From a virus (Duplodnaviria; Caudoviricetes), in the IMG/VR virus record IMGVR_UViG_3300020577_006613, positions 36,329-100,328 of that record: a stretch of 64,000 nt of DNA; one strand, 5' to 3'. Of this stretch, positions 1 to 64,000 are shown one piece after another. The position numbers were made by a program, and so were the translations under genes. The notes beneath the pieces were generated by a model. The model was given only the letters and a program-made list of their open reading frames with translations. It made no database searches and had not been told where the DNA came from. Every line of letters begins with the position of its first letter. Positions within the stretch are counted from its first letter, which is position 1.

Positions 1-468
1 GGCGACGGTAGCCCTACCTATCACTTTGCTTCTGTAGTTGATGACATTCAGTTTGGTATCAACTTTGTCATTCGAGGCAAGGACCATACAACGAATACTG
101 CTCGCCAAGTGGCTCTGTATAGTTGTTTGAAGTTTGTTTTGCATGACTACAACTACAGTTTGCCTCGTTATGCTCATATTGGTCTTATCCGCAAGGATGG
201 AGCAAAGCTTTCAAAAAGAGACGGCGCAGCAAGTATGCTCTCCTACAGAGAGAAGGGCTACGATTCTGACGCTATGCTTAACTTCATGGCTAGGCTTGGC
301 TGGGGACCAACTGTTGATGATAAAACAACAACATTGCTTCCAAGAGAGAAGATGTTGCAGCTTTTCCTGTCTGGCGGAAAGATGAAGAATTCTGATGCCA
401 ATATGGACATGGCTAAGCTTGACTCTTTTGACAAGAAGTACAAAGGAAGAAAAAGAGTTCAAACATGA
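1..468 (+). CDS. Glutamyl-tRNA synthetase-like catalytic domain (5' partial, lacks anticodon-binding domain; GluRS/GluQ family)
   Basis: Frame open from base 1: DGSPTYHFASVVDD..FVIRGKDH..NT, KLSKR (KMSKS), LNFMARLGW. Stop TGA overlaps next ATG. Confidence 0.85.
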   Translation, partial: GDGSPTYHFASVVDDIQFGINFVIRGKDHTTNTARQVALYSCLKFVLHDYNYSLPRYAHIGLIRKDGAKLSKRDGAASMLSYREKGYDSDAMLNFMARLGWGPTVDDKTTTLLPREKMLQLFLSGGKMKNSDANMDMAKLDSFDKKYKGRKRVQT

Positions 469-713
469 AAAAGCAAGAACTTCTTAGATTGCTAGGAGAG
501 TTGGCAGACGAAGCAAAAGGCTTTGGTGTATATGAACAATACAGCGAAGCTGGTGATTCTTTGTTAGCCTCTTCTGACCGAGTTTATGAGCTAGCAGAAG
601 AAATTGTTATGCTTGTAACAGGCGAGAAACCAACAAAGAAAGACCTTGAGAAAGTATTGGCCGTCAGCGTTGGCGAAAAAGGATTGTACGATAGTGATTC
701 CGAAGAAGAATAG
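465..713 (+). CDS. hypothetical protein
   Basis: ATGA-coupled to upstream gene. Confidence 0.7.
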   Translation: MKKQELLRLLGELADEAKGFGVYEQYSEAGDSLLASSDRVYELAEEIVMLVTGEKPTKKDLEKVLAVSVGEKGLYDSDSEEE

Positions 714-739
714 AACAATCTAGCCGATATGGTAGAACT

Positions 740-813
740 GCTCCTGTGGTATAACTGGATGTGCCTTCGCCTTCTAAGCGAAAGTTATGAGAGTTCGAGT
801 CTCTCCGGGAGTG
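740..813 (+). tRNA. tRNA-Arg(UCU)
   Basis: Acceptor GCTCCTG/CGGGAGT; anticodon arm TTCGC-CTTCTAA-GCGAA; T arm GAGAG-TTCGAGT-CTCTC; no encoded CCA. Confidence 0.9.
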
Positions 814-818
814 CTTAA

Positions 819-995
819 GTGGATATTGCTTACCCTATAACCTTGGTTGCTATTATCCTTGTCTTCATGCGAAGAGATAGGTATGATGGTATTTGCAGAA
901 AACACGGATGTAGTCTGAAGATTGAACCTGGATCTGAATACAGTTACCAGTATTGCGAAATATGTGAAGAAGAGACTCGTAAAGAACGCCTATAG
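819..995 (+). CDS. small membrane-anchored Cys-containing protein (58 aa, below track cutoff)
   Basis: GTG..TAG: N-terminal hydrophobic stretch, CRKHGC and CEIC. Confidence 0.5.
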   Translation: MDIAYPITLVAIILVFMRRDRYDGICRKHGCSLKIEPGSEYSYQYCEICEEETRKERL

Positions 996-1028
996 TTTGG
1001 GCGTTCTTTTCATTTGGAGAAAGAGTAA

Positions 1029-1241
1029 ATGAAAAGGCCCGATCTTTCAAGCAGAGCAATTCAGGACAATGTTGGCGAGAACTATTTGAAGGTCAAAAAG
1101 AAGATGGAAGAAGCTGGTCTTTCAGTTTCTTGCGCAGAAGAAAAAGGAAATACCACTACAACCAACTCCAGGGGTAGTGATGTAGAGATTCGCTATGATA
1201 GGTACAATGGCGAGATCATAAGGATTTGGAGATCAGGATAA
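1029..1241 (+). CDS. hypothetical protein
   Basis: GGAGA upstream; fills gap. Confidence 0.6.
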   Translation: MKRPDLSSRAIQDNVGENYLKVKKKMEEAGLSVSCAEEKGNTTTTNSRGSDVEIRYDRYNGEIIRIWRSG

Positions 1242-1246
1242 CTGGT

Positions 1247-1459
1247 ATGGCAAGTTTCATGGTTTACGAAAAGATCACGAAGAAACAACTCAAGCAAGTC
1301 ACAAAAGACACAATAAAGGGCATCAAAAAGTGGTTTACCGACAACCCTAAGCGTAAGATATGTAACGCTCAGTGGGTCTATGGCGAAATGTTCAAGGTTC
1401 GCCGTAACTATATTGAGGAAGATGTCAACGAAATGTCAGGTAAAACAGATACAAAGTGA
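1247..1459 (+). CDS. hypothetical basic protein
   Basis: ATG at 1247 after AGGA. Confidence 0.6.
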   Translation: MASFMVYEKITKKQLKQVTKDTIKGIKKWFTDNPKRKICNAQWVYGEMFKVRRNYIEEDVNEMSGKTDTK

Positions 1460-1463
1460 TTAG

Positions 1464-2819
1464 ATGGACACTAACCGAGTATACAACAACGCCAATCTTG
1501 AAAAGAAGCGCCGGAAGAAACTTCAAGAAGAAGCGGCTGCGAGTAGCCTCACAAAGTCTCGTCAACAGTTCCAGCCCAAGCACAACAGGATTGACATTGC
1601 ATACGATGAATCAGTAAATCCGCCCGAAGAAACCAAGAAGTCTTGGAGGCACACAAAAGATAAGCTTGTTGAACTCTTTGATTCAGTTTCAGGTAACGAT
1701 AAAGCCTATCTTCTTCGGCTGCTGAAGGTTGTTGAAAAAGAAACCGACTTCTTCGAAGACGAACGCTACTGTCTCAAGTTCATTGAGGGTTGTCGTGAAC
1801 TCGCCCGATGGGGCGATTATTGGATTCGTCAACCCGAAGATTGGGTAAACAAGACGCACAACGTTGAAAGACAGTTCCTTGGCCTTGTCAATCACCTGCT
1901 TGCTAAGTACAAAGTGCCTGCCTTCATGCACAAGTGCTTTTACGCGAACAATCAAGTAAACCGCAAGCACCAAGAGTGGTTCATGCATCTCGGAAGCGGT
2001 CAGAACATCAGGAATGCCAACGGTCTTCCTTTTCCACTTACGAAGATGATGGCGCATCACTTCACTCAAACTCCTGAAAACTTCTCTGTTCAGGAAGCCT
2101 TTACTTTTGCTCGCATTCGCTCTATTGGAGGTTCCAAGGGGCTTATTGAAGCATGGCTTGGTAGCCGCATGGCTAATACTCACTCGAACTCCGAGTTCTG
2201 GGATTCGGTACTTCGCTTCTTCATTGACAACCCTATGCTCGACCTTAATCAGGTTGGCCCTATTATTGACTACCTCTACAATCAAAAGTTCGTTGATAAC
2301 ATGGAACTCACTCAGGATGGTCAAAGAATTAATCACGGCCCTCCGCAGCCCTTCTTATCCATGAAGGGTCGTAATCCTGAAGTTCTTCTTGATCAGGTTG
2401 AGAAGTGGCACACTCAAACAGCAAAGCTCAAGAAGAGAGGAGCTTTCGTTCAATGGAAGCCTTGCGGTATCGACGGAGCGCGTTTTGAGGAAGGCGCTGG
2501 CCCTGGCAAGAAGGCTTTCATCATTACTGAACTTCTTAATTCCAGCGAACTCAAGGAAGAAGGCAGAGAAATGAGTCACTGCGTTGGCTCCTACTCTGAT
2601 TCTTGCTCTTCTGGTCGCTGCGCTGTATTCTCTTTGCGTCAGGTTGAAGGCGACGGCATTGGCCGCAAGGCAACCATCTCTATCAACTTCACCCCGAGTA
2701 AAGTCTTGAATGAAGCTCGCGGCAAGAGAAATGATGTTCTTTCGCAGAACATTTCTCGTCTTGTTCGTTCTTGGGCAAATGCAAGGTCTATTACAATCTC
2801 ATCTTGGGCGAGAATCTAA
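1464..2819 (+). CDS. PcfJ-like domain protein
   Basis: C-terminal LKEEGREMSHCVGSY...EARGKRN motif. Confidence 0.75.
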   Translation: MDTNRVYNNANLEKKRRKKLQEEAAASSLTKSRQQFQPKHNRIDIAYDESVNPPEETKKSWRHTKDKLVELFDSVSGNDKAYLLRLLKVVEKETDFFEDERYCLKFIEGCRELARWGDYWIRQPEDWVNKTHNVERQFLGLVNHLLAKYKVPAFMHKCFYANNQVNRKHQEWFMHLGSGQNIRNANGLPFPLTKMMAHHFTQTPENFSVQEAFTFARIRSIGGSKGLIEAWLGSRMANTHSNSEFWDSVLRFFIDNPMLDLNQVGPIIDYLYNQKFVDNMELTQDGQRINHGPPQPFLSMKGRNPEVLLDQVEKWHTQTAKLKKRGAFVQWKPCGIDGARFEEGAGPGKKAFIITELLNSSELKEEGREMSHCVGSYSDSCSSGRCAVFSLRQVEGDGIGRKATISINFTPSKVLNEARGKRNDVLSQNISRLVRSWANARSITISSWARI

Positions 2820-3419
2820 ATGCACTGGCGAGAATGGCATCCTGAATTATCATCTCAAAAGACCCTAAAAGAGGTTCTGTCTGAGATGCCAAGAGTTGCT
2901 CCTGACAAGATTCCCTGGCAAGTAAGGTTGCTTGAGAATCCTGAAAGTTCGGTAGCTTTTCCTGGCGCAATATCTCTTTTCAGGCACGACTGCATTCATG
3001 CCATTCTTTGTGCTTCTTTTCATCCATTAGATGAAGCCTTTGTTATTGGCTTCACTATGGGCAGCGATAAGCGTATGACAAAGAGGCTTGCAAGATTTTT
3101 CATGTGGCTCACAACTTGGTTTTATCCCAAGAAGTATAGATTCAAAAAGCAAGACCTTTTTCAGTTTGCTAAAGGGTTAGCTTTTGCAAGAAGAAGTCAG
3201 GTTACGAATCTTGCTGATTTTCGGTTTGAGGATTATCAGGATTGTACCCTTCTTCAACTCAGACAAACTCTTGGTATAAATTGGCTTGACAATGACCAAG
3301 AATACCGTCAATGGTCTAAAAGATGGGGACTCTACCAGTTCTGCATAAACGATGAATGCAGGTTTGACTGTTGGCTTCGAGCAAAAGCCGAGTCTCAAGA
3401 AAGCACAAATGGCGGCTAG
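2820..3419 (+). CDS. Coq4-like HDxxH metal-binding protein
   Basis: HDCIH-x11-E (RHDCIHAILCASFHPLDEAFVIGF). Confidence 0.5.
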   Translation: MHWREWHPELSSQKTLKEVLSEMPRVAPDKIPWQVRLLENPESSVAFPGAISLFRHDCIHAILCASFHPLDEAFVIGFTMGSDKRMTKRLARFFMWLTTWFYPKKYRFKKQDLFQFAKGLAFARRSQVTNLADFRFEDYQDCTLLQLRQTLGINWLDNDQEYRQWSKRWGLYQFCINDECRFDCWLRAKAESQESTNGG

Positions 3420-3448
3420 ACTTTCAACTCAAAGCCTAGAATACCGTC

Positions 3449-3949
3449 ATGCTAGACCTTCTCCTCAAAGCTGAAGCCGAACTTCCGCAACTCCTATTGG
3501 AGGGTGGATGGCGCAATGTTCATGTCATTTACGACAAGCCTCATGTCGAAAGATTGTGGCGTCAATGGGGAGAAAACCGCATAAGCCTACATGTGATTCA
3601 TCCATGCGATGAATCAGAATCTTTCTTTCATCCTCATCCTTGGCCTTCTGCTATGAGGGTCTTGAGCGGTGAGTATGCCATGAAAGTTGGTTTTGGAGAG
3701 GGACTGGTAACGCCTCCAACGGCATCAACTCTTGTTCTTTCTCCTGGCAGCGTTTATGAAATGACTCACAAAGACGCATGGCATTCTGTGATACCGAAAA
3801 CAGTATGTTGGACCGTCATGGTTTCTGGTAAGCCTTGGGAAAGAGAAATGCCTCAAGAACCCAAGGAAAAGCAGCCTTCGCTGGATATTGACAGGATCTA
3901 TGAGGTTTTGTCTTTCTTCCAGCAAAAGTACCCGTTAGTAGGGGGATAA
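3449..3949 (+). CDS. cupin-fold protein
   Basis: HPHPWPS..VLSGEY and later WHSV metal ligands. Confidence 0.65.
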   Translation: MLDLLLKAEAELPQLLLEGGWRNVHVIYDKPHVERLWRQWGENRISLHVIHPCDESESFFHPHPWPSAMRVLSGEYAMKVGFGEGLVTPPTASTLVLSPGSVYEMTHKDAWHSVIPKTVCWTVMVSGKPWEREMPQEPKEKQPSLDIDRIYEVLSFFQQKYPLVGG

Positions 3950-3950
3950 A

Positions 3951-4145
3951 ATGGAATCTTGCTGCGATATGATGAAAGAACAACTTGAGAGTAAGTGTGA
4001 AAAACACCCTCGCAAAGTCGATTGTCCCGATGTAGTTGTTATTGAAACCTCAAAGGGGTTGGCCCTTCCCATAAGGGATGGTGGAGATAGCTTTCTCGTC
4101 ATAAACTTCTGTCCTTGGTGCGCAAAACCTGTCTCCAAGAACTAA
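3951..4145 (+). CDS. small Cys-rich protein (DUF6980-like)
   Basis: CC..M...C.KH...DCPD...LPIRDGG.S...INFCPWC. Confidence 0.7.
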   Translation: MESCCDMMKEQLESKCEKHPRKVDCPDVVVIETSKGLALPIRDGGDSFLVINFCPWCAKPVSKN

Positions 4146-4149
4146 TATT

Positions 4150-4172
4150 GTCCTCGTAGCTCAATGGATAGA
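4150..4172 (+). pseudogene. 5' fragment of disrupted tRNA-Arg
   Basis: GTCCTCG-TAGCTCAATGGATAGA (acceptor strand plus most of D arm); pairs with CGAGGAC at 4696-4702. Confidence 0.85.
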
Positions 4173-4664
4173 AATTTGCCCGCTTAGCTCAGTTGGATAG
4201 AGCAGATGATTTCTAATCATCAGGTCAGGGGTTCGAATCCCTTAGCGGGCGCTTTGGATAGAAAAAGGATTTCTAAGCGTTTCTTTGTATTCATCTCTAT
4301 GGAGGTGGATTATGAAGAAATGCACAAGGTGCCAGTTAGAAAAGAAAGATTCAGAGTTCTACGAAAAAAGACCAGACAGAAAACAATCGCTTTGTAAGCC
4401 TTGTTTCAATGACTATTGTGTTGAAAGATGGATTCAACGAAAAAAAGACGCTGTTGCATATAAGGGTGGAAAATGCAAAATTTGCGGCTACAACAAGAAC
4501 TACGCGGCTCTTGAATTTCATCATCGAGATTCATCTACGAAAGATTTCGAATGGGTAAAACTTAGGCTCTACAAATGGGATAGAGTTCTTGAAGAACTGG
4601 ATAAATGCGATTTGCTTTGCAGTAACTGCCATGTTGAATTTCATCATCCACAACAGTCTATAAG
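4173..4664 (+). mobile_element. HNH homing cassette carrying a replacement tRNA-Arg, inserted in a tRNA-Arg gene
   Basis: Flanked by complementary halves of a different tRNA; contains intact tRNA plus HNH gene. Confidence 0.75.
4178..4251 (+). tRNA. tRNA-Arg(UCU)
   Basis: GCCCGCT/AGCGGGC acceptor, GATGA-TTTCTAA-TCATC anticodon arm, GGTTCGAATCC. Confidence 0.95.
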
Positions 4665-4668
4665 CTAA
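4312..4668 (+). CDS. HNH homing endonuclease with N-terminal Zn finger
   Basis: CTRC/CKPC finger, GGKCKICGY..ALEFHHRD..KCDLLCSNCH; GGAGGT RBS. Confidence 0.9.
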   Translation: MKKCTRCQLEKKDSEFYEKRPDRKQSLCKPCFNDYCVERWIQRKKDAVAYKGGKCKICGYNKNYAALEFHHRDSSTKDFEWVKLRLYKWDRVLEELDKCDLLCSNCHVEFHHPQQSIS

Positions 4669-4703
4669 GCGGCAGGTTACTGGTTCGAGTCCAGTCGAGG
4701 ACG
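4665..4703 (+). pseudogene. 3' fragment of disrupted tRNA-Arg
   Basis: CTAA-GCGGC-AGGTT-ACTGG-TTCGAGT-CCAGT-CGAGGAC-G. Confidence 0.85.
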
Positions 4704-4722
4704 TTTGTAAAAGGAACAAAGA

Positions 4723-4899
4723 ATGAAGTACATTTGCCTGATTTGTGGTGTTCTGTTGATCGCTCTTGCTCTTCTTTCTTGGATTTTCTACGGTCTAAAG
4801 AGTGGAGATCAAGGCGCAGGCTACGTTTTCGTGGGCATTGCTGGCGCTGTTATTGCTGGTTGGGGTGTTTCTATTTACGAAAAAGAAATGAAGAGATAA
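4723..4899 (+). CDS. small 2-TM membrane protein (58 aa)
   Basis: AAGGA RBS; MKYICLICGVLLIALALLSWIFY... Confidence 0.65.
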   Translation: MKYICLICGVLLIALALLSWIFYGLKSGDQGAGYVFVGIAGAVIAGWGVSIYEKEMKR

Positions 4900-4901
4900 T
4901 C

Positions 4902-5192
4902 ATGGACACACAAGACTTTGCTCGTTTTATGCTTCGCCCTATTGAGTGGGCCAAAACTCAGTACGCAGAGGCTTTTTGCCTCTTCGGTTTGATGGTTTTT
5001 ATCGGCGTACTGTGGGGAACAATGTTCCTGGCTTTCGGTCTGCCGATTGTCTTTTGGATTCTTGCTGGTATAGGCTTTGTTGGACTGATTTTGTTCCTCG
5101 TAACTCTTGTTCTCTTCGCTATGGAAGAGAAGCGAAAGGAACGAGAAGTTCTTGAACGCAGAAAGAAGAACGATGCATCTAAGCGAACTTGA
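4902..5192 (+). CDS. membrane protein
   Basis: ATG 4902 (MDTQDF); long hydrophobic core. Confidence 0.65.
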   Translation: MDTQDFARFMLRPIEWAKTQYAEAFCLFGLMVFIGVLWGTMFLAFGLPIVFWILAGIGFVGLILFLVTLVLFAMEEKRKEREVLERRKKNDASKRT

Positions 5193-6636
5193 ACAGGTAA
5201 GAAAGGCGCGTCTCGATAAGATTCGAGAGCTTAATGTTGATCCGTATGGATGCGCCATTCAGGGTGTTGAAAAGATCGCAAGCCTTGTGGACAATTTTAG
5301 AGTTGGCGAGCCTCTTGCTCCCAATCCTGAAAGCCTTTTCTATTCAACTCCTCGCAGAGCGCAGGGTCGCATTGTTCTCCGCAGAGACAATGGTGGCCTA
5401 ATCTGGTTCAAGATCAGAGATGACTCTGGCGAGATTCAGGTTGCTTTTAGCAAGAAGTCTGCAAGCGAACCAGAAAACTTTGCTCTTGCAAAGCTTACCG
5501 ATCTTGGCGATATCATCGCCGTTGACGGCCCTATTCGCCGTACTCAAACCGGCGAAATCACTATTTGGGCAAGCAGGATTTATCTTGCATGCAAGAGCCT
5601 TACGCATCCTCCCGATAAGGTAGAAGGATTGCAAGATGTAGAGATTAGGTATCGCCAACGATACCTTGATATGGCCTTTAACAGCGACTTTACTCGCCGT
5701 TTGCAGGACAGATCAAGAATCATTTCTCTCTTGCGCAAGGCCTTTGAGAGCCGCAGATACATTGAAGTTGAAACTCCCATGCTGCACCCCATTGCTGGTG
5801 GTGCAGCGGCGCGGCCATTTGCAACGCATCTCAATGCTCTTGATATCCCATTGTTTATGAGAATCGCTCCTGAACTCTATCTCAAGAGATTGATTGTCGG
5901 CGGCATGTCAAGGGTTTTCGAGATCAACCGTAACTTCAGAAATGAAGGCGTTGACGCAACGCATAATCCTGAGTTTACTGCGCTCGAAGCCTACGGAATC
6001 AACGAGACTGCTCAAAGCCTTATGATGATGGTTGAGGAAATCATTAAGGAAGTTGTTTTCTCCATTGACAATACTCCTCATGACCACCAGGGTATTTTCA
6101 AGTTCGGAGAGCATCTGGTTGATTTCAACCAGCCTTTTAGAGTTGTTTCTTTCAAGGAACTCTTCCAAAGAGGCGTTAGCAGAGACATTCTCCAAGAAAC
6201 TGACTTTATCAAGGCTAATAAGCTTTTCGAAGAGTTTTGTGAGCCTTTGATTGATCCGAATGTTCCAACATTCGTTTATGGCTATCCATCAGCCATTTCG
6301 CCTTTGACAAAGACGATTGCAGGAGCGGAAGTTCTTTCTCAGCGAGCAGACCTTTTCATTGGCGGCATGGAAATCGGAACCATCTATACGGAACAGAACG
6401 ATCCGCAGGTTCAGTTTGATGTCTTCAATCAACAGCTTTCTGATGACGAAGAATCAACTCATCGCACAATGGATACCGACTTTGTTGAAGCGTTGAAGGT
6501 TGGTATGCCTCCAACTGGCGGGTTGGGTATCGGGGTTGACCGACTTGTTATGCTTTTGACTGGACAGACCAGCGTAAGAGATGTCATTGCCTTCCCGTTC
6601 ATGCGACCGCTTGAAGTTCCGCAAAATCAAGGCTAA
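5173..6636 (+). CDS. lysS: lysyl-tRNA synthetase, class II
   Basis: OB anticodon domain, YRQRYLD, GGAAARPF, RIAPELYLKRL, FRNEG, HNPEFT, GMPPTGGLGIGVDRL. Confidence 0.97.
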   Translation: MHLSELEQVRKARLDKIRELNVDPYGCAIQGVEKIASLVDNFRVGEPLAPNPESLFYSTPRRAQGRIVLRRDNGGLIWFKIRDDSGEIQVAFSKKSASEPENFALAKLTDLGDIIAVDGPIRRTQTGEITIWASRIYLACKSLTHPPDKVEGLQDVEIRYRQRYLDMAFNSDFTRRLQDRSRIISLLRKAFESRRYIEVETPMLHPIAGGAAARPFATHLNALDIPLFMRIAPELYLKRLIVGGMSRVFEINRNFRNEGVDATHNPEFTALEAYGINETAQSLMMMVEEIIKEVVFSIDNTPHDHQGIFKFGEHLVDFNQPFRVVSFKELFQRGVSRDILQETDFIKANKLFEEFCEPLIDPNVPTFVYGYPSAISPLTKTIAGAEVLSQRADLFIGGMEIGTIYTEQNDPQVQFDVFNQQLSDDEESTHRTMDTDFVEALKVGMPPTGGLGIGVDRLVMLLTGQTSVRDVIAFPFMRPLEVPQNQG

Positions 6637-6686
6637 ACTCGCTGTCCTTAGACAAGGCTAGACTTTCCGAAAGAAAGAAGAGAGTA

Positions 6687-7697
6687 ATGAGCAGCACTAT
6701 TGTTTCAACTCGCAGAATTGATCAGGTTTCTTCGCACCCTAATGCTGAGAAGCTTGAACTTGCCATCGTTGGTGGGTGGCAGTGCTGCGTACAAAAGGGT
6801 AAGTACAAGTCTGGTGACTTGATTACCTACATCCCGCCCGATTCGGTTCTTCCTGTTGCCTTGTCTGACTCTCTCGGAGTCACTAAGTTTCTAAGCAACG
6901 GTCGTATCATCCCTATCCGTCTGCGCAATGAAGCGTCTTTCGGGTTGGTTATCGATCCCGTTGGCAACGAAGGCGACAACGTTGCTGATCAGCTTGGTAT
7001 TACCAAGTATCAACCTCCTGTTGACCCGAACGACAAGGAAGCAGAGGCAAGCAACCCCTTCTTTACTACTTATACCGACATTGAGAATCTTCGCAACTTC
7101 ACTGATGTCTTTCAGGATGGAGAAGAAGTTGTAGTTACCGAGAAGATTCATGGCAAGAACTCTCGTCTTGGGTACATTCTCAATGATGATGGAGTCTGGC
7201 AGCGACTTGCTGGTGGTCGTACTGTTCAGAGAAAGAACACTCCGGGATCTGCGCATTGGTATCCCTGGTCTTTGCCTCAGATGAACCTTCTTGCTGGGGC
7301 TATTCTTGCCGATCCAAAGGTTGCTCGCCAGATTGTTATGTTTGGCGAAATCTTTGGCAATCAGAAGAAAATGAAGTACGGTCTTCCTGGCGTACTTGGT
7401 TATCGCATGTTTGATCTGTTTACTGATGGTTCCTACTGGAACTACGATAACATGCATGACCTTGCGACTCAGTGCGGAGTTGAAACCGTTCCCGTTCTTT
7501 ACCGTGGTCCATACTCTTTGGCTAAGATCGTTGAGCTTAGCAAAGGCAAGTCAACTATTCCTGGCGCTGATCATATTCGTGAAGGCGTGGTTGTTCGTCC
7601 AGTTGTTGAACGATTGAATCCCAAGGTTGGTCGGGTTATTTTGAAGTACGTTTCCGACGACTATCTTTGCGGCGACTTCGACGCTTCTGGCGAGTAA
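6687..7697 (+). CDS. ATP-dependent RNA ligase with N-terminal tRNA-binding OB fold (DRB0094-type)
   Basis: HPNAEKLE N-domain; motif I TEKIHG; FGEIFG; FD; REGVVV; ILKYVS. Confidence 0.9.
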   Translation: MSSTIVSTRRIDQVSSHPNAEKLELAIVGGWQCCVQKGKYKSGDLITYIPPDSVLPVALSDSLGVTKFLSNGRIIPIRLRNEASFGLVIDPVGNEGDNVADQLGITKYQPPVDPNDKEAEASNPFFTTYTDIENLRNFTDVFQDGEEVVVTEKIHGKNSRLGYILNDDGVWQRLAGGRTVQRKNTPGSAHWYPWSLPQMNLLAGAILADPKVARQIVMFGEIFGNQKKMKYGLPGVLGYRMFDLFTDGSYWNYDNMHDLATQCGVETVPVLYRGPYSLAKIVELSKGKSTIPGADHIREGVVVRPVVERLNPKVGRVILKYVSDDYLCGDFDASGE

Positions 7698-7748
7698 GGC
7701 CAAGGCTAGACTTTCCATCGCAAAGCAAAAGCAACGAAAGGCTCTATC

Positions 7749-9332
7749 ATGACAAACGGAATTGCTGGTCTTCTGAATCTTGCTCGTTTCTCTCGGATGC
7801 GTCATCTTCAGCTTTGCGTTGGTTCTGCAACCGACAGCTACAAGATGACTCACTGGAAGATTTACCCTGATGGTCTTTCTTCCATGTCCTCTTACCTGGA
7901 AGCTCGTTCTGCTTCTGACTTCGCAGACGAAACAGTGTTCTTCGGTTTGCAGTATTTCATCAAGCGATTCCTGATTGGTGAAGTTATTACGCTTCGAGAC
8001 CTGCCCCGTCTCAAGGCTTTCTGCAAGAATCACTTCTACGGCGTTGAAGGCCTCTTTAATGAAGAGGGATGGCGATACATCATCAGTCATCACAAGGGTC
8101 GTTTGCCGGTAAGCATTCGGGCGGTTGCTGAAGGAACGGTTGTTCCTGTTGGTAATGCTCTCATGGTTATCAAGGAAACCGATCCGAAGTGCGCTTGGCT
8201 GACCAACTTCCTTGAAACCCTGCTTGTCGAGGTTTGGAATCCCATCACCGTAGCGTCTCTTTCTCGCGCTATGAAGAAGACGCAGTACGAATTCATGAAC
8301 AAGACAATGGATAGCGATGAACTTCTTCGCATCCTGATGCCTTCCAGAGTTCACGACTTTGGTTATCGTGGCGTTTCTTCGCCCGAAACCGCCGGTCTCT
8401 CTGGCGCTGCCCACCTTGTTAACTTTGTTGGAACCGATACGATTGCCGCAATCGACCTGATCGATCAGTTCTACCGAGGCAACGAGTTCAATGAACTGTT
8501 TGATCAGGATCTGACGGGCGAGTTTGACGAAAACGCTTCTTATGAGCGTTGGGATGCCTATTACAAGGCAAACATGCCTGGTTTCAGCATTCCTGCTACC
8601 GAACACTCGCAGATGACGCTTGGCGGCGAACTTGGCGAAAGAGACATTCTTGAGAACTACATCAGGAAGTTCCCCTCTGGCTTTATTGCCTGCGTTATCG
8701 ACTCGTTCGATACGTTCAACTTCATCAACAGCATTTCTGGTGGCGACCTCAAGGCTGAGGTTCTTGGTCGAGACGGTGTTCTTGTTCACCGTCCTGACTC
8801 TGGCGATCCTCCGAAGATGGTTGTTGATGTTCTCAATGCCCTTGGAATTAGGTTTGGTTATCGCACCAACGGCAAGGGCTACAAGGTTCTGAATGACAAG
8901 GTTCGCGTTATTCAGGGCGACGGAGTGAACTATCACTCTCACCGCAAGATTCTTGAAGCCGTTGTTGCTGCTGGCTGGTCTGTTGAAAACCTTGCCTTTG
9001 GTTCTGGCGGCGCTCTGTTGCAGAAGGTGAACCGCGATACCTTTAGCTTTGCATTCAAGTGCAGCTACGCCGTTGTTGACGGCGCTCCTCGGGCAGTATT
9101 CAAGAAGCCCAAGACTGATCCTCGTAAGAACAGCAAGCGCGGCGAACTCGCTCTGGTTATTTACAACACCAACTACATTACTGTTCCTCTTGAAGAGGCC
9201 AACAACTACCCAAGCGGAGATATGTTGAAGGAAGTTTTCCGTAACGGAGAACTCCTGATTGAGTACGATTTCTCCGATATCAGAGCGAGGGCCGAACTCC
9301 CTGAGCTTATGGCCGCTGCAAGTGTAAACTGA
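7749..9332 (+). CDS. nadV: nicotinamide phosphoribosyltransferase (NAMPT)
   Basis: TDSYK.TH, VHDFGYRGVSS, SIPATEHS, RPDSGDP, IQGDG, FGSGGALLQ. Confidence 0.95.
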   Translation: MTNGIAGLLNLARFSRMRHLQLCVGSATDSYKMTHWKIYPDGLSSMSSYLEARSASDFADETVFFGLQYFIKRFLIGEVITLRDLPRLKAFCKNHFYGVEGLFNEEGWRYIISHHKGRLPVSIRAVAEGTVVPVGNALMVIKETDPKCAWLTNFLETLLVEVWNPITVASLSRAMKKTQYEFMNKTMDSDELLRILMPSRVHDFGYRGVSSPETAGLSGAAHLVNFVGTDTIAAIDLIDQFYRGNEFNELFDQDLTGEFDENASYERWDAYYKANMPGFSIPATEHSQMTLGGELGERDILENYIRKFPSGFIACVIDSFDTFNFINSISGGDLKAEVLGRDGVLVHRPDSGDPPKMVVDVLNALGIRFGYRTNGKGYKVLNDKVRVIQGDGVNYHSHRKILEAVVAAGWSVENLAFGSGGALLQKVNRDTFSFAFKCSYAVVDGAPRAVFKKPKTDPRKNSKRGELALVIYNTNYITVPLEEANNYPSGDMLKEVFRNGELLIEYDFSDIRARAELPELMAAASVN

Positions 9333-9356
9333 TGCGGCTATACTCTCCTCACTCAG

Positions 9357-10445
9357 ATGAATGCTAAAGGTAGAAACATGACGAAAAGAAAGAATAGTCT
9401 CGGTAAGTTGTTGGTGGTTTTGCTTTCATGCCTGATGGTTTGCTCGTTTTCAAACGAAGCATACGGACAAAGAGCAAGTCGTGGTGGCGGTTCTTCTTCC
9501 AAAGCTTCTAAGCCTTCTTCTCGTCCTGCTGCCAAGCCTTCAAGCCCTAGCAAAACACCTTCTCGCAGTCCTTCCGTAAGCAAGCCCTCTGCTCCAAAAT
9601 CAAAGCCTGCTGTTGCGCCAAGCAGGTCTCCAAGCGTTTCAAAGCCTTCTTCTAAGCCAACACCTGCTGCAACACCAAGCAGGTCTCCAAGTGTTTCAAA
9701 GCCCTCTTCTAAGTCAACACCTGTTGTGACGCCAAGCAGGTCTCCAAGTGTTTCAAAGCCTTCAAGCCCAAGCATTTCGAAGCCTTCAACAAAGGCTCCT
9801 GATGTAAAAGCAACACCACCCGCACCGAAGAGTAACGCAACCAGTAGTGGCAGAAACTCTTCTTTGTCGAAGCCAAAAACTAGCGATCCTAAGCCTATTT
9901 CTACTGCTCTTTCTGGGGAAACAAAGCCTCGTCCCCCTCCGTCAACAAAGGCCACAAGCAGCGGTAGAAATTCAAGCTTATCAAAGACTACCACTTCCGC
10001 CCCAACAATGAGTGCGGCTGACAAGGCTCTTTACGAGAGAGCTAAGCAAAGCGGAACGGTTTATACCAGTCGAGAGCAAGCGGTAGATAGTTTCAAGACT
10101 AAGTATGCTAAGGAATTTACGACCAAGTTTCAGGAAGAACCCAAGGCTCGACCTGCGTATATTCCCTCAACATACTCCCCAAGTAGTAACAGTCCTTCGC
10201 ATACTGTTGTCTACAACCAGCGTTACGGCGGCTATGGATATTGGGACGGCGGCGGTCCTAATCTTGGAACCTTCATTCTGTATGACGCATTGACTGACGC
10301 TGCTGTTACCAGCAATCTTATGACCCAAAAGGGCTACTACTACGGCCCTCCGCCTCCTGCCGGTCATGTCCTTGTGGTTCTTGGGATTGTTTTCGGAATC
10401 ATTGTTCTTGTCGTTGTTGTCGGAGCGCTTGTCACAAGGAAGTAA
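9357..10445 (+). CDS. exported S/P/K-rich low-complexity protein with C-terminal TM
   Basis: Signal peptide (NEAYG), PSRSPSVSKPS repeats, YGGYGYW, C-terminal TM; start may be 9378. Confidence 0.8.
   Translation: MNAKGRNMTKRKNSLGKLLVVLLSCLMVCSFSNEAYGQRASRGGGSSSKASKPSSRPAAKPSSPSKTPSRSPSVSKPSAPKSKPAVAPSRSPSVSKPSSKPTPAATPSRSPSVSKPSSKSTPVVTPSRSPSVSKPSSPSISKPSTKAPDVKATPPAPKSNATSSGRNSSLSKPKTSDPKPISTALSGETKPRPPPSTKATSSGRNSSLSKTTTSAPTMSAADKALYERAKQSGTVYTSREQAVDSFKTKYAKEFTTKFQEEPKARPAYIPSTYSPSSNSPSHTVVYNQRYGGYGYWDGGGPNLGTFILYDALTDAAVTSNLMTQKGYYYGPPPPAGHVLVVLGIVFGIIVLVVVVGALVTRK
9618..9765 (+). repeat. 57-bp coding tandem repeat (x~3)
   Basis: CCAAGCAGGTCTCCAAGYGTTTCAAAGCC at 9618, 9675, 9732. Confidence 0.9.
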
Positions 10446-10447
10446 TC

Positions 10448-11113
10448 ATGAAGGTTGAACTCAGTCAAAAATTCTGGCGCAGCGTTACGCTAAATAGTCA
10501 GGTCAACTTGACTGATCAAGCTGCTCTTGACGCCTCTGCCGCCGAAGGTCGAGGAATGCAAGGCATGGAGTATGCCGTAAAGGAAATCCTTTCCATTACG
10601 GAAAAGGATAAGCTCTGCGAATGGCTTATCTTCAAGCTGGTTCATCCCAAGCAAACTCTCTATCTCGTTGTTAAGACGGTTGGAGACGAAGTTGATCTTC
10701 GAGTCTTCTATAACCCTGAGTCCATTATTGTTGGCGACCGTAACGACCAACTCAATGCTCAGAACTACTTCATGTTCGCCAACCATAACCCCAAGGGCAA
10801 AAACAATTTGCTTGGCTTGAAGTATACGCAACAGATTGCGTGGACCTTCGACTACGGTAATGGTCCTCAAGAAGTCATCTTCAATCAAAAGGGCAACATG
10901 GAGTTGACTGGTACGGCTTCTTACCAGCCTCGCCGCTTCGCTGGCGAAACTCTTGTTGCAACCGTTTCGGAGTATCTTGCCGCAAGCGATACCCCCGAAC
11001 CTGAAATCATGATTGTTGAAGTCGGAAACACCAAGAGCAAGACTGGCGGAGCCATTCTTCTTCTCGTCGGTAACTCAATCAATCAATTCGAAATGTCAAT
11101 TGTTCGCAAGTAA
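10448..11113 (+). CDS. YjfK/DUF4178-like beta-rich protein
   Basis: Operon position before pspA; C-terminal LLVG..I...E pattern. Confidence 0.45.
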   Translation: MKVELSQKFWRSVTLNSQVNLTDQAALDASAAEGRGMQGMEYAVKEILSITEKDKLCEWLIFKLVHPKQTLYLVVKTVGDEVDLRVFYNPESIIVGDRNDQLNAQNYFMFANHNPKGKNNLLGLKYTQQIAWTFDYGNGPQEVIFNQKGNMELTGTASYQPRRFAGETLVATVSEYLAASDTPEPEIMIVEVGNTKSKTGGAILLLVGNSINQFEMSIVRK

Positions 11114-11156
11114 ACCCGACTTTCTTCGGGTCAAGCAGCTAAGTAGGAGTTTCAAA

Positions 11157-11669
11157 ATGGGACAGGTTTCATCAGATAGCGTCGTCGTTCAAACCGCAGC
11201 AACGCCGGTTGAGCCTTCTGCTCAGGCGCAGTCTGTCGCAAGAAAGCTTGCAGAACAGGGCTATGCTGTTTCAACCAGCGGTAGGAATGTTCTTTCTGTT
11301 GCCGACAATATCGACGGCAATACGTTGAACATTGTTGTTCTGATTTCCGAGAACGGCGACGAGATTTCGTTTACTTGTCACGTTGGTAACTTGAACGACA
11401 TTCCTGAAGATCAGGTTGCCGCTCAGCGTGACTTCTGCTTTGTTCTCTGCAATATGAACGATGTTATTGCTCCTTTTGCGACTTCGTTCATTACTTCCGA
11501 GGATGATGGCAGCGTTGGCGATGGCAATGTCAATGTTGTCTTGATTAGCCGCAGTCATCTCAACTTCAGCAATGCCGCTGAAACAGAGCAGATGCTTCGT
11601 TACCAGATGGGCGCTCTCCGCAAGGCGGTTGTTTATTACAACCAGCAGAATGTTCTGATGTCGAACTAA
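11157..11669 (+). CDS. YjfI/T3SS-chaperone-fold-like protein
   Basis: AGGAG RBS, ATG 11157; LCNMNDVIAPFATSF pattern; directly before pspA. Confidence 0.5.
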   Translation: MGQVSSDSVVVQTAATPVEPSAQAQSVARKLAEQGYAVSTSGRNVLSVADNIDGNTLNIVVLISENGDEISFTCHVGNLNDIPEDQVAAQRDFCFVLCNMNDVIAPFATSFITSEDDGSVGDGNVNVVLISRSHLNFSNAAETEQMLRYQMGALRKAVVYYNQQNVLMSN

Positions 11670-11716
11670 CTCAAACCCAAACAACCATCACAGGTTTCTT
11701 GAAAGGAAAACAAACA

Positions 11717-12379
11717 ATGGAATTCATCAAGTCTCTTTTCCGTCGTATGCGTCAGGCCGACCATGAGGGCGCTCAGGCTATTGATGTTCCTGACGCCGAA
11801 AAAGGTCGTCAGGTCATTCAAGACGCAACCACTCAGATCAACAACTTCGAGCGTCAGGTGGCGAACCTGATGGCAAGCAAGAAGCAGAAGCAGGCGCAGC
11901 TTCCTGCTCTCGAAGCGAACATCAAAAAGTTCGAAGGCATCGCTACTAAGGCTGGCGCTGCTGGTAATGCTGATGATGTTCGAGAGGCTGTTAAGCATAA
12001 GCTGAACTTCCAGGGACAGCTTGATTCTCTCAAGGCTGAAATTGAGAAGGACGGCGTTCTTGAGGCTCGTCTTCGTAAGCAGTTGAGCGACGTTCGTGAC
12101 CAGATTGCTCGCTCTTCGGCCAAGGCTGACTCCCTCAAGGTTCGTCAGGAAAGCGCCAAGATTCGTCAGTCGCTCGCCAGCACGACTATGGATGGCTCTG
12201 GCGCTCTCTCGCAGCTTAACGAGTGGGAAAACAAGGTGATGAAGGATGAGGCTCTTGCTGAGGCGAAGGAAGAACTCGCCGGCGCGGGCAGCGTTACTCA
12301 GAACCTCACTGAGAAGTATCAGGATACTTCTGCCATTGACGAAGAAATGGCAAAGTACATGACCACGGCGAAGACCTAA
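11717..12379 (+). CDS. pspA: PspA/IM30 family protein
   Basis: N-terminal amphipathic helix, long coiled coil, ENKV...EALAEA..EL, IDEEMAK tail. Confidence 0.85.
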   Translation: MEFIKSLFRRMRQADHEGAQAIDVPDAEKGRQVIQDATTQINNFERQVANLMASKKQKQAQLPALEANIKKFEGIATKAGAAGNADDVREAVKHKLNFQGQLDSLKAEIEKDGVLEARLRKQLSDVRDQIARSSAKADSLKVRQESAKIRQSLASTTMDGSGALSQLNEWENKVMKDEALAEAKEELAGAGSVTQNLTEKYQDTSAIDEEMAKYMTTAKT

Positions 12380-12388
12380 TCACAACAT

Positions 12389-12419
12389 CGTTGCCGGTCT
12401 AACGACCGGCAACGGTTTT
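12389..12419 (+). terminator. intrinsic terminator
   Basis: CGTTGCCGGTC-TAAC-GACCGGCAACG-GTTTT. Confidence 0.75.
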
Positions 12420-12453
12420 CCAAACTGAGCCTTAACCATTAGGAGTATTTGAT

Positions 12454-13455
12454 ATGAAGTCTCTGGGAATCGTTCTTTCTCTTGCGGCCTCCATCTTTGT
12501 TAGTTCCAATGTTGTTGCGCAGGAAGCTCCTGTTACCGCAACTCGTACTGTCAATGTTGGAGTCTTCGAGACTGATCCTTTTGTTATGAAGGACGGCAAC
12601 GGTGGTTACACCGGCTTTGACATCGAGCTTTGGAATGCTATCGCTGCCGACCTGCATTTCAAGACGAACTTTGTTTCCGCCAACAGCTTCCCTGATCTTC
12701 TTGATTCGGTCAAGAACGGAAAGGTTGATGCTGCTCTTTCAAGCATCACCGTCAACTCTGATCGTCACAATGTTATGGACTTTTCTACTCCTTACTTCAA
12801 CTCTGGACTCATGATCATGGTCCGCGAAGGCGAAAACAAGGAGTCGATTGGTTCTTTCGTCTCTACTGAGCTTCCTCGGTCGATTAGCTCGCTCGGCTCG
12901 TACTTCCCCCTCTTTGCTGTCTTTACGCTTGCCACTCTTGTTCTTGTCTTTGGTCGTAGCCGCTGGGAGTCTTTCAAGAGCGTTCCCTTGACTGTTTTGA
13001 CTGCTGTTCTTGCTTTCGGTTCTATCTTCACTGGCATTATGAACGCTTCTCGTCTTAGCGCCGCTATGACGGCTGATCACTTCACCTATCAGGTTTCTCT
13101 GCCAAGAGACTTGCGAGGCAAGCCTGTTGCTACGGTTGCCGGAACAACTAGCGTTCCTGTCCTTGCGTCTTATGGAGCGAATGTCAACGCTGTAACTGAT
13201 ATCAACGATGCGTATGCCATGCTTACTGCTGGTCAGGTTGAGGCGGTTGTCTATGACGCTCCGACTTTGCAGTATTACGCCAAGACAACTGGCGCTGGTC
13301 AGGTTGCTGCTGTTGGTTCTCTTTTCGCTCAGCAGCCTTACGGCATTGCTCTTCCTCCGAACAGCGATCTGCGTAAGCAGATTGATGGAGCGATTCTCCG
13401 CCTTAAGGAGAATGGCGTCTATGACCGTCTTTACCAGAACTATTTCGGCGAGTAA
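12454..13455 (+). CDS. family-3 amino-acid-binding protein with two inserted TM helices (GluR0-like topology, no pore loop)
   Basis: GFDIELW, SITVNSDR..VMDFSTPY, TM-TM insert, DLRGK.VATVAGTTS, YGIAL. Confidence 0.8.
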   Translation: MKSLGIVLSLAASIFVSSNVVAQEAPVTATRTVNVGVFETDPFVMKDGNGGYTGFDIELWNAIAADLHFKTNFVSANSFPDLLDSVKNGKVDAALSSITVNSDRHNVMDFSTPYFNSGLMIMVREGENKESIGSFVSTELPRSISSLGSYFPLFAVFTLATLVLVFGRSRWESFKSVPLTVLTAVLAFGSIFTGIMNASRLSAAMTADHFTYQVSLPRDLRGKPVATVAGTTSVPVLASYGANVNAVTDINDAYAMLTAGQVEAVVYDAPTLQYYAKTTGAGQVAAVGSLFAQQPYGIALPPNSDLRKQIDGAILRLKENGVYDRLYQNYFGE

Positions 13456-13531
13456 TCGCCTCTCAAAAAGGGCGGCTAGACTTTCGCTCAAAGTTTAGAG
13501 TCTAGAATCAACCAAAAGAAAGGTCAAAGCA

Positions 13532-14164
13532 ATGCATCCCACTCTCGAACTCGTTACGCAGCACTTCCGGTCGGAATATAGCGGACCCAAGATCGCCTTC
13601 TTCGTTGCTGGCGGCGGCTTCTCCGCTCTTGATTTCCGCCGGTTTCCTGGAGGCAGCAACAAGTATCATACTGCTGTTGAGCCTTACAGTGAAGATACCG
13701 CAAACTTCCTGAACAGGTTTGCAAACGCAGGCATCAGCGACCCGAACAACTTCAGGTTTGTGAATGCTGATGGAACCGCTATGGCGCTTCAGTCGCTTCA
13801 ATCTTACTGCAATGATGATCACAGTCTTCTGTATGTTGTCATCAACAGTGCTTGCACCAGCGACCGTTTCCGTCGAGGAGACAATCGAGCATATATTCAT
13901 ACGAGCAGGGGCGATATGTACCTGTTCCGCATGAGCAAGCTTGATCAGGACGGTTACAATGCCCTTGCCAGCAAGAGCATGAACTATATTGACCAGATTC
14001 GGTTCGAAGAGGATCGTCGTATTGGTCAGGTTGCTCTTGCAATCATCATGGAAGACCCTTCGCTCTTCCCTGTTCTTGAGGCTGGCGAAAGCGTTGTTCG
14101 TCTGCATCGCGACAGCAATGGTAGTTGGGTCGAAAACTCCGCTGACACTCTCGCAACTGCATAA
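13532..14164 (+). CDS. CinA-like domain protein (N-half of CinA-like/nucleotidyltransferase)
   Basis: VAGGG...PGGS....EPY, RRGDNRAYI; adjacent to HxxH transferase. Confidence 0.6.
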   Translation: MHPTLELVTQHFRSEYSGPKIAFFVAGGGFSALDFRRFPGGSNKYHTAVEPYSEDTANFLNRFANAGISDPNNFRFVNADGTAMALQSLQSYCNDDHSLLYVVINSACTSDRFRRGDNRAYIHTSRGDMYLFRMSKLDQDGYNALASKSMNYIDQIRFEEDRRIGQVALAIIMEDPSLFPVLEAGESVVRLHRDSNGSWVENSADTLATA

Positions 14165-14166
14165 CA

Positions 14167-14820
14167 ATGAACGCTGACAAGATCAAATCACTTTACCAGT
14201 CGGTTGCGGGAGATCGTAACCGACTGTTTAACTTCGTAATCATGCCTGACGGGCAGATTGGCGAAACTCTTTCAACTCTTGGCCTACCCAATATGGGTCA
14301 CAGAGGAATGGATCATGGCATCTTTGCTGTTGTTCCAGGTAGTTTCAATCCGTTGCATGTTGCTCATCGGAAGATTTTCGATGGCATAAAGGGCTTGTAC
14401 CCGCATGCAAAAGAGCTTGCTCCTGTATATGAGATTTCGATCAATCGTAAAGACAAGGAACCCTTGTCTTTTGAAGACCTGCTTGAACGCCTTAAGCAGT
14501 TTGAGTGGTATGCTCCCGTTTGGGTTACGAATGCCTTGTTTTTCTTTGAGAAAACCGGACTTGTTTCTCAGTGGATTCAGCCTTCTTTCCATATTGGGTA
14601 TGATACCGCTGATAGACTTCTTCACGATCATGGAATCCTTGGAGTTGGCGGCATGGCTGCAAGGTTTGTAGTCTATCCAAGAATTGTCAATGGTGAAGTT
14701 TGCGATGTACAGACCCTGACAAACAAGTATTTTGGCCGCTGTCACAATATGGAAGCTGGTCCTCGTCTTTCTGATGAAGAAATGGCCGTTAGTTCAACGG
14801 CGATTAGAGCGAAACAATGA
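14167..14820 (+). CDS. cytidylyltransferase-family nucleotidyltransferase (NMNAT-like)
   Basis: PGSFNPLHVAH, EISINRKDK, IGYDT, VSSTAIR. Confidence 0.85.
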   Translation: MNADKIKSLYQSVAGDRNRLFNFVIMPDGQIGETLSTLGLPNMGHRGMDHGIFAVVPGSFNPLHVAHRKIFDGIKGLYPHAKELAPVYEISINRKDKEPLSFEDLLERLKQFEWYAPVWVTNALFFFEKTGLVSQWIQPSFHIGYDTADRLLHDHGILGVGGMAARFVVYPRIVNGEVCDVQTLTNKYFGRCHNMEAGPRLSDEEMAVSSTAIRAKQ

Positions 14821-15281
14821 TTACTGGTTCTAATCCATTCAAAGTTGTCAAAACTGGTTGGCATAAGTGGTTCTGTGAAGGACCATACCAGAGCGGTAAG
14901 CAGTGGGACACAGAAGACGAAGCGCTTGAAGAAGCCGCTTTACTCAATTCGGTCTACAACATTGGATATTTTGCTAACGTAGATCAGGCAAGGCTTGCTC
15001 GGCTTGAGGACAACGCTGCGCATGCTTACAGATGCGCTCAAGAATATGTTCCTGACTATCCTTGGCCTGATAAGCCTGATATGTCATGTCAGGCTTCTAC
15101 TGCTGTTTGGGCTTGCGGAGAATCATACAAGGGGGTCTCTGCTGCCTGCCAGGATTGGCAAGACCTGTTTGAACACCTTGCGCCAGAAGCCTACAAAGCA
15201 CTTTTTGAGAGGATAAAGGCTGACACCAAAGCCTATGATGCTCTGCTTCAAGAGATCAAGGATAAAAAGGCAAAGGGATGA
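14817..15281 (+). CDS. hypothetical protein
   Basis: ATGA-coupled on both sides. Confidence 0.7.
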   Translation: MITGSNPFKVVKTGWHKWFCEGPYQSGKQWDTEDEALEEAALLNSVYNIGYFANVDQARLARLEDNAAHAYRCAQEYVPDYPWPDKPDMSCQASTAVWACGESYKGVSAACQDWQDLFEHLAPEAYKALFERIKADTKAYDALLQEIKDKKAKG

Positions 15282-16273
15282 TCAAACGAGGACTCTGCTG
15301 CATTCATATGGGCCTTCAAGCGAGAGGCATTCGCTTTCAAACAATGACTTGGAAGCAGTTTTCTTCGCGCCCAAGAAAAGAATCTATCGAGATACTTGCC
15401 AAGCGGTATGAGAACAACCTGCAAGTTATCCATTCAATCCTTCGTCTATGCGCTGTTCCTGATTGGAACTACAGAGTAAGCAGTGACATCTTTCCTCTTA
15501 TGACTCATCCTGAGTCTAAGATTGTTTGGGATGAACTGCCCAACGTCGAAACTCTTAATCAGCTTTTCAGAATCTGCGCAGAAGAGGCCTTTTTCAATAG
15601 CACTCGCCTCTCTTGCCATCCTGACCAATTCAATGTTCTTGCAAGCGAGAACGATAAGGCTGTTGAGCAAACCATCACAGAGTTGAACCATCATGGCTGG
15701 TTCATGAGTAAGCTTGGCCTTGATCCTTCTACTTGCCAAGACCCTATTCTTAGGAAACTTCTTGGCGACACTAAGGGACTGCATAATCTTGGCTACGTTG
15801 CCCCTATAAACATCCATCTGAATTGCTCGAAGGGCGACCCCAAAGATATCACCAAGCGGTTTAAGGCCAATCTAGACCGCCTAAACGACAATGCCAAGAA
15901 GCGTCTTGTTGTTGAGGTTGAGGATAAGGGTATTTGGACCGCCAAAATGCTTGTTGATCATATTCATGAAGCTACAGGCGTTCCTGTAACTTTTGATTAT
16001 CTGCATCACAAGTGCAATCCAGGCGGGTTGACGGAAGAAGAGGCCTTCAAACTTTGCGCTGAGACTTGGGGTAGCGCAACTCCATTGTTCCATTTTGCTG
16101 AAACGTTACCAGGCCAAAACAACCCCAGAAAGCATGCTGACTTTCCTACTTTCGTACCTAATGACTACGGGTACAATATCGACCTGGATTACGAGTTCAA
16201 AATGAAGGACCAAGCGCTTCAAAAAGCACAAAAACTTGAAGAAGAACTTGAAAGCAAATCGGTAGGTGTCTAA
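15278..16273 (+). CDS. uvsE: UV damage endonuclease
   Basis: YRVSSDIFP, RLSCHPDQFNVL, EL.HH, INIH, FDYLHH, RKHAD, EFKMKD. Confidence 0.93.
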   Translation: MIKRGLCCIHMGLQARGIRFQTMTWKQFSSRPRKESIEILAKRYENNLQVIHSILRLCAVPDWNYRVSSDIFPLMTHPESKIVWDELPNVETLNQLFRICAEEAFFNSTRLSCHPDQFNVLASENDKAVEQTITELNHHGWFMSKLGLDPSTCQDPILRKLLGDTKGLHNLGYVAPINIHLNCSKGDPKDITKRFKANLDRLNDNAKKRLVVEVEDKGIWTAKMLVDHIHEATGVPVTFDYLHHKCNPGGLTEEEAFKLCAETWGSATPLFHFAETLPGQNNPRKHADFPTFVPNDYGYNIDLDYEFKMKDQALQKAQKLEEELESKSVGV

Positions 16274-16365
16274 GATTTTGCGTGGAGGCATTCAAGTTTT
16301 TTCCGATGGATGCCGATACAGTTTGTACTGAAGAACGCCTACCAAAGAACTTCTCAGTAAAATAG

Positions 16366-16482
16366 TAGATGTCGGAACTGGTCGAAGGACAGGACGGTTA
16401 ACTTTACCGCTCGCCGTAAGGCGATTTCAAAGTGCAGCCGCAAGGCAACCCGTTCGCCATAACATACCTTTTCCGCTTCTTT
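16366..16482 (+). ncRNA. Y RNA-like ncRNA A (Ro-binding stem plus 3-way junction with two GNRA hairpins)
   Basis: GGT-CGAA-GG / CC-ATAACAT-ACC; TCGCC-GTAA-GGCGA; GCC-GCAA-GGC; upstream of Ro60. Confidence 0.7.
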
Positions 16483-16520
16483 TGACCTGGCAACAGCTTA
16501 GCAGCTATTCGTCAAGGTTT

Positions 16521-16588
16521 GGTCATCGAGTCGAAGAATGAAGGTTAACGGCTAAAAAAGCCTTTGTTCACCAACATATTCGATGCCA
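16521..16588 (+). ncRNA. Y RNA-like ncRNA B (minimal)
   Basis: CATCGAGT-CGAA-GAATGAAGG / CCTTTGTTC-ACCAACAT-ATTCGATG. Confidence 0.7.
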
Positions 16589-16649
16589 TTTTGTAGCCTC
16601 TCGGTTCTTGAAGGAAACTTCAGGTCAACCGTATTGAAAACTGAATAAT

Positions 16650-16771
16650 GCGTCTGTAGTGTAATGGTAGCACACTAAAACATCCTGACCACTAACTTAC
16701 CGAACAGGTCGACCGGAAAGGGTTATCTCTATTACCAAGAGGTAGTTTGGGTTCGAATCCCAACGGGCGCT
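16650..16771 (+). ncRNA. tRNA-like Y RNA C (YrlA-type, permuted Ro module inserted in tRNA-Gly-like cloverleaf)
   Basis: GCGTCTG/CGGGCGC-T acceptor, D arm GTGT-AATGGTA-GCAC, T arm TTGGG-TTCGAAT-CCCAA, ~50-nt insert CC-ACTAACTT-ACC-GAACA-GGT-CGACC-GG. Confidence 0.8.
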
Positions 16772-16777
16772 TTGAAA

Positions 16778-17338
16778 ATGTTGATTGAATCGCTCATACC
16801 GATGCAGAACACTCTGCGAGAAGCGGAGCAGCTACCTGAAATGGTAGATTTTGTTCGCAGCGGCGGAGTCTTTACTGCTGAAACTCTTTCAGTCTTTGCG
16901 ACAAAGAAGAGAGAAAATGCAGTTAGTCTCTTTAAGCTCAACCCCATAAAGGTTGTCAGGTTTGAAGACGGAGCGATGTACCTTCACGATGGCCTTCATC
17001 GTACAACAGCTATATGGATGGCTGGAAGAAGGGTCTTGGATTCGAGAGAGTTTGTGTTAGAAGGTTGGGAGTATAAGGATTACCTGGAAATCAATCTTGA
17101 TCAAAAATGGTATACGCCATTTGATCCGAGAAAAGAAGTTCGCATCAATGACTTCCTCTCGTATAAGAGATTGGTGGAAGAGTTCATAACCAAGGAACCG
17201 AAGCCGACAAATGAAGAAATTCGGCTTTACATACTTGACCATTATGAGGTACAGTCGTATACTGAACCTCGTTCTGTGAAATCAGTAGCAGAAGTGGCAA
17301 GTCGGCATACTATGGCAATACCTGCTGTAGTCGAATAA
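16778..17338 (+). CDS. ParB/Srx-like N-terminal domain protein
   Basis: PIKV..FEDG.MYLHDGLHR..A motif. Confidence 0.55.
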   Translation: MLIESLIPMQNTLREAEQLPEMVDFVRSGGVFTAETLSVFATKKRENAVSLFKLNPIKVVRFEDGAMYLHDGLHRTTAIWMAGRRVLDSREFVLEGWEYKDYLEINLDQKWYTPFDPRKEVRINDFLSYKRLVEEFITKEPKPTNEEIRLYILDHYEVQSYTEPRSVKSVAEVASRHTMAIPAVVE

Positions 17339-17349
17339 GGAGTTGGGAA

Positions 17350-19047
17350 ATGGCAAATTACGGTAAGCACGCAGCGTCCATCAGCAAGAAGACCCCAAAG
17401 GCTACGCCTCAGACTGTGCAGACCCCTGGTACTGTGCAGAACAACGCAGGCGGCTATGTCTATGAGATTGATAAGTGGGAGCGCCTTGATCGTTTCCTGA
17501 TCTTGGGTACGGATGGCGCAACCTACTACTGCTCAGAGCGCAAGATGTCGCTCGATAACTCCAAGAACGTCCTTGAGTGCATCAAGGAGGACGGTATTCG
17601 TACCGTTAACCGCATCGTTGAGATCAGCGATGATGGTCGCGCTCCAAAGAATGATCCTGCTCTCTTTGCGCTTGCGCTCTGCGCTTCGCATGGTGATGAT
17701 GACACTCGTAAGCTCGCGCTGAACCTTCTCCCGAAGGTTGCTCGTATCGGTACTCACTTGTTCCAGTTCTCGCACTTCATTGACGGTCAGCGTGGTTGGG
17801 GTTCCGGCCTCCGCAACGCTATCGCCAACTGGTACAACGGAATGAAGCCTGAGCGCCTTGCTCTTCAGGTTGTTAAGTATCCGCAGCGTACTGCTGAGGA
17901 GGGTAACGCGAAGTCTTCCTGGTCGCACGATGACTTGCTCCGCAAGTCTCACGTTCGAGGCGATGAGCTTCACAACCTGATCTATCAGTACGTCACGAAG
18001 GAGGGTAAGCTTCCTGACCGTGTTCCTGAGCCTCTTGCTATCCTTGAGGGCGCAAGCCGCATGAAGTCTGCAAAGACTGAGGGCGATGTTGTTTCCTTGA
18101 TCGAGAAGTATGAGCTTCCGCATGAGCTTGTTCCGAAGGAGTTCGGCAACAGCGAAGCCGTATGGCGCGCTCTCCTGCCGCACATGCCTATCACGGCAAC
18201 TATGCGCACGTTGAACCGTCTTACGTCTTACGGCGTCCTCAAGCCGCTTTCGAGCGATTTGAAGATGGTTGTTGAGCGTTTGACCAACGTTGAGAATATC
18301 AAGAAGGGCCGCGTTCACCCGCTGGCAGTTCTCGGTGCGCTCAAGACGTACTCCAACGGTCGTGGTGTCAAGGGTAGTTTGACCTGGTCTCCTTTGTCGC
18401 AGATTACTGATGCACTTGACGATATGCTCTACCTCGCGTTCGATAACATCGAGCCGACTGGTAAGAACATCTTGATCGGTCTTGACGTTTCTGGTTCTAT
18501 GGAGAGCGGAAACATTGGTGGTCTTGACTTCGTTACGCCTCGCGAGGCATCTGCTGTCATGGCGATGGTTACGGCGCGTAGCGAGAAGAACTACCATATC
18601 ATCGGATTCACTGCCGGTGGCTGGACCGCAAGTGGTCAGCACTCTCGTTCAAGTTGGGGTGGCGGTGGCTACGGAGTTACCGACATTCACATCAGCCCTC
18701 GCGAGCGTCTGGATGCTGTCTGCAAGAAGATCGGCGCTCTCCCGATGGGAGGTACGGACTGTGCATTGCCTGTTCTCTACGCAATGGAGAAGGGTCTGCA
18801 TGTTGACGCCTTCATTACCTACACCGACAACGAGACCTGGGCAGGCGCTATCAAGCCGCATGAGGCTCTGGTACAGTACCGTAATCAGCGCAACGCTCAG
18901 GCGAAGCTGATTGCAGTTGGTATGACTGCAACCGAGTACAGCATTGCTGACTCGAACGATGCTGGTTCCATGAACTTCGTTGGGTTCGATTCGTCGGCTC
19001 CGGCGCTCATGGCAGACTTCATTCGTAAGCCGCTTCGCTCTCGCTAA
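17350..19047 (+). CDS. rsr: Ro60/Rsr (TROVE + vWA) RNA-binding protein
   Basis: QNNAGGYV, RFLILGTDG.TYY, ARIGTHLFQF, GRVHP, vWA LDVSGSM, GGTDCALP, TDNETW, GFDS. Confidence 0.96.
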   Translation: MANYGKHAASISKKTPKATPQTVQTPGTVQNNAGGYVYEIDKWERLDRFLILGTDGATYYCSERKMSLDNSKNVLECIKEDGIRTVNRIVEISDDGRAPKNDPALFALALCASHGDDDTRKLALNLLPKVARIGTHLFQFSHFIDGQRGWGSGLRNAIANWYNGMKPERLALQVVKYPQRTAEEGNAKSSWSHDDLLRKSHVRGDELHNLIYQYVTKEGKLPDRVPEPLAILEGASRMKSAKTEGDVVSLIEKYELPHELVPKEFGNSEAVWRALLPHMPITATMRTLNRLTSYGVLKPLSSDLKMVVERLTNVENIKKGRVHPLAVLGALKTYSNGRGVKGSLTWSPLSQITDALDDMLYLAFDNIEPTGKNILIGLDVSGSMESGNIGGLDFVTPREASAVMAMVTARSEKNYHIIGFTAGGWTASGQHSRSSWGGGGYGVTDIHISPRERLDAVCKKIGALPMGGTDCALPVLYAMEKGLHVDAFITYTDNETWAGAIKPHEALVQYRNQRNAQAKLIAVGMTATEYSIADSNDAGSMNFVGFDSSAPALMADFIRKPLRSR

Positions 19048-19074
19048 GCGATTTACGAGCAACTAAGTTGTTTC

Positions 19075-19106
19075 AGCCCCTTCGGTGTTCTACCGAGGGG
19101 GCTTTT
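19075..19106 (+). terminator. intrinsic terminator after rsr
   Basis: AGCCCCTTCGGT-GTTCT-ACCGAGGGGGCT-TTT. Confidence 0.8.
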
Positions 19107-19136
19107 CATTTAAGCCGAAAATCTAGAGAGGTTTTT

Positions 19137-19664
19137 ATGACACGAAATGACGTAATCAGGCTCAATGCTGCTCATATCAGAAGAGTTGGCGAGTTTCTTG
19201 TTCGGATATCAAACGAACTCAATCAAAGAGCAATAAACCATGACGCAAGCAAGTGGAGCGAAGAAGAGTGGCCTTACTTTGAGAAGGTAACTCCTAAGTT
19301 TGCGGGCGTAACTTACGGTAGCGATGAATACAAAGCTATTGTTGCTGAAGTAAAACCAGCCAATGAACATCACAACAAAGTCAACCGTCATCACCCAGAA
19401 CATTTTGCAAATGGCATCAATGACATGACGCTGTTGGATCTGATTGAAATGATGTGCGACTGGAAAGCTGCTAGCGAACGCAGTAGTGATGGAACAATTG
19501 CTAGGTCTATCGAGCATAATAAGAAAAGACTTGGCATTGAACCTCAACTTCTGAGAATACTAGAAAACACCTGTCGAGAACAAGGTTGGATGCCTCCCAA
19601 AGTAGAGCCATCTCAAACGACTGGTTACGCTGGTAGAGACGAGACTGGTGGTAGCGACTTCTAA
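19137..19664 (+). CDS. HD-like protein (DUF5662-like)
   Basis: HDASK, HH...NRHHPEH, DLIEM.CDW. Confidence 0.75.
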   Translation: MTRNDVIRLNAAHIRRVGEFLVRISNELNQRAINHDASKWSEEEWPYFEKVTPKFAGVTYGSDEYKAIVAEVKPANEHHNKVNRHHPEHFANGINDMTLLDLIEMMCDWKAASERSSDGTIARSIEHNKKRLGIEPQLLRILENTCREQGWMPPKVEPSQTTGYAGRDETGGSDF

Positions 19665-19673
19665 GGATGTTCT

Positions 19674-20069
19674 ATGGAAGCTCCGACTAAGTATTTCGAT
19701 TTCGATTCTCCCAAGGAAGCAATGAACCATTATGCCTCTTGGCCTCAACAGGTGCCTTGGGGTCTATTCCCTTGCAGGAAATGCAGAGGACAGGGATGGG
19801 AATATGATCCAGACGACCCGCCAGATCCGGTTGAAGGCTACAAGCTTGTAAGAAGACTGAAATGCGAAGTATGTAAAGGACAGAAACACTCATCGTTGGC
19901 TGAAGACAAAGTAGCATTTGAAGCTTACATAGAGTATCACAAGAATTCTTACCAGCAAAAAATGACTGAATATGAAAAGCACAACATTACTGTAGAGTCA
20001 GCTTTAGCCAAGCTCACCGCTGACGAAGTTTCCGCTCTTAAGAGAGAATGGACTCAAAGAAGATTCTAG
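19674..20069 (+). CDS. DnaJ-type Zn-finger protein
   Basis: CRKCRGQG, CEVCKG. Confidence 0.65.
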   Translation: MEAPTKYFDFDSPKEAMNHYASWPQQVPWGLFPCRKCRGQGWEYDPDDPPDPVEGYKLVRRLKCEVCKGQKHSSLAEDKVAFEAYIEYHKNSYQQKMTEYEKHNITVESALAKLTADEVSALKREWTQRRF

Positions 20070-20091
20070 TCTCATTACTCAGAAAGCAATC

Positions 20092-20433
20092 ATGAAAAAC
20101 TTACTTGTTTTGGCAACGTCTTTCCTTGTTTTTCTTAATGGATGCTCTGTCACTCCAATTGAACCAAAACTAGAAGCGCAAGCAGAAACTAAGGTAAGAG
20201 CTTCGCCCCTACCGATGATGATTGTCAATCCTGGATCTGTTATTCATACAAGCGTCAATAGAACAGTAATTGTCTTTCCCCAAGACATAATCATAAACAT
20301 CACAGAAACGGAAACGCTTGTCACATTCACTGACGCTTTTAGTGGTAACAGGACTACCGTTCAAGGCGATATTGATATGACGTTCCTGAAATCAACAGAC
20401 TACAAGATTGTAGATTGGAGAAAGAACAAATGA
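20092..20433 (+). CDS. putative lipoprotein
   Basis: lipobox LNGC. Confidence 0.65.
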   Translation: MKNLLVLATSFLVFLNGCSVTPIEPKLEAQAETKVRASPLPMMIVNPGSVIHTSVNRTVIVFPQDIIINITETETLVTFTDAFSGNRTTVQGDIDMTFLKSTDYKIVDWRKNK

Positions 20434-20639
20434 AAATGACCATTGTTTGCGATAGTATTGACGAAATCAGGCTTGAAAACTATGAAGCTCAAGTTACTTT
20501 TGGTAAAGTAACGAGCATTGATTACGACTTCAGGGACATAGACACTCTTGTTGAAATGATTGGAGTCGATAAGATTCTTGACGCTATTGACAGAGACAAA
20601 GTGCTTAATCACTTTGGCATCTTTGAAGATGAGGATTAA
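20430..20639 (+). CDS. hypothetical acidic protein
   Basis: ATGA overlap, GGAG RBS. Confidence 0.65.
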   Translation: MKMTIVCDSIDEIRLENYEAQVTFGKVTSIDYDFRDIDTLVEMIGVDKILDAIDRDKVLNHFGIFEDED

Positions 20640-20728
20640 AGCACTTCGTAAACCAAAGCGTGATACCTCAAAAGCTTCAACTAAAATGGTCGATCTCAAT
20701 AGAGGGCACCCGACAAAGAAAGGGCTTT

Positions 20729-21115
20729 ATGCTTCTAAGTGAACAGTTGCGAGAACAGATTGATCCGAGCCGAGTCTTTGATGAGAACCAAGAGATTGTA
20801 CAGAAGCTTTACACAGAAGCTCTGGCTGCGTCTTTTGGTATCGAACAGGATCGAGACGAAAGCTTTGCCATTATTTGCACAATGATGACTATTTGTATGC
20901 TGAAAAACCTCAATGAGGTTCCTCGCTCATTCGAAATAGATTATGACGACGAAGATGAAGAACTCATAGCTGAGCTTGCTGAGTCTCTGGGTTATTACTT
21001 GACTTTTGAGGCCATGTGTAGCCGAGGTATAGCAAAGAAGAAGATCGTTAACGGGTCTCCTGTTTACACGGTTCCCAAGAGCAGAAGCAGAAAGAGTGTC
21101 AAGAAGACAAAGTAA
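20729..21115 (+). CDS. hypothetical protein
   Basis: ATG 20729 in track ORF 20660..21115. Confidence 0.65.
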   Translation: MLLSEQLREQIDPSRVFDENQEIVQKLYTEALAASFGIEQDRDESFAIICTMMTICMLKNLNEVPRSFEIDYDDEDEELIAELAESLGYYLTFEAMCSRGIAKKKIVNGSPVYTVPKSRSRKSVKKTK

Positions 21116-21116
21116 T

Positions 21117-21695
21117 ATGCAGATACGAAGAGTCAACTTTTACGGCGGTCCTGGTCTTGGCAAAACAACGACCGCTTCTCATATCTTTGCCAGGCTCAAA
21201 AATACGATCATTCATAACAACCTGCCTACTCAGATTGAACTCGTTCAAGAGTATGTCAAGAATTGGGCATGGGAAGGTCGTAAGCCAAAGGGTTTTGATC
21301 AAGTCTATATCTGCGCTCAACAAATGAGGAAAGAGGAAATCCCTCTTCGAAATGGAGTTGATGTTGTTGTTACAGACTCTCCTCTTCTCATGCAATGCGC
21401 TTACGCTCGCAAATACGGGAATTCCTATTGGGAAGCTCTTACCGAATGCGTTCGTCATTTTGAGCAAGTATATCCTTCTATTCATATCTTGCTTGACCGG
21501 GGCGATAGGCCTTATGTTGCCAAGGGTCGTTACGAATCGCATGAACAAGCAAAGAGTATGGATAGCTATATCAAAGACGTACTTGATTCTCATGTAGACA
21601 GCTATGAGACAATGCCCTACAACGATATTGAAGCTATTGAAAACTTCGTGATGTCTAAAATCACACAGCACACAAAGACGATAAGTGGTTCATAA
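21117..21695 (+). CDS. NadR/Ttd14-like P-loop kinase (AAA_28-like)
   Basis: GGPGLGKTT, EYVK.WAWE, VVTDSPL. Confidence 0.75.
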   Translation: MQIRRVNFYGGPGLGKTTTASHIFARLKNTIIHNNLPTQIELVQEYVKNWAWEGRKPKGFDQVYICAQQMRKEEIPLRNGVDVVVTDSPLLMQCAYARKYGNSYWEALTECVRHFEQVYPSIHILLDRGDRPYVAKGRYESHEQAKSMDSYIKDVLDSHVDSYETMPYNDIEAIENFVMSKITQHTKTISGS

Positions 21696-21721
21696 CTCAT
21701 CGTAGTAGAAAGGACAGAGTA

Positions 21722-22255
21722 ATGGACAGAGATTTAGTTTACGCAGCACTTGACTCAGAAAGAGATTTTCAGGACGCATTTCTTGCCGACAAGGGCTTGA
21801 ATCCCAACAAGACGGTTGGAGAGTTTTTGACTCTTATTAGAACCTATGCAAACAGGGCTGATTATGCTTGGACTGGTTCTCCTGGCGATGCAGGCGCTTT
21901 GGAAGAAATCCGCAAGATTGCTGCTATTTGCGTTTCTTGTATGGAGAAGCATGGCACTACCATTAGGCCTCTCTACACAAGCCGAAATGCATCTGTTCAG
22001 AAGCCTCTTGTAACTCCCGCTCGTAGAACTCCATTCCAGAATATCAACTGGAACAGTGTTGTTTCTTCGAACATTCAAGCGGTTCGTTACGACCCTAATG
22101 CACAAATGCTTCAGATTCGTTTCAGAGATAGCGGTGTTTACGAGTTTGTTGGTGTTCCTCAGCATGTCTATCAGGCATTCGCTCTTGCTGCCTCTAAGGG
22201 CAAGTTCTTCCATGCAAACATCCGAGGCACCTACACAAGCCAGAAGGTAGGTTAA
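21722..22255 (+). CDS. helical (MazG-like) domain fused to KTSC domain
   Basis: EEIRKIAAICV; SSNIQAVRYD...L.IRF....YEF.GVP..VY......SKGKFF..NIRG. Confidence 0.75.
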   Translation: MDRDLVYAALDSERDFQDAFLADKGLNPNKTVGEFLTLIRTYANRADYAWTGSPGDAGALEEIRKIAAICVSCMEKHGTTIRPLYTSRNASVQKPLVTPARRTPFQNINWNSVVSSNIQAVRYDPNAQMLQIRFRDSGVYEFVGVPQHVYQAFALAASKGKFFHANIRGTYTSQKVG

Positions 22256-22261
22256 ACAGTT

Positions 22262-22948
22262 ATGAAAAAGCAATTAATCGCAAATTCAACAGTTCTTGAG
22301 ATTAGAGAAGCCAATAAAAAGCTTCTTGATATGGGCAAAACAACTCATGCTGCCCGTTATCGAGAACTGTCTAGGCGTTTCAATCTAAGCGAATGGTCTA
22401 TTCGCTGGATCTGTCAAGGCAGAGAGTATATTGGCGCAGGCGGCTTTATTGAAAGATTCGACCACGAAGGCGGCTTCAATAGAGCCATTTCAGATGCCGA
22501 AGCCCTTGCTGTCAAGCTTGAGTTTAGCAAAAACGCAACTGTTATTGACCTCGCCAATAAGTACAAGGTTTCTCCGGTTACGATTCAGAGAATTTTACTT
22601 GGCAAGACTTACAGAAACGTTGGCGGTCCTTTGGCCTTCAGAAGTTCTATTAAGAAGAGAATGGGCAACAAGTCCTCTCTCGTAGCCAGCACTCTTGCTA
22701 AACCGACAACGGTTATAGCCCCCAGAGTTATTTCTCATCCGCCACAGACAACGCCTATTAAGTCTGTATCTTCAACGCCTAATCTTTCCACTATAGATGT
22801 CTTTCTTATCAGAACTGGTTACTCTTTTGGCGCTTCGATTGAAGCTCTTCAGATTCAGTTCCGTCTTAGCAGGCAAACGGTAGTCGAAATCATCAACGGC
22901 AAAATGTTTCCCAACCTTCCTGGCCCCAAAGAAACGACACTTGTATGA
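22262..22948 (+). CDS. multi-HTH DNA-binding protein
   Basis: Three repeats of LA..Y/F.VS..TI..I..GK.Y. Confidence 0.65.
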   Translation: MKKQLIANSTVLEIREANKKLLDMGKTTHAARYRELSRRFNLSEWSIRWICQGREYIGAGGFIERFDHEGGFNRAISDAEALAVKLEFSKNATVIDLANKYKVSPVTIQRILLGKTYRNVGGPLAFRSSIKKRMGNKSSLVASTLAKPTTVIAPRVISHPPQTTPIKSVSSTPNLSTIDVFLIRTGYSFGASIEALQIQFRLSRQTVVEIINGKMFPNLPGPKETTLV

Positions 22949-23577
22949 GTCCTGAACAAATTCTTCGTAAAGCGGCTTTCATGATTAGAAGTGCAGACCC
23001 TTCTATCACCATACAAGAAGCCGAGGCAAGAGTAAGAAACTACACAGGCTTTCCATCATCGTCCAAAGACAGGGATGATTCATACAAAAGACTGTCGTGG
23101 GATGATTACTTCATGTCTTTGGCTTTTCTTGTAGCCATGCGTTCGCCTGACGCTCAAACTCAGCACGGATGCGTCATTGTTGATCAAAACAACAAGGTTA
23201 TTTCGACTGGCTACAATGGATGGTTGCAGGGGTCTTCTGATGAAGACATGCCCAACATTAGGCCTAAGAAGTATTTGCATGTTATCCACTCAGAAGTCAA
23301 TGCTGTTTTGTCGGCTCAGCAAAACCTTGTTGGTTGTAGAGTTTATGTAACTGGTCCGCCTTGTAATGAGTGCCTTAAGACGATGGCTCGCGTTGGAATC
23401 AAGGAAATCATCATAGGCGATAGGCCTCATGTTTTTTCTGAGGGATACCTTGAACTTCAGTCGTTCATTTGCGCATCTCAAGATATCAAGATTCGTAAGT
23501 TTACTGGAACTCTTGCGTCTTTGGATGGCAGAACCATATCAAAGGAAAGCCATGAGAGTTTACAAAGAACGAAATAA
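22945..23577 (+). CDS. dCMP deaminase
   Basis: WDDYFM.LA....RSPD, GYNG, HSEVNA, PCNEC. Confidence 0.92.
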   Translation: MSPEQILRKAAFMIRSADPSITIQEAEARVRNYTGFPSSSKDRDDSYKRLSWDDYFMSLAFLVAMRSPDAQTQHGCVIVDQNNKVISTGYNGWLQGSSDEDMPNIRPKKYLHVIHSEVNAVLSAQQNLVGCRVYVTGPPCNECLKTMARVGIKEIIIGDRPHVFSEGYLELQSFICASQDIKIRKFTGTLASLDGRTISKESHESLQRTK

Positions 23578-23968
23578 CCTCGAAGAAATAGACGCTCTTA
23601 TCCATGAACGGATTTATGGACTAACTACCTATAAACAGGACGCAAGCGTTCGAGACTGGCAGGGGTTGATCCCTAAATACTCTTCAGATTTTTCACTTGC
23701 AATGTCAGTCGCTGAGAAAGTCGGCCTTTTCGACACTATAATGCTGGCGAAGGACCGAGAGAACTGGATCACGCTTGAAGCCTCAGTAAGTAGTTTGAAC
23801 GAAACCCAGTCTCAGAAGTTCTATTCTTCAGGTCTTGATATCAAGGCCAAAGCTTTCTCTTCTGGCTTTACCGCTGCTGAAGCAGTTGCAAGAGCCTGTT
23901 TGGTTCTGAAGGTAAAAGAAAATGAGCAATCCAGCAGGTCCGATCAACAGAGTCTTGGAGTCCTTTAG
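23552..23968 (+). CDS. phage ABA-sandwich-like protein
   Basis: PKYSSDFSLAM.VAEK...AEAVARACL. Confidence 0.6.
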   Translation: MRVYKERNNLEEIDALIHERIYGLTTYKQDASVRDWQGLIPKYSSDFSLAMSVAEKVGLFDTIMLAKDRENWITLEASVSSLNETQSQKFYSSGLDIKAKAFSSGFTAAEAVARACLVLKVKENEQSSRSDQQSLGVL

Positions 23969-24953
23969 AAGACTTGTTCCAGAAGACAAATCTGCTGTTA
24001 TCGCATGCTCAGGCGGGGCCGATTCAATGGCCCTGCTTTTTTGCGCGCAAAAGACTGGACGAACCCTTATTGCTGCTCATGTTCTTCACGACATGAGGCC
24101 TTACGATGAAGCATCAAAAGACAGGGATCTGGTTCAGTCATACTGCGAAAGTAACGCCATTCATTTCGTTGACAAGGTTGCAAAGCTAAGGTTTGGCGAA
24201 AAAATCCCAACAGAAGAAGCATACGGATACGAAAGACAAAGACTCTTATGGGGAGTGGCTGATGAGTACAACGGATATGTTGTAACCGCTCATCACGCAG
24301 ATGACCAGCTTGAAACAATGCTCATGAAGCTCTGTAGAGGTTCAGGTCTTCGTGGACTGTCGGGCATTTCAGAGACACACAACCACAACGACAACATTAC
24401 TGTTCGACCAATGCTCTCAATCTCCAAGGATGATGTATACGAGATTTGCAGACAGAACAATGTTCCGTTCAATGAAGATCAAACCAACAAAGATACCAAG
24501 TACACTCGAAACGCTATTCGACACAATGTGATTCCTGCTTTGAAGGCTCTGTTTCCTCATTGTTCAGAAAAGGCAAACGACGCTGCTGCTATCTTTTCAC
24601 AGGCGCAGGAACTTGCAAACGAAAGCCTCTACGATCTCAAGTTGCACCAGAAGACTAACATTGTTTATGATCCCGACTGGGGAGGTGGCGGTACTTGCGT
24701 AAGCCTTCCTATTGAGGCTTTGCAACTTGCCAACAACATTACTATCTATGAGTGGCTTAGAAGTTCTGTTGTCTATCTTGCAGGAGGTTTTGAATACGTT
24801 GCTCATGACAGCGTAAACAAGGAAATGGTTGACAAAGTAATCTTGGCTATTAGAAACAGGTCTAAGAGAACCTTTGATTGGCCTCTCAATATCAAAGTTA
24901 GCGTTTCCAAGACTGAAGTAACAGTGATGATTGTTAAGAAGATTCTGCCATGA
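23922..24953 (+). CDS. tilS: tRNA(Ile)-lysidine synthetase
   Basis: SGGADSMAL, TAHHADDQLET.LM.L.RGSGL.GL, RPML, RNAIRH. Confidence 0.93.
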   Translation: MSNPAGPINRVLESFRRLVPEDKSAVIACSGGADSMALLFCAQKTGRTLIAAHVLHDMRPYDEASKDRDLVQSYCESNAIHFVDKVAKLRFGEKIPTEEAYGYERQRLLWGVADEYNGYVVTAHHADDQLETMLMKLCRGSGLRGLSGISETHNHNDNITVRPMLSISKDDVYEICRQNNVPFNEDQTNKDTKYTRNAIRHNVIPALKALFPHCSEKANDAAAIFSQAQELANESLYDLKLHQKTNIVYDPDWGGGGTCVSLPIEALQLANNITIYEWLRSSVVYLAGGFEYVAHDSVNKEMVDKVILAIRNRSKRTFDWPLNIKVSVSKTEVTVMIVKKILP

Positions 24954-25795
24954 AGAAAGCTCCTGTTGTCAAGTGGATTATTGAAGAAGGGACGTTTTCT
25001 GAGGATATAGCTTCAATTGTTGAGGCTGTGCGGTCTCAGAACATGATAGCTGAAACTGTAAGATATAGACCCTTTGAAAGCGGAGAATACAATCAGTTTG
25101 GTGACAACGACTGCGTTATTGTGCTGGGTTCGATCAACCTAGTCAGGCAAATCCAAAGACAAAAGCCTTGGATTCCTGGAAGCTTTGCCAATTTCCCCAA
25201 CTTCGACTGCATGACCTATTACGCCTACTTTGGCAAGTTTCTCTGGAACAATCCTTACTACATAATGCCTCTGGCAGAAGTAAAGAGAAAGTTCAACGAC
25301 TTACAGTTGAAGCACGGTAGACTCTTCATAAGACCTTGTACTGGCACGAAAGCTTTTTCAGGTCAGATTCTTGATTATGAAGATCTTCTTCGCCATGAAG
25401 ACCAATATGGAAAGCCAGAGCTTCCTGTTGTTATCGCTCCAGGAATGGAGATAAGAAGCGAGTTTAGGCTTTTCTGCTCCGGTAATAAAGTCATTGCCGG
25501 TTCAATGTACTACAATCAAGAAGGAATGTACGAAACCGCTCCTATTGATATGCTTGCCGGGGAGAAATATTCTACACTGGCAGTAAACTATGCCCATGAT
25601 ATTCTCAGTCAAGTTTCTTGGCGACCTGATAAGATGTTCGCTATGGACATCGGAATTGGCCCCAGAAACGAGGTAGGCCTTATCGAGATTAACAGCTTTA
25701 GCTGTTCTGGCTGGTACAGGTCTCCTCCATCTCTTATTGTTGCCGAAGCCGCTCGACTGGCAAGAGAAGAGTGGGAGGAAATTAACAATCTCTAG
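24950..25795 (+). CDS. ATP-grasp protein (DUF4343/R2K-like)
   Basis: FIRP...KAFSG, EFR.F, MDIG, IEINSFSCSG.Y. Confidence 0.75.
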   Translation: MKKAPVVKWIIEEGTFSEDIASIVEAVRSQNMIAETVRYRPFESGEYNQFGDNDCVIVLGSINLVRQIQRQKPWIPGSFANFPNFDCMTYYAYFGKFLWNNPYYIMPLAEVKRKFNDLQLKHGRLFIRPCTGTKAFSGQILDYEDLLRHEDQYGKPELPVVIAPGMEIRSEFRLFCSGNKVIAGSMYYNQEGMYETAPIDMLAGEKYSTLAVNYAHDILSQVSWRPDKMFAMDIGIGPRNEVGLIEINSFSCSGWYRSPPSLIVAEAARLAREEWEEINNL

Positions 25796-25888
25796 AAAAG
25801 AACGAACTTAAGAAGGATAAAGAAACCTTCGTCGGTAAGTTTCATAAAGACATCCACTTACGAGTGGAGGCCTACCTGGAGGCCCCTT

Positions 25889-26842
25889 ATGAAACTGATA
25901 CTCTTTGTCTTTTCTGTTCTTCTTGTTCTTTTCTCTAAACCAGCGTTTTCTAGCGTAACAATAGTTCCGCTGAAAGCAAATGACAAAGCAATCGACAACT
26001 TTCCGTTTGTTGGCATGATGATTAATGTCAGCAACAATTCTTGCGGATCTGGAACCGTCATTGGCGACGGTTCTTTTGTCTTAACGGCCAGGCATGTTGT
26101 AACTCATAATGGCTCGGATATGGGAATGTTGCTAGATGGCTCTAACTTTGTCTTTGTAATAGGGGATAAGAAGTACAAAGTCTTGAATGTTTATGGACAT
26201 CCTTCAGCAGACATAGCAATAGTCAAGATTGACGGAATACATCAACAAGCAGCAAAGCTTTCGTTTTCAACTCGTTTTATAGACAAAGAGTTCTACGGAA
26301 CAGGTTATGGTAAGGGGTCGTCTTCAACTACATCAAAGTGCATAGATTGGAACTTGGAATACGGAACTATGCGAGTCTATAAGAACAAGATGGATACCGA
26401 GTTTATTAGCCTCAAGATTTCTGATTCAAACATAACAATGACGAGAGTATTCGTTTTCGACCTTAGCGATCCCAATACGCTAGGGAAAAGTGATGGAGCT
26501 ATTGAGGGCGAAGGAATGCACGGCCCCGGCGACTCTGGTGGCGGTATCTTTGTTATTGAGGATGGAGAGCTTCATCTTTTCGGCGTTATATCAGCATTAA
26601 CTCAAGAAGCTCCATATATGGGATTTGTGCATGATGTTTCTGCATGTAAAGAATGGATTGAGTCTATTGTGAAAAATGCGGTTGCCGTTCCTAAGCTCCA
26701 AGCCCTAGGCGAACAGAATAGCATTATCGGTGAAGCCCTAAAAGCGCCTTCACCAAAAGTCGATACACCTATCACTCCTTTCTTGAGTAACGAAAGGCGA
26801 AGACGTAGCAGGATACCCCCATTCGATGAAATGCCCTTTTAA
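25889..26842 (+). CDS. secreted trypsin-like serine protease
   Basis: Signal peptide; LTARH, DIAI, GDSGGG triad. Confidence 0.9.
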   Translation: MKLILFVFSVLLVLFSKPAFSSVTIVPLKANDKAIDNFPFVGMMINVSNNSCGSGTVIGDGSFVLTARHVVTHNGSDMGMLLDGSNFVFVIGDKKYKVLNVYGHPSADIAIVKIDGIHQQAAKLSFSTRFIDKEFYGTGYGKGSSSTTSKCIDWNLEYGTMRVYKNKMDTEFISLKISDSNITMTRVFVFDLSDPNTLGKSDGAIEGEGMHGPGDSGGGIFVIEDGELHLFGVISALTQEAPYMGFVHDVSACKEWIESIVKNAVAVPKLQALGEQNSIIGEALKAPSPKVDTPITPFLSNERRRRSRIPPFDEMPF

Positions 26843-27686
26843 CTTTTCGAAGAACAAACCAGAAGAGATCAACTCTGAATGTTGGTTGAAGGTTTTCAGA
26901 TTGCATCCATCTGGTGTTGGTATTGAAAAAGCAAACAACAAGCTAAATGGGGATGCCAATGAAGGCGCAGTCAAATACTGCGGCCCCTATATTCATGCCA
27001 ACCAGTCTGGTTGGTGGCTAACCTCTCCCATAGATGTTGACATAACCTATCGAGGTAATGGACAATACGAAGAGAACTTTCTGTCCGAATACGAACCTTT
27101 AGAAAAGTTCGTTATCAGGTCCAACCTTCGACCCAATGACAAATTTAGGGATGAAGGCAGAACTCTTATTGGAAAGGGCGTTGCGGCTCCTGAAGTTTAC
27201 CAGATATGGACAGGTTGCATTTTTAAGACACCTCCAGGTTGGGGTCTTCATATTAGAACTCCGATCAACTTTACGCAAGTTCATCGTCGTCCATTCTGGA
27301 TTCAAGAAGGCATGCTTGAAACTGACTGGATGGCATATGACATTTGGATCAATCTGGAATTCCACACCATAAACCAAACAGTTTCTTTGCGCAGAAATAT
27401 GTGGCCTCCATTAGCCCAAATAATACCTGTACGCAGAGAGTCATATCAAAACAAATGGTCAATGACTGACGAAATCCTTGACTCTTCAAGAGAAGATCAT
27501 AAAGAGGTTTGGGATTTTTGGCAGGAATACAACTGGCGCAAGTGGAAGGCTATGGGAGAGAAAGATACTCGAACATACCACAAAACAAGAAAAGAAGCCA
27601 TGAGGCATCTCTACCCAACTCAGGAAACGACGGATTCTTCACCAGAATCTTTGCCGAACGAGGACGGTAGCCCTCCTGTCGCCTAG
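26826..27686 (+). CDS. DUF6065-like protein
   Basis: YCGP...AN..GW, F.TPPGW.L, EGMLETDW, PLAQIIPV.R. Confidence 0.6.
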   Translation: MKCPFNFSKNKPEEINSECWLKVFRLHPSGVGIEKANNKLNGDANEGAVKYCGPYIHANQSGWWLTSPIDVDITYRGNGQYEENFLSEYEPLEKFVIRSNLRPNDKFRDEGRTLIGKGVAAPEVYQIWTGCIFKTPPGWGLHIRTPINFTQVHRRPFWIQEGMLETDWMAYDIWINLEFHTINQTVSLRRNMWPPLAQIIPVRRESYQNKWSMTDEILDSSREDHKEVWDFWQEYNWRKWKAMGEKDTRTYHKTRKEAMRHLYPTQETTDSSPESLPNEDGSPPVA

Positions 27687-27753
27687 TATTCAACTCTAAG
27701 GCTAGACTTTCGCTAACAACTTGGTCTGTAAGACGTTCAAGACGGAGCAATTC

Positions 27754-29691
27754 ATGTCGAACAATGTATCAGGGTACAGTGGAGACAAAATCCAGGTACT
27801 CAAGGGTCTCGAAGCAGTTAGGCATCGGCCCGCAATGTATATTGGTGATACCGAGAAAAAAGGTCTTCACCATCTTGCCTCAGAGATTCTCGATAACTCT
27901 GTTGACGAGGCAATGGCTGGTCATGCCAAGAATATCTCAATCATTCTCTTTGCTGATGGAGAAACAATCTCCATTGAAGATGATGGTCGTGGTATTCCTG
28001 TCGATATGCACCCAACAGAGGGCAAATCGGCACTTGAAGTTGCAATGACAATGCTCCATGCTGGCGGAAAGATGACTTCCGATTCCAGCGGCTATGTCGC
28101 ATCTGGTGGATTGCACGGCGTTGGCGCTTCTTGCGTAAACGCCTTGTCTGATTCCATGATCGTTGAGGTTCACCGAGAAGGATACCTCTGGCGTCAGGAA
28201 TACTCCAAGGGCGAGCCTTTGACCAAAGTTCAAAAGGTTCGTAAGCTCGAAAAGGGCGAAAAGCCTACAGGCACGAAAACGACTTGGCATGCAGATATCT
28301 TGATCTTCAAGGCGGGCGTAAAGCTCGATGAGCATGAGATTACCCGCAGACTCAGAGAAGTTGCCTTCCTCAACAAAGGACTGCGCATTACCTTTGAGAA
28401 TCAGGCAACAGGCTCAAAGCAAGATTTCAAGTTTGACGGCGGCATCGGCGATTACGTTCTTTATCTGATTCAGAACAAGAATGGTATTTATCCTGATGCT
28501 CCCATCTACGGCCTCAAGACCGCCGAAAAGATGCAGATTGAAATTGCTCTTTCATGGACGGACGATGACGATGGCCTCCTGTTCTCTTACGCAAACAACA
28601 TCTACACCTTCGATGGCGGCACGCATCTTTCAGGATTCAAGACTTCGCTTACCAGAACGGTAAACAAGCTTGCGTTTGCAGCAGGACTTATCAAGGAAAA
28701 TGGAGAATCCCTCGAAGGTAAGGATATCCAGGAAGGCCTTACTGCTGTCGTAAGCATTCGTTTGTCGCAGCCTCAATTCGGAGGCGGTAACACCAAGGCA
28801 AAGCTGGTAACCCCAGAAGCAGAAGCTCTTGTAAGCGGCGTAACTTCCGATGTTTTGACCGACTTCTTTGAACGCAACCCCAAGGCCCTTGCTAAGGTTG
28901 TGGAAAGAGCCGTTCTTGCTCAGCGCGCCAGAAAGGCAGCTAAGGATGCTGCCAGCACCTTGAAGAAGAAGAGTTTCTTGGGCAATAGCGGTCGAATCCC
29001 CAGTAAGCTCAGGGATTGCCGTAGCGGAGACAACTCTATAACCGAGTTGTTTATCGTCGAAGGTGATTCCGCTGCCGGCTCTGCAAGCGGCGGAAGAGAC
29101 AGCGAAACTCAGGCAATCTTGTCTAACAAGGGTAAGATTATCAACGCCGAGAAAAGCGATTTCGCAGACCTCATGAAGAATGAAGAAGTCATCAACCTGA
29201 TGATTTCGATTGGCACAGGAGTCAAGGATAACTTTGACCTGTCTAAGCTCAAGTACGGCAAGATCATCATCATGTCGGACGCCGACGATGATGGATACCA
29301 CATTCGTACTCTACTGCTTACGTTCTTCTACCGTTTCATGCGACCTCTTATTGAGCATGGTCATGTTTACATTGCTCAAGCCCCTCTTTACATGATTGAA
29401 AGAAAGAGCGATCCTATCTACTGCTGGAATGATCAGGATCTCAAGGACCAGTTGGCTAAACTTGGTTCCAAGTTTGATGTCAAGCGGTTCAAGGGTCTGG
29501 GCGAAATGGATGCTGAACAGCTTGCAGAAACAACCATGCGCAAGGGAAAGCGTCACCTTCTTCAGGTAAGCATGGAAGACGCCGCCGAAGCTGAACGTAT
29601 CCTGACTGTGTTGATGGGAAAGAACGTCCCTCTTCGTCGTCAGCATATCATGGAAAACGTCAATAACTGTCTTGTTTCCGTTGGAGATTGA
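27754..29691 (+). CDS. gyrB: DNA gyrase subunit B
   Basis: LEAVRHRPAMYIG, EILDNSVDE, GGLHGVG, EGDSA, DADDDG, RFKGLGEM. Confidence 0.95.
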   Translation: MSNNVSGYSGDKIQVLKGLEAVRHRPAMYIGDTEKKGLHHLASEILDNSVDEAMAGHAKNISIILFADGETISIEDDGRGIPVDMHPTEGKSALEVAMTMLHAGGKMTSDSSGYVASGGLHGVGASCVNALSDSMIVEVHREGYLWRQEYSKGEPLTKVQKVRKLEKGEKPTGTKTTWHADILIFKAGVKLDEHEITRRLREVAFLNKGLRITFENQATGSKQDFKFDGGIGDYVLYLIQNKNGIYPDAPIYGLKTAEKMQIEIALSWTDDDDGLLFSYANNIYTFDGGTHLSGFKTSLTRTVNKLAFAAGLIKENGESLEGKDIQEGLTAVVSIRLSQPQFGGGNTKAKLVTPEAEALVSGVTSDVLTDFFERNPKALAKVVERAVLAQRARKAAKDAASTLKKKSFLGNSGRIPSKLRDCRSGDNSITELFIVEGDSAAGSASGGRDSETQAILSNKGKIINAEKSDFADLMKNEEVINLMISIGTGVKDNFDLSKLKYGKIIIMSDADDDGYHIRTLLLTFFYRFMRPLIEHGHVYIAQAPLYMIERKSDPIYCWNDQDLKDQLAKLGSKFDVKRFKGLGEMDAEQLAETTMRKGKRHLLQVSMEDAAEAERILTVLMGKNVPLRRQHIMENVNNCLVSVGD

Positions 29692-29699
29692 GAACCTAT

Positions 29700-32270
29700 A
29701 TGTCTAAGAAAAAGAATCAGGTCGTTGTTGATGTTCCTGACAAGGTTACTGCTGAAGAATTCAGCAGCGTAATGAATGCGGCTTACATTCGATATGCCTA
29801 TAAGGTAATCGAAGACCGAGCCATTCCTGACGCAAGAGATGGAATGAAGCCGTCTCAGCGCCGCATCTTGTACGCTATGGACCAGCTTGGTCTTCAGCCG
29901 AACAAGAAGCATATGAAGTGCGCCAAGATTTGCGGCAACACTTCGGGCGATTATCACCCTCACGGTGAAGCCGTTGTTTACCCGACTCTTGTGAAGATGG
30001 CTCAGAGTTGGGGTATGCGTACTCCTCTTGTTGACCCTCAAGGTAACTTCGGCAGCATTGACGGCGACCCGCCCGCTGCTATGCGATATACAGAAGCCAA
30101 GCTTTCCGCTGCTGGCGCTGTTCTTATGGAAGACCTTTCTCCAAGGGTTGTTCCATACAAGCGCAACTACGACGACTCCAAGGAAGAGCCTACTGTCCTT
30201 CCTGCCAAGCTGCCTAATCTTTTGCTGAACGGCGGCTCTGGTATCGCAGTCGGTTACGCGACCAACATTCCTCCGCACAACTTGCGAGAACTCGCAAACG
30301 TGTTTGAGGCGTTCGTCAAGAATCCCAATATCACCGCAGCCGAAATCATTCGTATCATGCCTGGCCCTGACTTCCCCACGGGAGGAAGACTTATGGGACA
30401 GGAAGGCGTTCTGGACTATTACCAGAATGGTCGAGGCAGCATCAAGGTTGAAGGCGTTTACTCGATTGAAGTTGACGCAAAGGGCAACGAAAGCATCGTT
30501 GTTACAGAATTCCCCGAAGGCGGTTCGCCTGAAAAGTTCAGAGAAGAAGTCAAAGACCTTATTGAAAGAGAGAAGATTGGCGGAGTTTCTGACCTCGCCA
30601 ACTACTCTTCTAACAAGGATGGAACCAGGGTTGTTGTTGAAGTTGGCCGTAACGGAAACGCCAAAGTAATTCTCAACCATCTCCTGTCTCACACTTGTTT
30701 GCGGGTTAGCTTCTCTATCAATGCAACCGTACTGATTGACGGCAAGCTGTATGCTCATGCCCCAATCACGATGCTGATTAAGGCCTTCATTGACCACCGG
30801 CAGGAAGTGATCAACAAGAAGTTCAACGCTGAACTTGCTGACGCTAAGGACCGCATTGAAGTTCTGGAAGGCCTTATCAATGTTGCTTCCAAGATTGACG
30901 AAGCAATCAAGCTGATTCGCTCCGCAGAGAACGCCGAAGATGCGGCTAGACTTCTGATGGAAAAGAAGCTCGTCACAACCGAGCGTCAGGCAAAGGCTGT
31001 TCTTGCGATTACTCTTGCAAAGCTCACGAAGCTTGAACACAATTCGCTTGTTGACGAAAAGAACAAGAAGGTTGAACGGGTTGCTTGGCTCAACAAGACG
31101 CTTGCTAGCCAGACCGACATTCTTCAGATCGTTGTCAATGAACAGAAGGAACTGGCAGCAAAGATTGGAGATGACCGCAGAACTAAGGTTGAGGCAGCGG
31201 CTGGTAACATCGCCGTTGCTGACCTTATCGACGTTGAAGATGTTGTTGTCTGCATCACTACTGACGATTGCATCAAGCGCGTTCCGTTGAGCGAATACAA
31301 GAAGCAGAATCTTGGAGGCCACGGCGTCTCTTCCGCAAATGGTAAGGAAGATGTTTTGATGCAGCATATGTTCTCTGCGTCAACTCATGACGACCTTCTC
31401 TGCTTTACTGATACCGGCAGAGTCTTCTCTATCAAGGTCTTTGAACTGCCGGAAGCAACAAGAACCGCCAGAGGTCGCCCGATTATCAACTTCATCAACC
31501 TGAAGGATGGCGAAAAGGTTTGCGCTTACTTGCCCATCAAGGGACTTGGCAAGCAGCAGATTTTCCTCAACTTCATCTCTCGTAACGGCATTATCAAGCG
31601 CGCCGCTCTTCGCCAGTATGCAAAGATCAACCAGTCCGGTATCATTGCAACTAAGGTCAAGGATGGTGACAAGATTGTTGCCGTTCTTGTTTCGAAGGGC
31701 ATTGATGATATCCTGCTTGTCACCCATCTCGGAAACGCAATCCGCTTCAGTGAACTTGAAATCCGTATCTCTGGCCGCAACTCTCAGGGAGTAACGGGCA
31801 TCAAGATTACTGACGACGAAGACTACGTTGTTGGCGGTATTGCAATCCCCATGCGCTATGACAGCGACGGAGACACTATTACCGACGACAAGGAGCTTAC
31901 CATGATGACCCTTACCAATAAGGGCTGGGGTAAGCGTACTAATGTTGACGAATACCTTGTTGCTCCTGGCGACGGTTCCAAGCTGCGTCAGCAGATGCGC
32001 GGCGGCAAGGGTCGCATTGATATCAACCTTGAAGGCAAGGCTGGTAAGAGCGTTGGAGTTATCCCTCTCAAGAAGGGTAACGATATCGTTGTCATTACGA
32101 AGCAGGGGCAGATGGTTAGAGTCTCCGCTGATAATGTCAGAGTTATGAACAGAGGAACCAACGGTAGCAGGCTTATCAAGCTTGGAGATGGCGATGAAGT
32201 CCTTGCGGCATCTCCTGTTGCAAAGGAAGTTGAAGAAGCCATTACCGAAGAACTCGTTGCTGCTAACTAA
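29700..32270 (+). CDS. gyrA: DNA gyrase subunit A
   Basis: DGMKPSQRR, YHPHG, AAMRYTE, beta-pinwheel CTD with QNLGGHG and QMRGGKG boxes. Confidence 0.95.
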   Translation: MSKKKNQVVVDVPDKVTAEEFSSVMNAAYIRYAYKVIEDRAIPDARDGMKPSQRRILYAMDQLGLQPNKKHMKCAKICGNTSGDYHPHGEAVVYPTLVKMAQSWGMRTPLVDPQGNFGSIDGDPPAAMRYTEAKLSAAGAVLMEDLSPRVVPYKRNYDDSKEEPTVLPAKLPNLLLNGGSGIAVGYATNIPPHNLRELANVFEAFVKNPNITAAEIIRIMPGPDFPTGGRLMGQEGVLDYYQNGRGSIKVEGVYSIEVDAKGNESIVVTEFPEGGSPEKFREEVKDLIEREKIGGVSDLANYSSNKDGTRVVVEVGRNGNAKVILNHLLSHTCLRVSFSINATVLIDGKLYAHAPITMLIKAFIDHRQEVINKKFNAELADAKDRIEVLEGLINVASKIDEAIKLIRSAENAEDAARLLMEKKLVTTERQAKAVLAITLAKLTKLEHNSLVDEKNKKVERVAWLNKTLASQTDILQIVVNEQKELAAKIGDDRRTKVEAAAGNIAVADLIDVEDVVVCITTDDCIKRVPLSEYKKQNLGGHGVSSANGKEDVLMQHMFSASTHDDLLCFTDTGRVFSIKVFELPEATRTARGRPIINFINLKDGEKVCAYLPIKGLGKQQIFLNFISRNGIIKRAALRQYAKINQSGIIATKVKDGDKIVAVLVSKGIDDILLVTHLGNAIRFSELEIRISGRNSQGVTGIKITDDEDYVVGGIAIPMRYDSDGDTITDDKELTMMTLTNKGWGKRTNVDEYLVAPGDGSKLRQQMRGGKGRIDINLEGKAGKSVGVIPLKKGNDIVVITKQGQMVRVSADNVRVMNRGTNGSRLIKLGDGDEVLAASPVAKEVEEAITEELVAAN

Positions 32271-32282
32271 GGATATTCGTAG

Positions 32283-32528
32283 ATGCTTGGGTTCCGAAAA
32301 TTCTTTAGCAGAGCAATGGCAACTGTATCTAGCCTAAGAGTCTACATTCCCAAAAATCCACGATATAAGGTCAAAAGAGCATGGTGTTCCATAACAGACA
32401 CAGCTTCTGGCGATGAGTCTGACATAGAACTTGCGATTGAGATTGAAGAGAAAATGAGCAGAATAAAAATCTGTAGAATAACAACTAGCTCCAACCAGAT
32501 CGTTGTTAGCCTTAAGGTGGAAAAATGA
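32283..32528 (+). CDS. hypothetical protein
   Basis: Coupled to next gene. Confidence 0.55.
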   Translation: MLGFRKFFSRAMATVSSLRVYIPKNPRYKVKRAWCSITDTASGDESDIELAIEIEEKMSRIKICRITTSSNQIVVSLKVEK

Positions 32529-33460
32529 GCAACATCATCCTCATTGTTGGCTATCAAGCGTCTGGTAAATCAACGCTCTCTCAAACACTTATCAATCAAG
32601 GCTACATTCATATCAACAGAGACAAAGAGGGTGGTTCTATTGCCGGTCTTGTTCCTCTCGTTGAGGCTGCTATCAAAAGCGGCAAGAATGTAGTCCTTGA
32701 CAACACCTTCCCTACCAAAGCTGGCAGGAAGATGTTCATTGACCTTGCTCATAAGCACAAGGCAAGCATTACTTGCTATTGGCTCAATACGAGCATTGAA
32801 GATGCGCAGTTCAACGCTTGCTCTCGACTCGTAAAGATGTTTGGCTCATTGCCGAGCAATAACGATATCAAGAAGTCTAAACATCCCAATGTCTTTCCTG
32901 CTGCTGCGCTCTTTGGATACCGCAAAGAATTTGAGAAACCAACGACGCAGGAAGGTTTTGATAAGGTTGAGGTTATTGAATTCGCAAGAGTCATAGACCC
33001 GACCTATAACAAGAAGGCCTTGCTTCTTGACTTTGACGGTACTTTGAGAGACACGAAAAGCGGCGCAAAATTTCCAACAGACCCGAACGACATTTTCATC
33101 CTTCCTGGCAGAAAAGAACTTCTTCAAGCCAAGAAGAAAGAGGGTTACATACTGCTTGGAGTAAGCAATCAAAGCGGAGTAGAAAAGGGCGATCTTACAA
33201 TGGAGCAGGCAAAAGCTTGCTTTGATAAGACAATCGAACTTCTTGGAGTTGATATTGATGTTTCGTTCTGTCCTCACAGAGTACCGCCCATTAGTTGCTA
33301 TTGTCGCAAACCGATGCCCGGACTTCCGGTTCAATTCATTGAAAAATACAAACTTAATCCATCTCTTTGCATTCTTGTAGGGGATATGACTACAGATAAA
33401 ACTTGTGCAGCAAGAGCAGGAATGCAATTTGTTTCTGCTGATGAATTTTTCAAAGGATAA
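32525..33460 (+). CDS. polynucleotide 5'-kinase/3'-phosphatase (PNKP)
   Basis: GYQASGKST, INRD, LDNT; HAD DFDGTL, SNQSG, CRKP.PG, VGD..TD. Confidence 0.9.
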   Translation: MSNIILIVGYQASGKSTLSQTLINQGYIHINRDKEGGSIAGLVPLVEAAIKSGKNVVLDNTFPTKAGRKMFIDLAHKHKASITCYWLNTSIEDAQFNACSRLVKMFGSLPSNNDIKKSKHPNVFPAAALFGYRKEFEKPTTQEGFDKVEVIEFARVIDPTYNKKALLLDFDGTLRDTKSGAKFPTDPNDIFILPGRKELLQAKKKEGYILLGVSNQSGVEKGDLTMEQAKACFDKTIELLGVDIDVSFCPHRVPPISCYCRKPMPGLPVQFIEKYKLNPSLCILVGDMTTDKTCAARAGMQFVSADEFFKG

Positions 33461-33466
33461 TTAAAT

Positions 33467-33508
33467 CTTCTGTCGAAAACCTATATATCAATAGGCTTTT
33501 GACAGGAG
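33467..33508 (+). promoter_or_regulatory. RBS-sequestering hairpin of HNH gene
   Basis: CTTCTGTCGAAAACCTAT-ATATCA-ATAGGCTTTTGACAGGAG; 3' arm contains GGAG. Confidence 0.7.
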
Positions 33509-33514
33509 ATATCC

Positions 33515-34018
33515 ATGAAATGCAACAGATGCAAGGCAGAAAAACCAGAGTCCGAATTTGTTTCAGGTTCTAAAAGATGCTCTAAATGCCGAGTTTATCT
33601 TGCGAAATACTACAAGAAAAATAGAAGAGCGTCCATTGAAAGAGCAACTAAGAGCCAAAATAAAGATAGAGACAGGACCAACGCCTATAAACGCAGCCTC
33701 ATTCGAAAAAATCCTGTAAACTATATGTTTGGACAAGTTAAAAGTAGGGCCAAAAAGTTTGGAATAGAATTCGATATTGAAAAATCGGACATTCAAATTC
33801 CTGATATATGTCCTGTTCTTGGATTAAGACTAGAAATAGGAAATATCAAGTGTCATTCTAGTTCTCCAACTCTTGACCGTATTGATTCCTCAAAGGGCTA
33901 TGTAAAAGGCAATGTTCATGTTATATCGCATAAAGCCAACACAATTAAGAGCAATGCTTCTCTTGAAGATTTGCAAAAAGTTGTTGATTTCCTGCGAGCC
34001 ATGTCGTTGCGGCTTTAG
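33515..34018 (+). CDS. HNH homing endonuclease
   Basis: CNRC/CSKC finger; CPVLG...SPTLDRIDSSKGY.KGNV.VIS.KAN.IK; AT-rich. Confidence 0.9.
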   Translation: MKCNRCKAEKPESEFVSGSKRCSKCRVYLAKYYKKNRRASIERATKSQNKDRDRTNAYKRSLIRKNPVNYMFGQVKSRAKKFGIEFDIEKSDIQIPDICPVLGLRLEIGNIKCHSSSPTLDRIDSSKGYVKGNVHVISHKANTIKSNASLEDLQKVVDFLRAMSLRL

Positions 34019-34046
34019 GTTTGCTGATGCTGATGAGTTCTTTGGG
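34005..34046 (+). pseudogene. displaced original 3' end of PNKP
   Basis: Translates RCGFRFADADEFFG vs current C-terminus RAGMQFVSADEFFK. Confidence 0.75.
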
Positions 34047-34139
34047 GCTAGACTTTTGCCACAAAATAGTTGAATGCTTGCTTTGATTGCCTACTATTTG
34101 ACTGGATTGCTCAAGGACTCTTACAAAGGAAGCAAAAAA

Positions 34140-35450
34140 ATGACAGCAACCCTTACGGCGGAAAAGAAGACAACCAAGGCGCAACGTCTTGCAGAGTTTA
34201 GGGAACAATTTATTTGTCCCTTTAACGGCACTCTCAAGTCGCCTCTTGACATTAGTAGGTTCAGTGAAAAAGACGCAAGACCTACAAATGACGAAGTTAT
34301 CGCCAATTTGCCGACTCTTTCAGAATACCTGAAAGACCGTCGCTCTCCTGTTGCTTATGGGCTTTACGACGTTGTAAAGCTCGACGATTCTGAATACAAG
34401 AATGTGTTTATTCCAGGCGTCTGCTCAAATCACGCCGAGATCCTGTTCATCAATCCTGAAAACGGCTTTACATACAGAAGCGAAGAAAGCCTTCCTAATC
34501 TTACGCCTTCTTCTCATTTTCTCGCTTACCTCGAAACTGGTCAAAGAGAGTCGGAAGTTAACGATTATGGGCGATATGTCGAAGATGGTCCGGCCCTTGA
34601 CGGTGACTACCTTCCTGGAGCCTTGCTGATTGGCAATGAACTTTTGATTAACGCCGACGAGGATGTTGCTGATCTGGATTTTGTTGCAAGCGAAAACTAC
34701 AAGGAAAGACCTTGCGTAAGCTTCAATTGCCTTGTTAACCTTATCGAAGACAAGGTTATTACTTCTACCTCCGCAAGAGAAAAGGTTCTTGATAAAGCAG
34801 ATATTGAAATCCTTGCTTTCTCTGTTGCAGAAACCCGCAAGATTACCAAGACTCTTCAGGCATCGCTGACGGCTGCTCGTAAGTCTTCAAATTTCAGGTT
34901 CCTTGCTTGGGGAGCCAAGCAGACTCCTCCTGCTCCTGGCTTCTCTCTGGTCAATACTTCTCCTGCAACATGGCACAAGTCGGCAACCGTTTTGATTCGC
35001 AGCGGCAAGAGAACTTTCCTCATGGGGCAGGATGAGGGAACCTACTTCGGCTGTATCCTCGCTGACAATCCTTCTAGCATTGACGATGCTTATACTTCAC
35101 TGATGCCGGAAGAGGCTCGCGGAGTCAAGGGAGTTCTTCGACAGGGAGAGTGGTTCGCTATTCCTGTTCGCAATCAGAAGTCGGTTCCTAACCAGTTTTC
35201 TCCTGAAACGATTCTCTGGACCGACATCAACAATGACGATACCGCTCTTTGCTTTGGTATTGAGGATGATAGCTCCAATCATCACCATTTCAGAGGCGAG
35301 GTAATCATCACCAAGGATGGTCGCTATTTTGCTCGCGACTTCTCAATTGAACACGACGAGCATGCTTCTATGCGGGGAGAGAACGGTATCTGGTATACCT
35401 TCGCTCGTAATACGGCAAAGGCGTCGTACTCTGCTGAACGGGTTGACTAA
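34140..35450 (+). CDS. hypothetical phage protein (RQGEWF, His-rich C-terminus)
   Basis: Long ORF, AAGGA RBS, downstream of 11-mer. Confidence 0.8.
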   Translation: MTATLTAEKKTTKAQRLAEFREQFICPFNGTLKSPLDISRFSEKDARPTNDEVIANLPTLSEYLKDRRSPVAYGLYDVVKLDDSEYKNVFIPGVCSNHAEILFINPENGFTYRSEESLPNLTPSSHFLAYLETGQRESEVNDYGRYVEDGPALDGDYLPGALLIGNELLINADEDVADLDFVASENYKERPCVSFNCLVNLIEDKVITSTSAREKVLDKADIEILAFSVAETRKITKTLQASLTAARKSSNFRFLAWGAKQTPPAPGFSLVNTSPATWHKSATVLIRSGKRTFLMGQDEGTYFGCILADNPSSIDDAYTSLMPEEARGVKGVLRQGEWFAIPVRNQKSVPNQFSPETILWTDINNDDTALCFGIEDDSSNHHHFRGEVIITKDGRYFARDFSIEHDEHASMRGENGIWYTFARNTAKASYSAERVD

Positions 35451-35461
35451 TCAAAATCAAC

Positions 35462-35493
35462 AAAGGCCCGCTCAACGGCGGGCTTTTGCTTTT
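35462..35493 (+). terminator. intrinsic terminator
   Basis: GCCCGC-TCAACG-GCGGGC-TTTT. Confidence 0.75.
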
Positions 35494-35527
35494 AACGGCT
35501 AGACTTTCTGGCAGAAAAGAGAGACCT

Positions 35528-35974
35528 ATGGCAAAGAAGGTAACAAAAGAACAACAGGTAGAAATAGAATACTCAAAACGCTGCGAAAGAGTAGCCAGTC
35601 TTCTTGGCGTTCAGGTCTTTGGAGGCAGCGCTGGCGTAGGATTCACCACAACTAATCAGGTACATATACCTCATGTTGTGGTTGACTTTCTTGACAATCC
35701 AGAGGCAGAAGAAGACCCAATCATGAAGCGGTTGGTTGACTGGATTGCTGAGAAGAACTATGCTAGAGGGCATAGAACCGGCGAACTCCTCAGAGACGCC
35801 CTTACTTGCATAAACAAGATGAAACGAGGACTTAGACGATTCAAAGCTCCTCCTGGTACGGTTGTTGATGACAAGGGAGAAGTTATCAAAGGCTCCTGGA
35901 CCATCAAGAACGGTGGACATGGTGAGTATTGGTGGCGGTTCGATGCGCAAGAAGTTGTAAGCGATGACGACTAA
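35528..35974 (+). CDS. hypothetical protein
   Basis: ATG 20 nt after 11-mer. Confidence 0.65.
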   Translation: MAKKVTKEQQVEIEYSKRCERVASLLGVQVFGGSAGVGFTTTNQVHIPHVVVDFLDNPEAEEDPIMKRLVDWIAEKNYARGHRTGELLRDALTCINKMKRGLRRFKAPPGTVVDDKGEVIKGSWTIKNGGHGEYWWRFDAQEVVSDDD

Positions 35975-36194
35975 AGAATCAAAGCACAAGCCATACTCAT
36001 GCCCCGAATGTACCGCTTCTTGTACTTTCGAGGCTATGGTTTTTTGTGTAAGAGACAACGATGAAGAGTGCCCCGTTATCTGCGATCTAAAGTCAGGCAA
36101 GATAACTGATAGAAGGCCTGATGATTTAGACCCCAATTTCCCTTCCATCTTCACCTACACAGAGATAACGAATGAAAGAATACCCGTCCATTGA
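35964..36194 (+). CDS. small Cys-rich protein
   Basis: CPEC..C, CPVIC. Confidence 0.55.
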   Translation: MTTKESKHKPYSCPECTASCTFEAMVFCVRDNDEECPVICDLKSGKITDRRPDDLDPNFPSIFTYTEITNERIPVH

Positions 36195-36792
36195 GGGTCC
36201 AAACGGCGACTTTGGAAAGCCATGTATTGCTTTCTATAAGTACGATGGTAGCAACTTGCGCTTTGAGTGGAGTCCTAAGAAGGGCTGGAACAAGTTTGGC
36301 ACCAGAACCAGACTCTTCGATAAGTCAGATCCGGTCTTCGGCTCTGCTGTTGACCTTTTCATGGCAACCCAAGCGGAAGGCATTGAACGAGTCATTCGAG
36401 ACACGAAAGAGTTTCGTAACAACGAGCGAGTAACCGCTTATTGCGAGTTTTTTGGTCCTAAATCGTTCGCTGGCATTCACGACCTAGAAATCCCCAACGA
36501 GCCAATGGAACTCGTTCTTTTTGACATAAACCTTCATAAGAAGGGTATTCTTGGCCCAAGGGAATTTGTCAATCACTTCGGTCATCTCAAAACCGCTCAG
36601 GTTATCTATGAGGGCAACTTCAATCAGACGCTAATCGACGCTGTTCGTAATAGAACTCTTCCTGTTTGGGAAGGCGTCATTGCCAAGGGCGGCAACGGGC
36701 ACGATCTCTGGATGCGCAAGATTAAGTCGAACGATTACCTTGAAAAGTTGCGAGCAGTCTTTAGGGATGGTTGGGAAAAGTACGCAGAGTAA
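36172..36792 (+). CDS. compact ATP-dependent RNA ligase (Rnl2-like adenylyltransferase domain)
   Basis: YPSI, motif I KYDGSN, CEFFG, LFDI, EGVIAK, RKIK. Confidence 0.8.
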   Translation: MKEYPSIEGPNGDFGKPCIAFYKYDGSNLRFEWSPKKGWNKFGTRTRLFDKSDPVFGSAVDLFMATQAEGIERVIRDTKEFRNNERVTAYCEFFGPKSFAGIHDLEIPNEPMELVLFDINLHKKGILGPREFVNHFGHLKTAQVIYEGNFNQTLIDAVRNRTLPVWEGVIAKGGNGHDLWMRKIKSNDYLEKLRAVFRDGWEKYAE

Positions 36793-36796
36793 GGCT

Positions 36797-37135
36797 TCAG
36801 ATTTTGATGCCCTTCTTGACATCGCTGACGATATTGCCCCAATGACGAATGAACGCCTTCCTGACTCTGTTCTCAGCTTGCTTGGCTGTTTCATGGCCCT
36901 GCAACTCAACTGAGAAACAGCAGGCAATGCACATCTCCATAGCATTTGTGCAAGTAACGCCAGGTTCCTCGTTCATTTTGTAGGCAACAAGTTCAACAAC
37001 CCCTCGCCAGTCGTTAGCGTTAAGACCGTTATCAATCTGTTCTTTTGACGGAACAGGAAGGGCAATGTTATTTCCAATTCTCGGAGTTATCGAGAAGTCA
37101 ATACTTGTCGTGCTTGAGTCGAATTGAGTTTTCAC
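36797..37135 (-). CDS. hypothetical protein
   Basis: Coupled to upstream minus gene. Confidence 0.65.
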   Translation of the reverse strand: MKTQFDSSTTSIDFSITPRIGNNIALPVPSKEQIDNGLNANDWRGVVELVAYKMNEEPGVTCTNAMEMCIACCFSVELQGHETAKQAENRVRKAFIRHWGNIVSDVKKGIKI

Positions 37136-37917
37136 TTGATCAGTTTCCTGTTCCGAAGATCCTGCAAGATAGTTTCTGCCGACTGTCGGGCAGTCAAATT
37201 GCGACTGTTTGCGGCTCTTGCGCGAGCAGCAGGGCTATACCTTTCCTCCCATTCCTTGCGATCCTTTTCAGCTTCTTTTTGCTCAGGAGGCCAAGCTTTG
37301 CCCTCAGACTCATAAAGAATCTTGGAGATTTCCTTAGACAAAGCCTTCCTGGATTCAAGTTCCTTTTCGTTGAGTCCGTTACCTGATTCTCCGAAATGAA
37401 GACGCAGATCGCTTTTGGAAAGGATGGTCTTTTCAGTGAAGTCAATCTTTGCGGCAAGGGCAGCCTCAAGATACTCAACGCAAAGAGCAAGAAACTCAGC
37501 CTTTACGTTGTCAGGGATTGACCAGACAGCATAGTATTGACAGAATGTTGACAGCATGAACGAACGAGGAACTTCCTCTCTTTCCTGGTTCATTTGAAGA
37601 TATCTCTTCGCAAGATCTTCAACACTCTCGCCTCTCATTGAAGCGCTTTGAGCAATGGTCTTTTGGGCGTGTTCCAGTTGATGCTTCCAAAGCATATCTT
37701 CGACTGACGGAGCCTTACCTTTGCGAACAAGGCTCATCATGCTCTTGTACTTTTTGTCAGGATGAGAGTAAAGAAGCTCTCCATCCTTCCAGTAAAAGTT
37801 GCTAGATGTCATCATGCTTTCAAGGCATGAAAGACGGTTTCCGTAAATAGACGGATATAGCAACTGACAAGTCAGGAACATCGTTTCAGCATTTGTTGAG
37901 CCTGCTGTCTTTTGCAT
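37132..37917 (-). CDS. hypothetical protein
   Basis: ATG 37917 (MQKTAG), minus-strand 11-mer 46 nt upstream. Confidence 0.7.
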   Translation of the reverse strand: MQKTAGSTNAETMFLTCQLLYPSIYGNRLSCLESMMTSSNFYWKDGELLYSHPDKKYKSMMSLVRKGKAPSVEDMLWKHQLEHAQKTIAQSASMRGESVEDLAKRYLQMNQEREEVPRSFMLSTFCQYYAVWSIPDNVKAEFLALCVEYLEAALAAKIDFTEKTILSKSDLRLHFGESGNGLNEKELESRKALSKEISKILYESEGKAWPPEQKEAEKDRKEWEERYSPAARARAANSRNLTARQSAETILQDLRNRKLIK

Positions 37918-38029
37918 GAATAGACCCTTGAGAAAAACCTTATCACTTTGGGAAAGCGTAGGAAAGTCTAGCCTCAACACCCTTCGTGAACCAAGAAACA
38001 AAAAGCAAATCTTGGGTCGAAATAAGGGA

Positions 38030-38896
38030 ATGAACAGAACATATGGCGGACACATTGACGACCGTAAAAGAGAAGACATCAATCTGCACAAAGATGCGGC
38101 CTCCCGCATCGAGGCTATTTACAAGAGCCTTGGTAAGTCGCTCGTTTCTAACGACGACGAATCTATTATGAAGAATTGTTATCATTGGGTAGACTCTGAT
38201 GATAACAAGATACAGGTGATTGCCGCCAGAACCTTGCGCAGCGAGAATGGCCCTGCTTTGGTTGTTGAGAGCAAGGGTATTAGAATGTACAGCAAAAAGA
38301 CCCGTAAGGGGTATCATATGCCTGGTCGCATTAGAGACAGTAAGGCAGATGTTATCTTTTTCGTTTTGTATATGGAAGACTCAACAGTTAGAATCGTTGA
38401 GATCGCTCCCAAGGCTCTCGTTGATTACCTTGATAGATTTGCAGATGCACAGAGAGTAATGGCGAAGTTTCCAGAAGACGAAAGCAGACAAGCTAGAAAG
38501 AGAGCTATCGCCAACTGGAATTCAGCGCTCAAGATAGACAGCAAGGGAAAGATTCGCATGGTCACTCCAATAACAGTACATGAGCTTGTTTCTCTTTCAA
38601 ACAAGAACTCATTACTTCGAGTAGACGCCCTTCCTGCAAACTCGCTTACTCATTCGTTCGGAAATGATGACTCCATCGAAGATGCTGATATATTCTCAAC
38701 CAGCAATACTCCTGCTCCTGTCATCGCTCCTGTCATTACTTCTGCTGCACCAAAGAAAAAGGCAGCAAAAGAGACAAAAGCTCCCGTCGCTCCAATGGTT
38801 TTCAGCATCAACATCGAAAGCGGCGACACGAAGTTTGGTACATCAAATGTCTCGATAGAGAAGGTCAGGAAGATTGTTGAAATTCTGATTGGCTAA
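38030..38896 (+). CDS. hypothetical protein (possible PD-(D/E)XK-like)
   Basis: AAGGG RBS; VVESKG, ADVIFFV. Confidence 0.6.
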   Translation: MNRTYGGHIDDRKREDINLHKDAASRIEAIYKSLGKSLVSNDDESIMKNCYHWVDSDDNKIQVIAARTLRSENGPALVVESKGIRMYSKKTRKGYHMPGRIRDSKADVIFFVLYMEDSTVRIVEIAPKALVDYLDRFADAQRVMAKFPEDESRQARKRAIANWNSALKIDSKGKIRMVTPITVHELVSLSNKNSLLRVDALPANSLTHSFGNDDSIEDADIFSTSNTPAPVIAPVITSAAPKKKAAKETKAPVAPMVFSINIESGDTKFGTSNVSIEKVRKIVEILIG

Positions 38897-38943
38897 GCTA
38901 GTTTGATTTTGTGCTATTCCTCCTCACATAGAATAGACGACAC

Positions 38944-39056
38944 ACCGAGCCTAGCCCTTTGTGGCGTTGTAACGAAGGGAAGTCCCAGAGGGAGTTTCGA
39001 AGGCCCCTCACCTTTCAAAGCTAGGAAGGCACAACCTGGGCGACTGCTGGTTTGGT
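38944..39056 (+). ncRNA. candidate structured RNA upstream of rtcB
   Basis: Nested stems and a potential pseudoknot (see findings). Confidence 0.45.
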
Positions 39057-39100
39057 AGGGGATTTATTTCTCTTGCCAGACTTTCAAAAAGGAATGGTAT

Positions 39101-40372
39101 ATGGAAGCTGTAACCGAAAAGCTTGGTCCTGTTGTGATTCCCCCAGAAGAAACCGGAGGAGTCCCTGTCAAGTGCTGGACAAAGGATAAAGATCCTGAAA
39201 CCGGCAAGCCCATCCTGAATCTGGAAGCAGGCGCAATCCGCCAAGCTAGCGAGGCAGCTAGACTTCCTTGCGTTTTCAGGCACGTTGCCCTCATGCCTGA
39301 CGCTCATACGGGCTTTGGAGTACCTGTAGGTTCAGTGCTTCCTCTTGTTAACGCAATTTCCCCGAATGCCGTGGGCGTGGATATCGGGTGCGGAATGTGT
39401 GCATGGAACTCAGGAATTAAGGTTACGGACCTCGATGTTCGCAAGCTTATGACGGCTATTAAAGATGATGTTCCTGTTGGCGAAGGCAAGAATCGCACCA
39501 ATAGCGACCTTTGGCTTGGGCATAAGCGCATCGTTGACCATATTGCTGATGTCGAGAAAAAGGTTCAAGAGGCAAAAGAACTTTGCAAGACTCTTGATTA
39601 TCCTGAGTGGGGACGCGCAAGAATCCAGATTGGAACTCTTGGCGGCGGTAATCACTTCATTGAACTTCAAGAAGACGGCGAAGGCAACGCCTGGTTCATG
39701 CTTCATAGCGGTTCAAGAGGCCTTGGCGCTCAACTCGCAAAGAAGTTCCATCATCTTGCGGTTCAAACATGCAAGAAATACTACACTCGCCTTCCTAATG
39801 AAGAATTGGCATTCTTGCCTACTGACTCCGATGAAGGTCAGTGGTATATCGCAAGCCTTCTTGCTGCGCAAGACTATGCGCTCGCTAATCGCTTGTTGAT
39901 GATGATCTGTTGTCAGGAAGCAGTTAGAGAACAGCACCACCAGACAAATCCTCTCAAGGATATCATCAATATCCACCATAACTACGCGACCATCGAGAAC
40001 CATTTCGGTCAGAATGTTTGGATTCACCGCAAGGGAGCAACGCTCGCTCGCAAGACGACCGTTGGCATTATTCCTGGTTCCATGTGCAGCAAGAGCTATA
40101 TCGTAAAGGGCAAAGAAAACCCTGACAGCTTTAACTCATGCTCGCACGGAGCAGGTCGTCCTTACAGCAGAACCGAAGCGAGAAGGCGAGTCAAGGAAGG
40201 TATTGACCCTTCTCAAGCATCGCAGCTTGGTAATGTTGAGCTTTATGGCGTTCGTGAAGCTCACGACGAACTTGGCTCTGCATACAAGAACATTGATGTT
40301 GTTATGGACAATCAGAAAGACCTGGTTGCCATTCAAACAGAATTGAAGCCTGTTGCCGCTTTGAAGGGATAA
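39101..40372 (+). CDS. rtcB: RtcB RNA 3'-phosphate/cyclic phosphate ligase
   Basis: MPDAH.G.G, VGVDIGCG, GTLGGGNHF, HSGSRG, HHNY, HRKGAT, PGSM, SCSHGAGR, YKNI. Confidence 0.97.
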   Translation: MEAVTEKLGPVVIPPEETGGVPVKCWTKDKDPETGKPILNLEAGAIRQASEAARLPCVFRHVALMPDAHTGFGVPVGSVLPLVNAISPNAVGVDIGCGMCAWNSGIKVTDLDVRKLMTAIKDDVPVGEGKNRTNSDLWLGHKRIVDHIADVEKKVQEAKELCKTLDYPEWGRARIQIGTLGGGNHFIELQEDGEGNAWFMLHSGSRGLGAQLAKKFHHLAVQTCKKYYTRLPNEELAFLPTDSDEGQWYIASLLAAQDYALANRLLMMICCQEAVREQHHQTNPLKDIINIHHNYATIENHFGQNVWIHRKGATLARKTTVGIIPGSMCSKSYIVKGKENPDSFNSCSHGAGRPYSRTEARRRVKEGIDPSQASQLGNVELYGVREAHDELGSAYKNIDVVMDNQKDLVAIQTELKPVAALKG

Positions 40373-40375
40373 CTC

Positions 40376-40669
40376 ATGCCTCCTATCAAGCCTAGCGAAG
40401 TGTCCAAGCAAATTCCTGAACAGGTATTTGAGGCCTTCAACCACTTCATAAATCAAAATCACAACGGAACATATTCCGTTGTCAAGCAAGAAGAAGTGGT
40501 GCAAATGCTTGTTAGTTCTGGCATGGATAGAAGTGAGATTTTCAGCAAGCGAATGCTTGACGTAGAAGGACACTACAAGAAGGCTGGATGGGATGTAAGC
40601 TACGAAAAGCCAGCATATAATGAATCTGGCGAGGCTTATTTCACTTTCAAGAAAGCGAGCAAAAGATGA
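40376..40669 (+). CDS. conserved phage hypothetical protein
   Basis: LDVE..Y..AGW.V.Y.KPAYNE. Confidence 0.7.
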   Translation: MPPIKPSEVSKQIPEQVFEAFNHFINQNHNGTYSVVKQEEVVQMLVSSGMDRSEIFSKRMLDVEGHYKKAGWDVSYEKPAYNESGEAYFTFKKASKR

Positions 40670-41115
40670 GTTTCTATTACCTTTTAATCCGCAAGGGAAT
40701 GACCGGCGGCTCGGCTCGCGCTATCTATAAGATGCTGTGTACCTCTCCAGGATGGGTAGACCAGCCATCAAAAGGGTGTCTTGATTTCGCTGCGCTTGGA
40801 GTCATTACGCACTCTATCTGTTGGAGTGTTGAAGAAGCAGCAAATCAGCAGGAAGCTGACTCAAGAGTGAAGTACATTAATAGCCAATCAGCAAAAAATG
40901 GCTATGATGCTTTCTGTATCAGCTTTGAAGATGCCATGAAGATTGAAAAGGGCGAAGAAGTTAACGAGTCACCAGGAACTCTGCTTCCTGAAGTAGTAAA
41001 CCTTCTTCGAGAAACCTATCTCAAGAAGAAAGAGGCTGGCGAAGAGACTCCTGATGTTATCATCGTCTCGAAAGAAGAACTCGAAAAGAGAATTGGAAAA
41101 CAAGATGGAACTTGA
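40666..41115 (+). CDS. hypothetical protein
   Basis: ATGA overlap. Confidence 0.65.
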   Translation: MSFYYLLIRKGMTGGSARAIYKMLCTSPGWVDQPSKGCLDFAALGVITHSICWSVEEAANQQEADSRVKYINSQSAKNGYDAFCISFEDAMKIEKGEEVNESPGTLLPEVVNLLRETYLKKKEAGEETPDVIIVSKEELEKRIGKQDGT

Positions 41116-41368
41116 GAACATCGCATCTGAGTTGCAGTTTTGGGCAAGACGCTACGCCGAAGGCAGACAAAGCGTTGCTTGTTCTGTCGTTAACGATCTT
41201 ACGGAAAAACTCATTCTTCAAGGCGTTAATTGCAATCCAGAAACTGCTGGCGAAAGAGAAGGTAGCATCTGGGCTTATGACGGCGACCCAAGATGCTGCA
41301 ATGCAAAGTTCTTTGAAGAAAAGTACGGCAAAACTGGCGAGAAAGTCAAACAAGGAAAGACAGAATGA
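41105..41368 (+). CDS. hypothetical protein
   Basis: ATG 41105 (MELENIAS). Confidence 0.65.
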   Translation: MELENIASELQFWARRYAEGRQSVACSVVNDLTEKLILQGVNCNPETAGEREGSIWAYDGDPRCCNAKFFEEKYGKTGEKVKQGKTE

Positions 41369-41721
41369 GCGGAACCTATCAAATAGCCCTCTGTACTCGT
41401 CGCAAGATGCCAGTTGGACGAAGGCAGGACGGCTGGACTTACCTTCCGTCAGAAGCAAGATTTGATCTTGTTGCTATGGTTCAAATCAAGTCAATAGAAA
41501 CTGAAGTTGTTGAATACAACGGCAAATACTACTCATACCTTGAAGAGCAATTCAGCGGCTGTGACATCTTTTTGGAAGTTGGGTTTGAAAAGATAGAAGA
41601 CACTACTCCCAGAAAACATAGATTTGGTCCTCCGCTAACTTCTCATGGAGAGACATGCGCAGTATGCGGTATCCATAGCAATTCATCTGATGGTGATAAG
41701 GACTGCCCAGGCAGTGACTAA
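41365..41721 (+). CDS. hypothetical protein, C-terminal H..CxxC Zn site
   Basis: ATGA overlap. Confidence 0.6.
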   Translation: MSGTYQIALCTRRKMPVGRRQDGWTYLPSEARFDLVAMVQIKSIETEVVEYNGKYYSYLEEQFSGCDIFLEVGFEKIEDTTPRKHRFGPPLTSHGETCAVCGIHSNSSDGDKDCPGSD

Positions 41722-42277
41722 AAAGGCTCTCTATCTTGGCTTAGCGATGATTGCTCTTGGCTTTGCGGGAGGAGTTGTTACAACTCTACGCATTATGAAG
41801 CCAGACAAGAGTAGCATTGCTTTTGTCAATCCTGACTTCTCTAGCCTTGACCTTTGCGACGTTCAGCATGTTGCGGATGGAGATACTTGCACTCTTAAGC
41901 TTCCCAACGGCGATACTGCCAAGATTCGCCTTGTTGGTGTCGATACACCAGAAACAGTCGATCCTCGTAAAGAAGTTCAGTCCTATGGTCCAGAAGCGTC
42001 AACTCATCTCAAGAACCTCTTACAAGGCGAAAGAGTCTGGTTGGAATCTGCTTCAAAACCTGACAAGTATGGCAGAACTCTTGGATACTTGTATAGGTAT
42101 CCTGATGGCCTTTGTATCAATCTAGAAATTCTGCGCAACGGATATGGCCGCTATCCGACTCAGTATCCCTGCAAGTACAAAGAGGCTTTCATGGCCGCTG
42201 CTGAAAAGGCAAAAGAATCTGGCAAGGGTCTTTACAATGAAGAACCCAAGAAGCCAGCAAGAAAGAAAAAGCCATGA
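41714..42277 (+). CDS. thermonuclease (SNase-like), membrane-anchored
   Basis: DGDT, IRLVGVDTPE, DKYGRTLGY, A.....KGLY. Confidence 0.9.
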   Translation: MTKKALYLGLAMIALGFAGGVVTTLRIMKPDKSSIAFVNPDFSSLDLCDVQHVADGDTCTLKLPNGDTAKIRLVGVDTPETVDPRKEVQSYGPEASTHLKNLLQGERVWLESASKPDKYGRTLGYLYRYPDGLCINLEILRNGYGRYPTQYPCKYKEAFMAAAEKAKESGKGLYNEEPKKPARKKKP

Positions 42278-42603
42278 GCAAGACTCCTGCTGAAATAGAT
42301 GCTCTACTAATAAGTTGGTACGACAATTCCAGCTTCTGCTCTTTTTGGCACATGATGGTTAAACAAGAAGGCTATGAAGAACTCATTTCTATTGGATACC
42401 CAGTAGTACCTCGCATACTGAAGCTAATCAATGAAGGCGAAATATGGATTGGATACTCGCAGCTTCTTTGCGTTTTGACCAAAGAAAAACCTGACTACCA
42501 ACCAGAAATGGTTGGAGGATTTGCTGCGTTCAAGGTTTCTGATTTTGCCCAATCTTGGATTGAATGGGCAAAGAAAAAGGGAATAGAAATTCCCAAGGAG
42601 TAA
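42274..42603 (+). CDS. hypothetical protein
   Basis: ATGA overlap. Confidence 0.65.
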   Translation: MSKTPAEIDALLISWYDNSSFCSFWHMMVKQEGYEELISIGYPVVPRILKLINEGEIWIGYSQLLCVLTKEKPDYQPEMVGGFAAFKVSDFAQSWIEWAKKKGIEIPKE

Positions 42604-42605
42604 GA

Positions 42606-43058
42606 ATGAAAAGCTTTATCAACCTTACAGCAATTGCTGTCTCAGTTATGGCGTTTGTAGTTTCAGCTATTACGCTTTCTGGATGCTGCGACAGAAACGC
42701 TACCCCGCAAATCGTCAAGTATCCTCATGTCGAGAGGGTCTTCATGCACGATCCAGGACAATACAGCTTTCTCTACAGAGACGAATCGAGCAATCAGTTA
42801 TTGTCTGTTAGCAGCAGGATCTTTGGCGGAGATAACTATAGAGCTAAAAGTTTTCTTGTGGCCGATGTCAAGAAGGAAGACTTTTGTTGGGCAGAAGTAG
42901 ACATGAATAACTACACCATAACCATACACGTTCATGATGCTTCCGAAATTTCCGGCGGAGGCTGGAATCATGGAAAGTTTGGCTCTGGTTCAACAAGCCC
43001 TGTTGACGGCTTTTCCACAAATGATGCCACAATGCCCACAATGCCCTCTGGCGACTGA
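42606..43058 (+). CDS. putative lipoprotein
   Basis: GGAG RBS; lipobox LSGC. Confidence 0.7.
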   Translation: MKSFINLTAIAVSVMAFVVSAITLSGCCDRNATPQIVKYPHVERVFMHDPGQYSFLYRDESSNQLLSVSSRIFGGDNYRAKSFLVADVKKEDFCWAEVDMNNYTITIHVHDASEISGGGWNHGKFGSGSTSPVDGFSTNDATMPTMPSGD

Positions 43059-43112
43059 GCCAAGGCTAGACTTTCTTTCGCAATCCCTTCATTAGCCCTC
43101 AAAGGACTTCAA

Positions 43113-44147
43113 ATGAAACTTACTTTCTTCGGTACAAGAGGCTCCATCCCAGTTGCTGGAAATCAGTACAAAGAGTTTGGCGGGAATACAACCTGTCTTG
43201 GAATCCAGAGCGAATGCTTTCCTGAAGATTTTGGACTCTGCATTGACTCTGGTAGCGGGTTCATTCCTGCCTCTAAGAACGCTCTCCAAAACAAGAAACT
43301 CAAAGACTTTCATGTTCTCCATACCCATTGGCATCACGACCATACTCAAGGTATGACAATGAGCGCCTTGACGTTCAACAAGAATGTCAAGATGAATGTT
43401 TGGGGACCAGTTGAGGGCGACTATGGACCTCGCGAGATCATTAAGCATCTCATGAAGCCACCCTTCTTCCCCATCGACTTTGCCCGTGTTGGTTCTCACT
43501 TCGAGTTCTTCACGATTGAGAATCCTGACAGCAAGATCATCGCTATTCACAAGACAGGCGGCATCGTTATGATGACGCAAGAAGCCTTTGAGCGAGGCGA
43601 AGACTTTGTTTCTTTCGGTAAGAAAGGAACTTATCCTGTCAGCGATTGCATGATTGTTCGTATGCGTTGGACTAATCATCCTGAGCGGACAATCTCGTAT
43701 CGCTTTGAAGAAGGGCCTACAGGTCAGGTTTTTGTGTTCTTGACTGACCATGAAAATCAGGCTGAACTTTCCAAAGACATGCAGCGCCACCTCTATAATG
43801 CGGACCTCCTTGTAATGGATAGTCAATACAAGACAGAGCAGTATCGCATGTTTACGGCTGGCTTCGGACATGGTACTCCTGACTACTGCGCTGGTGTTGC
43901 GATAATGACTGGCGCAAAAATGCTCGGCTTGACTCACCATGCTCCCGAATCTTCTGATGAAGATGTTCGTCAGATTGTTGAAGACGCTAGAACTCACATC
44001 AAGAACGCAATGGTTGATAACGCTCATAACCTTTCTGGATTTGAGGCTCCCATTGTCTTTGCTTGCGGAGACTATATGGAAATCAATCTTTCAAACGAAC
44101 CCGTTTTGTCTGGAAGCATTGGAACAGAAACAAAAAGTCGTGCCTAA
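43113..44147 (+). CDS. metallo-beta-lactamase-fold hydrolase (RNase Z/PhnP-like)
   Basis: GTRGSIP, GGNTTC, HWHHDH, TDHE, GHGT, THH. Confidence 0.88.
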   Translation: MKLTFFGTRGSIPVAGNQYKEFGGNTTCLGIQSECFPEDFGLCIDSGSGFIPASKNALQNKKLKDFHVLHTHWHHDHTQGMTMSALTFNKNVKMNVWGPVEGDYGPREIIKHLMKPPFFPIDFARVGSHFEFFTIENPDSKIIAIHKTGGIVMMTQEAFERGEDFVSFGKKGTYPVSDCMIVRMRWTNHPERTISYRFEEGPTGQVFVFLTDHENQAELSKDMQRHLYNADLLVMDSQYKTEQYRMFTAGFGHGTPDYCAGVAIMTGAKMLGLTHHAPESSDEDVRQIVEDARTHIKNAMVDNAHNLSGFEAPIVFACGDYMEINLSNEPVLSGSIGTETKSRA

Positions 44148-44186
44148 AGAACGTAAGGCTAGACTTTAGACGAAAAACCCAACAGC

Positions 44187-44720
44187 ATGACCAAGAAACC
44201 CTTATACCTTGCGGAGAAAGCGCTCTTTTCGAGCCGCTGGATACTCTTCATTTTGTATTCGGGTTTGAGCATTGGACTCGGGTTGTATTGCTACAAGTTC
44301 TGTATTGAGCTTTGGCATATGACCATCAAGATTCAAGAACTCTCAAGCGAAATGACAATGCTGGCTCTGCTCGGCCTTGTTGATATCGTAATGGTATGCA
44401 ACCTGGTTATCATGATTGCGATTGGCAGCTACTCAATCTTCATCCGAGAGATTAGTCCTGATGCGATTACTAATCGCCCTCGCTTCATGAACCACATCAC
44501 GGCCTCTGGTCTAAAGGTCAAGATGGGTTCCTCGCTAATCGGCGTTTCTAGTATTCATCTGCTCAAGAAGTTCATTGAAACTTCTGATGCGCATGGCGTG
44601 GTAAACTGGAATTCCATTGGCGCTCTACTCGCTATACATGGCATCTTCATTCTTTCTACGCTCGCTCTTGCATACATTGATCGTCCATTCCCTTCTCAAA
44701 AAGAAGACAAGCATCCATAA
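44187..44720 (+). CDS. yqhA: UPF0114/YqhA membrane protein
   Basis: FSSRW, LGLVD...V.NL, GSY..F, LKVKMG.SLIG.SSIHLL..F. Confidence 0.85.
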   Translation: MTKKPLYLAEKALFSSRWILFILYSGLSIGLGLYCYKFCIELWHMTIKIQELSSEMTMLALLGLVDIVMVCNLVIMIAIGSYSIFIREISPDAITNRPRFMNHITASGLKVKMGSSLIGVSSIHLLKKFIETSDAHGVVNWNSIGALLAIHGIFILSTLALAYIDRPFPSQKEDKHP

Positions 44721-44733
44721 GAAAGGATATTAG

Positions 44734-45501
44734 ATGTCAAACAGAAATAGCAGCAGCCGTAACCCGTTTCCAACCCTCATTCTTGGCGCAGGCGCAAATA
44801 CTCCGCCCGCCTCAACCCCATCAAACGCAATCACCCCAACCTTTGCGCAGGCAGGAACCGCTCTTGCTGCGTCGAACGCTGATGGAATCGAGGTTCCTCA
44901 GTACGATCTGATTGACCTGCCTCCCAACATTTTGAGAGGTCGCCACACTCGTCTGGTCTGCGCCAACTATCAGTATGACGCTTGTGATGGTAATACTCCA
45001 TCTGACGAGCATCGTGAATACCTGCAACTCTTCAAGATGGCGGCTTGCATCCTTCCGATGTGTCCTACCGAAGGCAAGTACCTCCTGATTCGCCAGTTCC
45101 GTTATCCTGCTTGGTACAACGCCAACAAGAATCAGTCAACCACTCTGAATGATGATGGCTGGTTGTATGAGGCTATCGCTGGCGTCATCGAGCCTGGCGA
45201 TACTCCCGAAGCAACAGCCGTTCGAGAAGCGCAGGAAGAAGGCGGCATTAGCATTGATCAGAATGACATTCGCAAGGTTCACCAGTGCTTCATGACTCCT
45301 GGCATTACCAACGAAGAAATGTCAATCTTCCTTGGCATCGTCAACCAGACATCTCCCATCGGGCAGACTGGTCTTGTTGATCAGGGCGAACATATGCGAG
45401 CCAAGTGGATGACTGCTGACGAGATTCGTCGCCTCCATGCTAACGGTCTTATCAGAGATGCCAAGACGCTTCTTGCTCTCTACGCCGCAAAGGTTCTCTA
45501 A
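44734..45501 (+). CDS. NUDIX hydrolase (ADP-ribose pyrophosphatase-like)
   Basis: LIRQFRYP, Nudix box AGVIEPGDTPEATAVREAQEEGG, TPG..NE, DAKT. Confidence 0.85.
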   Translation: MSNRNSSSRNPFPTLILGAGANTPPASTPSNAITPTFAQAGTALAASNADGIEVPQYDLIDLPPNILRGRHTRLVCANYQYDACDGNTPSDEHREYLQLFKMAACILPMCPTEGKYLLIRQFRYPAWYNANKNQSTTLNDDGWLYEAIAGVIEPGDTPEATAVREAQEEGGISIDQNDIRKVHQCFMTPGITNEEMSIFLGIVNQTSPIGQTGLVDQGEHMRAKWMTADEIRRLHANGLIRDAKTLLALYAAKVL

Positions 45502-45510
45502 GCCTCTCTA

Positions 45511-45954
45511 ATGCCTTCCAGACGGAAAACAACCAACGCCGAAGTGTGTCGAGCTATTATCCTTGATATGACTTCTCCCAAAGAGAGGCCAGCCATGATC
45601 AAGAAGCTCGATGCCATTCGCAAAAAGGTTAAACAAGAAGTCCGGCAGGAAAAAGAGAGACAAAAGGCTGTGAAGGAGAGAGTTGAACAGATTGTCAAGG
45701 AGTCGGCTGTGAAAGAGCAATCCATTGACAAATGCGATAAGATCCCGATCTCAAAGGCTATCGTGCCTTTCACGGGAGCGCAAGTCTGGGTCAACTATTA
45801 CTGGGTTGTTGTTGATGAATGTATCCTGTTCTACAAAAGAACAGCACCTCAATGCAACTCGAACAAGGAGCTTACCGAAAGAGTCAGAGATAAGCTTTAT
45901 CCTGGCGCTGAAGTAAGATTCATTCCTCTCGTCTACGGCACTATTCACTACTAG
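45511..45954 (+). CDS. hypothetical protein
   Basis: Fills gap; C-half VWVNYYWVV..APQCN. Confidence 0.6.
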   Translation: MPSRRKTTNAEVCRAIILDMTSPKERPAMIKKLDAIRKKVKQEVRQEKERQKAVKERVEQIVKESAVKEQSIDKCDKIPISKAIVPFTGAQVWVNYYWVVVDECILFYKRTAPQCNSNKELTERVRDKLYPGAEVRFIPLVYGTIHY

Positions 45955-45976
45955 CTTACCTAAGATAACAACCCCC

Positions 45977-46009
45977 AAACACCAGGCCTTTTATGGCTTG
46001 GTGTTTTTT
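45977..46009 (+). terminator. intrinsic terminator
   Basis: AAACACCAGGCC-TTTTAT-GGCTTGGTGTTT-TTT. Confidence 0.8.
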
Positions 46010-46111
46010 CATTTAAGGCTTGTTTTATAGCATTTCCAGGGAGTGGTGCAAATTATGCGTGGAAAGAGTTCTCAGAGGGTCGAAATAGTCGAAGAAGAGA
46101 TAGGTTGTTCA

Positions 46112-46669
46112 ATGAGCAAACTTTGGAGTGAAACTATGAGCGAAACGAATCGAAAGACAGAATGGAATCAGAACTTTGAACAGGTGAAGGCGTTTGCAGC
46201 CAATAATAAGCGTTGGCCGTCAACGACTTCTAAGGATGAAACCGAGAAGGCACTTGGTCAATGGTGGAGCCGTCAGAAGTATCTGCTCGGCAAAAAGGCA
46301 AACGGAGATAAAGCCCCTGGTATTTCTCCTGAAAGAGAAGTTATTCTCAAGGCTCTTATCGAAGAGAACACAAGCTTCGAAAGAGACGGTATCTGGGAAG
46401 GTCGTTACAACAAGGTTGTTGCTAAGTTCAAGGCAGACGGTAAGCTTTGGCCCTACGCTACAACTGATATCGAAGAACTCAAGAGCATTCGTTGGTGGAA
46501 TCAGCAAAAGACTTTCGCGAGAAAGTTCAAGGCCGAACCCGACAAGGCTTATGGAGGCATGACTCAGGATCGCTATAACAAGATTGTTGTCCTTATGCGA
46601 GAAATGGGACAGGATCTTAAAGAGGCAACGGACGCCGCTCCGGTTGCTAATAGCGTAACACAGTCATGA
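46112..46669 (+). CDS. helicase-associated (HA) repeat protein
   Basis: Two repeats W...F/Y......F......WP......E.....WW..QK. Confidence 0.75.
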   Translation: MSKLWSETMSETNRKTEWNQNFEQVKAFAANNKRWPSTTSKDETEKALGQWWSRQKYLLGKKANGDKAPGISPEREVILKALIEENTSFERDGIWEGRYNKVVAKFKADGKLWPYATTDIEELKSIRWWNQQKTFARKFKAEPDKAYGGMTQDRYNKIVVLMREMGQDLKEATDAAPVANSVTQS

Positions 46670-47055
46670 GCGACTCTCCTAACCCGCTAGAAAGGAAAAG
46701 CCCTATGTCTACGACCGTATCTAAGAATGCATCAATCAACGATGGTATTGCAGCCCTAGACGACCATCGTAGACGACTTGGTATTGCCTCTCTACATGGT
46801 AAGATTAAGGCTTGCGCTGCCTTGCTAGATTACGCAAACAAGGTTTGCGGCGAAAGCGCTAAGTCTTACGAAGACCCTGAAGAAACAGAAGCGCATTTGT
46901 ACTCTTGTATCGAAGGCGTTTATACCTCCCTCGCAGAGGTTTTTGAGCATGTACAAGTTGGGCTTGTTCTTTGTCAAAAGATAGTTGGCGATAATAACGT
47001 CAACCCTCTTGAAAAGTTTACCGCTGCGATGAAAGAAGAAAATAAGATTGTATAA
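46666..47055 (+). CDS. hypothetical protein
   Basis: Start may be 46705. Confidence 0.65.
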   Translation: MSDSPNPLERKSPMSTTVSKNASINDGIAALDDHRRRLGIASLHGKIKACAALLDYANKVCGESAKSYEDPEETEAHLYSCIEGVYTSLAEVFEHVQVGLVLCQKIVGDNNVNPLEKFTAAMKEENKIV

Positions 47056-47126
47056 TCTCACGGCTAGACTTCCAGTTGACTAAAAATTAGATTCAGGAAA
47101 ACGAAACTCACAACAAGGTTGTTAAG

Positions 47127-47498
47127 ATGGATGTCTATTCAAAAGCTCTAAAGTATTTCAAAGAAAACCCAAGCAGAATACCAGAAGTATGGGATGACCC
47201 CAAAAGTCATTGGTCTGGTGTTCTGTTCCAATCTGTAACTCCCGATGGCTACGGCCAACAGAATGAAAACGGTCTTTTCTGCGGCGATTTATGCGAAATC
47301 CGCTCTCTTATGGCAAGCGCATGGACGCTTGAATTGCAGGAAGAGATTATGAACGACCCTCGCATCCCTAAGCTTTATGCGAGCAATGGTTACTTGCCCA
47401 AGCTTACAAGCGAAATACTCGAAGTCTTTGCTGAATGGCAAAGAAAGATCGATAAGGAAATTGACAGGAATCCTGAAGATTTCAAAGTTGAGGAGTAA
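47127..47498 (+). CDS. hypothetical protein
   Basis: Downstream of 11-mer variant. Confidence 0.7.
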   Translation: MDVYSKALKYFKENPSRIPEVWDDPKSHWSGVLFQSVTPDGYGQQNENGLFCGDLCEIRSLMASAWTLELQEEIMNDPRIPKLYASNGYLPKLTSEILEVFAEWQRKIDKEIDRNPEDFKVEE

Positions 47499-47503
47499 GC
47501 CTT

Positions 47504-47851
47504 ATGACGGATTCAATACCACAGAATCCTCTTAAGGTTCTTGAGGAACTCTGTAAGCATCCTGTCCTTTACATCAATACGCACTTCAGAGACTACGATG
47601 GAAATAAAGCCTTCGTTGTTTCTGTTTCTAACGAAGAGCCTCATATCATTGAGGACAAGAGAGAAGCGTTATGGCAAAAGAGCGCAATGGTTGTTGATAT
47701 CTTCTACGACCCCAACCTTCATCTTGATAATCTCAATACAGAAGTATTGTACTCTCTTACTCATTGGGTCAAGATATTCTGCTATACCTTGACGTTCAAA
47801 GGACACGAAGTGTTCATTGAAAACAAGCTTTTCCGACCATTTGAGGACTAA
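47504..47851 (+). CDS. hypothetical protein (paralog of next)
   Basis: YTLTFKGHEVFI. Confidence 0.65.
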   Translation: MTDSIPQNPLKVLEELCKHPVLYINTHFRDYDGNKAFVVSVSNEEPHIIEDKREALWQKSAMVVDIFYDPNLHLDNLNTEVLYSLTHWVKIFCYTLTFKGHEVFIENKLFRPFED

Positions 47852-47852
47852 C

Positions 47853-48401
47853 ATGGAAGTTGACATTACAAGTCTTGATTATCAAGCTTCTATTGCTAGA
47901 GCTAAGCTTTGCGAAGATATCTTCGATAGCATCTCCATCTACATGCACATCACAACGAGCGAGTCTCTTACAACAATGGAAGATACCGCTCATCATCTTT
48001 CCAGACTCTCCATATCAAATGTTGAGTTTACAGACCCGACATGGAAGGATGCCTTGTTCCACATAGATGCCGATCACTTCTCCGAAGCAGCAAAAGAAGA
48101 AATGAAGAGTATGGGAGAAGCAGACCCGTCTTTTCTGGTATCTTTTTCTAACGCAAGCTATGAACGCCACAAAAAACTCATGCTTGACCTTGCCTACATC
48201 CTTACTATTCGAGGCCATGAAGTCTTCATCTGCACTTCTAGAAATCCATCCGAGAGAAATGGAAGCTATACTGACTTCTCCAAACCTCTCCGAGACACTA
48301 TACGAAAAATGAAAGACACCCTGGAGCCTAAAGCATGCGCTTGCGGTAAATGCGAATCCTGCGTTACAGCGTATGCTAGCCTCCACAGAGATAGCTGGTA
48401 A
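47853..48401 (+). CDS. hypothetical protein
   Basis: GAGG RBS; YILTIRGHEVFI; CACGKCESC. Confidence 0.65.
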   Translation: MEVDITSLDYQASIARAKLCEDIFDSISIYMHITTSESLTTMEDTAHHLSRLSISNVEFTDPTWKDALFHIDADHFSEAAKEEMKSMGEADPSFLVSFSNASYERHKKLMLDLAYILTIRGHEVFICTSRNPSERNGSYTDFSKPLRDTIRKMKDTLEPKACACGKCESCVTAYASLHRDSW

Positions 48402-48414
48402 AGGAAATCACATC

Positions 48415-48639
48415 ATGATCATCAAACTTTTGTTCGGTATCCTCCTGTTCATCGCCGCCCTCGGCCTTTGGAATAATCCCTCCAATATGAATGCGTCTGC
48501 TCGCAGAGCAATCGCAACCATATGCGGAGCCATAGGTATTATCTTCCTGCTTCCCGCCGTTCTCTCTTTCGCTATCTCTGGCATCATAACAGTTGCCGTA
48601 ATCCTCGCCATCGTTGTTCTCATCAGAATCATCTTCTAA
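48415..48639 (+). CDS. small membrane protein
   Basis: AAGGA RBS; hydrophobic. Confidence 0.65.
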   Translation: MIIKLLFGILLFIAALGLWNNPSNMNASARRAIATICGAIGIIFLLPAVLSFAISGIITVAVILAIVVLIRIIF

Positions 48640-49427
48640 TGTCCGGTCAAAGGCCAAACTCGAAGCCCATTTACCACAACTACACAGTCTTGTCGCCTGA
48701 TGGAATCGAAATGTTCCGTTGCGATAAGAAAAAGTTCGAGTGGTATCTCAAAAGAGGACTGGCAACTCAAGTAGATGAGGATGCTATACGCCTCCTTTTC
48801 AAGCCTAAAGGCCTTGGATGGGCAGGAGAACACTTCTATCTACAAGACAGAGAGAATAGATGCTGCGTCTGCGGTTGTAATGAAAACCTGACAAAGCATC
48901 ACGTTGTTCCATATTGCTATCGCAGATATATGCCAGTTGATATCAAAGAGAATAACTACTTTGATGTTCTTCCTGTTTGCGTTGATTGTCATGCTGACTA
49001 TGAAAAAATCGCGCAACAAAAGAAGAAAGAACTCGCCAAGCAATATGAAGCGCCGCTCGAAGGTATCAACAACCTAAATGAGTCGAAGTCTCTCAAGCAC
49101 GCTAGAACCCTCAAGCAACATGGTAGCAAAATACCAGAAGCTCGTCGGAAACAAATGATCGGAAGCATCGCAGAAGAACTTGGAATCACAGAACAAGAAC
49201 TTGAAAAAGTCATAAATCACGACATAACCTGTAACAACATATCCTGGAACAAAGAAGCTACTAACTTCAAAGCGCATGGCGAAATTGTGATAAGCAAGAT
49301 TCCCTCCATTCAAAGTTTCTTCGAGGAGTGGAGAAGTCATTTTGTCGCTTCCATGAAGCCGAAATACCTTCCGAAGAACTGGGAAATCGAAAGGGATTCT
49401 CATGGCAGACGAAAAGCGACCGGCTAA
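48639..49427 (+). CDS. HNH-like protein resembling EXD2 C-terminal region
   Basis: IYHN..VLSPDG..MF.CD.KK..WYL.RGLA; CCVCG..ENLT.HHVVP.CYR; C..CH..YE. Confidence 0.7.
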   Translation: MSGQRPNSKPIYHNYTVLSPDGIEMFRCDKKKFEWYLKRGLATQVDEDAIRLLFKPKGLGWAGEHFYLQDRENRCCVCGCNENLTKHHVVPYCYRRYMPVDIKENNYFDVLPVCVDCHADYEKIAQQKKKELAKQYEAPLEGINNLNESKSLKHARTLKQHGSKIPEARRKQMIGSIAEELGITEQELEKVINHDITCNNISWNKEATNFKAHGEIVISKIPSIQSFFEEWRSHFVASMKPKYLPKNWEIERDSHGRRKATG

Positions 49428-49803
49428 ACTTATCAAGGCTGTCCCCGTCATATGCTTGCAGATTTTCTGCTTGTTTATTGTGCTACTCGGAAGCCTAGCA
49501 TTCTTTCTTCTCTTCTTCTACTCTTCACTTTTTACCGCCCTCGGCTTTTTGGGCACTATTGTACTTCTTGCCCTGCTATGCCTAGGATCGGCCTTCCTTG
49601 CGGCAACAGGATTCAAGTATGTTACAACCCTCACCTCCCAAACAGAAGTTCCGTGGTTTGAGGTTCTTGCAGTATACTTCATCTCGATAATGTTGACTGC
49701 AACTTGTGTTGTCACAGCCGTCAGGGGCGTTCCTTGGGCTTTGAAACACTATTTGAAGTTGGAAACCAGGTGGGATGTCCCACCAATAAAAGGAGACTCA
49801 TAA
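49402..49803 (+). CDS. membrane protein
   Basis: 3 hydrophobic segments. Confidence 0.65.
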   Translation: MADEKRPAKLIKAVPVICLQIFCLFIVLLGSLAFFLLFFYSSLFTALGFLGTIVLLALLCLGSAFLAATGFKYVTTLTSQTEVPWFEVLAVYFISIMLTATCVVTAVRGVPWALKHYLKLETRWDVPPIKGDS

Positions 49804-49804
49804 A

Positions 49805-50125
49805 ATGAGTACGCAGACTTGTTCGCAAACTGGTAATACTGGCTCAGACGTTGGAGGCAGCGGTAGCTGCAATAGCGGCGGCAATGGCGGAGGCTTCGGT
49901 AGCAATAGCTTCCGCATGATCGTTGGTATCATCGCCGTTGTTGCTGTTGCTGGTGGTATTTACATCTGGTCTCAGTCGTCCTCTGAGCCTGCCCCCAGCA
50001 CCCGCGCTCAAACCCCCAACCGAGTCAACGCGCCAACTCCCGCCAACACGACCGTCCCCTCTACTCCTGCTGCACCCGCAACGCCTGCGGCTCCTGCACC
50101 CGCTCCGACCACCAGCGGATCGTAA
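49805..50125 (+). CDS. single-TM protein with G-rich N-tail and P/A/T-rich C-tail
   Basis: AGGAG RBS. Confidence 0.7.
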   Translation: MSTQTCSQTGNTGSDVGGSGSCNSGGNGGGFGSNSFRMIVGIIAVVAVAGGIYIWSQSSSEPAPSTRAQTPNRVNAPTPANTTVPSTPAAPATPAAPAPAPTTSGS

Positions 50126-50151
50126 ACAACAACTTTGATTCTTGAACTCCT

Positions 50152-50180
50152 AAACGGCGGGTACTTCACCCGCCGTTTTT
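50152..50180 (+). terminator. intrinsic terminator
   Basis: AAACGGCGGGT-ACTTC-ACCCGCCGTTT-TT. Confidence 0.85.
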
Positions 50181-50283
50181 CTGTGCCTTCACTTGTTTCT
50201 TGCCTTTAGCCAACAAATGACTTACAATACTCTTCGCATAATCCCACTTCCGCGCAAATACAAACTCAAGCAAGAGACAAGTA

Positions 50284-50745
50284 ATGCAGATCTTCTTTTT
50301 TCATGGCGAAGAGATTTCTCAATACAGACAGTATGAGGCCATTCTCTTTGGCCCTGGAAGACTTCACTTGCACGGAGGACTCTTTAGAGTTCTCCAAAAC
50401 CCAATAGCTTATCCCCCAACCATCTTCGCCGTAGCAGAAGATAGTTACAAAAGTCCCTTTAGCTTGGTTACTATCACAAGTAATCCCGCTAAAGGGACTT
50501 CTCTTATATGCGATGCCTCATTCTCAACTACCAATAACCCCTACGTCTTCCCTAACCACGAAATGATGGCCTTCACAGATCCTGATTTCAGAGGAATCGG
50601 TAGAACAAAGAAAGTCATCAAAAAGCTCATCCAACATCGCGGAGTTGATAAGAATGACCAAATCTATGTCTACTCCCAACGTATGCGACATATGGTGTCC
50701 TCTCTTGGACATAAAGCCATCAACCTCCACGAATACACAACCTGA
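50284..50745 (+). CDS. possible GNAT acetyltransferase
   Basis: FTDPDFRGIG motif A-like. Confidence 0.5.
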   Translation: MQIFFFHGEEISQYRQYEAILFGPGRLHLHGGLFRVLQNPIAYPPTIFAVAEDSYKSPFSLVTITSNPAKGTSLICDASFSTTNNPYVFPNHEMMAFTDPDFRGIGRTKKVIKKLIQHRGVDKNDQIYVYSQRMRHMVSSLGHKAINLHEYTT

Positions 50746-50755
50746 AGGAATAAAC

Positions 50756-51001
50756 ATGAAGCCCACTCTCCTCAAGTTCATGACAAACATTCTTGTAATC
50801 GTTTTGATTGGACACTCTGTATCCCAGTTCTTTCTCTATTCATACCTTCAACAATCGCTCTCTACAGAAGACGTTTATCGCATACTCCTTCTCAACTCTT
50901 TCTTCACCCTTCTCGCCTGGACCGTTTTCACTCCCCTTTATTATCACCTCGTTCATGGTCGCCTCTTCCGGCAAACCCCCAATAAGGAGATTCTCTCTTG
51001 A
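50756..51001 (+). CDS. small membrane protein
   Basis: AAGGA RBS; 2 TM. Confidence 0.6.
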   Translation: MKPTLLKFMTNILVIVLIGHSVSQFFLYSYLQQSLSTEDVYRILLLNSFFTLLAWTVFTPLYYHLVHGRLFRQTPNKEILS

Positions 51002-51174
51002 ATCGTTACATCGCTGTTCGTAATGAACTTCATGAAAGAGTCGGAGATGAACTCCGTATCATCGCAACCTTCCAGTTCGAAGAAGATTGCTATGCCGTCG
51101 CAAAATCTATGAACGAAAGATTTTCGCGCACAAAAGCCGAAGAACCAGCAGAACTCGAACTCGTAGAGGTGTAA
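50998..51174 (+). CDS. small hypothetical protein (58 aa, TTG start)
   Basis: AAGGAG RBS; MNRYIAVRNELHERVGDELRIIATF... Confidence 0.55.
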   Translation: MNRYIAVRNELHERVGDELRIIATFQFEEDCYAVAKSMNERFSRTKAEEPAELELVEV

Positions 51175-51816
51175 TTGCTCACAATCGAAGCAGGACTGGC
51201 TCTCGGAGACTCTATTATCTGCAATGGTATGGTTCGCCATTACGCAGAAAAACAACCAATTCAACTCTACTGCAAAGACTTCCTGGAACCCCAAATACGC
51301 TTCATGTACAGAGACCAGCCCCAAATCACAATCCTGCCCCTAAAAACAGATTCAAAAGGCGATACCCTACCACACCCTAAAGCAGATGTTCATGCAGAAT
51401 ATAAAAGAAGAAGAAACTTCGACTCCCTCATGTACCAAGAAACTAACACACCCTTCGAGTACAGATGGAAAAAGTTCAAGATACTAAGAGACCCACAAAG
51501 AGAAGTTTCTCTTTTCCAAAAGCTTAATCTCAAACCAGACCACTCCTACATACTCTACTGTAATACAACTTCTACTAAAACCTATGATCTCAAACTGCCA
51601 GAAGTAAAGCATAAAGTAAAGGTCGAACCCCTTACTAACCTGATATTCGATTGGCTCGCAGTTGCTCAGTTCTCTAAAGAAATACACACAGTCGATACGT
51701 CATTTTTCAATCTTGTACAGTCATTCAGTAATATGCCCAAAATCTTCCTGCATGACCTCAAAGATTGTCCTCACCCAAGCCTTAACTATCAAACATCTGT
51801 AATAAAATACCCATGA
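51175..51816 (+). CDS. GT-B/glycosyltransferase-like protein
   Basis: LGDSIICNG.VR, IFDW, EIHTVDTSF. Confidence 0.55.
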   Translation: MLTIEAGLALGDSIICNGMVRHYAEKQPIQLYCKDFLEPQIRFMYRDQPQITILPLKTDSKGDTLPHPKADVHAEYKRRRNFDSLMYQETNTPFEYRWKKFKILRDPQREVSLFQKLNLKPDHSYILYCNTTSTKTYDLKLPEVKHKVKVEPLTNLIFDWLAVAQFSKEIHTVDTSFFNLVQSFSNMPKIFLHDLKDCPHPSLNYQTSVIKYP

Positions 51817-52007
51817 ACCCCAAACTCCTCAAAATAGCCAGAATCTCTATCTATGCCCTCACCTCTGCCTACTTCTCGTTCCAAGCCTACAACTCGTCAC
51901 TCATCCATGATGCCTTCAAGTCGGTTGTCTCCCTCACACTCGCCCTGTACATAGTAGCAATGTCAATGTTCCTACTCATAACAGAACTCACGGATAAAAA
52001 ACAATGA
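51813..52007 (+). CDS. small membrane protein
   Basis: ATGA overlaps. Confidence 0.6.
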   Translation: MNPKLLKIARISIYALTSAYFSFQAYNSSLIHDAFKSVVSLTLALYIVAMSMFLLITELTDKKQ

Positions 52008-52381
52008 CAGTTTCAATATCTTCAGACTCAGAATCAGTCGTCAACAAGGCTTTGTCTACATTCCTTGAAGCCCTGCCAAAACAAAAGCTTCCAGAAGAGG
52101 CCCAAGCTCACCTAGTAACGAAAGGCGGTAAACTCGAACAGATTCGTATTCGAGTCTTCATGGGCAAGAAATGGTTCATTCTCAATAACTACAAAACACT
52201 TGCCGTTATCTACGTCTACCAAGACATAATGTATGACTACAACCTCAAAGTTGTCTGCTACGACAAAAGCGTTGAAGAAGCCTGCTTGGAAGCTATGAAA
52301 GAAGTTGCTAATCAAGTTCCTGAATTCCAGAAAACAATGTTCGGCGAGCATTGCTCCCTAACCCGTAAAGGTTACTATTGA
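52004..52381 (+). CDS. hypothetical protein
   Basis: ATGA overlap. Confidence 0.65.
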   Translation: MTVSISSDSESVVNKALSTFLEALPKQKLPEEAQAHLVTKGGKLEQIRIRVFMGKKWFILNNYKTLAVIYVYQDIMYDYNLKVVCYDKSVEEACLEAMKEVANQVPEFQKTMFGEHCSLTRKGYY

Positions 52382-52392
52382 AAGGAAACCTT

Positions 52393-52680
52393 ATGAAGAA
52401 AGCTTTCTCCCTCATCGAACTCTTTGTTGTTGTCGCCGTTATAGGCATCATCCTCGCTATTGTCATTCCAGCAGTTTCATCTGTAAGGAAAAATGCAACA
52501 GAAGCGACCCAAACCCAAAATCATACCTTCATTACCCTCGGAGAGCCTTCTCCAATAGGCTCCTTCAAATATGCCTATGTCATAAAAGATACCGAAAATG
52601 ACCAGGAATACATAGTCATCTCCGAAACAGGAGCAGCCGTCACTATCACCCCAAGACTGCCTAAGAAAAAGGAAGAATAA
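52393..52680 (+). CDS. prepilin-type N-terminal cleavage/methylation protein with DUF6440-like C-domain
   Basis: KKA|FSLIELFVVVAVIGIILAIVIPAV; VIKDTENDQEYIV...ITPRL. Confidence 0.8.
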   Translation: MKKAFSLIELFVVVAVIGIILAIVIPAVSSVRKNATEATQTQNHTFITLGEPSPIGSFKYAYVIKDTENDQEYIVISETGAAVTITPRLPKKKEE

Positions 52681-53099
52681 TGAAGACCCACAGAAAAGGC
52701 TTCCATGCCCCTGAAACCCTCGTAGTCTTGGCTATCCTCGGACTCCTCGCAGGTATCCTCATACCAGCAATCTTCAAAGTTCGACAAACCGCTATTTCCG
52801 CGCAAAAACAAACACAGTCACAAACTAAATACCAACCACCCTCCCCAGAAGTCATCCAACAACGACAAGAAGCCGCCAGAAAAAGAGCAGAAGAACGACA
52901 GCAGCAAGAAGAAATCGAAAGACAAGCACAACTCGAACTCGAAAAAGAAAATGCAGTCTACGAAATCAACTTCATCCAAATCGACAGAGAACGTAACTTC
53001 AATATCTATACCCTCAGACACAGAAGAAATAACACAGAATACCTCCTCGTTGTTACACCAGAAGGCTCCTCCATCACCCCACTCCTAAAACCCCAATGA
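52680..53099 (+). CDS. second prepilin-like protein, paralog of previous
   Basis: RKG|FHAPETLVVLAILGLLAGILIPAI; TEYLLV.....SITPLL. Confidence 0.75.
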   Translation: MKTHRKGFHAPETLVVLAILGLLAGILIPAIFKVRQTAISAQKQTQSQTKYQPPSPEVIQQRQEAARKRAEERQQQEEIERQAQLELEKENAVYEINFIQIDRERNFNIYTLRHRRNNTEYLLVVTPEGSSITPLLKPQ

Positions 53100-53548
53100 A
53101 AACTCATAACTATCACCAAATAGCTGATTCCATCCAAATCATCAGACAACTTGTTGATGAACATAAACGCTATCAAGAAGCTCTCACAATTATTGCGGGT
53201 ATCAAGTACCATACCCTCAGAACTACAGCACACGCCATCGCCGAATCTGCCCTCAATAACCTGCCCCTCCCACCAGGCACAGGCGTAGATTCTGATAAAC
53301 AATCTACTAATAGATACTTCAAGCCCAAACACTCCCTCTGGCCCTTCATGTGCGCCTTCGACCAAAATGGAAATCACTTGCCCACAAACGAATTCCCATA
53401 CGGAATCCCCCCACCAGAACAACCCTCCCTCCAAGCAATACTCACAGAAGTAAATCTTGGAACATGGGTAGAAGTCTTCGACCCACTCAACCCTAATCCC
53501 ACCAACCCCTGCCATATATGCGGAAATCCTGATTGTAAGAAAAGTTGA
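53096..53548 (+). CDS. hypothetical protein, C-terminal CHICG..C
   Basis: ATGA overlap. Confidence 0.55.
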   Translation: MKTHNYHQIADSIQIIRQLVDEHKRYQEALTIIAGIKYHTLRTTAHAIAESALNNLPLPPGTGVDSDKQSTNRYFKPKHSLWPFMCAFDQNGNHLPTNEFPYGIPPPEQPSLQAILTEVNLGTWVEVFDPLNPNPTNPCHICGNPDCKKS

Positions 53549-53859
53549 ACTTACCCCAATTTTTCGCGCAAACAAGCTCAACCCCACCAACAACAATCCC
53601 ACCACCAACCGTAGCACCAGAAAGAGAAGCATCCATGCTCGTAATAGCCCTCGCCATACTGTACACCCTCATAGGCTTTTATGTAGCTTTCCTATGCCTA
53701 CTCTTCCCCTTAGCCTTCCTCCCCAACTGGATAGATAAGCTCATCAACAAAGTCAAAACACCAGAACTCAAAATAATACTCGCTGTATCCCTACTCATTC
53801 CCCTCTGGCCTATGGCTATACTCCACTTCGTATACACCTTCTTTAACCTCAAACTCTAA
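53545..53859 (+). CDS. membrane protein
   Basis: 2 TM, LWP motif. Confidence 0.55.
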   Translation: MNLPQFFAQTSSTPPTTIPPPTVAPEREASMLVIALAILYTLIGFYVAFLCLLFPLAFLPNWIDKLINKVKTPELKIILAVSLLIPLWPMAILHFVYTFFNLKL

Positions 53860-53936
53860 AGGATTCAACATCCTTCGAAACCTTAGAAAATCTTGCAGTA
53901 CAAAACCTTAGAATATCAAAGAAAAAGAATACACTC

Positions 53937-54341
53937 ATGAATGTCATAAAGAAGCTTCCTAAACTCAAACTTCCTCAACCCAAGACAGTCTTCTTTGTTA
54001 CCCTTTTAGTGTATGCTTTGCTTTTTACCATAGACATCTTCTATGGCAAAGCTCATACAGCAAACTTCTTCCTGTATGGCTTTGTACTTGCCGTTCTCTA
54101 CTTCGTATGGAAGTATGATGAAAAGCAAAAGATAGAACAAGCCCTTGAAGACCATAAGCTCAATGCAGAACTACTCAAGGCTTGCGGAGTTCTTCGTAAG
54201 ACACTAGTTGACAATGAAGCTACCAGAAAGGATTCATCATGTGGATGCACTCATGGGTGCCCCGCTGGGCTGACCCCAAAGAACCCCAACCAGAGTTCCG
54301 AGACCTCTCCTCCCTCTACTCCAAACCAATCAAATTGTTGA
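53937..54341 (+). CDS. membrane protein
   Basis: 2 TM plus coiled tail. Confidence 0.65.
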   Translation: MNVIKKLPKLKLPQPKTVFFVTLLVYALLFTIDIFYGKAHTANFFLYGFVLAVLYFVWKYDEKQKIEQALEDHKLNAELLKACGVLRKTLVDNEATRKDSSCGCTHGCPAGLTPKNPNQSSETSPPSTPNQSNC

Positions 54342-54430
54342 AAAGTTTGATGCAATGGTTGCGAAGAAGATGAACCCCAAGGATAACTCGTCGGAACTCC
54401 GAGGCTAGACTTTCAAAAGCAAACTTTGTA

Positions 54431-54682
54431 CTACAAGTGTAGCTGCAAGTTTACACTTGATGTCAACCAGAGGTTGCAACTTTCAAATGTAGTTGCAAGT
54501 TTCACTTGCAGACCCGTCTGGTGACGTAGAAATGAGGTTTTGTTGTGTCAAGAGTTAGAGGCTTGCCCCACTTTGCCCCCTTTTACCCCACTTGGACCCA
54601 CATGCGCTGAAATGTCATTCATTAGCGCGTCTGTCTTTAACAACTTGTAACTTCTAATTCACAAATAATAAAGCTACAAGTT
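54431..54682. repeat. iteron-like YTRCAAGT repeats in non-coding region (candidate replication origin)
   Basis: TGTAGCTGCAAGTTTACACTTG (54438) and TGTAGTTGCAAGTTTCACTTG (54488), plus CTACAAGT, GCTACAAGTT and inverted AACTTGTAAC; coincides with GC-skew switch. Confidence 0.6.
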
Positions 54683-54720
54683 ATGAGCTATAACGGCAGC
54701 ACTGAAACGGTTCCCACTGA

Positions 54721-54999
54721 ATGAAAGAAACGCTAATGCTAACACTGTTTCAAACTTTGGGATTACAAGCGCCGCCAACGCCGTTGTGGTTTCAATACTT
54801 GTTTTGTTATTTGGGAATGGGAGTAGCACTGAATGCTACTTTGAGCGAACTGCTCTTTCCGAAACGTAGCACTGAAACTCGTCCCACTGAACTACTGCTA
54901 ATGCTCTTTTGGCCTGGCTTTCTTAGTGTATGGTTTGTTAAGCTGTTGGTTCAGTTTGTTGGAATAATAAAGCTGTCGTTTATTCGTTGGATGGGTTAA
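54721..54999 (+). CDS. small membrane protein
   Basis: 2 TM, FWP motif similar to 53545 ORF; overlaps CACTGAA repeats. Confidence 0.45.
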   Translation: MKETLMLTLFQTLGLQAPPTPLWFQYLFCYLGMGVALNATLSELLFPKRSTETRPTELLLMLFWPGFLSVWFVKLLVQFVGIIKLSFIRWMG

Positions 55000-55003
55000 C
55001 GAT

Positions 55004-55036
55004 AAACGGCCCCTGAGATAACCTCAAGGGCCGTTT
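55004..55036. terminator. bidirectional terminator
   Basis: AAACGGCCCCTGAG-ATAAC-CTCAAGGGCCGTTT. Confidence 0.75.
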
Positions 55037-55160
55037 AGAATCCGACGACTTCCAGTTGGGAGAAGACAACTGTTGCCGCCCCGCCGACCTCCACTGCTAC
55101 TCTCTTCACTCCGAAAGGCGAAGCAAGATCCGAAAGCTCTTGTGGAGGCGGACTCCGCCG
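55037..55160 (-). ncRNA. candidate structured small RNA
   Basis: Own minus-strand 11-mer and TATTGT; several GC-rich stems; ends at terminator. Confidence 0.55.
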
Positions 55161-55246
55161 TACAATAGGACTTGTCCAAGAAAGTCTAGCCTTGGAGAGG
55201 ATACCTAGCAAAGCTAGCCGCCCCTCCTTGAAAGGGAGATGTTCTG

Positions 55247-55909
55247 ATGCGAGTACGAAAAGTTGAAGTAGATTGGGGAACAGGTAAAGCTTCATTGGAT
55301 TGTCGCAATGAGAGTGGCAGGCCTTTGCCCATAGTTGGTCTTCATGGGCCTAATGCGTCTGGCAAGACAATGTTGATGAGGGCTGTGACAAGAAGCATAT
55401 CTGCAAGCGTTGGCAGGGATATGGCTTTTCTTGACTGGAACAAGATAAAAGCTACGGTTGAGCTTGATTTGGGTTCAACCATTGCTACCTGCGTTATTGA
55501 TGCAGGAAATGTCAAGCAAAGGCTTGTTGGCGTAGACATGAAGGTTTCGTATCCGAACTTGACGGATGGGGCCATGTTCTACGAATATGGGATGAGGGCG
55601 TATATTGCTCATATAAACGTAACCGAGCTTTCTTTTGCAGAAAGTGTCATGAAGCCTATCCTGGAAGACTTATACAAAGGTAAAATCCGCAATTCGGTTA
55701 TCTGGGTAGATGACTTCAGTAGGGGTTTGGATGATTCTGTTGCGCGGGATTTTTTACAAGTCTTGACAAAGAAGAGCATGGAAGGCGACAATCAGTTGAT
55801 TGTTAGCACTGAGCGGGAGAGTTTGTTGGTTGGTATGGGACCAGAGAGTTGGCGTCCACTGCGCGGCTCGGGCACGAACTTGGTCTCCACTGTTTTGAAG
55901 CGTTTGTGA
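55247..55909 (+). CDS. ABC/AAA-type ATPase (compact)
   Basis: GPNASGKT Walker A, IWVDD Walker B, QLIVST. Confidence 0.7.
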   Translation: MRVRKVEVDWGTGKASLDCRNESGRPLPIVGLHGPNASGKTMLMRAVTRSISASVGRDMAFLDWNKIKATVELDLGSTIATCVIDAGNVKQRLVGVDMKVSYPNLTDGAMFYEYGMRAYIAHINVTELSFAESVMKPILEDLYKGKIRNSVIWVDDFSRGLDDSVARDFLQVLTKKSMEGDNQLIVSTERESLLVGMGPESWRPLRGSGTNLVSTVLKRL

Positions 55910-55938
55910 AATATATTCTTCTTAAGAAGAATATATTT
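55909..55938. repeat. perfect 30-bp palindrome
   Basis: AAATATATTCTTCTT|AAGAAGAATATATTT. Confidence 0.95.
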
Positions 55939-55964
55939 AGAGTGGCGATCCACTGCGCAGTCAT

Positions 55965-56705
55965 TTAAGTAAACTTATACTCTCGATCTTGAAGTTCTTG
56001 AACTTCTTTGAGGAAGTCATTTTTATCTGTTGTTACTTTGAAGCGGAGGCCTGTGTTAAGTCTTACGAGGTTTTCGACTAGGCGTGCGATGCGATTAGAG
56101 CCATCGTTGAAAGGTTTGATGCAGCAGATGCGTAGGCAGAGGGTGTGTGCTGTTCTTTCTAAGATTTTCCAATCTTGGAGTTCGAGCATTCTGGGGTTAG
56201 AGAGGTTATCTTTGTACTTATCATGCACTGCGCAGAATTCTTGGAAGGCTTGGGCGAGGAGGGGTTTGATTTGGTCGGGAGGGGGCATAAGTCTGTCTCC
56301 CACCTTCTTATCATCTGTTCTATAGAAACCCAGTTCTGAGATTGATGGGTAGTCAATGGCGTTGAGGAGCTTCTCTCCTTCTTTCGCGAAATCAAACAAC
56401 AGGTTCCTATGAAGATAAACGAACCAGTTAAACTTCTTATCAAAGTTTGCAGGAGTAATTGAAGAAGCTGGTGGTAGCAGGTCAGGGTTACTGGCAAGTT
56501 CGATGATCCAGTCAAGCGCTCGTTGTTGACCTTTGACGGCTGGTTTGATTTTGGTTGGGATGAGGAGTTGAGCTTCAATCTCTTCGTACTTCATGACGAT
56601 GCGTTCAAATGAGTTTGAGTGCATTATGAAGTTGATCTTTTCTTCCGGCGAAATATCGGGGAAGAGTCGCTTATCGAAATCTGTTAGGGGGATGAGTTCG
56701 TCCAT
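55965..56705 (-). CDS. Fic-domain protein with degenerate active site
   Basis: HSNSFE, LHR.L, G.YR, KPFNDGSNRIARL. Confidence 0.8.
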   Translation of the reverse strand: MDELIPLTDFDKRLFPDISPEEKINFIMHSNSFERIVMKYEEIEAQLLIPTKIKPAVKGQQRALDWIIELASNPDLLPPASSITPANFDKKFNWFVYLHRNLLFDFAKEGEKLLNAIDYPSISELGFYRTDDKKVGDRLMPPPDQIKPLLAQAFQEFCAVHDKYKDNLSNPRMLELQDWKILERTAHTLCLRICCIKPFNDGSNRIARLVENLVRLNTGLRFKVTTDKNDFLKEVQELQDREYKFT

Positions 56706-56950
56706 AGACACTATATCGACGGAATGGTTATGAGTGGAGTAGGGCGAAATGGTTATGGGTGGAAGGCTTTTTGGGGCAAATACGGGCGCTGAGAACGAGA
56801 AACAGTCTAAAGTTCCTAAAGATGAGATTTGGATAGACTATGGGTAGGGAAATGGACGGACTTGAAATTCTTGCAGGTGCAGGTGTAGAATGTGACGGCC
56901 TATGCTTGGGGGCTGTTGGAAGAGGCCCTCATTTTGTTGGAGACGTTCAA

Positions 56951-57631
56951 ATGGGAAAAGTCAACGGAAGACAGGTATATCTGGATGTAGCAACTCATGC
57001 CAATGTACCTGTCAACGAGCGTAAGGCAGTTGTGAATGGTCGTGGCGGCGAGCGTAAGATTCCTCGCCGTTATCATTTGCAGGCTGACGAGATTGTTGCG
57101 TTGCGTAATCAGATGCAGGAAGAGGGAAAGTTCATTTCTCCTTACGGTACTGGTCGCATCTACACATACATCATTGAGTCATTGGTGAGTTTGGGCGCTG
57201 GCAAGGCTCACGACTTCAATCTTGTGTACGACAAGTTCAAGGAGCTTGCGTCTTCGGAGAAAACTCGGAACGCTTTGGGCAAGACGTTGTGGGATCGTTT
57301 TGCGGACAAGGAAGTACGGAACATTGAAACTGGTCGGGACGCAATGGGCAAGTTCATGCAGAATCTTGAGGTTTTGCAGCGGCTCGGCGGCGACCATCCG
57401 TATGCGTTCAAGTTGGCTCAGGTTGGCGCATGCATTGACATCTTGACTGATCAGAATCAGCAGGTTCGGGTGCAGTTGCGTACTGGTATTGCTGACGGTG
57501 ACATCGTGAAGCCTGTGAACACGAATCGTCGTCGCAACTACACGAAGACGGTAGATTCGGTTTTTGCGGGCATGATTATCCCTGGGCAGGCGGCTGCTGA
57601 GCTTGCGAAAGACGCTGAAGAGCAGTCCTAA
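56951..57631 (+). CDS. hypothetical protein
   Basis: GGAG RBS; sigma70-like TTGAAA(56862)-18-TAGAAT upstream. Confidence 0.75.
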   Translation: MGKVNGRQVYLDVATHANVPVNERKAVVNGRGGERKIPRRYHLQADEIVALRNQMQEEGKFISPYGTGRIYTYIIESLVSLGAGKAHDFNLVYDKFKELASSEKTRNALGKTLWDRFADKEVRNIETGRDAMGKFMQNLEVLQRLGGDHPYAFKLAQVGACIDILTDQNQQVRVQLRTGIADGDIVKPVNTNRRRNYTKTVDSVFAGMIIPGQAAAELAKDAEEQS

Positions 57632-57799
57632 AGGTCTTTGTTTTGAAACCCCCAACCCTCGTCCTTGGGTGTTCCTTGGGCGGGGGTTTTTTCATTGTTG
57701 GAAGTGGGGGCTAGACTTTCTCTTTGGAACCATCAAGGGTCAAGCGTCAGGCACGGTTGCCTTGCGTTAGGTTATTCCTTGGAAGGAACGGGCTACAAT

Positions 57800-58837
57800 A
57801 TGGGAAGAGTGAGTAAGTCAGTAACTGCTGATCAGGGTGCAACTCTGAACAATGAGCAGCGGATCAATCTTCTTTTGCAGCAGAGCAGCGACAACGACAC
57901 TGTGATGTATGTGCTTTGCCGTCTGAAGCCGAACTTGGCGGCTATTGAGGACGACAAGCAGCGAGCATCTCTTGCCGCGAAATTTCACATTGAGACGCCG
58001 GCTTTTGATCAGATGTTTCGTCAGCGGTTGTTGGAGCAGATCCGCAAATGCAAGAGCAAGATGAATCGAGATCTTCATGAGCTTCAGATCCATGAATCTC
58101 TTCAGGAGGATGACGGTCAAGCTCGGGAGTTGTCGGACATCCCTGTTATCGAGATTCCTCGTTTCAATCTTGGGATTGAGAGCCTGAACAAGTTGTTGGG
58201 GCAAGACCCTACGACTGGTGATTACGGAATGCCTTATGGTTGTTGCGCGATCTTTGGGGCATCAAGAGGAGTTGGCAAGACTCGTTTGATGGTGCAAGTT
58301 GCTGCGGCGGTTGGGAATCCTCTTAGCACTGAAGACGAGTTCGGCAACAACGGCGTGTTGTACATCCAGAACGAGGAGAAGCTTGAGGTTTTTCGCAGTC
58401 GGTATGCTCAGTCTTGGAGCGACGAGCATCGCATTTTGCTGTCGAACTCTGACGACCTTCTTCAGCATGCAGCACTGATCGACAAGCATCGTCCTCGGCT
58501 CATTGTTATTGACTCGATTCAGGACACTCGCCAAGCTCGTTTGTCGGCGGGGACCGTCAACATGCTGAAGACGTACAAGGCGATTGCGACGAGTTCGAAA
58601 TGCTCGTTCATCCTCATCAGCCATCTTACGACGAAGGGTACATTGAAGGGCGGTACTTACCCTGGGCATAAGGTGGACATTGAGCTTGTTGCTCGGAAGA
58701 AGGCGAAGAGCAGTCCTATCTTTTCGGTTCTCTGCCCTGAGAAGAACCGTTACGGGCCGAGCGGGATTGCTGCGGATTTCGTCCATCTTGAGAGGGGCAT
58801 CAGATCGACGGGCGACATTTACTCTATCGAGGAGTAG
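57800..58837 (+). CDS. radA: RadA/Sms-like RecA-family ATPase (no Zn finger, no Lon-like CTD)
   Basis: GASRGVGKT, LYIQNEE, IVIDSIQ, SHLT.KG.L.G, HKVD, KNRYG. Confidence 0.75.
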   Translation: MGRVSKSVTADQGATLNNEQRINLLLQQSSDNDTVMYVLCRLKPNLAAIEDDKQRASLAAKFHIETPAFDQMFRQRLLEQIRKCKSKMNRDLHELQIHESLQEDDGQARELSDIPVIEIPRFNLGIESLNKLLGQDPTTGDYGMPYGCCAIFGASRGVGKTRLMVQVAAAVGNPLSTEDEFGNNGVLYIQNEEKLEVFRSRYAQSWSDEHRILLSNSDDLLQHAALIDKHRPRLIVIDSIQDTRQARLSAGTVNMLKTYKAIATSSKCSFILISHLTTKGTLKGGTYPGHKVDIELVARKKAKSSPIFSVLCPEKNRYGPSGIAADFVHLERGIRSTGDIYSIEE

Positions 58838-58866
58838 GTAGGTGTTAGGTCGGTAATAAAAAGCGG

Positions 58867-59026
58867 GGCTAGACTTTCTGATGACAAATATGTAGAGTCC
58901 TACTTGACGGTTTGAGAGGTTGGTTCTAAAGTAGGTCATCAGAAGTTCAGGGCTAGACTTTCTAGACGAGTTTGATAGAGGTAAGACTTCAGAAAAACGG
59001 CCAAACAAAAACAACGGCTAGACTTT
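58867..59026 (+). promoter_or_regulatory. promoter cluster: three 11-mers plus sigma70-like TTGACG-17-TAAAGT
   Basis: 11-mers at 58867, 58951, 59016, each followed 13-15 nt later by TAGAG; TTGACG 58904 / TAAAGT 58927. Confidence 0.7.
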
Positions 59027-59117
59027 CTGAAGAGTTTCGTAGAGAGGGCAGTTAGCAACGGCGAAAGGTAGTAACCGATGCTGAAGCCCAAGACAAGCCT
59101 TGTTAGGAGAAAAAAAC

Positions 59118-59639
59118 ATGGCTGATCAGAATGGCAACGGCAACGGTTCGGTTCAGACTTTGATTGCGACGGCGACGGCGGCTGCGGCTGCTCTGTCGGA
59201 GGCGAATGCGGCGGCTCTCTCGGCTGCCCAGGCGCGTCTGACGGAAATCGACGCTGAGCGGGAGACGCTGGTTGCGACCATCGCCACCCTCGGCGGCGAG
59301 ACCGCGACCCCCCGCAAGGGTCGGAAGGTCCGCAAGGCTGCGAAGGCGGCTCGGACGGGCAAGCGGGCCACGAACAGCGTTTCGCTCCGCGAGGCGGTTG
59401 CTCGGGCGCTGAGCGACAAGCCCCAGTCTCCGACCGACATTCAGGAGGCGGTGGTCAAGGGGGGCTACAAGACTTCCAGCCCCAACTTCGCTCAGATGGT
59501 GGCGCAGCACCTGTCGAACCTCGGCGGTCTGCGGATGGGCAAGTCGCCCGTTGCGGTCAACGAGGACCGCGGCCTTTGGACGGCGGGCAGCGGCATGGAG
59601 CGCTACCTTGCTGACCCCTCGGCGGCTGTCGAGGCCTAA
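59118..59639 (+). CDS. coiled-coil + basic linker + winged-HTH (nucleoid/HARE-HTH-like) protein
   Basis: SLREAVARAL...SPTDIQEAV..GGYKTSSPNF..MV.Q.L...RGLW; AGGAG RBS; GC-rich codons. Confidence 0.75.
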   Translation: MADQNGNGNGSVQTLIATATAAAAALSEANAAALSAAQARLTEIDAERETLVATIATLGGETATPRKGRKVRKAAKAARTGKRATNSVSLREAVARALSDKPQSPTDIQEAVVKGGYKTSSPNFAQMVAQHLSNLGGLRMGKSPVAVNEDRGLWTAGSGMERYLADPSAAVEA

Positions 59640-59672
59640 TCGAGGCCTCTGAACGAGAGAGTTCGTTTCCCC

Positions 59673-59705
59673 AAGACCCCTTCTCACGGAGGGGTCTTTT
59701 CTTTT
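59673..59705 (+). terminator. intrinsic terminator
   Basis: AAGACCCCTTC-TCAC-GGAGGGGTCTT-TTCTTTT. Confidence 0.85.
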
Positions 59706-59778
59706 GCGCGAAAACGGAAGGCTAGACTTTTTCTCAAAGACTCTAGAATGTCAACCCTATTACGGAGCAATCTTCACT

Positions 59779-61437
59779 ATGAGACAGGTCAGCGTTCCCA
59801 AGGAGTTCTTTGTCAAGGAAAGGCGTATGTACTCCAACTGGCGTTTTGCCTTTTGGAGGGAGTTTTTCCAGAACTCGACTGATGCTCACGCTTCTCGCAT
59901 CCGTATCTTCCTGAGTCAGGATGCTCATAACAACATTACCGTCATCTTCGAAGACAACGGCTCTGGTATGAGTCGAGAGGTCTTGGAGAACGTCTACTTC
60001 AGTCTTGGGGCGTCAACGAAGACTGGCGGCGAGACGGTGGGCGGCTTTGGTCGCGCCCGCATCTTGACCTGTTTCTCGATGAAGAGTTACGAGATCCATA
60101 CCCAGACCAACTTGGTCAAGGGCAACGGCGGCGCTTACGATATTGAGGATGCTCCTCAGTTCGATGGCTGCAAGATTACCGTTGAGATGGAGAACGAGAG
60201 CTATAACGACTTGAAGGCGGCTCTTGATGAGTATTTGTCTCAGAGTCAGCTTGCATGTCGGGTCATCATTAACGACCAGGCATGGACGACTTGGAGCTAT
60301 CGTCGTCAGTTGACTCGTACCCTTGATTTGAGCGGAACTCCGTTTGCCAAGGTGTATGTTAACAAGACGGCTGCTAACAATCGCTTGTTGGTTCGTGTGA
60401 ATGGGACTGTTATGTACAGTCAGTACACTCGGGCCAAGGCGCAGGTGATTGTTGAGGTTGATTCTTCTGTTGCTCGCGAAGTTTTGAATGCTAACCGGGA
60501 CGGCATGCATTACAAGTATGCTGCCGTTTTGTCTGCCTTCATTGACGAGCTTGCGACGGATACGGATAGCGCTTTGCGTTCTCGGCTGAAGAACAAGAGC
60601 GCCACCATTCGGGGTAAGGGTCTTCTTGTTGCTCTTCGCAAGAGGGATGAGCAGAAGGTTGCAGCGGCTCTGAAGGCTGCCGTAGATCTGAAGGCTGCCG
60701 TAGATCTGCCTCAAGTTCCCGTTGAGCAGATGGTTGCAGCGCCGGGTCACAAGCTCGTTTTGCAGGGCCAGGGTTCGTTGGCTGATGTTCGAGACGTTCG
60801 GAGGGCTGCTGAGCTTCAGTCTGTTCCTATCGCTGAGATTACGGGAGACCTTGATGGGCTTCAGCTTGTTCCCAAGGCTGTGGTTCCTGTCAAGACGGAA
60901 CTTGAAGTCGGCGAGCGTTACCTGACGAATTTGCCTGATGTTTTCATTGTTGATGATACGGAAAACGAGGCTATTCGCAAGGTAATGGACTCGTACAACC
61001 CTGAGAACTGGGTGGTTGGTCAGACGCAGGGCAAGAAGTACAACAAGGGCGGCAATCTGTACAAGCTGTTGATGTTGTGGAAGGTTGCATGTCAGCATGC
61101 GATTGATGCGTACATGAGCATCCACAAGGAGCAGAAGCAGATCTCATGGGGTCTTGGTTGGCTCTTCGCTGATGATGCGGAGGCCAAGTGCGAGCCGGTG
61201 GCTGGCGGTCATGCTCTTCTCCTCAACCCTGTTGATGGCGAGGGCCGTCTGAAGTTCAGTCTTCGTTCGAGGAAGGATCAGAAGAGGCTGATGGCGATTG
61301 CGAAGCATGAGGTGACTCATTTGGCTTTCTCTTACCATGATGAGTCTTTTGCGAAGCTCATGACGGAGATTGACGGCTCTTACGACGAGAAGACCGTTTT
61401 CCGTCAGATGTCTGAGCAGTTGGGCGAGGTTGGCTGA
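59779..61437 (+). CDS. GHKL ATPase with C-terminal HExxH domain
   Basis: REFFQNSTDA, EDNGSGM, GGFGRA; KHEVTH...YHDESF. Confidence 0.75.
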   Translation: MRQVSVPKEFFVKERRMYSNWRFAFWREFFQNSTDAHASRIRIFLSQDAHNNITVIFEDNGSGMSREVLENVYFSLGASTKTGGETVGGFGRARILTCFSMKSYEIHTQTNLVKGNGGAYDIEDAPQFDGCKITVEMENESYNDLKAALDEYLSQSQLACRVIINDQAWTTWSYRRQLTRTLDLSGTPFAKVYVNKTAANNRLLVRVNGTVMYSQYTRAKAQVIVEVDSSVAREVLNANRDGMHYKYAAVLSAFIDELATDTDSALRSRLKNKSATIRGKGLLVALRKRDEQKVAAALKAAVDLKAAVDLPQVPVEQMVAAPGHKLVLQGQGSLADVRDVRRAAELQSVPIAEITGDLDGLQLVPKAVVPVKTELEVGERYLTNLPDVFIVDDTENEAIRKVMDSYNPENWVVGQTQGKKYNKGGNLYKLLMLWKVACQHAIDAYMSIHKEQKQISWGLGWLFADDAEAKCEPVAGGHALLLNPVDGEGRLKFSLRSRKDQKRLMAIAKHEVTHLAFSYHDESFAKLMTEIDGSYDEKTVFRQMSEQLGEVG

Positions 61438-61467
61438 TTCTCAGTTCTTTCTCGCAAAAACAGCAAC

Positions 61468-61496
61468 TTGACGGGACAGTAAAAATGAAGTAAACT
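61468..61496 (+). promoter_or_regulatory. sigma70-like promoter
   Basis: TTGACG-17-TAAACT. Confidence 0.55.
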
Positions 61497-61550
61497 CCGC
61501 AAAAAGGGGCGCATGGAAGCTCCCTTTGCCCAAGAAGAACGGATGGAATC

Positions 61551-62147
61551 ATGTTGATCAGCAGTTCAGAAGAGAGAATTCTTGATTCCATTCTGGCCTC
61601 CGCCGGGGCGAGCGCTACCCTGGACAAGTACAGGCTGAAGGAGTTTGCGATTTCTCGCGCAAAAAAGGCGATTCTCCGCAAACACCCTGACTGGGCTGAC
61701 CCGGACAAGGTGGACGATGAGCAGATGAAGCGGCTCATTGACTTGAACCTTCGGATGGATTTTCAGTTCGGAGCGGCTCGGTTGATCGAGGAGTTCATCG
61801 AGGCCTGCAAAGAGCTTCCTCAGACGGTCGAGGCTGTTGAGGTTGTCGAGGTCGTCGAGGTTGCAGCGCCGGCCAAAGAGATCCCAAAAGCCGTCTTGGT
61901 CATGCCCGAAATTCAGAAGGACAAGGACATCGACAAGCCAGTGGCAGGGGTGGTTGGTCGTCGTACTCGGCTTCATTTAGCCTGCGAGCAGGGCAACTAC
62001 GACGAGGTTGTTCGGCTTGTTGAGGTATGTGGGGCAAATGTGAAGGTACGGGACTCCTCGAATTGGACGCCAAGGGATAGGGCGAGGTACAACAACAAGA
62101 CGGAGGCTCATGCTCGAATCTTGGCTTACCTTGAGCGTTTTGATTGA
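61551..62147 (+). CDS. ankyrin-repeat protein
   Basis: RTRLHLACEQGNYDEVVRLV..CGANV..RDSSNWTP. Confidence 0.8.
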   Translation: MLISSSEERILDSILASAGASATLDKYRLKEFAISRAKKAILRKHPDWADPDKVDDEQMKRLIDLNLRMDFQFGAARLIEEFIEACKELPQTVEAVEVVEVVEVAAPAKEIPKAVLVMPEIQKDKDIDKPVAGVVGRRTRLHLACEQGNYDEVVRLVEVCGANVKVRDSSNWTPRDRARYNNKTEAHARILAYLERFD

Positions 62148-62197
62148 GGCTTCACAAGGAAAAGCGGGGCTAGACTTTCGAGCCTAAGATAGGCTAT

Positions 62198-62659
62198 ATG
62201 AAAGATGCATCCTCCAAAACTTCAGGTACAGGACTTGTTCTCTGCTATCTTACTGACGACTGGTTGAGTCGTCCGGTTGATGGGCCGAGGAGCAAGGGCG
62301 AAACGCTTGAATACCGTTACGGTATTACGGCGACAGGATTTGAGTGGAACCTGACCGAGTTCCGTAAGGGAACTCCTCCGCTCATTCGCATCCATGCAAC
62401 AAGGTTTGAGGACTTGGTTCCTTCTTTCAAGACTGAGGCCAATGTGGACCCTTTTGAGGGCATGGCTCGTTGTTTGGCTGCTTTGGAAAAGATTGCGCAA
62501 AAGAAGGCTGTGTTGACCATTCCCGAAAAGGGCAACAAGATTGAGAGAGCGATTGCATTTGCGGCTCTTGTTGACGCTGCGTATGAGACGAACTACGCTA
62601 TCCATGATAATGTGAGAGAGCGGTTCTTTGGAGACGCAGAAGACGATAGCGAAGATTGA
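62198..62659 (+). CDS. hypothetical protein
   Basis: Downstream of 11-mer. Confidence 0.7.
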   Translation: MKDASSKTSGTGLVLCYLTDDWLSRPVDGPRSKGETLEYRYGITATGFEWNLTEFRKGTPPLIRIHATRFEDLVPSFKTEANVDPFEGMARCLAALEKIAQKKAVLTIPEKGNKIERAIAFAALVDAAYETNYAIHDNVRERFFGDAEDDSED

Positions 62660-63108
62660 GTACCATGAAGAAGAGCATTTTCATCACGACGGCCAGGATC
62701 AATGACCCCAGAAATCCTGGGTCATTTATCGACCTTGACATTCACGAGGTTGAAGGCGGTGTCATTGGCATTTCAGCGGACTTCGTTGAGGAAGTAGCCA
62801 ACTATGTGGCAAATCCCTATGCGGACTGTCAGTTGGTGAAGTTGACGGACCCGCAGGGAAATGACGACATTCCTGATCCGCCGTTGGAGGAAGATGAGCT
62901 TGTTGGCTTCTTGAAGATTTTGAACGGTCTTGATAACACCGTTTCGCTTCTTCCTGTTGAGCAGAGGGATATCATCCTGAATGGTATTGCAAAGAGGGTT
63001 GGTCTGTCGAGAGACAGGATTGATGTGCTGCTTGGTTTGGCAAAAGAGACGCTGGACATGGCGGCGCTGAGCGAGTTTACAAGAGTCTTGAAAGATCCGC
63101 AAGCATGA
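62656..63108 (+). CDS. hypothetical protein
   Basis: Coupled; start may be 62665. Confidence 0.7.
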   Translation: MSTMKKSIFITTARINDPRNPGSFIDLDIHEVEGGVIGISADFVEEVANYVANPYADCQLVKLTDPQGNDDIPDPPLEEDELVGFLKILNGLDNTVSLLPVEQRDIILNGIAKRVGLSRDRIDVLLGLAKETLDMAALSEFTRVLKDPQA

Positions 63109-63722
63109 AGGTGACGTTCATTGGTGATGTTCATGGGAAGATGGCTCAGTATGAGCGTCTTCTTTATCGCTTTACGGAGCCGACTATTCAGATCGGCGAC
63201 ATGGGTGTTGGTTTCCGTAAGGACGGCAAATGGATTACCACTGAGGCCTTGGCTGACAAGGACAAGTGGTTTCATGGCAACCATGACGATCCCAAGATGT
63301 GCGAGACTGAGAAGGGCTACCTTGGTCGGTACGGGGTAACTGTCGAGGGCGTCTTCTTTATGGGCGGCGCTTTTTCGGTTGATGCCTTTTACCGTAAGGC
63401 TGGCATTGATTGGTGGCCCAACGAGCAGTTGAACTACGGCGAGATGGAAGAGGCCTTGGAGCTTTACAAGGCGACGAAGCCTGACATCGTTGCTACCCAT
63501 GACTGTCCGAGGAGCATGTATCAGTTCATGCTGAACAGGATTGGGAAGTCTGAAGGCCCACTGTATGAGAACTCAACTTCTCATGTTTTGGAGGCGATGT
63601 TGAGCTTTCATCAGCCGAAGGTTTGGGTCTTCGGTCATTGGCATCGTTCGGTAGATGAGGTGATTGGGAATACTCGTTTCATCTGTTTGAATGAGCTTGA
63701 GCCTGTGACTTTGGAGTGGTAG
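63105..63722 (+). CDS. calcineurin-like metallophosphoesterase
   Basis: GDVHG, GDMG, GNHD, THDCP, FGHWH. Confidence 0.9.
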   Translation: MKVTFIGDVHGKMAQYERLLYRFTEPTIQIGDMGVGFRKDGKWITTEALADKDKWFHGNHDDPKMCETEKGYLGRYGVTVEGVFFMGGAFSVDAFYRKAGIDWWPNEQLNYGEMEEALELYKATKPDIVATHDCPRSMYQFMLNRIGKSEGPLYENSTSHVLEAMLSFHQPKVWVFGHWHRSVDEVIGNTRFICLNELEPVTLEW

Positions 63723-63752
63723 GGCTAGACTTTTGCGCGAAAAGGAAAGTTC

Positions 63753-63899
63753 ATGTACGAACGACCAATCCCCAAGGGCAAGCAGAAGTGTTCGAACCCC
63801 AAGTGCGTAGGAGGGTTTGTTGCGGGCAATCCAAACGGAACCCCAATGCAAGCTCTTCCGAGTGTTTGTCCTACCTGCAAAGGTAAGGGTCACAAGTAA
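63753..63899 (+). CDS. small DnaJ-type Zn-finger protein (48 aa)
   Basis: AAGGA RBS; CSNPKC.GG...CPTCKGKG. Confidence 0.65.
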   Translation: MYERPIPKGKQKCSNPKCVGGFVAGNPNGTPMQALPSVCPTCKGKGHK

Positions 63900-63936
63900 T
63901 CAACACAAAAATCTTTCGTGTTGATTGAAGGAGTTT

Positions 63937-63964
63937 TTGACTTCTAGCCGAAAAGGGATATAGT
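63937..63964 (+). promoter_or_regulatory. sigma70-like promoter for ORF starting at 63972 (runs off window)
   Basis: TTGACT-16-TATAGT. Confidence 0.5.
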
Positions 63965-64000
63965 TCAACCATGAATACCAACTTCAACAGCTTGTTATGC

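Follow-up and report, generated by a model that had tools for sequence, protein, structure and literature searches.

Within the window, as we call the whole 64,000-nucleotide stretch of DNA analysed here, which comes from a 100-kb huge-phage fragment, a predicted polynucleotide kinase-phosphatase (PNKP) gene has a foreign 3' end and is followed by an HNH endonuclease gene and an apparent leftover of its own original end. We propose, as the likely origin of this arrangement, that a free-standing homing-endonuclease cassette invaded the PNKP 3' end, with a left junction made by homology and a right junction that was illegitimate; as part of the same reading, the cassette would probably have comprised about 47 foreign PNKP codons, a hairpin that buries a ribosome-binding site, and the gene for a PacI-like HNH nuclease. 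The junctions were placed by protein-level comparison with intact 318-aa PNKP alleles of close relatives and with the relative P0001; a blastn search with the locus found no match among 50,697 phage records.

The entire PNKP ORF (32525-33460, + strand, 311 aa) is predicted to encode a T4-type enzyme with an N-terminal P-loop kinase (Pfam AAA_33 at 1.6e-12, residues 5-92) and a C-terminal HAD-type 3'-phosphatase (PNK3P at 3e-11, residues 167-309), and it is complete through ...EFFKG with its own stop, as in 311-aa homologues. The gene is chimeric, its body being native and its end foreign. The body, residues 1-264 (32525..33316, +), assigned to the phage's own lineage from the Pfam matches, GC content and identity to the 318-aa alleles, shares 95-98% aa identity with five intact 318-aa alleles of close relatives (256/264 for P0241), whereas residues 265-311 and the TAA stop (33317..33460, +), delimited by the identity pattern and a GC3 change point, share 57-64% (27-30/47) with the same five, 17-20 of the 47 residues being different. 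With P0242 the body matches at 258/264 and the end at 30/47 (Fisher p 3.5e-11). The relationship is reversed for L003 (P0003), a second PNKP locus with a nuclease directly after it, from a phage less closely related to the window's, to which the body is 72% and the end 83% (39/47) identical, and the end is identical to that of P0001 at 47/47 positions. The breakpoint of the chimera lies within residues 231-265, which matches co-conversion of flanking target-gene sequence, and the left boundary of the imported end can be set anywhere in 33215-33338. A metagenome scan with P0002 gave 64% as its closest match.

The cassette also differs from the remaining genome in base composition. A reading of the letters alone (hereafter the sequence-only reading), whose coordinates and translations for the PNKP 3' end and HNH region are correct, had described the PNKP end as AT-richer, and this holds: GC is 0.368 in the end and 0.443 in the body, GC3 is 0.19 and 0.46 respectively, and a GC3 change point from 0.46 to 0.15 follows codon 271 (nt 33338; permutation p = 0.0025). 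AT-richness marks the imported block (about 33317-34004), and the segment 33317-34016 has a GC content below that of 99.9% of 700-nt windows. Chimeric identity and the shift in composition both bear out the proposal that the element lies in the PNKP 3' end and brought a replacement terminus. The further suggestion that this terminus is a recoded version of the same peptide does not survive the comparison, since an end that is L003-like at 83% and native-like at 57-64% points to the natural end of another phage lineage.

Related phages appear to have exchanged this part of the gene. P0001 matches the window at 183/185 over PNKP residues 127-311, and its contig flanks are more distant, at 74% for PNKP residues 1-126 and 78% for the next gene; a near-identical block amid flanks of ~75-78% looks like one that was recently transferred. 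Among nuclease-free PNKP alleles there are two types of end, reshuffled among bodies that are themselves identical, and the breakpoint falls near residue 263; P0002 and P0244, for instance, have the same body and different ends.

Downstream of the nuclease, 22 codons and a TGA stop (34005..34073, +) match the ends of intact alleles, and by this match the stub is the surviving native PNKP end. The last 22 residues of the 318-aa alleles (P0002, P0241 and others) align with 34005-34070 at 18/22 positions with E = 3.7e-7 in a six-frame search of the window, and the stub is thus 82% identical to P0002 and P0241, as against 57% (27/47) for the inserted end. It was by a weaker likeness that the sequence-only reading had called a duplication of the PNKP end: 34005-34046 reads RCGFRFADADEFFG and the PNKP end RAGMQFVSADEFFK, with 8/14 residues identical. 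This match exceeds 2000/2000 shuffles and 48/48 control windows when the last 60 PNKP residues are locally aligned to the stub frame, but on its own, in a tblastn search of the PNKP against the whole window, it has a non-significant E = 1.1; the external alleles are what decides the matter, and they also uphold the stub as the original terminus. In DNA, only 24/48 nt are identical over the aligned stretch. Nuclease-free intact alleles end in the stub version, as that reading had anticipated, but the relative P0001 ends in the MQFVSADEFFKG version, so the refutation test set by that reading is survived only in part. The stub is in frame +1 relative to both the PNKP and nuclease ORFs, has a GC content of 0.46 like the remaining genome, and preserves the final 22 of the roughly 54 codons of the native end. 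We considered whether it is decaying, but this cannot be read from its divergence because native ends vary equally among intact alleles (P0241 and P0242 differ at 6/22, as much as the stub does from intact alleles).

The stub includes a copy (34046..34056, +) of the 11-mer GGCTAGACTTT, which occurs genome-wide at gene boundaries and is present in the window as 19 exact and 2 one-mismatch copies against 1.2 expected. The stub may have been kept for this motif, which lies upstream of the next gene, the link between the two being a correlation; by eye, there is no clear -10 hexamer 3' of the copy at 34046. The next gene (34140..35450, +; likely true start 34140, 436 aa, cluster representative P0248) has no Pfam or PHROG match, and its orthologues are 89% identical in ENA and 78% identical on the contigs of P0001 and P0123. 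An RNA ligase gene (PF09414) is located at 36172-36792.

The nuclease gene (33515..34018, +) codes for 167 aa and is assigned from its PHROG matches (phrog_3322 'endonuclease' at 1.4e-37 and phrog_3118 'HNH endonuclease' at 2.5e-11), its predicted fold and its motif; it has no match in Pfam, even at E 10. The AF2 model (pLDDT 94) has PacI 3ldy as its best PDB fold match (Foldseek E 4.8e-4, TM-score only 0.37-0.42), other HNH domains following weakly, and phmmer aligns both blocks of the protein to PacI. It carries an SPxLDRIDxxKGYxxGNxxVISxxANxxK motif and an N-terminal CxxC...CxxC, and it retains all the conserved residues of its family: D121, G128, Y129, N133, N142 and K145 are invariant across 40 homologues, and R122, C3, C6, C22 and C25 are kept in at least 90% of them. 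A point against the homing reading is that the family has Arg (in DRID) where a catalytic His is usual, apparently as in PacI when the two are aligned. The product is predicted to be a PacI-like HNH (His-Me finger) enzyme with a beta-beta-alpha-metal core, and it is 69% identical to the L003 nuclease.

The gene has its own start codon and Shine-Dalgarno sequence (AGGAG, 33504-33508), the latter located in the 3' arm of a hairpin (33465..33510, +) with a folding energy of -23.9 kcal/mol (z = -7.0; 0/200 shuffles equally stable). Equivalent hairpins are found at L003 (-21.1, z -6.0) and at L074 (-24.4, z -7.3), and the three align with 14 pairs, one of them compensatory. The nuclease gene is not embedded in an intron or intein, and 33100-34300 has no match to any Rfam family, group I introns among them, up to E 1.

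At the right junction of the cassette (33998..34004, +), the gap between the two similarities, the nuclease is truncated. Its similarity to homologues stops after ...VVDFLR (33995-33997) and native PNKP similarity begins at 34005; homologues end ...VVDFLKRKTT or ...VVLYLEKITQ, and in the window ...VVDFLR is followed by AMSLRL and a stop. The last four or so native nuclease codons are lost, with the final codons and the TAG (34016-34018) supplied from within the stub, as the sequence-only reading had recognised for the stop. That reading was right to place an insertion in the PNKP 3' end, but the insertion is not a clean one, with only 22 of about 54 native codons left and the nuclease end lost. 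The junction joins a truncated nuclease to the middle of the native end and is therefore not a product of homologous recombination.

Nuclease presence is sporadic among related PNKP loci. A first survey of about 70 PNKP loci turned it up at 2, the window and L003; L074 is a third PNKP-nuclease pair, and the five intact 318-aa alleles are uninterrupted at the nuclease site. At L003 the order is PNKP, nuclease and an unrelated next gene with no stub, which is a donor-like layout. L003 was not the direct donor, because its cassette DNA is only about 80% identical and the nucleases share 69% in protein. In an IMG/VR scan with a conserved intergenic 18-mer, the contig of L003 was the sole match. 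Separately, a 480-kb contig with both a PNKP and a nuclease homologue is absent from the phage collection, as judged by tblastn of P0125.

We surveyed 80 other loci of the nuclease family, of at least 547 in IMG/VR. At four of the 80 the end of the neighbouring gene is duplicated 3' of the nuclease: a clamp loader end of 57 aa starting right after the nuclease stop (L098), a primase-helicase end (L123) and psbA ends (L118 and L149). A fifth locus, L101, is a mirror image in which the start of ThyX is duplicated. Ten of the 80 lie directly 3' of cyanophage psbA. L143 (DNA polymerase A), L086, L120 and L114 are borderline and are not counted as stub loci, as their scores barely exceed controls. 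A theme of tRNA and RNA-repair targets had been suggested for such elements, and this is probably coincidence because relatives of the nuclease sit at psbA, primase-helicase, clamp-loader and ThyX genes.

In the proposed sequence of events, a mixed infection would expose a nuclease-free PNKP allele to the nuclease, whose cut would fall at some point within codons about 231-297. The left DNA end would then invade the donor at its phosphatase-domain sequence, which is highly conserved, and copy the donor PNKP end and nuclease gene, after which the new strand would be rejoined to the other broken end through microhomology or end joining, i.e. one-sided homing. The RCGF codons, where the stub begins, would mark the cut or sit just downstream of it. 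The imported end would keep the PNKP functional, and its divergence from the native sequence probably also shields the genome against cleavage by the nuclease it encodes, an immunity that the sequence-only reading had proposed. A prediction that follows from these comparisons is that the nuclease should cut the 318-aa allele within this interval, near the RCGF codons.

Other histories can be envisaged for the same arrangement. Ordinary mosaic recombination between related phages could have swapped the PNKP end, with the nuclease a hitch-hiker that is inactive or has some other role. The shuffling of ends among nuclease-free alleles (P0002 and P0244) shows that such exchange takes place, and P0001 shares the new end, so that if its contig were nuclease-free ordinary recombination could have supplied it. 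We nonetheless think this unlikely, as the truncation of the nuclease inside the native end is an illegitimate join of the kind expected from break repair, duplicated gene ends accompany this nuclease family at five other loci, and all of the conserved nuclease residues are kept. A clean insertion that first placed the foreign end, followed by a deletion of native codons 265-296 together with the last nuclease codons, would explain the loss of those native codons equally well, and the long duplicate at L098 (57 aa, right after the nuclease stop) is an example of a fuller stub within the family. It calls for two events where one suffices, and we see no repeat that could have mediated the deletion, agreement between the new end and the stub being 24/48 in DNA; we regard it as distinctly improbable.

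It is scarcely credible that the stub match is due to chance, or that an intron or intein arrangement still has the stub expressed as the true end of PNKP. The E value of about 1 between the window's own PNKP end and the stub would fit a chance match, but intact alleles match the stub at E 3.7e-7; an intron or intein is at odds with a PNKP that runs through to ...EFFKG like its 311-aa homologues, with a stub in another frame, and with the lack of any Rfam family at E up to 1 on 33100-34300.

Read as the invasion of PNKP by a homing cassette, the locus would be a fairly clean natural record of a selfish nuclease entering a gene without killing it: native body, imported end, nuclease and leftover end are all identifiable, and intact alleles of close relatives allow comparison. 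The layout recurs around one nuclease family at the five other loci, cyanophage psbA included. For annotation, it explains short overlapping ORFs and pseudo-ends beside HNH genes, and it is a warning that, where such a nuclease adjoins a gene, the history of the gene's end may differ from that of its body. A tentative, though quite possible, generalisation is that PacI-like HNH phage nucleases are widespread 'gene-end-replacing' cassettes, each carrying a substitute 3' (or 5') end of its target gene and spreading by one-sided homing, and each leaving a native-end stub that begins at the cleavage site. In that case metagenomes by themselves would be enough to read off target sites, there would be an explanation for many of the short orphan ORFs and mosaic gene ends near phage nucleases, and selfish nucleases would drive domain-level exchange in PNKP, psbA, primase-helicase, clamp loader and ThyX.

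Among characterized enzymes, PacI (PDB 3ldy/3m7k) is the best PDB sequence and fold match to the window's nuclease, and the two share an N-terminal CxxC zinc ribbon and a DRxD...GY...N...N...K core. They differ at the second zinc site, which is CxxC in PacI and SHKAN in the window's nuclease, and PacI is a restriction enzyme whose 8-bp site is fixed and whose context is methylase-dependent. A class of 'PacI-like HNH endonucleases' is described in lactococcal Skunavirus phages (PMC12724721). F-CphI of cyanophage S-PM2 is free-standing and adjoins psbA, which it cuts (PMC6083498, citing Zeng et al. 2009), and the window's nuclease family likewise adjoins cyanophage psbA, at 10/80 loci. By the family definition in that paper, F-CphI has a conserved D-H-H-R-N (Endo VII motif), and the window's family has no conserved His in the motif region; the F-CphI genome is moreover protected by a psbA intron (PMC6083498), not by a replaced gene end.

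The T4-type free-standing endonucleases SegF, SegG, SegB and MobE, which move by intronless homing (PMC2988022, PMC2790892, PMC2330249), are similar in that the nuclease gene lies between genes, is sporadic, and has the flank of a neighbouring conserved gene co-converted with it. The burial of the ribosome-binding site in a hairpin is likewise as in I-TevI/II/III, segB and Aeh1 mobE, and for the T4 td intron one-sided homing has been demonstrated in which illegitimate repair occurs at microhomology (PMC2988022, PMC2790892, PMC2330249). We found no description of a leftover native gene end in the literature on those T4 cases, and their nucleases are of the GIY-YIG or HNH_3-type Mob kinds, whereas that of the window is PacI-like (DRxD...N...N) and known from sequence alone.

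The layout is well known in fungal mitochondria, and we found no description of it for phages in the literature. In the account of PMC3630166, mitochondrial mORFs form gene hybrids with C-terminal duplication in Allomyces macrogynus atp6 and Glomus atp6, atp9, cox2 and nad3, with further hybrids in Rhizopus atp9 and Mortierella cox2 (citing Paquin et al. 1994). There the order is the same as in the window, namely core, foreign in-phase C-terminus, endonuclease ORF and native C-terminus; near relatives resemble the native piece more than the inserted one (here 82% and 57%), and some cases keep just part of the native end. The mORFs are LAGLIDADG or GIY-YIG types and mitochondrial, whereas the window's element is PacI-like HNH and from a huge phage; its nuclease ORF is also separate from the host gene, with its own ribosome-binding site and hairpin, and has a clipped 3' end with a stop codon taken from the stub. 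The window's element thus works like a mORF without being a member of the mORF group.

The window covers bases 36329-100328 of an IMG/VR virus record of 100,328 bp (completeness estimate about 20%), and its nearest named relatives are 'uncultured phage' genomes of 460-600 kb. The gene order is gyrase A (29688-32270; PF00521/PF03989), a small ORF, the polynucleotide kinase-phosphatase (PNKP; 32525-33460) with AAA_33 kinase and PNK3P/HAD phosphatase domains, a nuclease ORF (33515-34018), a 436-aa gene of unknown function, and an RNA ligase (36172-36792; PF09414) that together with PNKP constitutes a T4-like RNA-repair pair. The 436-aa gene probably starts at 34140, as in its cluster representative, with an AGGAAG-like ribosome-binding site upstream; a 458-aa call for this ORF probably starts too early, and we assign 34074-34139 to a spacer. 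Two tRNA-Arg(TCT) genes lie elsewhere in the window (740-814 and 4178-4252), together with a canonical HNH ORF of 127 aa (4285-4668) that is of a different family from the PNKP-linked nuclease and has only the N-terminal CxxC ribbon in common with it.

The sequence-only reading proposed that the nuclease had entered the PNKP 3' end and left a remnant of the original terminus downstream. Its coordinates and translations are correct, although the 8/14 match of the PNKP end to 34005-34046 is unconvincing alone (E = 1.1 when the window is searched in six frames); with the gene end alone as query it nonetheless exceeds all shuffles and local controls. The decisive evidence lies in the alleles of relatives. 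At 90% identity, this PNKP clusters with five intact 318-aa alleles, each from an ENA contig of 1.9-4.5 kb (P0002, P0241, P0242, P0244 and P0246), with the C-terminus ...ADRCGFKF[AV]DAD[VA]FF[GD]S[RA]L[SA][PS]QNS. The C-terminal 22 residues of P0002 match 34005-34070 at 18/22 (E = 3.7e-7), and the stub closes with TGA (34071-34073), after which come the spacer and the next gene. The stub is therefore the original PNKP terminus of this lineage, as had been proposed.

The PNKP in the window is itself a chimera. It is identical to P0242 at 258/264 positions through residue 264, the final mismatch of this stretch being at residue 230, but at only 30/47 from residue 265 (Fisher p = 3.5e-11, body versus end), and the pattern is reversed against the more distant P0003/L003 (body 72%, end 83%). 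The end was described earlier as AT-richer, and GC3 indeed falls from 0.46 to 0.15, the change point being placed after codon 271, at nt 33338 (p = 0.0025 by permutation); the block 33317-34016 has a GC content of 0.367, below 99.9% of 700-nt windows, and GC returns to 0.46 in the stub. Among 120 PNKP homologues, 107 have the TF..R end type seen in the native alleles and the stub, and six have the imported end's TC..R type. The imported end is thus a naturally occurring variant of another lineage, and the suggestion that the terminus was 'recoded' falls away: no synonymous recoding took place.

Related nucleases end in ...VVDFLKRKTT (P0123) and ...VVLYLEKITQ (P0122), and the window's nuclease in ...VVDFLR followed by AMSLRL and TAG; likeness to the native PNKP end starts at 34005. 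These limits place the right junction at 33998-34004, and the nuclease's last codons and stop are therefore stub DNA read in another frame, in agreement with the earlier view that the TAG derives from the remnant. Homologous exchange cannot produce such a fusion. The left junction lies within the phosphatase domain, in a stretch where even distant relatives show 92-98% conservation at the protein level, as a homologous crossover would need; junctions were compared with the closest alleles at the protein level.

The nuclease has no match in Pfam, and matches PHROGs families annotated as 'endonuclease' (phrog_3322, 1.4e-37), 'endonuclease VII' (4e-20) and 'HNH endonuclease' (2.5e-11). Among PDB sequences it matches only PacI, an HNH restriction enzyme, over the N-terminal CxxC ribbon and the DRxD...GY...N...N...K core, and all residues invariant in its family are retained. 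An AlphaFold2 model (40 homologues; pLDDT 94) also has PacI as its best Foldseek match (E 4.8e-4, TM-score 0.37-0.42), with other HNH domains weakly next. Lactococcal phages already have a named class of 'PacI-like HNH endonucleases' (PMC12724721); the DHHRN/F-CphI family is defined by two conserved histidines (PMC6083498), whereas this family lacks both. In tblastn, a psbA-linked relative (L118:2773-3252) finds matches in about 355 records of T4-like Escherichia phages, and PHROGs also ties the family to 'Srd anti-sigma factor' (phrog_1400); T4 may therefore hold a relative of this fold.

Two other IMG/VR loci pair PNKP with a nuclease, and neither has a stub. In L003 (a 123-kb contig) a 54-nt spacer precedes a nuclease 69% identical to that of the window, and an unrelated 119-aa gene begins 13 nt after it; in L074 (a 340-kb phage contig; 2004-3582) a 313-aa PNKP and 58-nt spacer precede a nuclease of 50% identity. 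Past the PNKP stop, the L074 spacer opens with the same TAATTAAA, and its homologous hairpin buries the ribosome-binding site. All three spacers contain a strong hairpin with the Shine-Dalgarno within the 3' arm (window -23.9, L003 -21.1, L074 -24.4 kcal/mol; z from -6 to -7.3); with no more than three sequences, covariation amounts to one compensatory pair. In the window's hairpin (33465-33510; z -7) the nuclease gene's AGGAG is sequestered, as in the hairpins that control translation of homing-endonuclease genes in T4; in T4-type phages, I-TevI/II/III, segB and Aeh1 mobE are regulated by such hairpins (PMC2988022).

P0001, a PNKP on a 9551-bp Logan contig that shares the window's end, is 74% identical over residues 1-126 and matches at 183/185 over residues 127-311, and the next gene (P0253) is 78% identical; a nearly identical block within diverged flanks is a probable sign of recent movement. 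Records of the identical nuclease protein come from six contigs, those of the window's exact PNKP from one. The nuclease-free 318-aa alleles carry two end types on identical or near-identical bodies (P0002 versus P0244; P0241 has the end of P0002), with a breakpoint near residue 263, and exchange at this boundary is therefore frequent; because the breakpoint coincides with the cassette's left edge, a recombination hot spot is suggested. An 11-mer, GGCTAGACTTT, occurs 19 times without mismatch in the window (1.2 expected), nearly always at a gene boundary, and one copy (34046-34056) lies within the stub, ahead of the following gene. The reading frame of the native 318-aa protein evidently ran through this motif, and retention of the motif is a plausible reason for the stub's escape from deletion.

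The same layout was sought in 80 of at least 547 IMG/VR loci of the nuclease family, by searching for the upstream gene's last 40 residues just past the nuclease, with the rest of the locus as control. L098 (2-1087) is a clearer example than the window's: a clamp-loader A subunit (PF16790) with a 57-aa duplicate of its end (score 183, 0/2000 shuffles), which begins directly after the stop of the nuclease (about 402-899). In L123 (1277-3691) a T7-type primase-helicase and nuclease are followed by a 23-aa duplicate of the helicase end (score 70); this duplicate (GPAxSLxYDxxTGRM...) lies in an ORF overlapping the nuclease end. In L118 (1654-3398) and L149 (951-2559) a cyanophage psbA (PF00124) and nuclease are followed by a second psbA end, EEVLPRGNAL, and in L149 the stub is joined in frame to the nuclease ORF and supplies its stop codon. 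In these four clear cases 0-2/2000 shuffles reach the observed score. psbA lies directly upstream of the nuclease in 10/80 loci, and F-CphI, of a different family, is likewise known beside psbA. The mirror test identified a 47-aa 5' ThyX stub (83% identical, E 4e-27) before the nuclease in L101 (2759-4135), with the complete ThyX gene beginning right after it.

The best-supported reading of the PNKP locus is one-sided homing, in which the nuclease would cut inside the native PNKP terminus, invasion through homology on the conserved left side would copy the donor's PNKP end and nuclease, and the remaining broken end would be joined illegitimately. For the T4 td intron, illegitimate joining in one-sided homing has been shown where exon homology was limited (Parker et al. 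1999, as described in PMC2988022). We found no description of this layout for free-standing phage nucleases in a limited set of full-text literature (including PMC10448857), which does not in itself prove novelty. The PNKP locus has the same layout as the 'gene hybrids with C-terminal duplication' described for fungal mitochondrial mORFs (PMC3630166).
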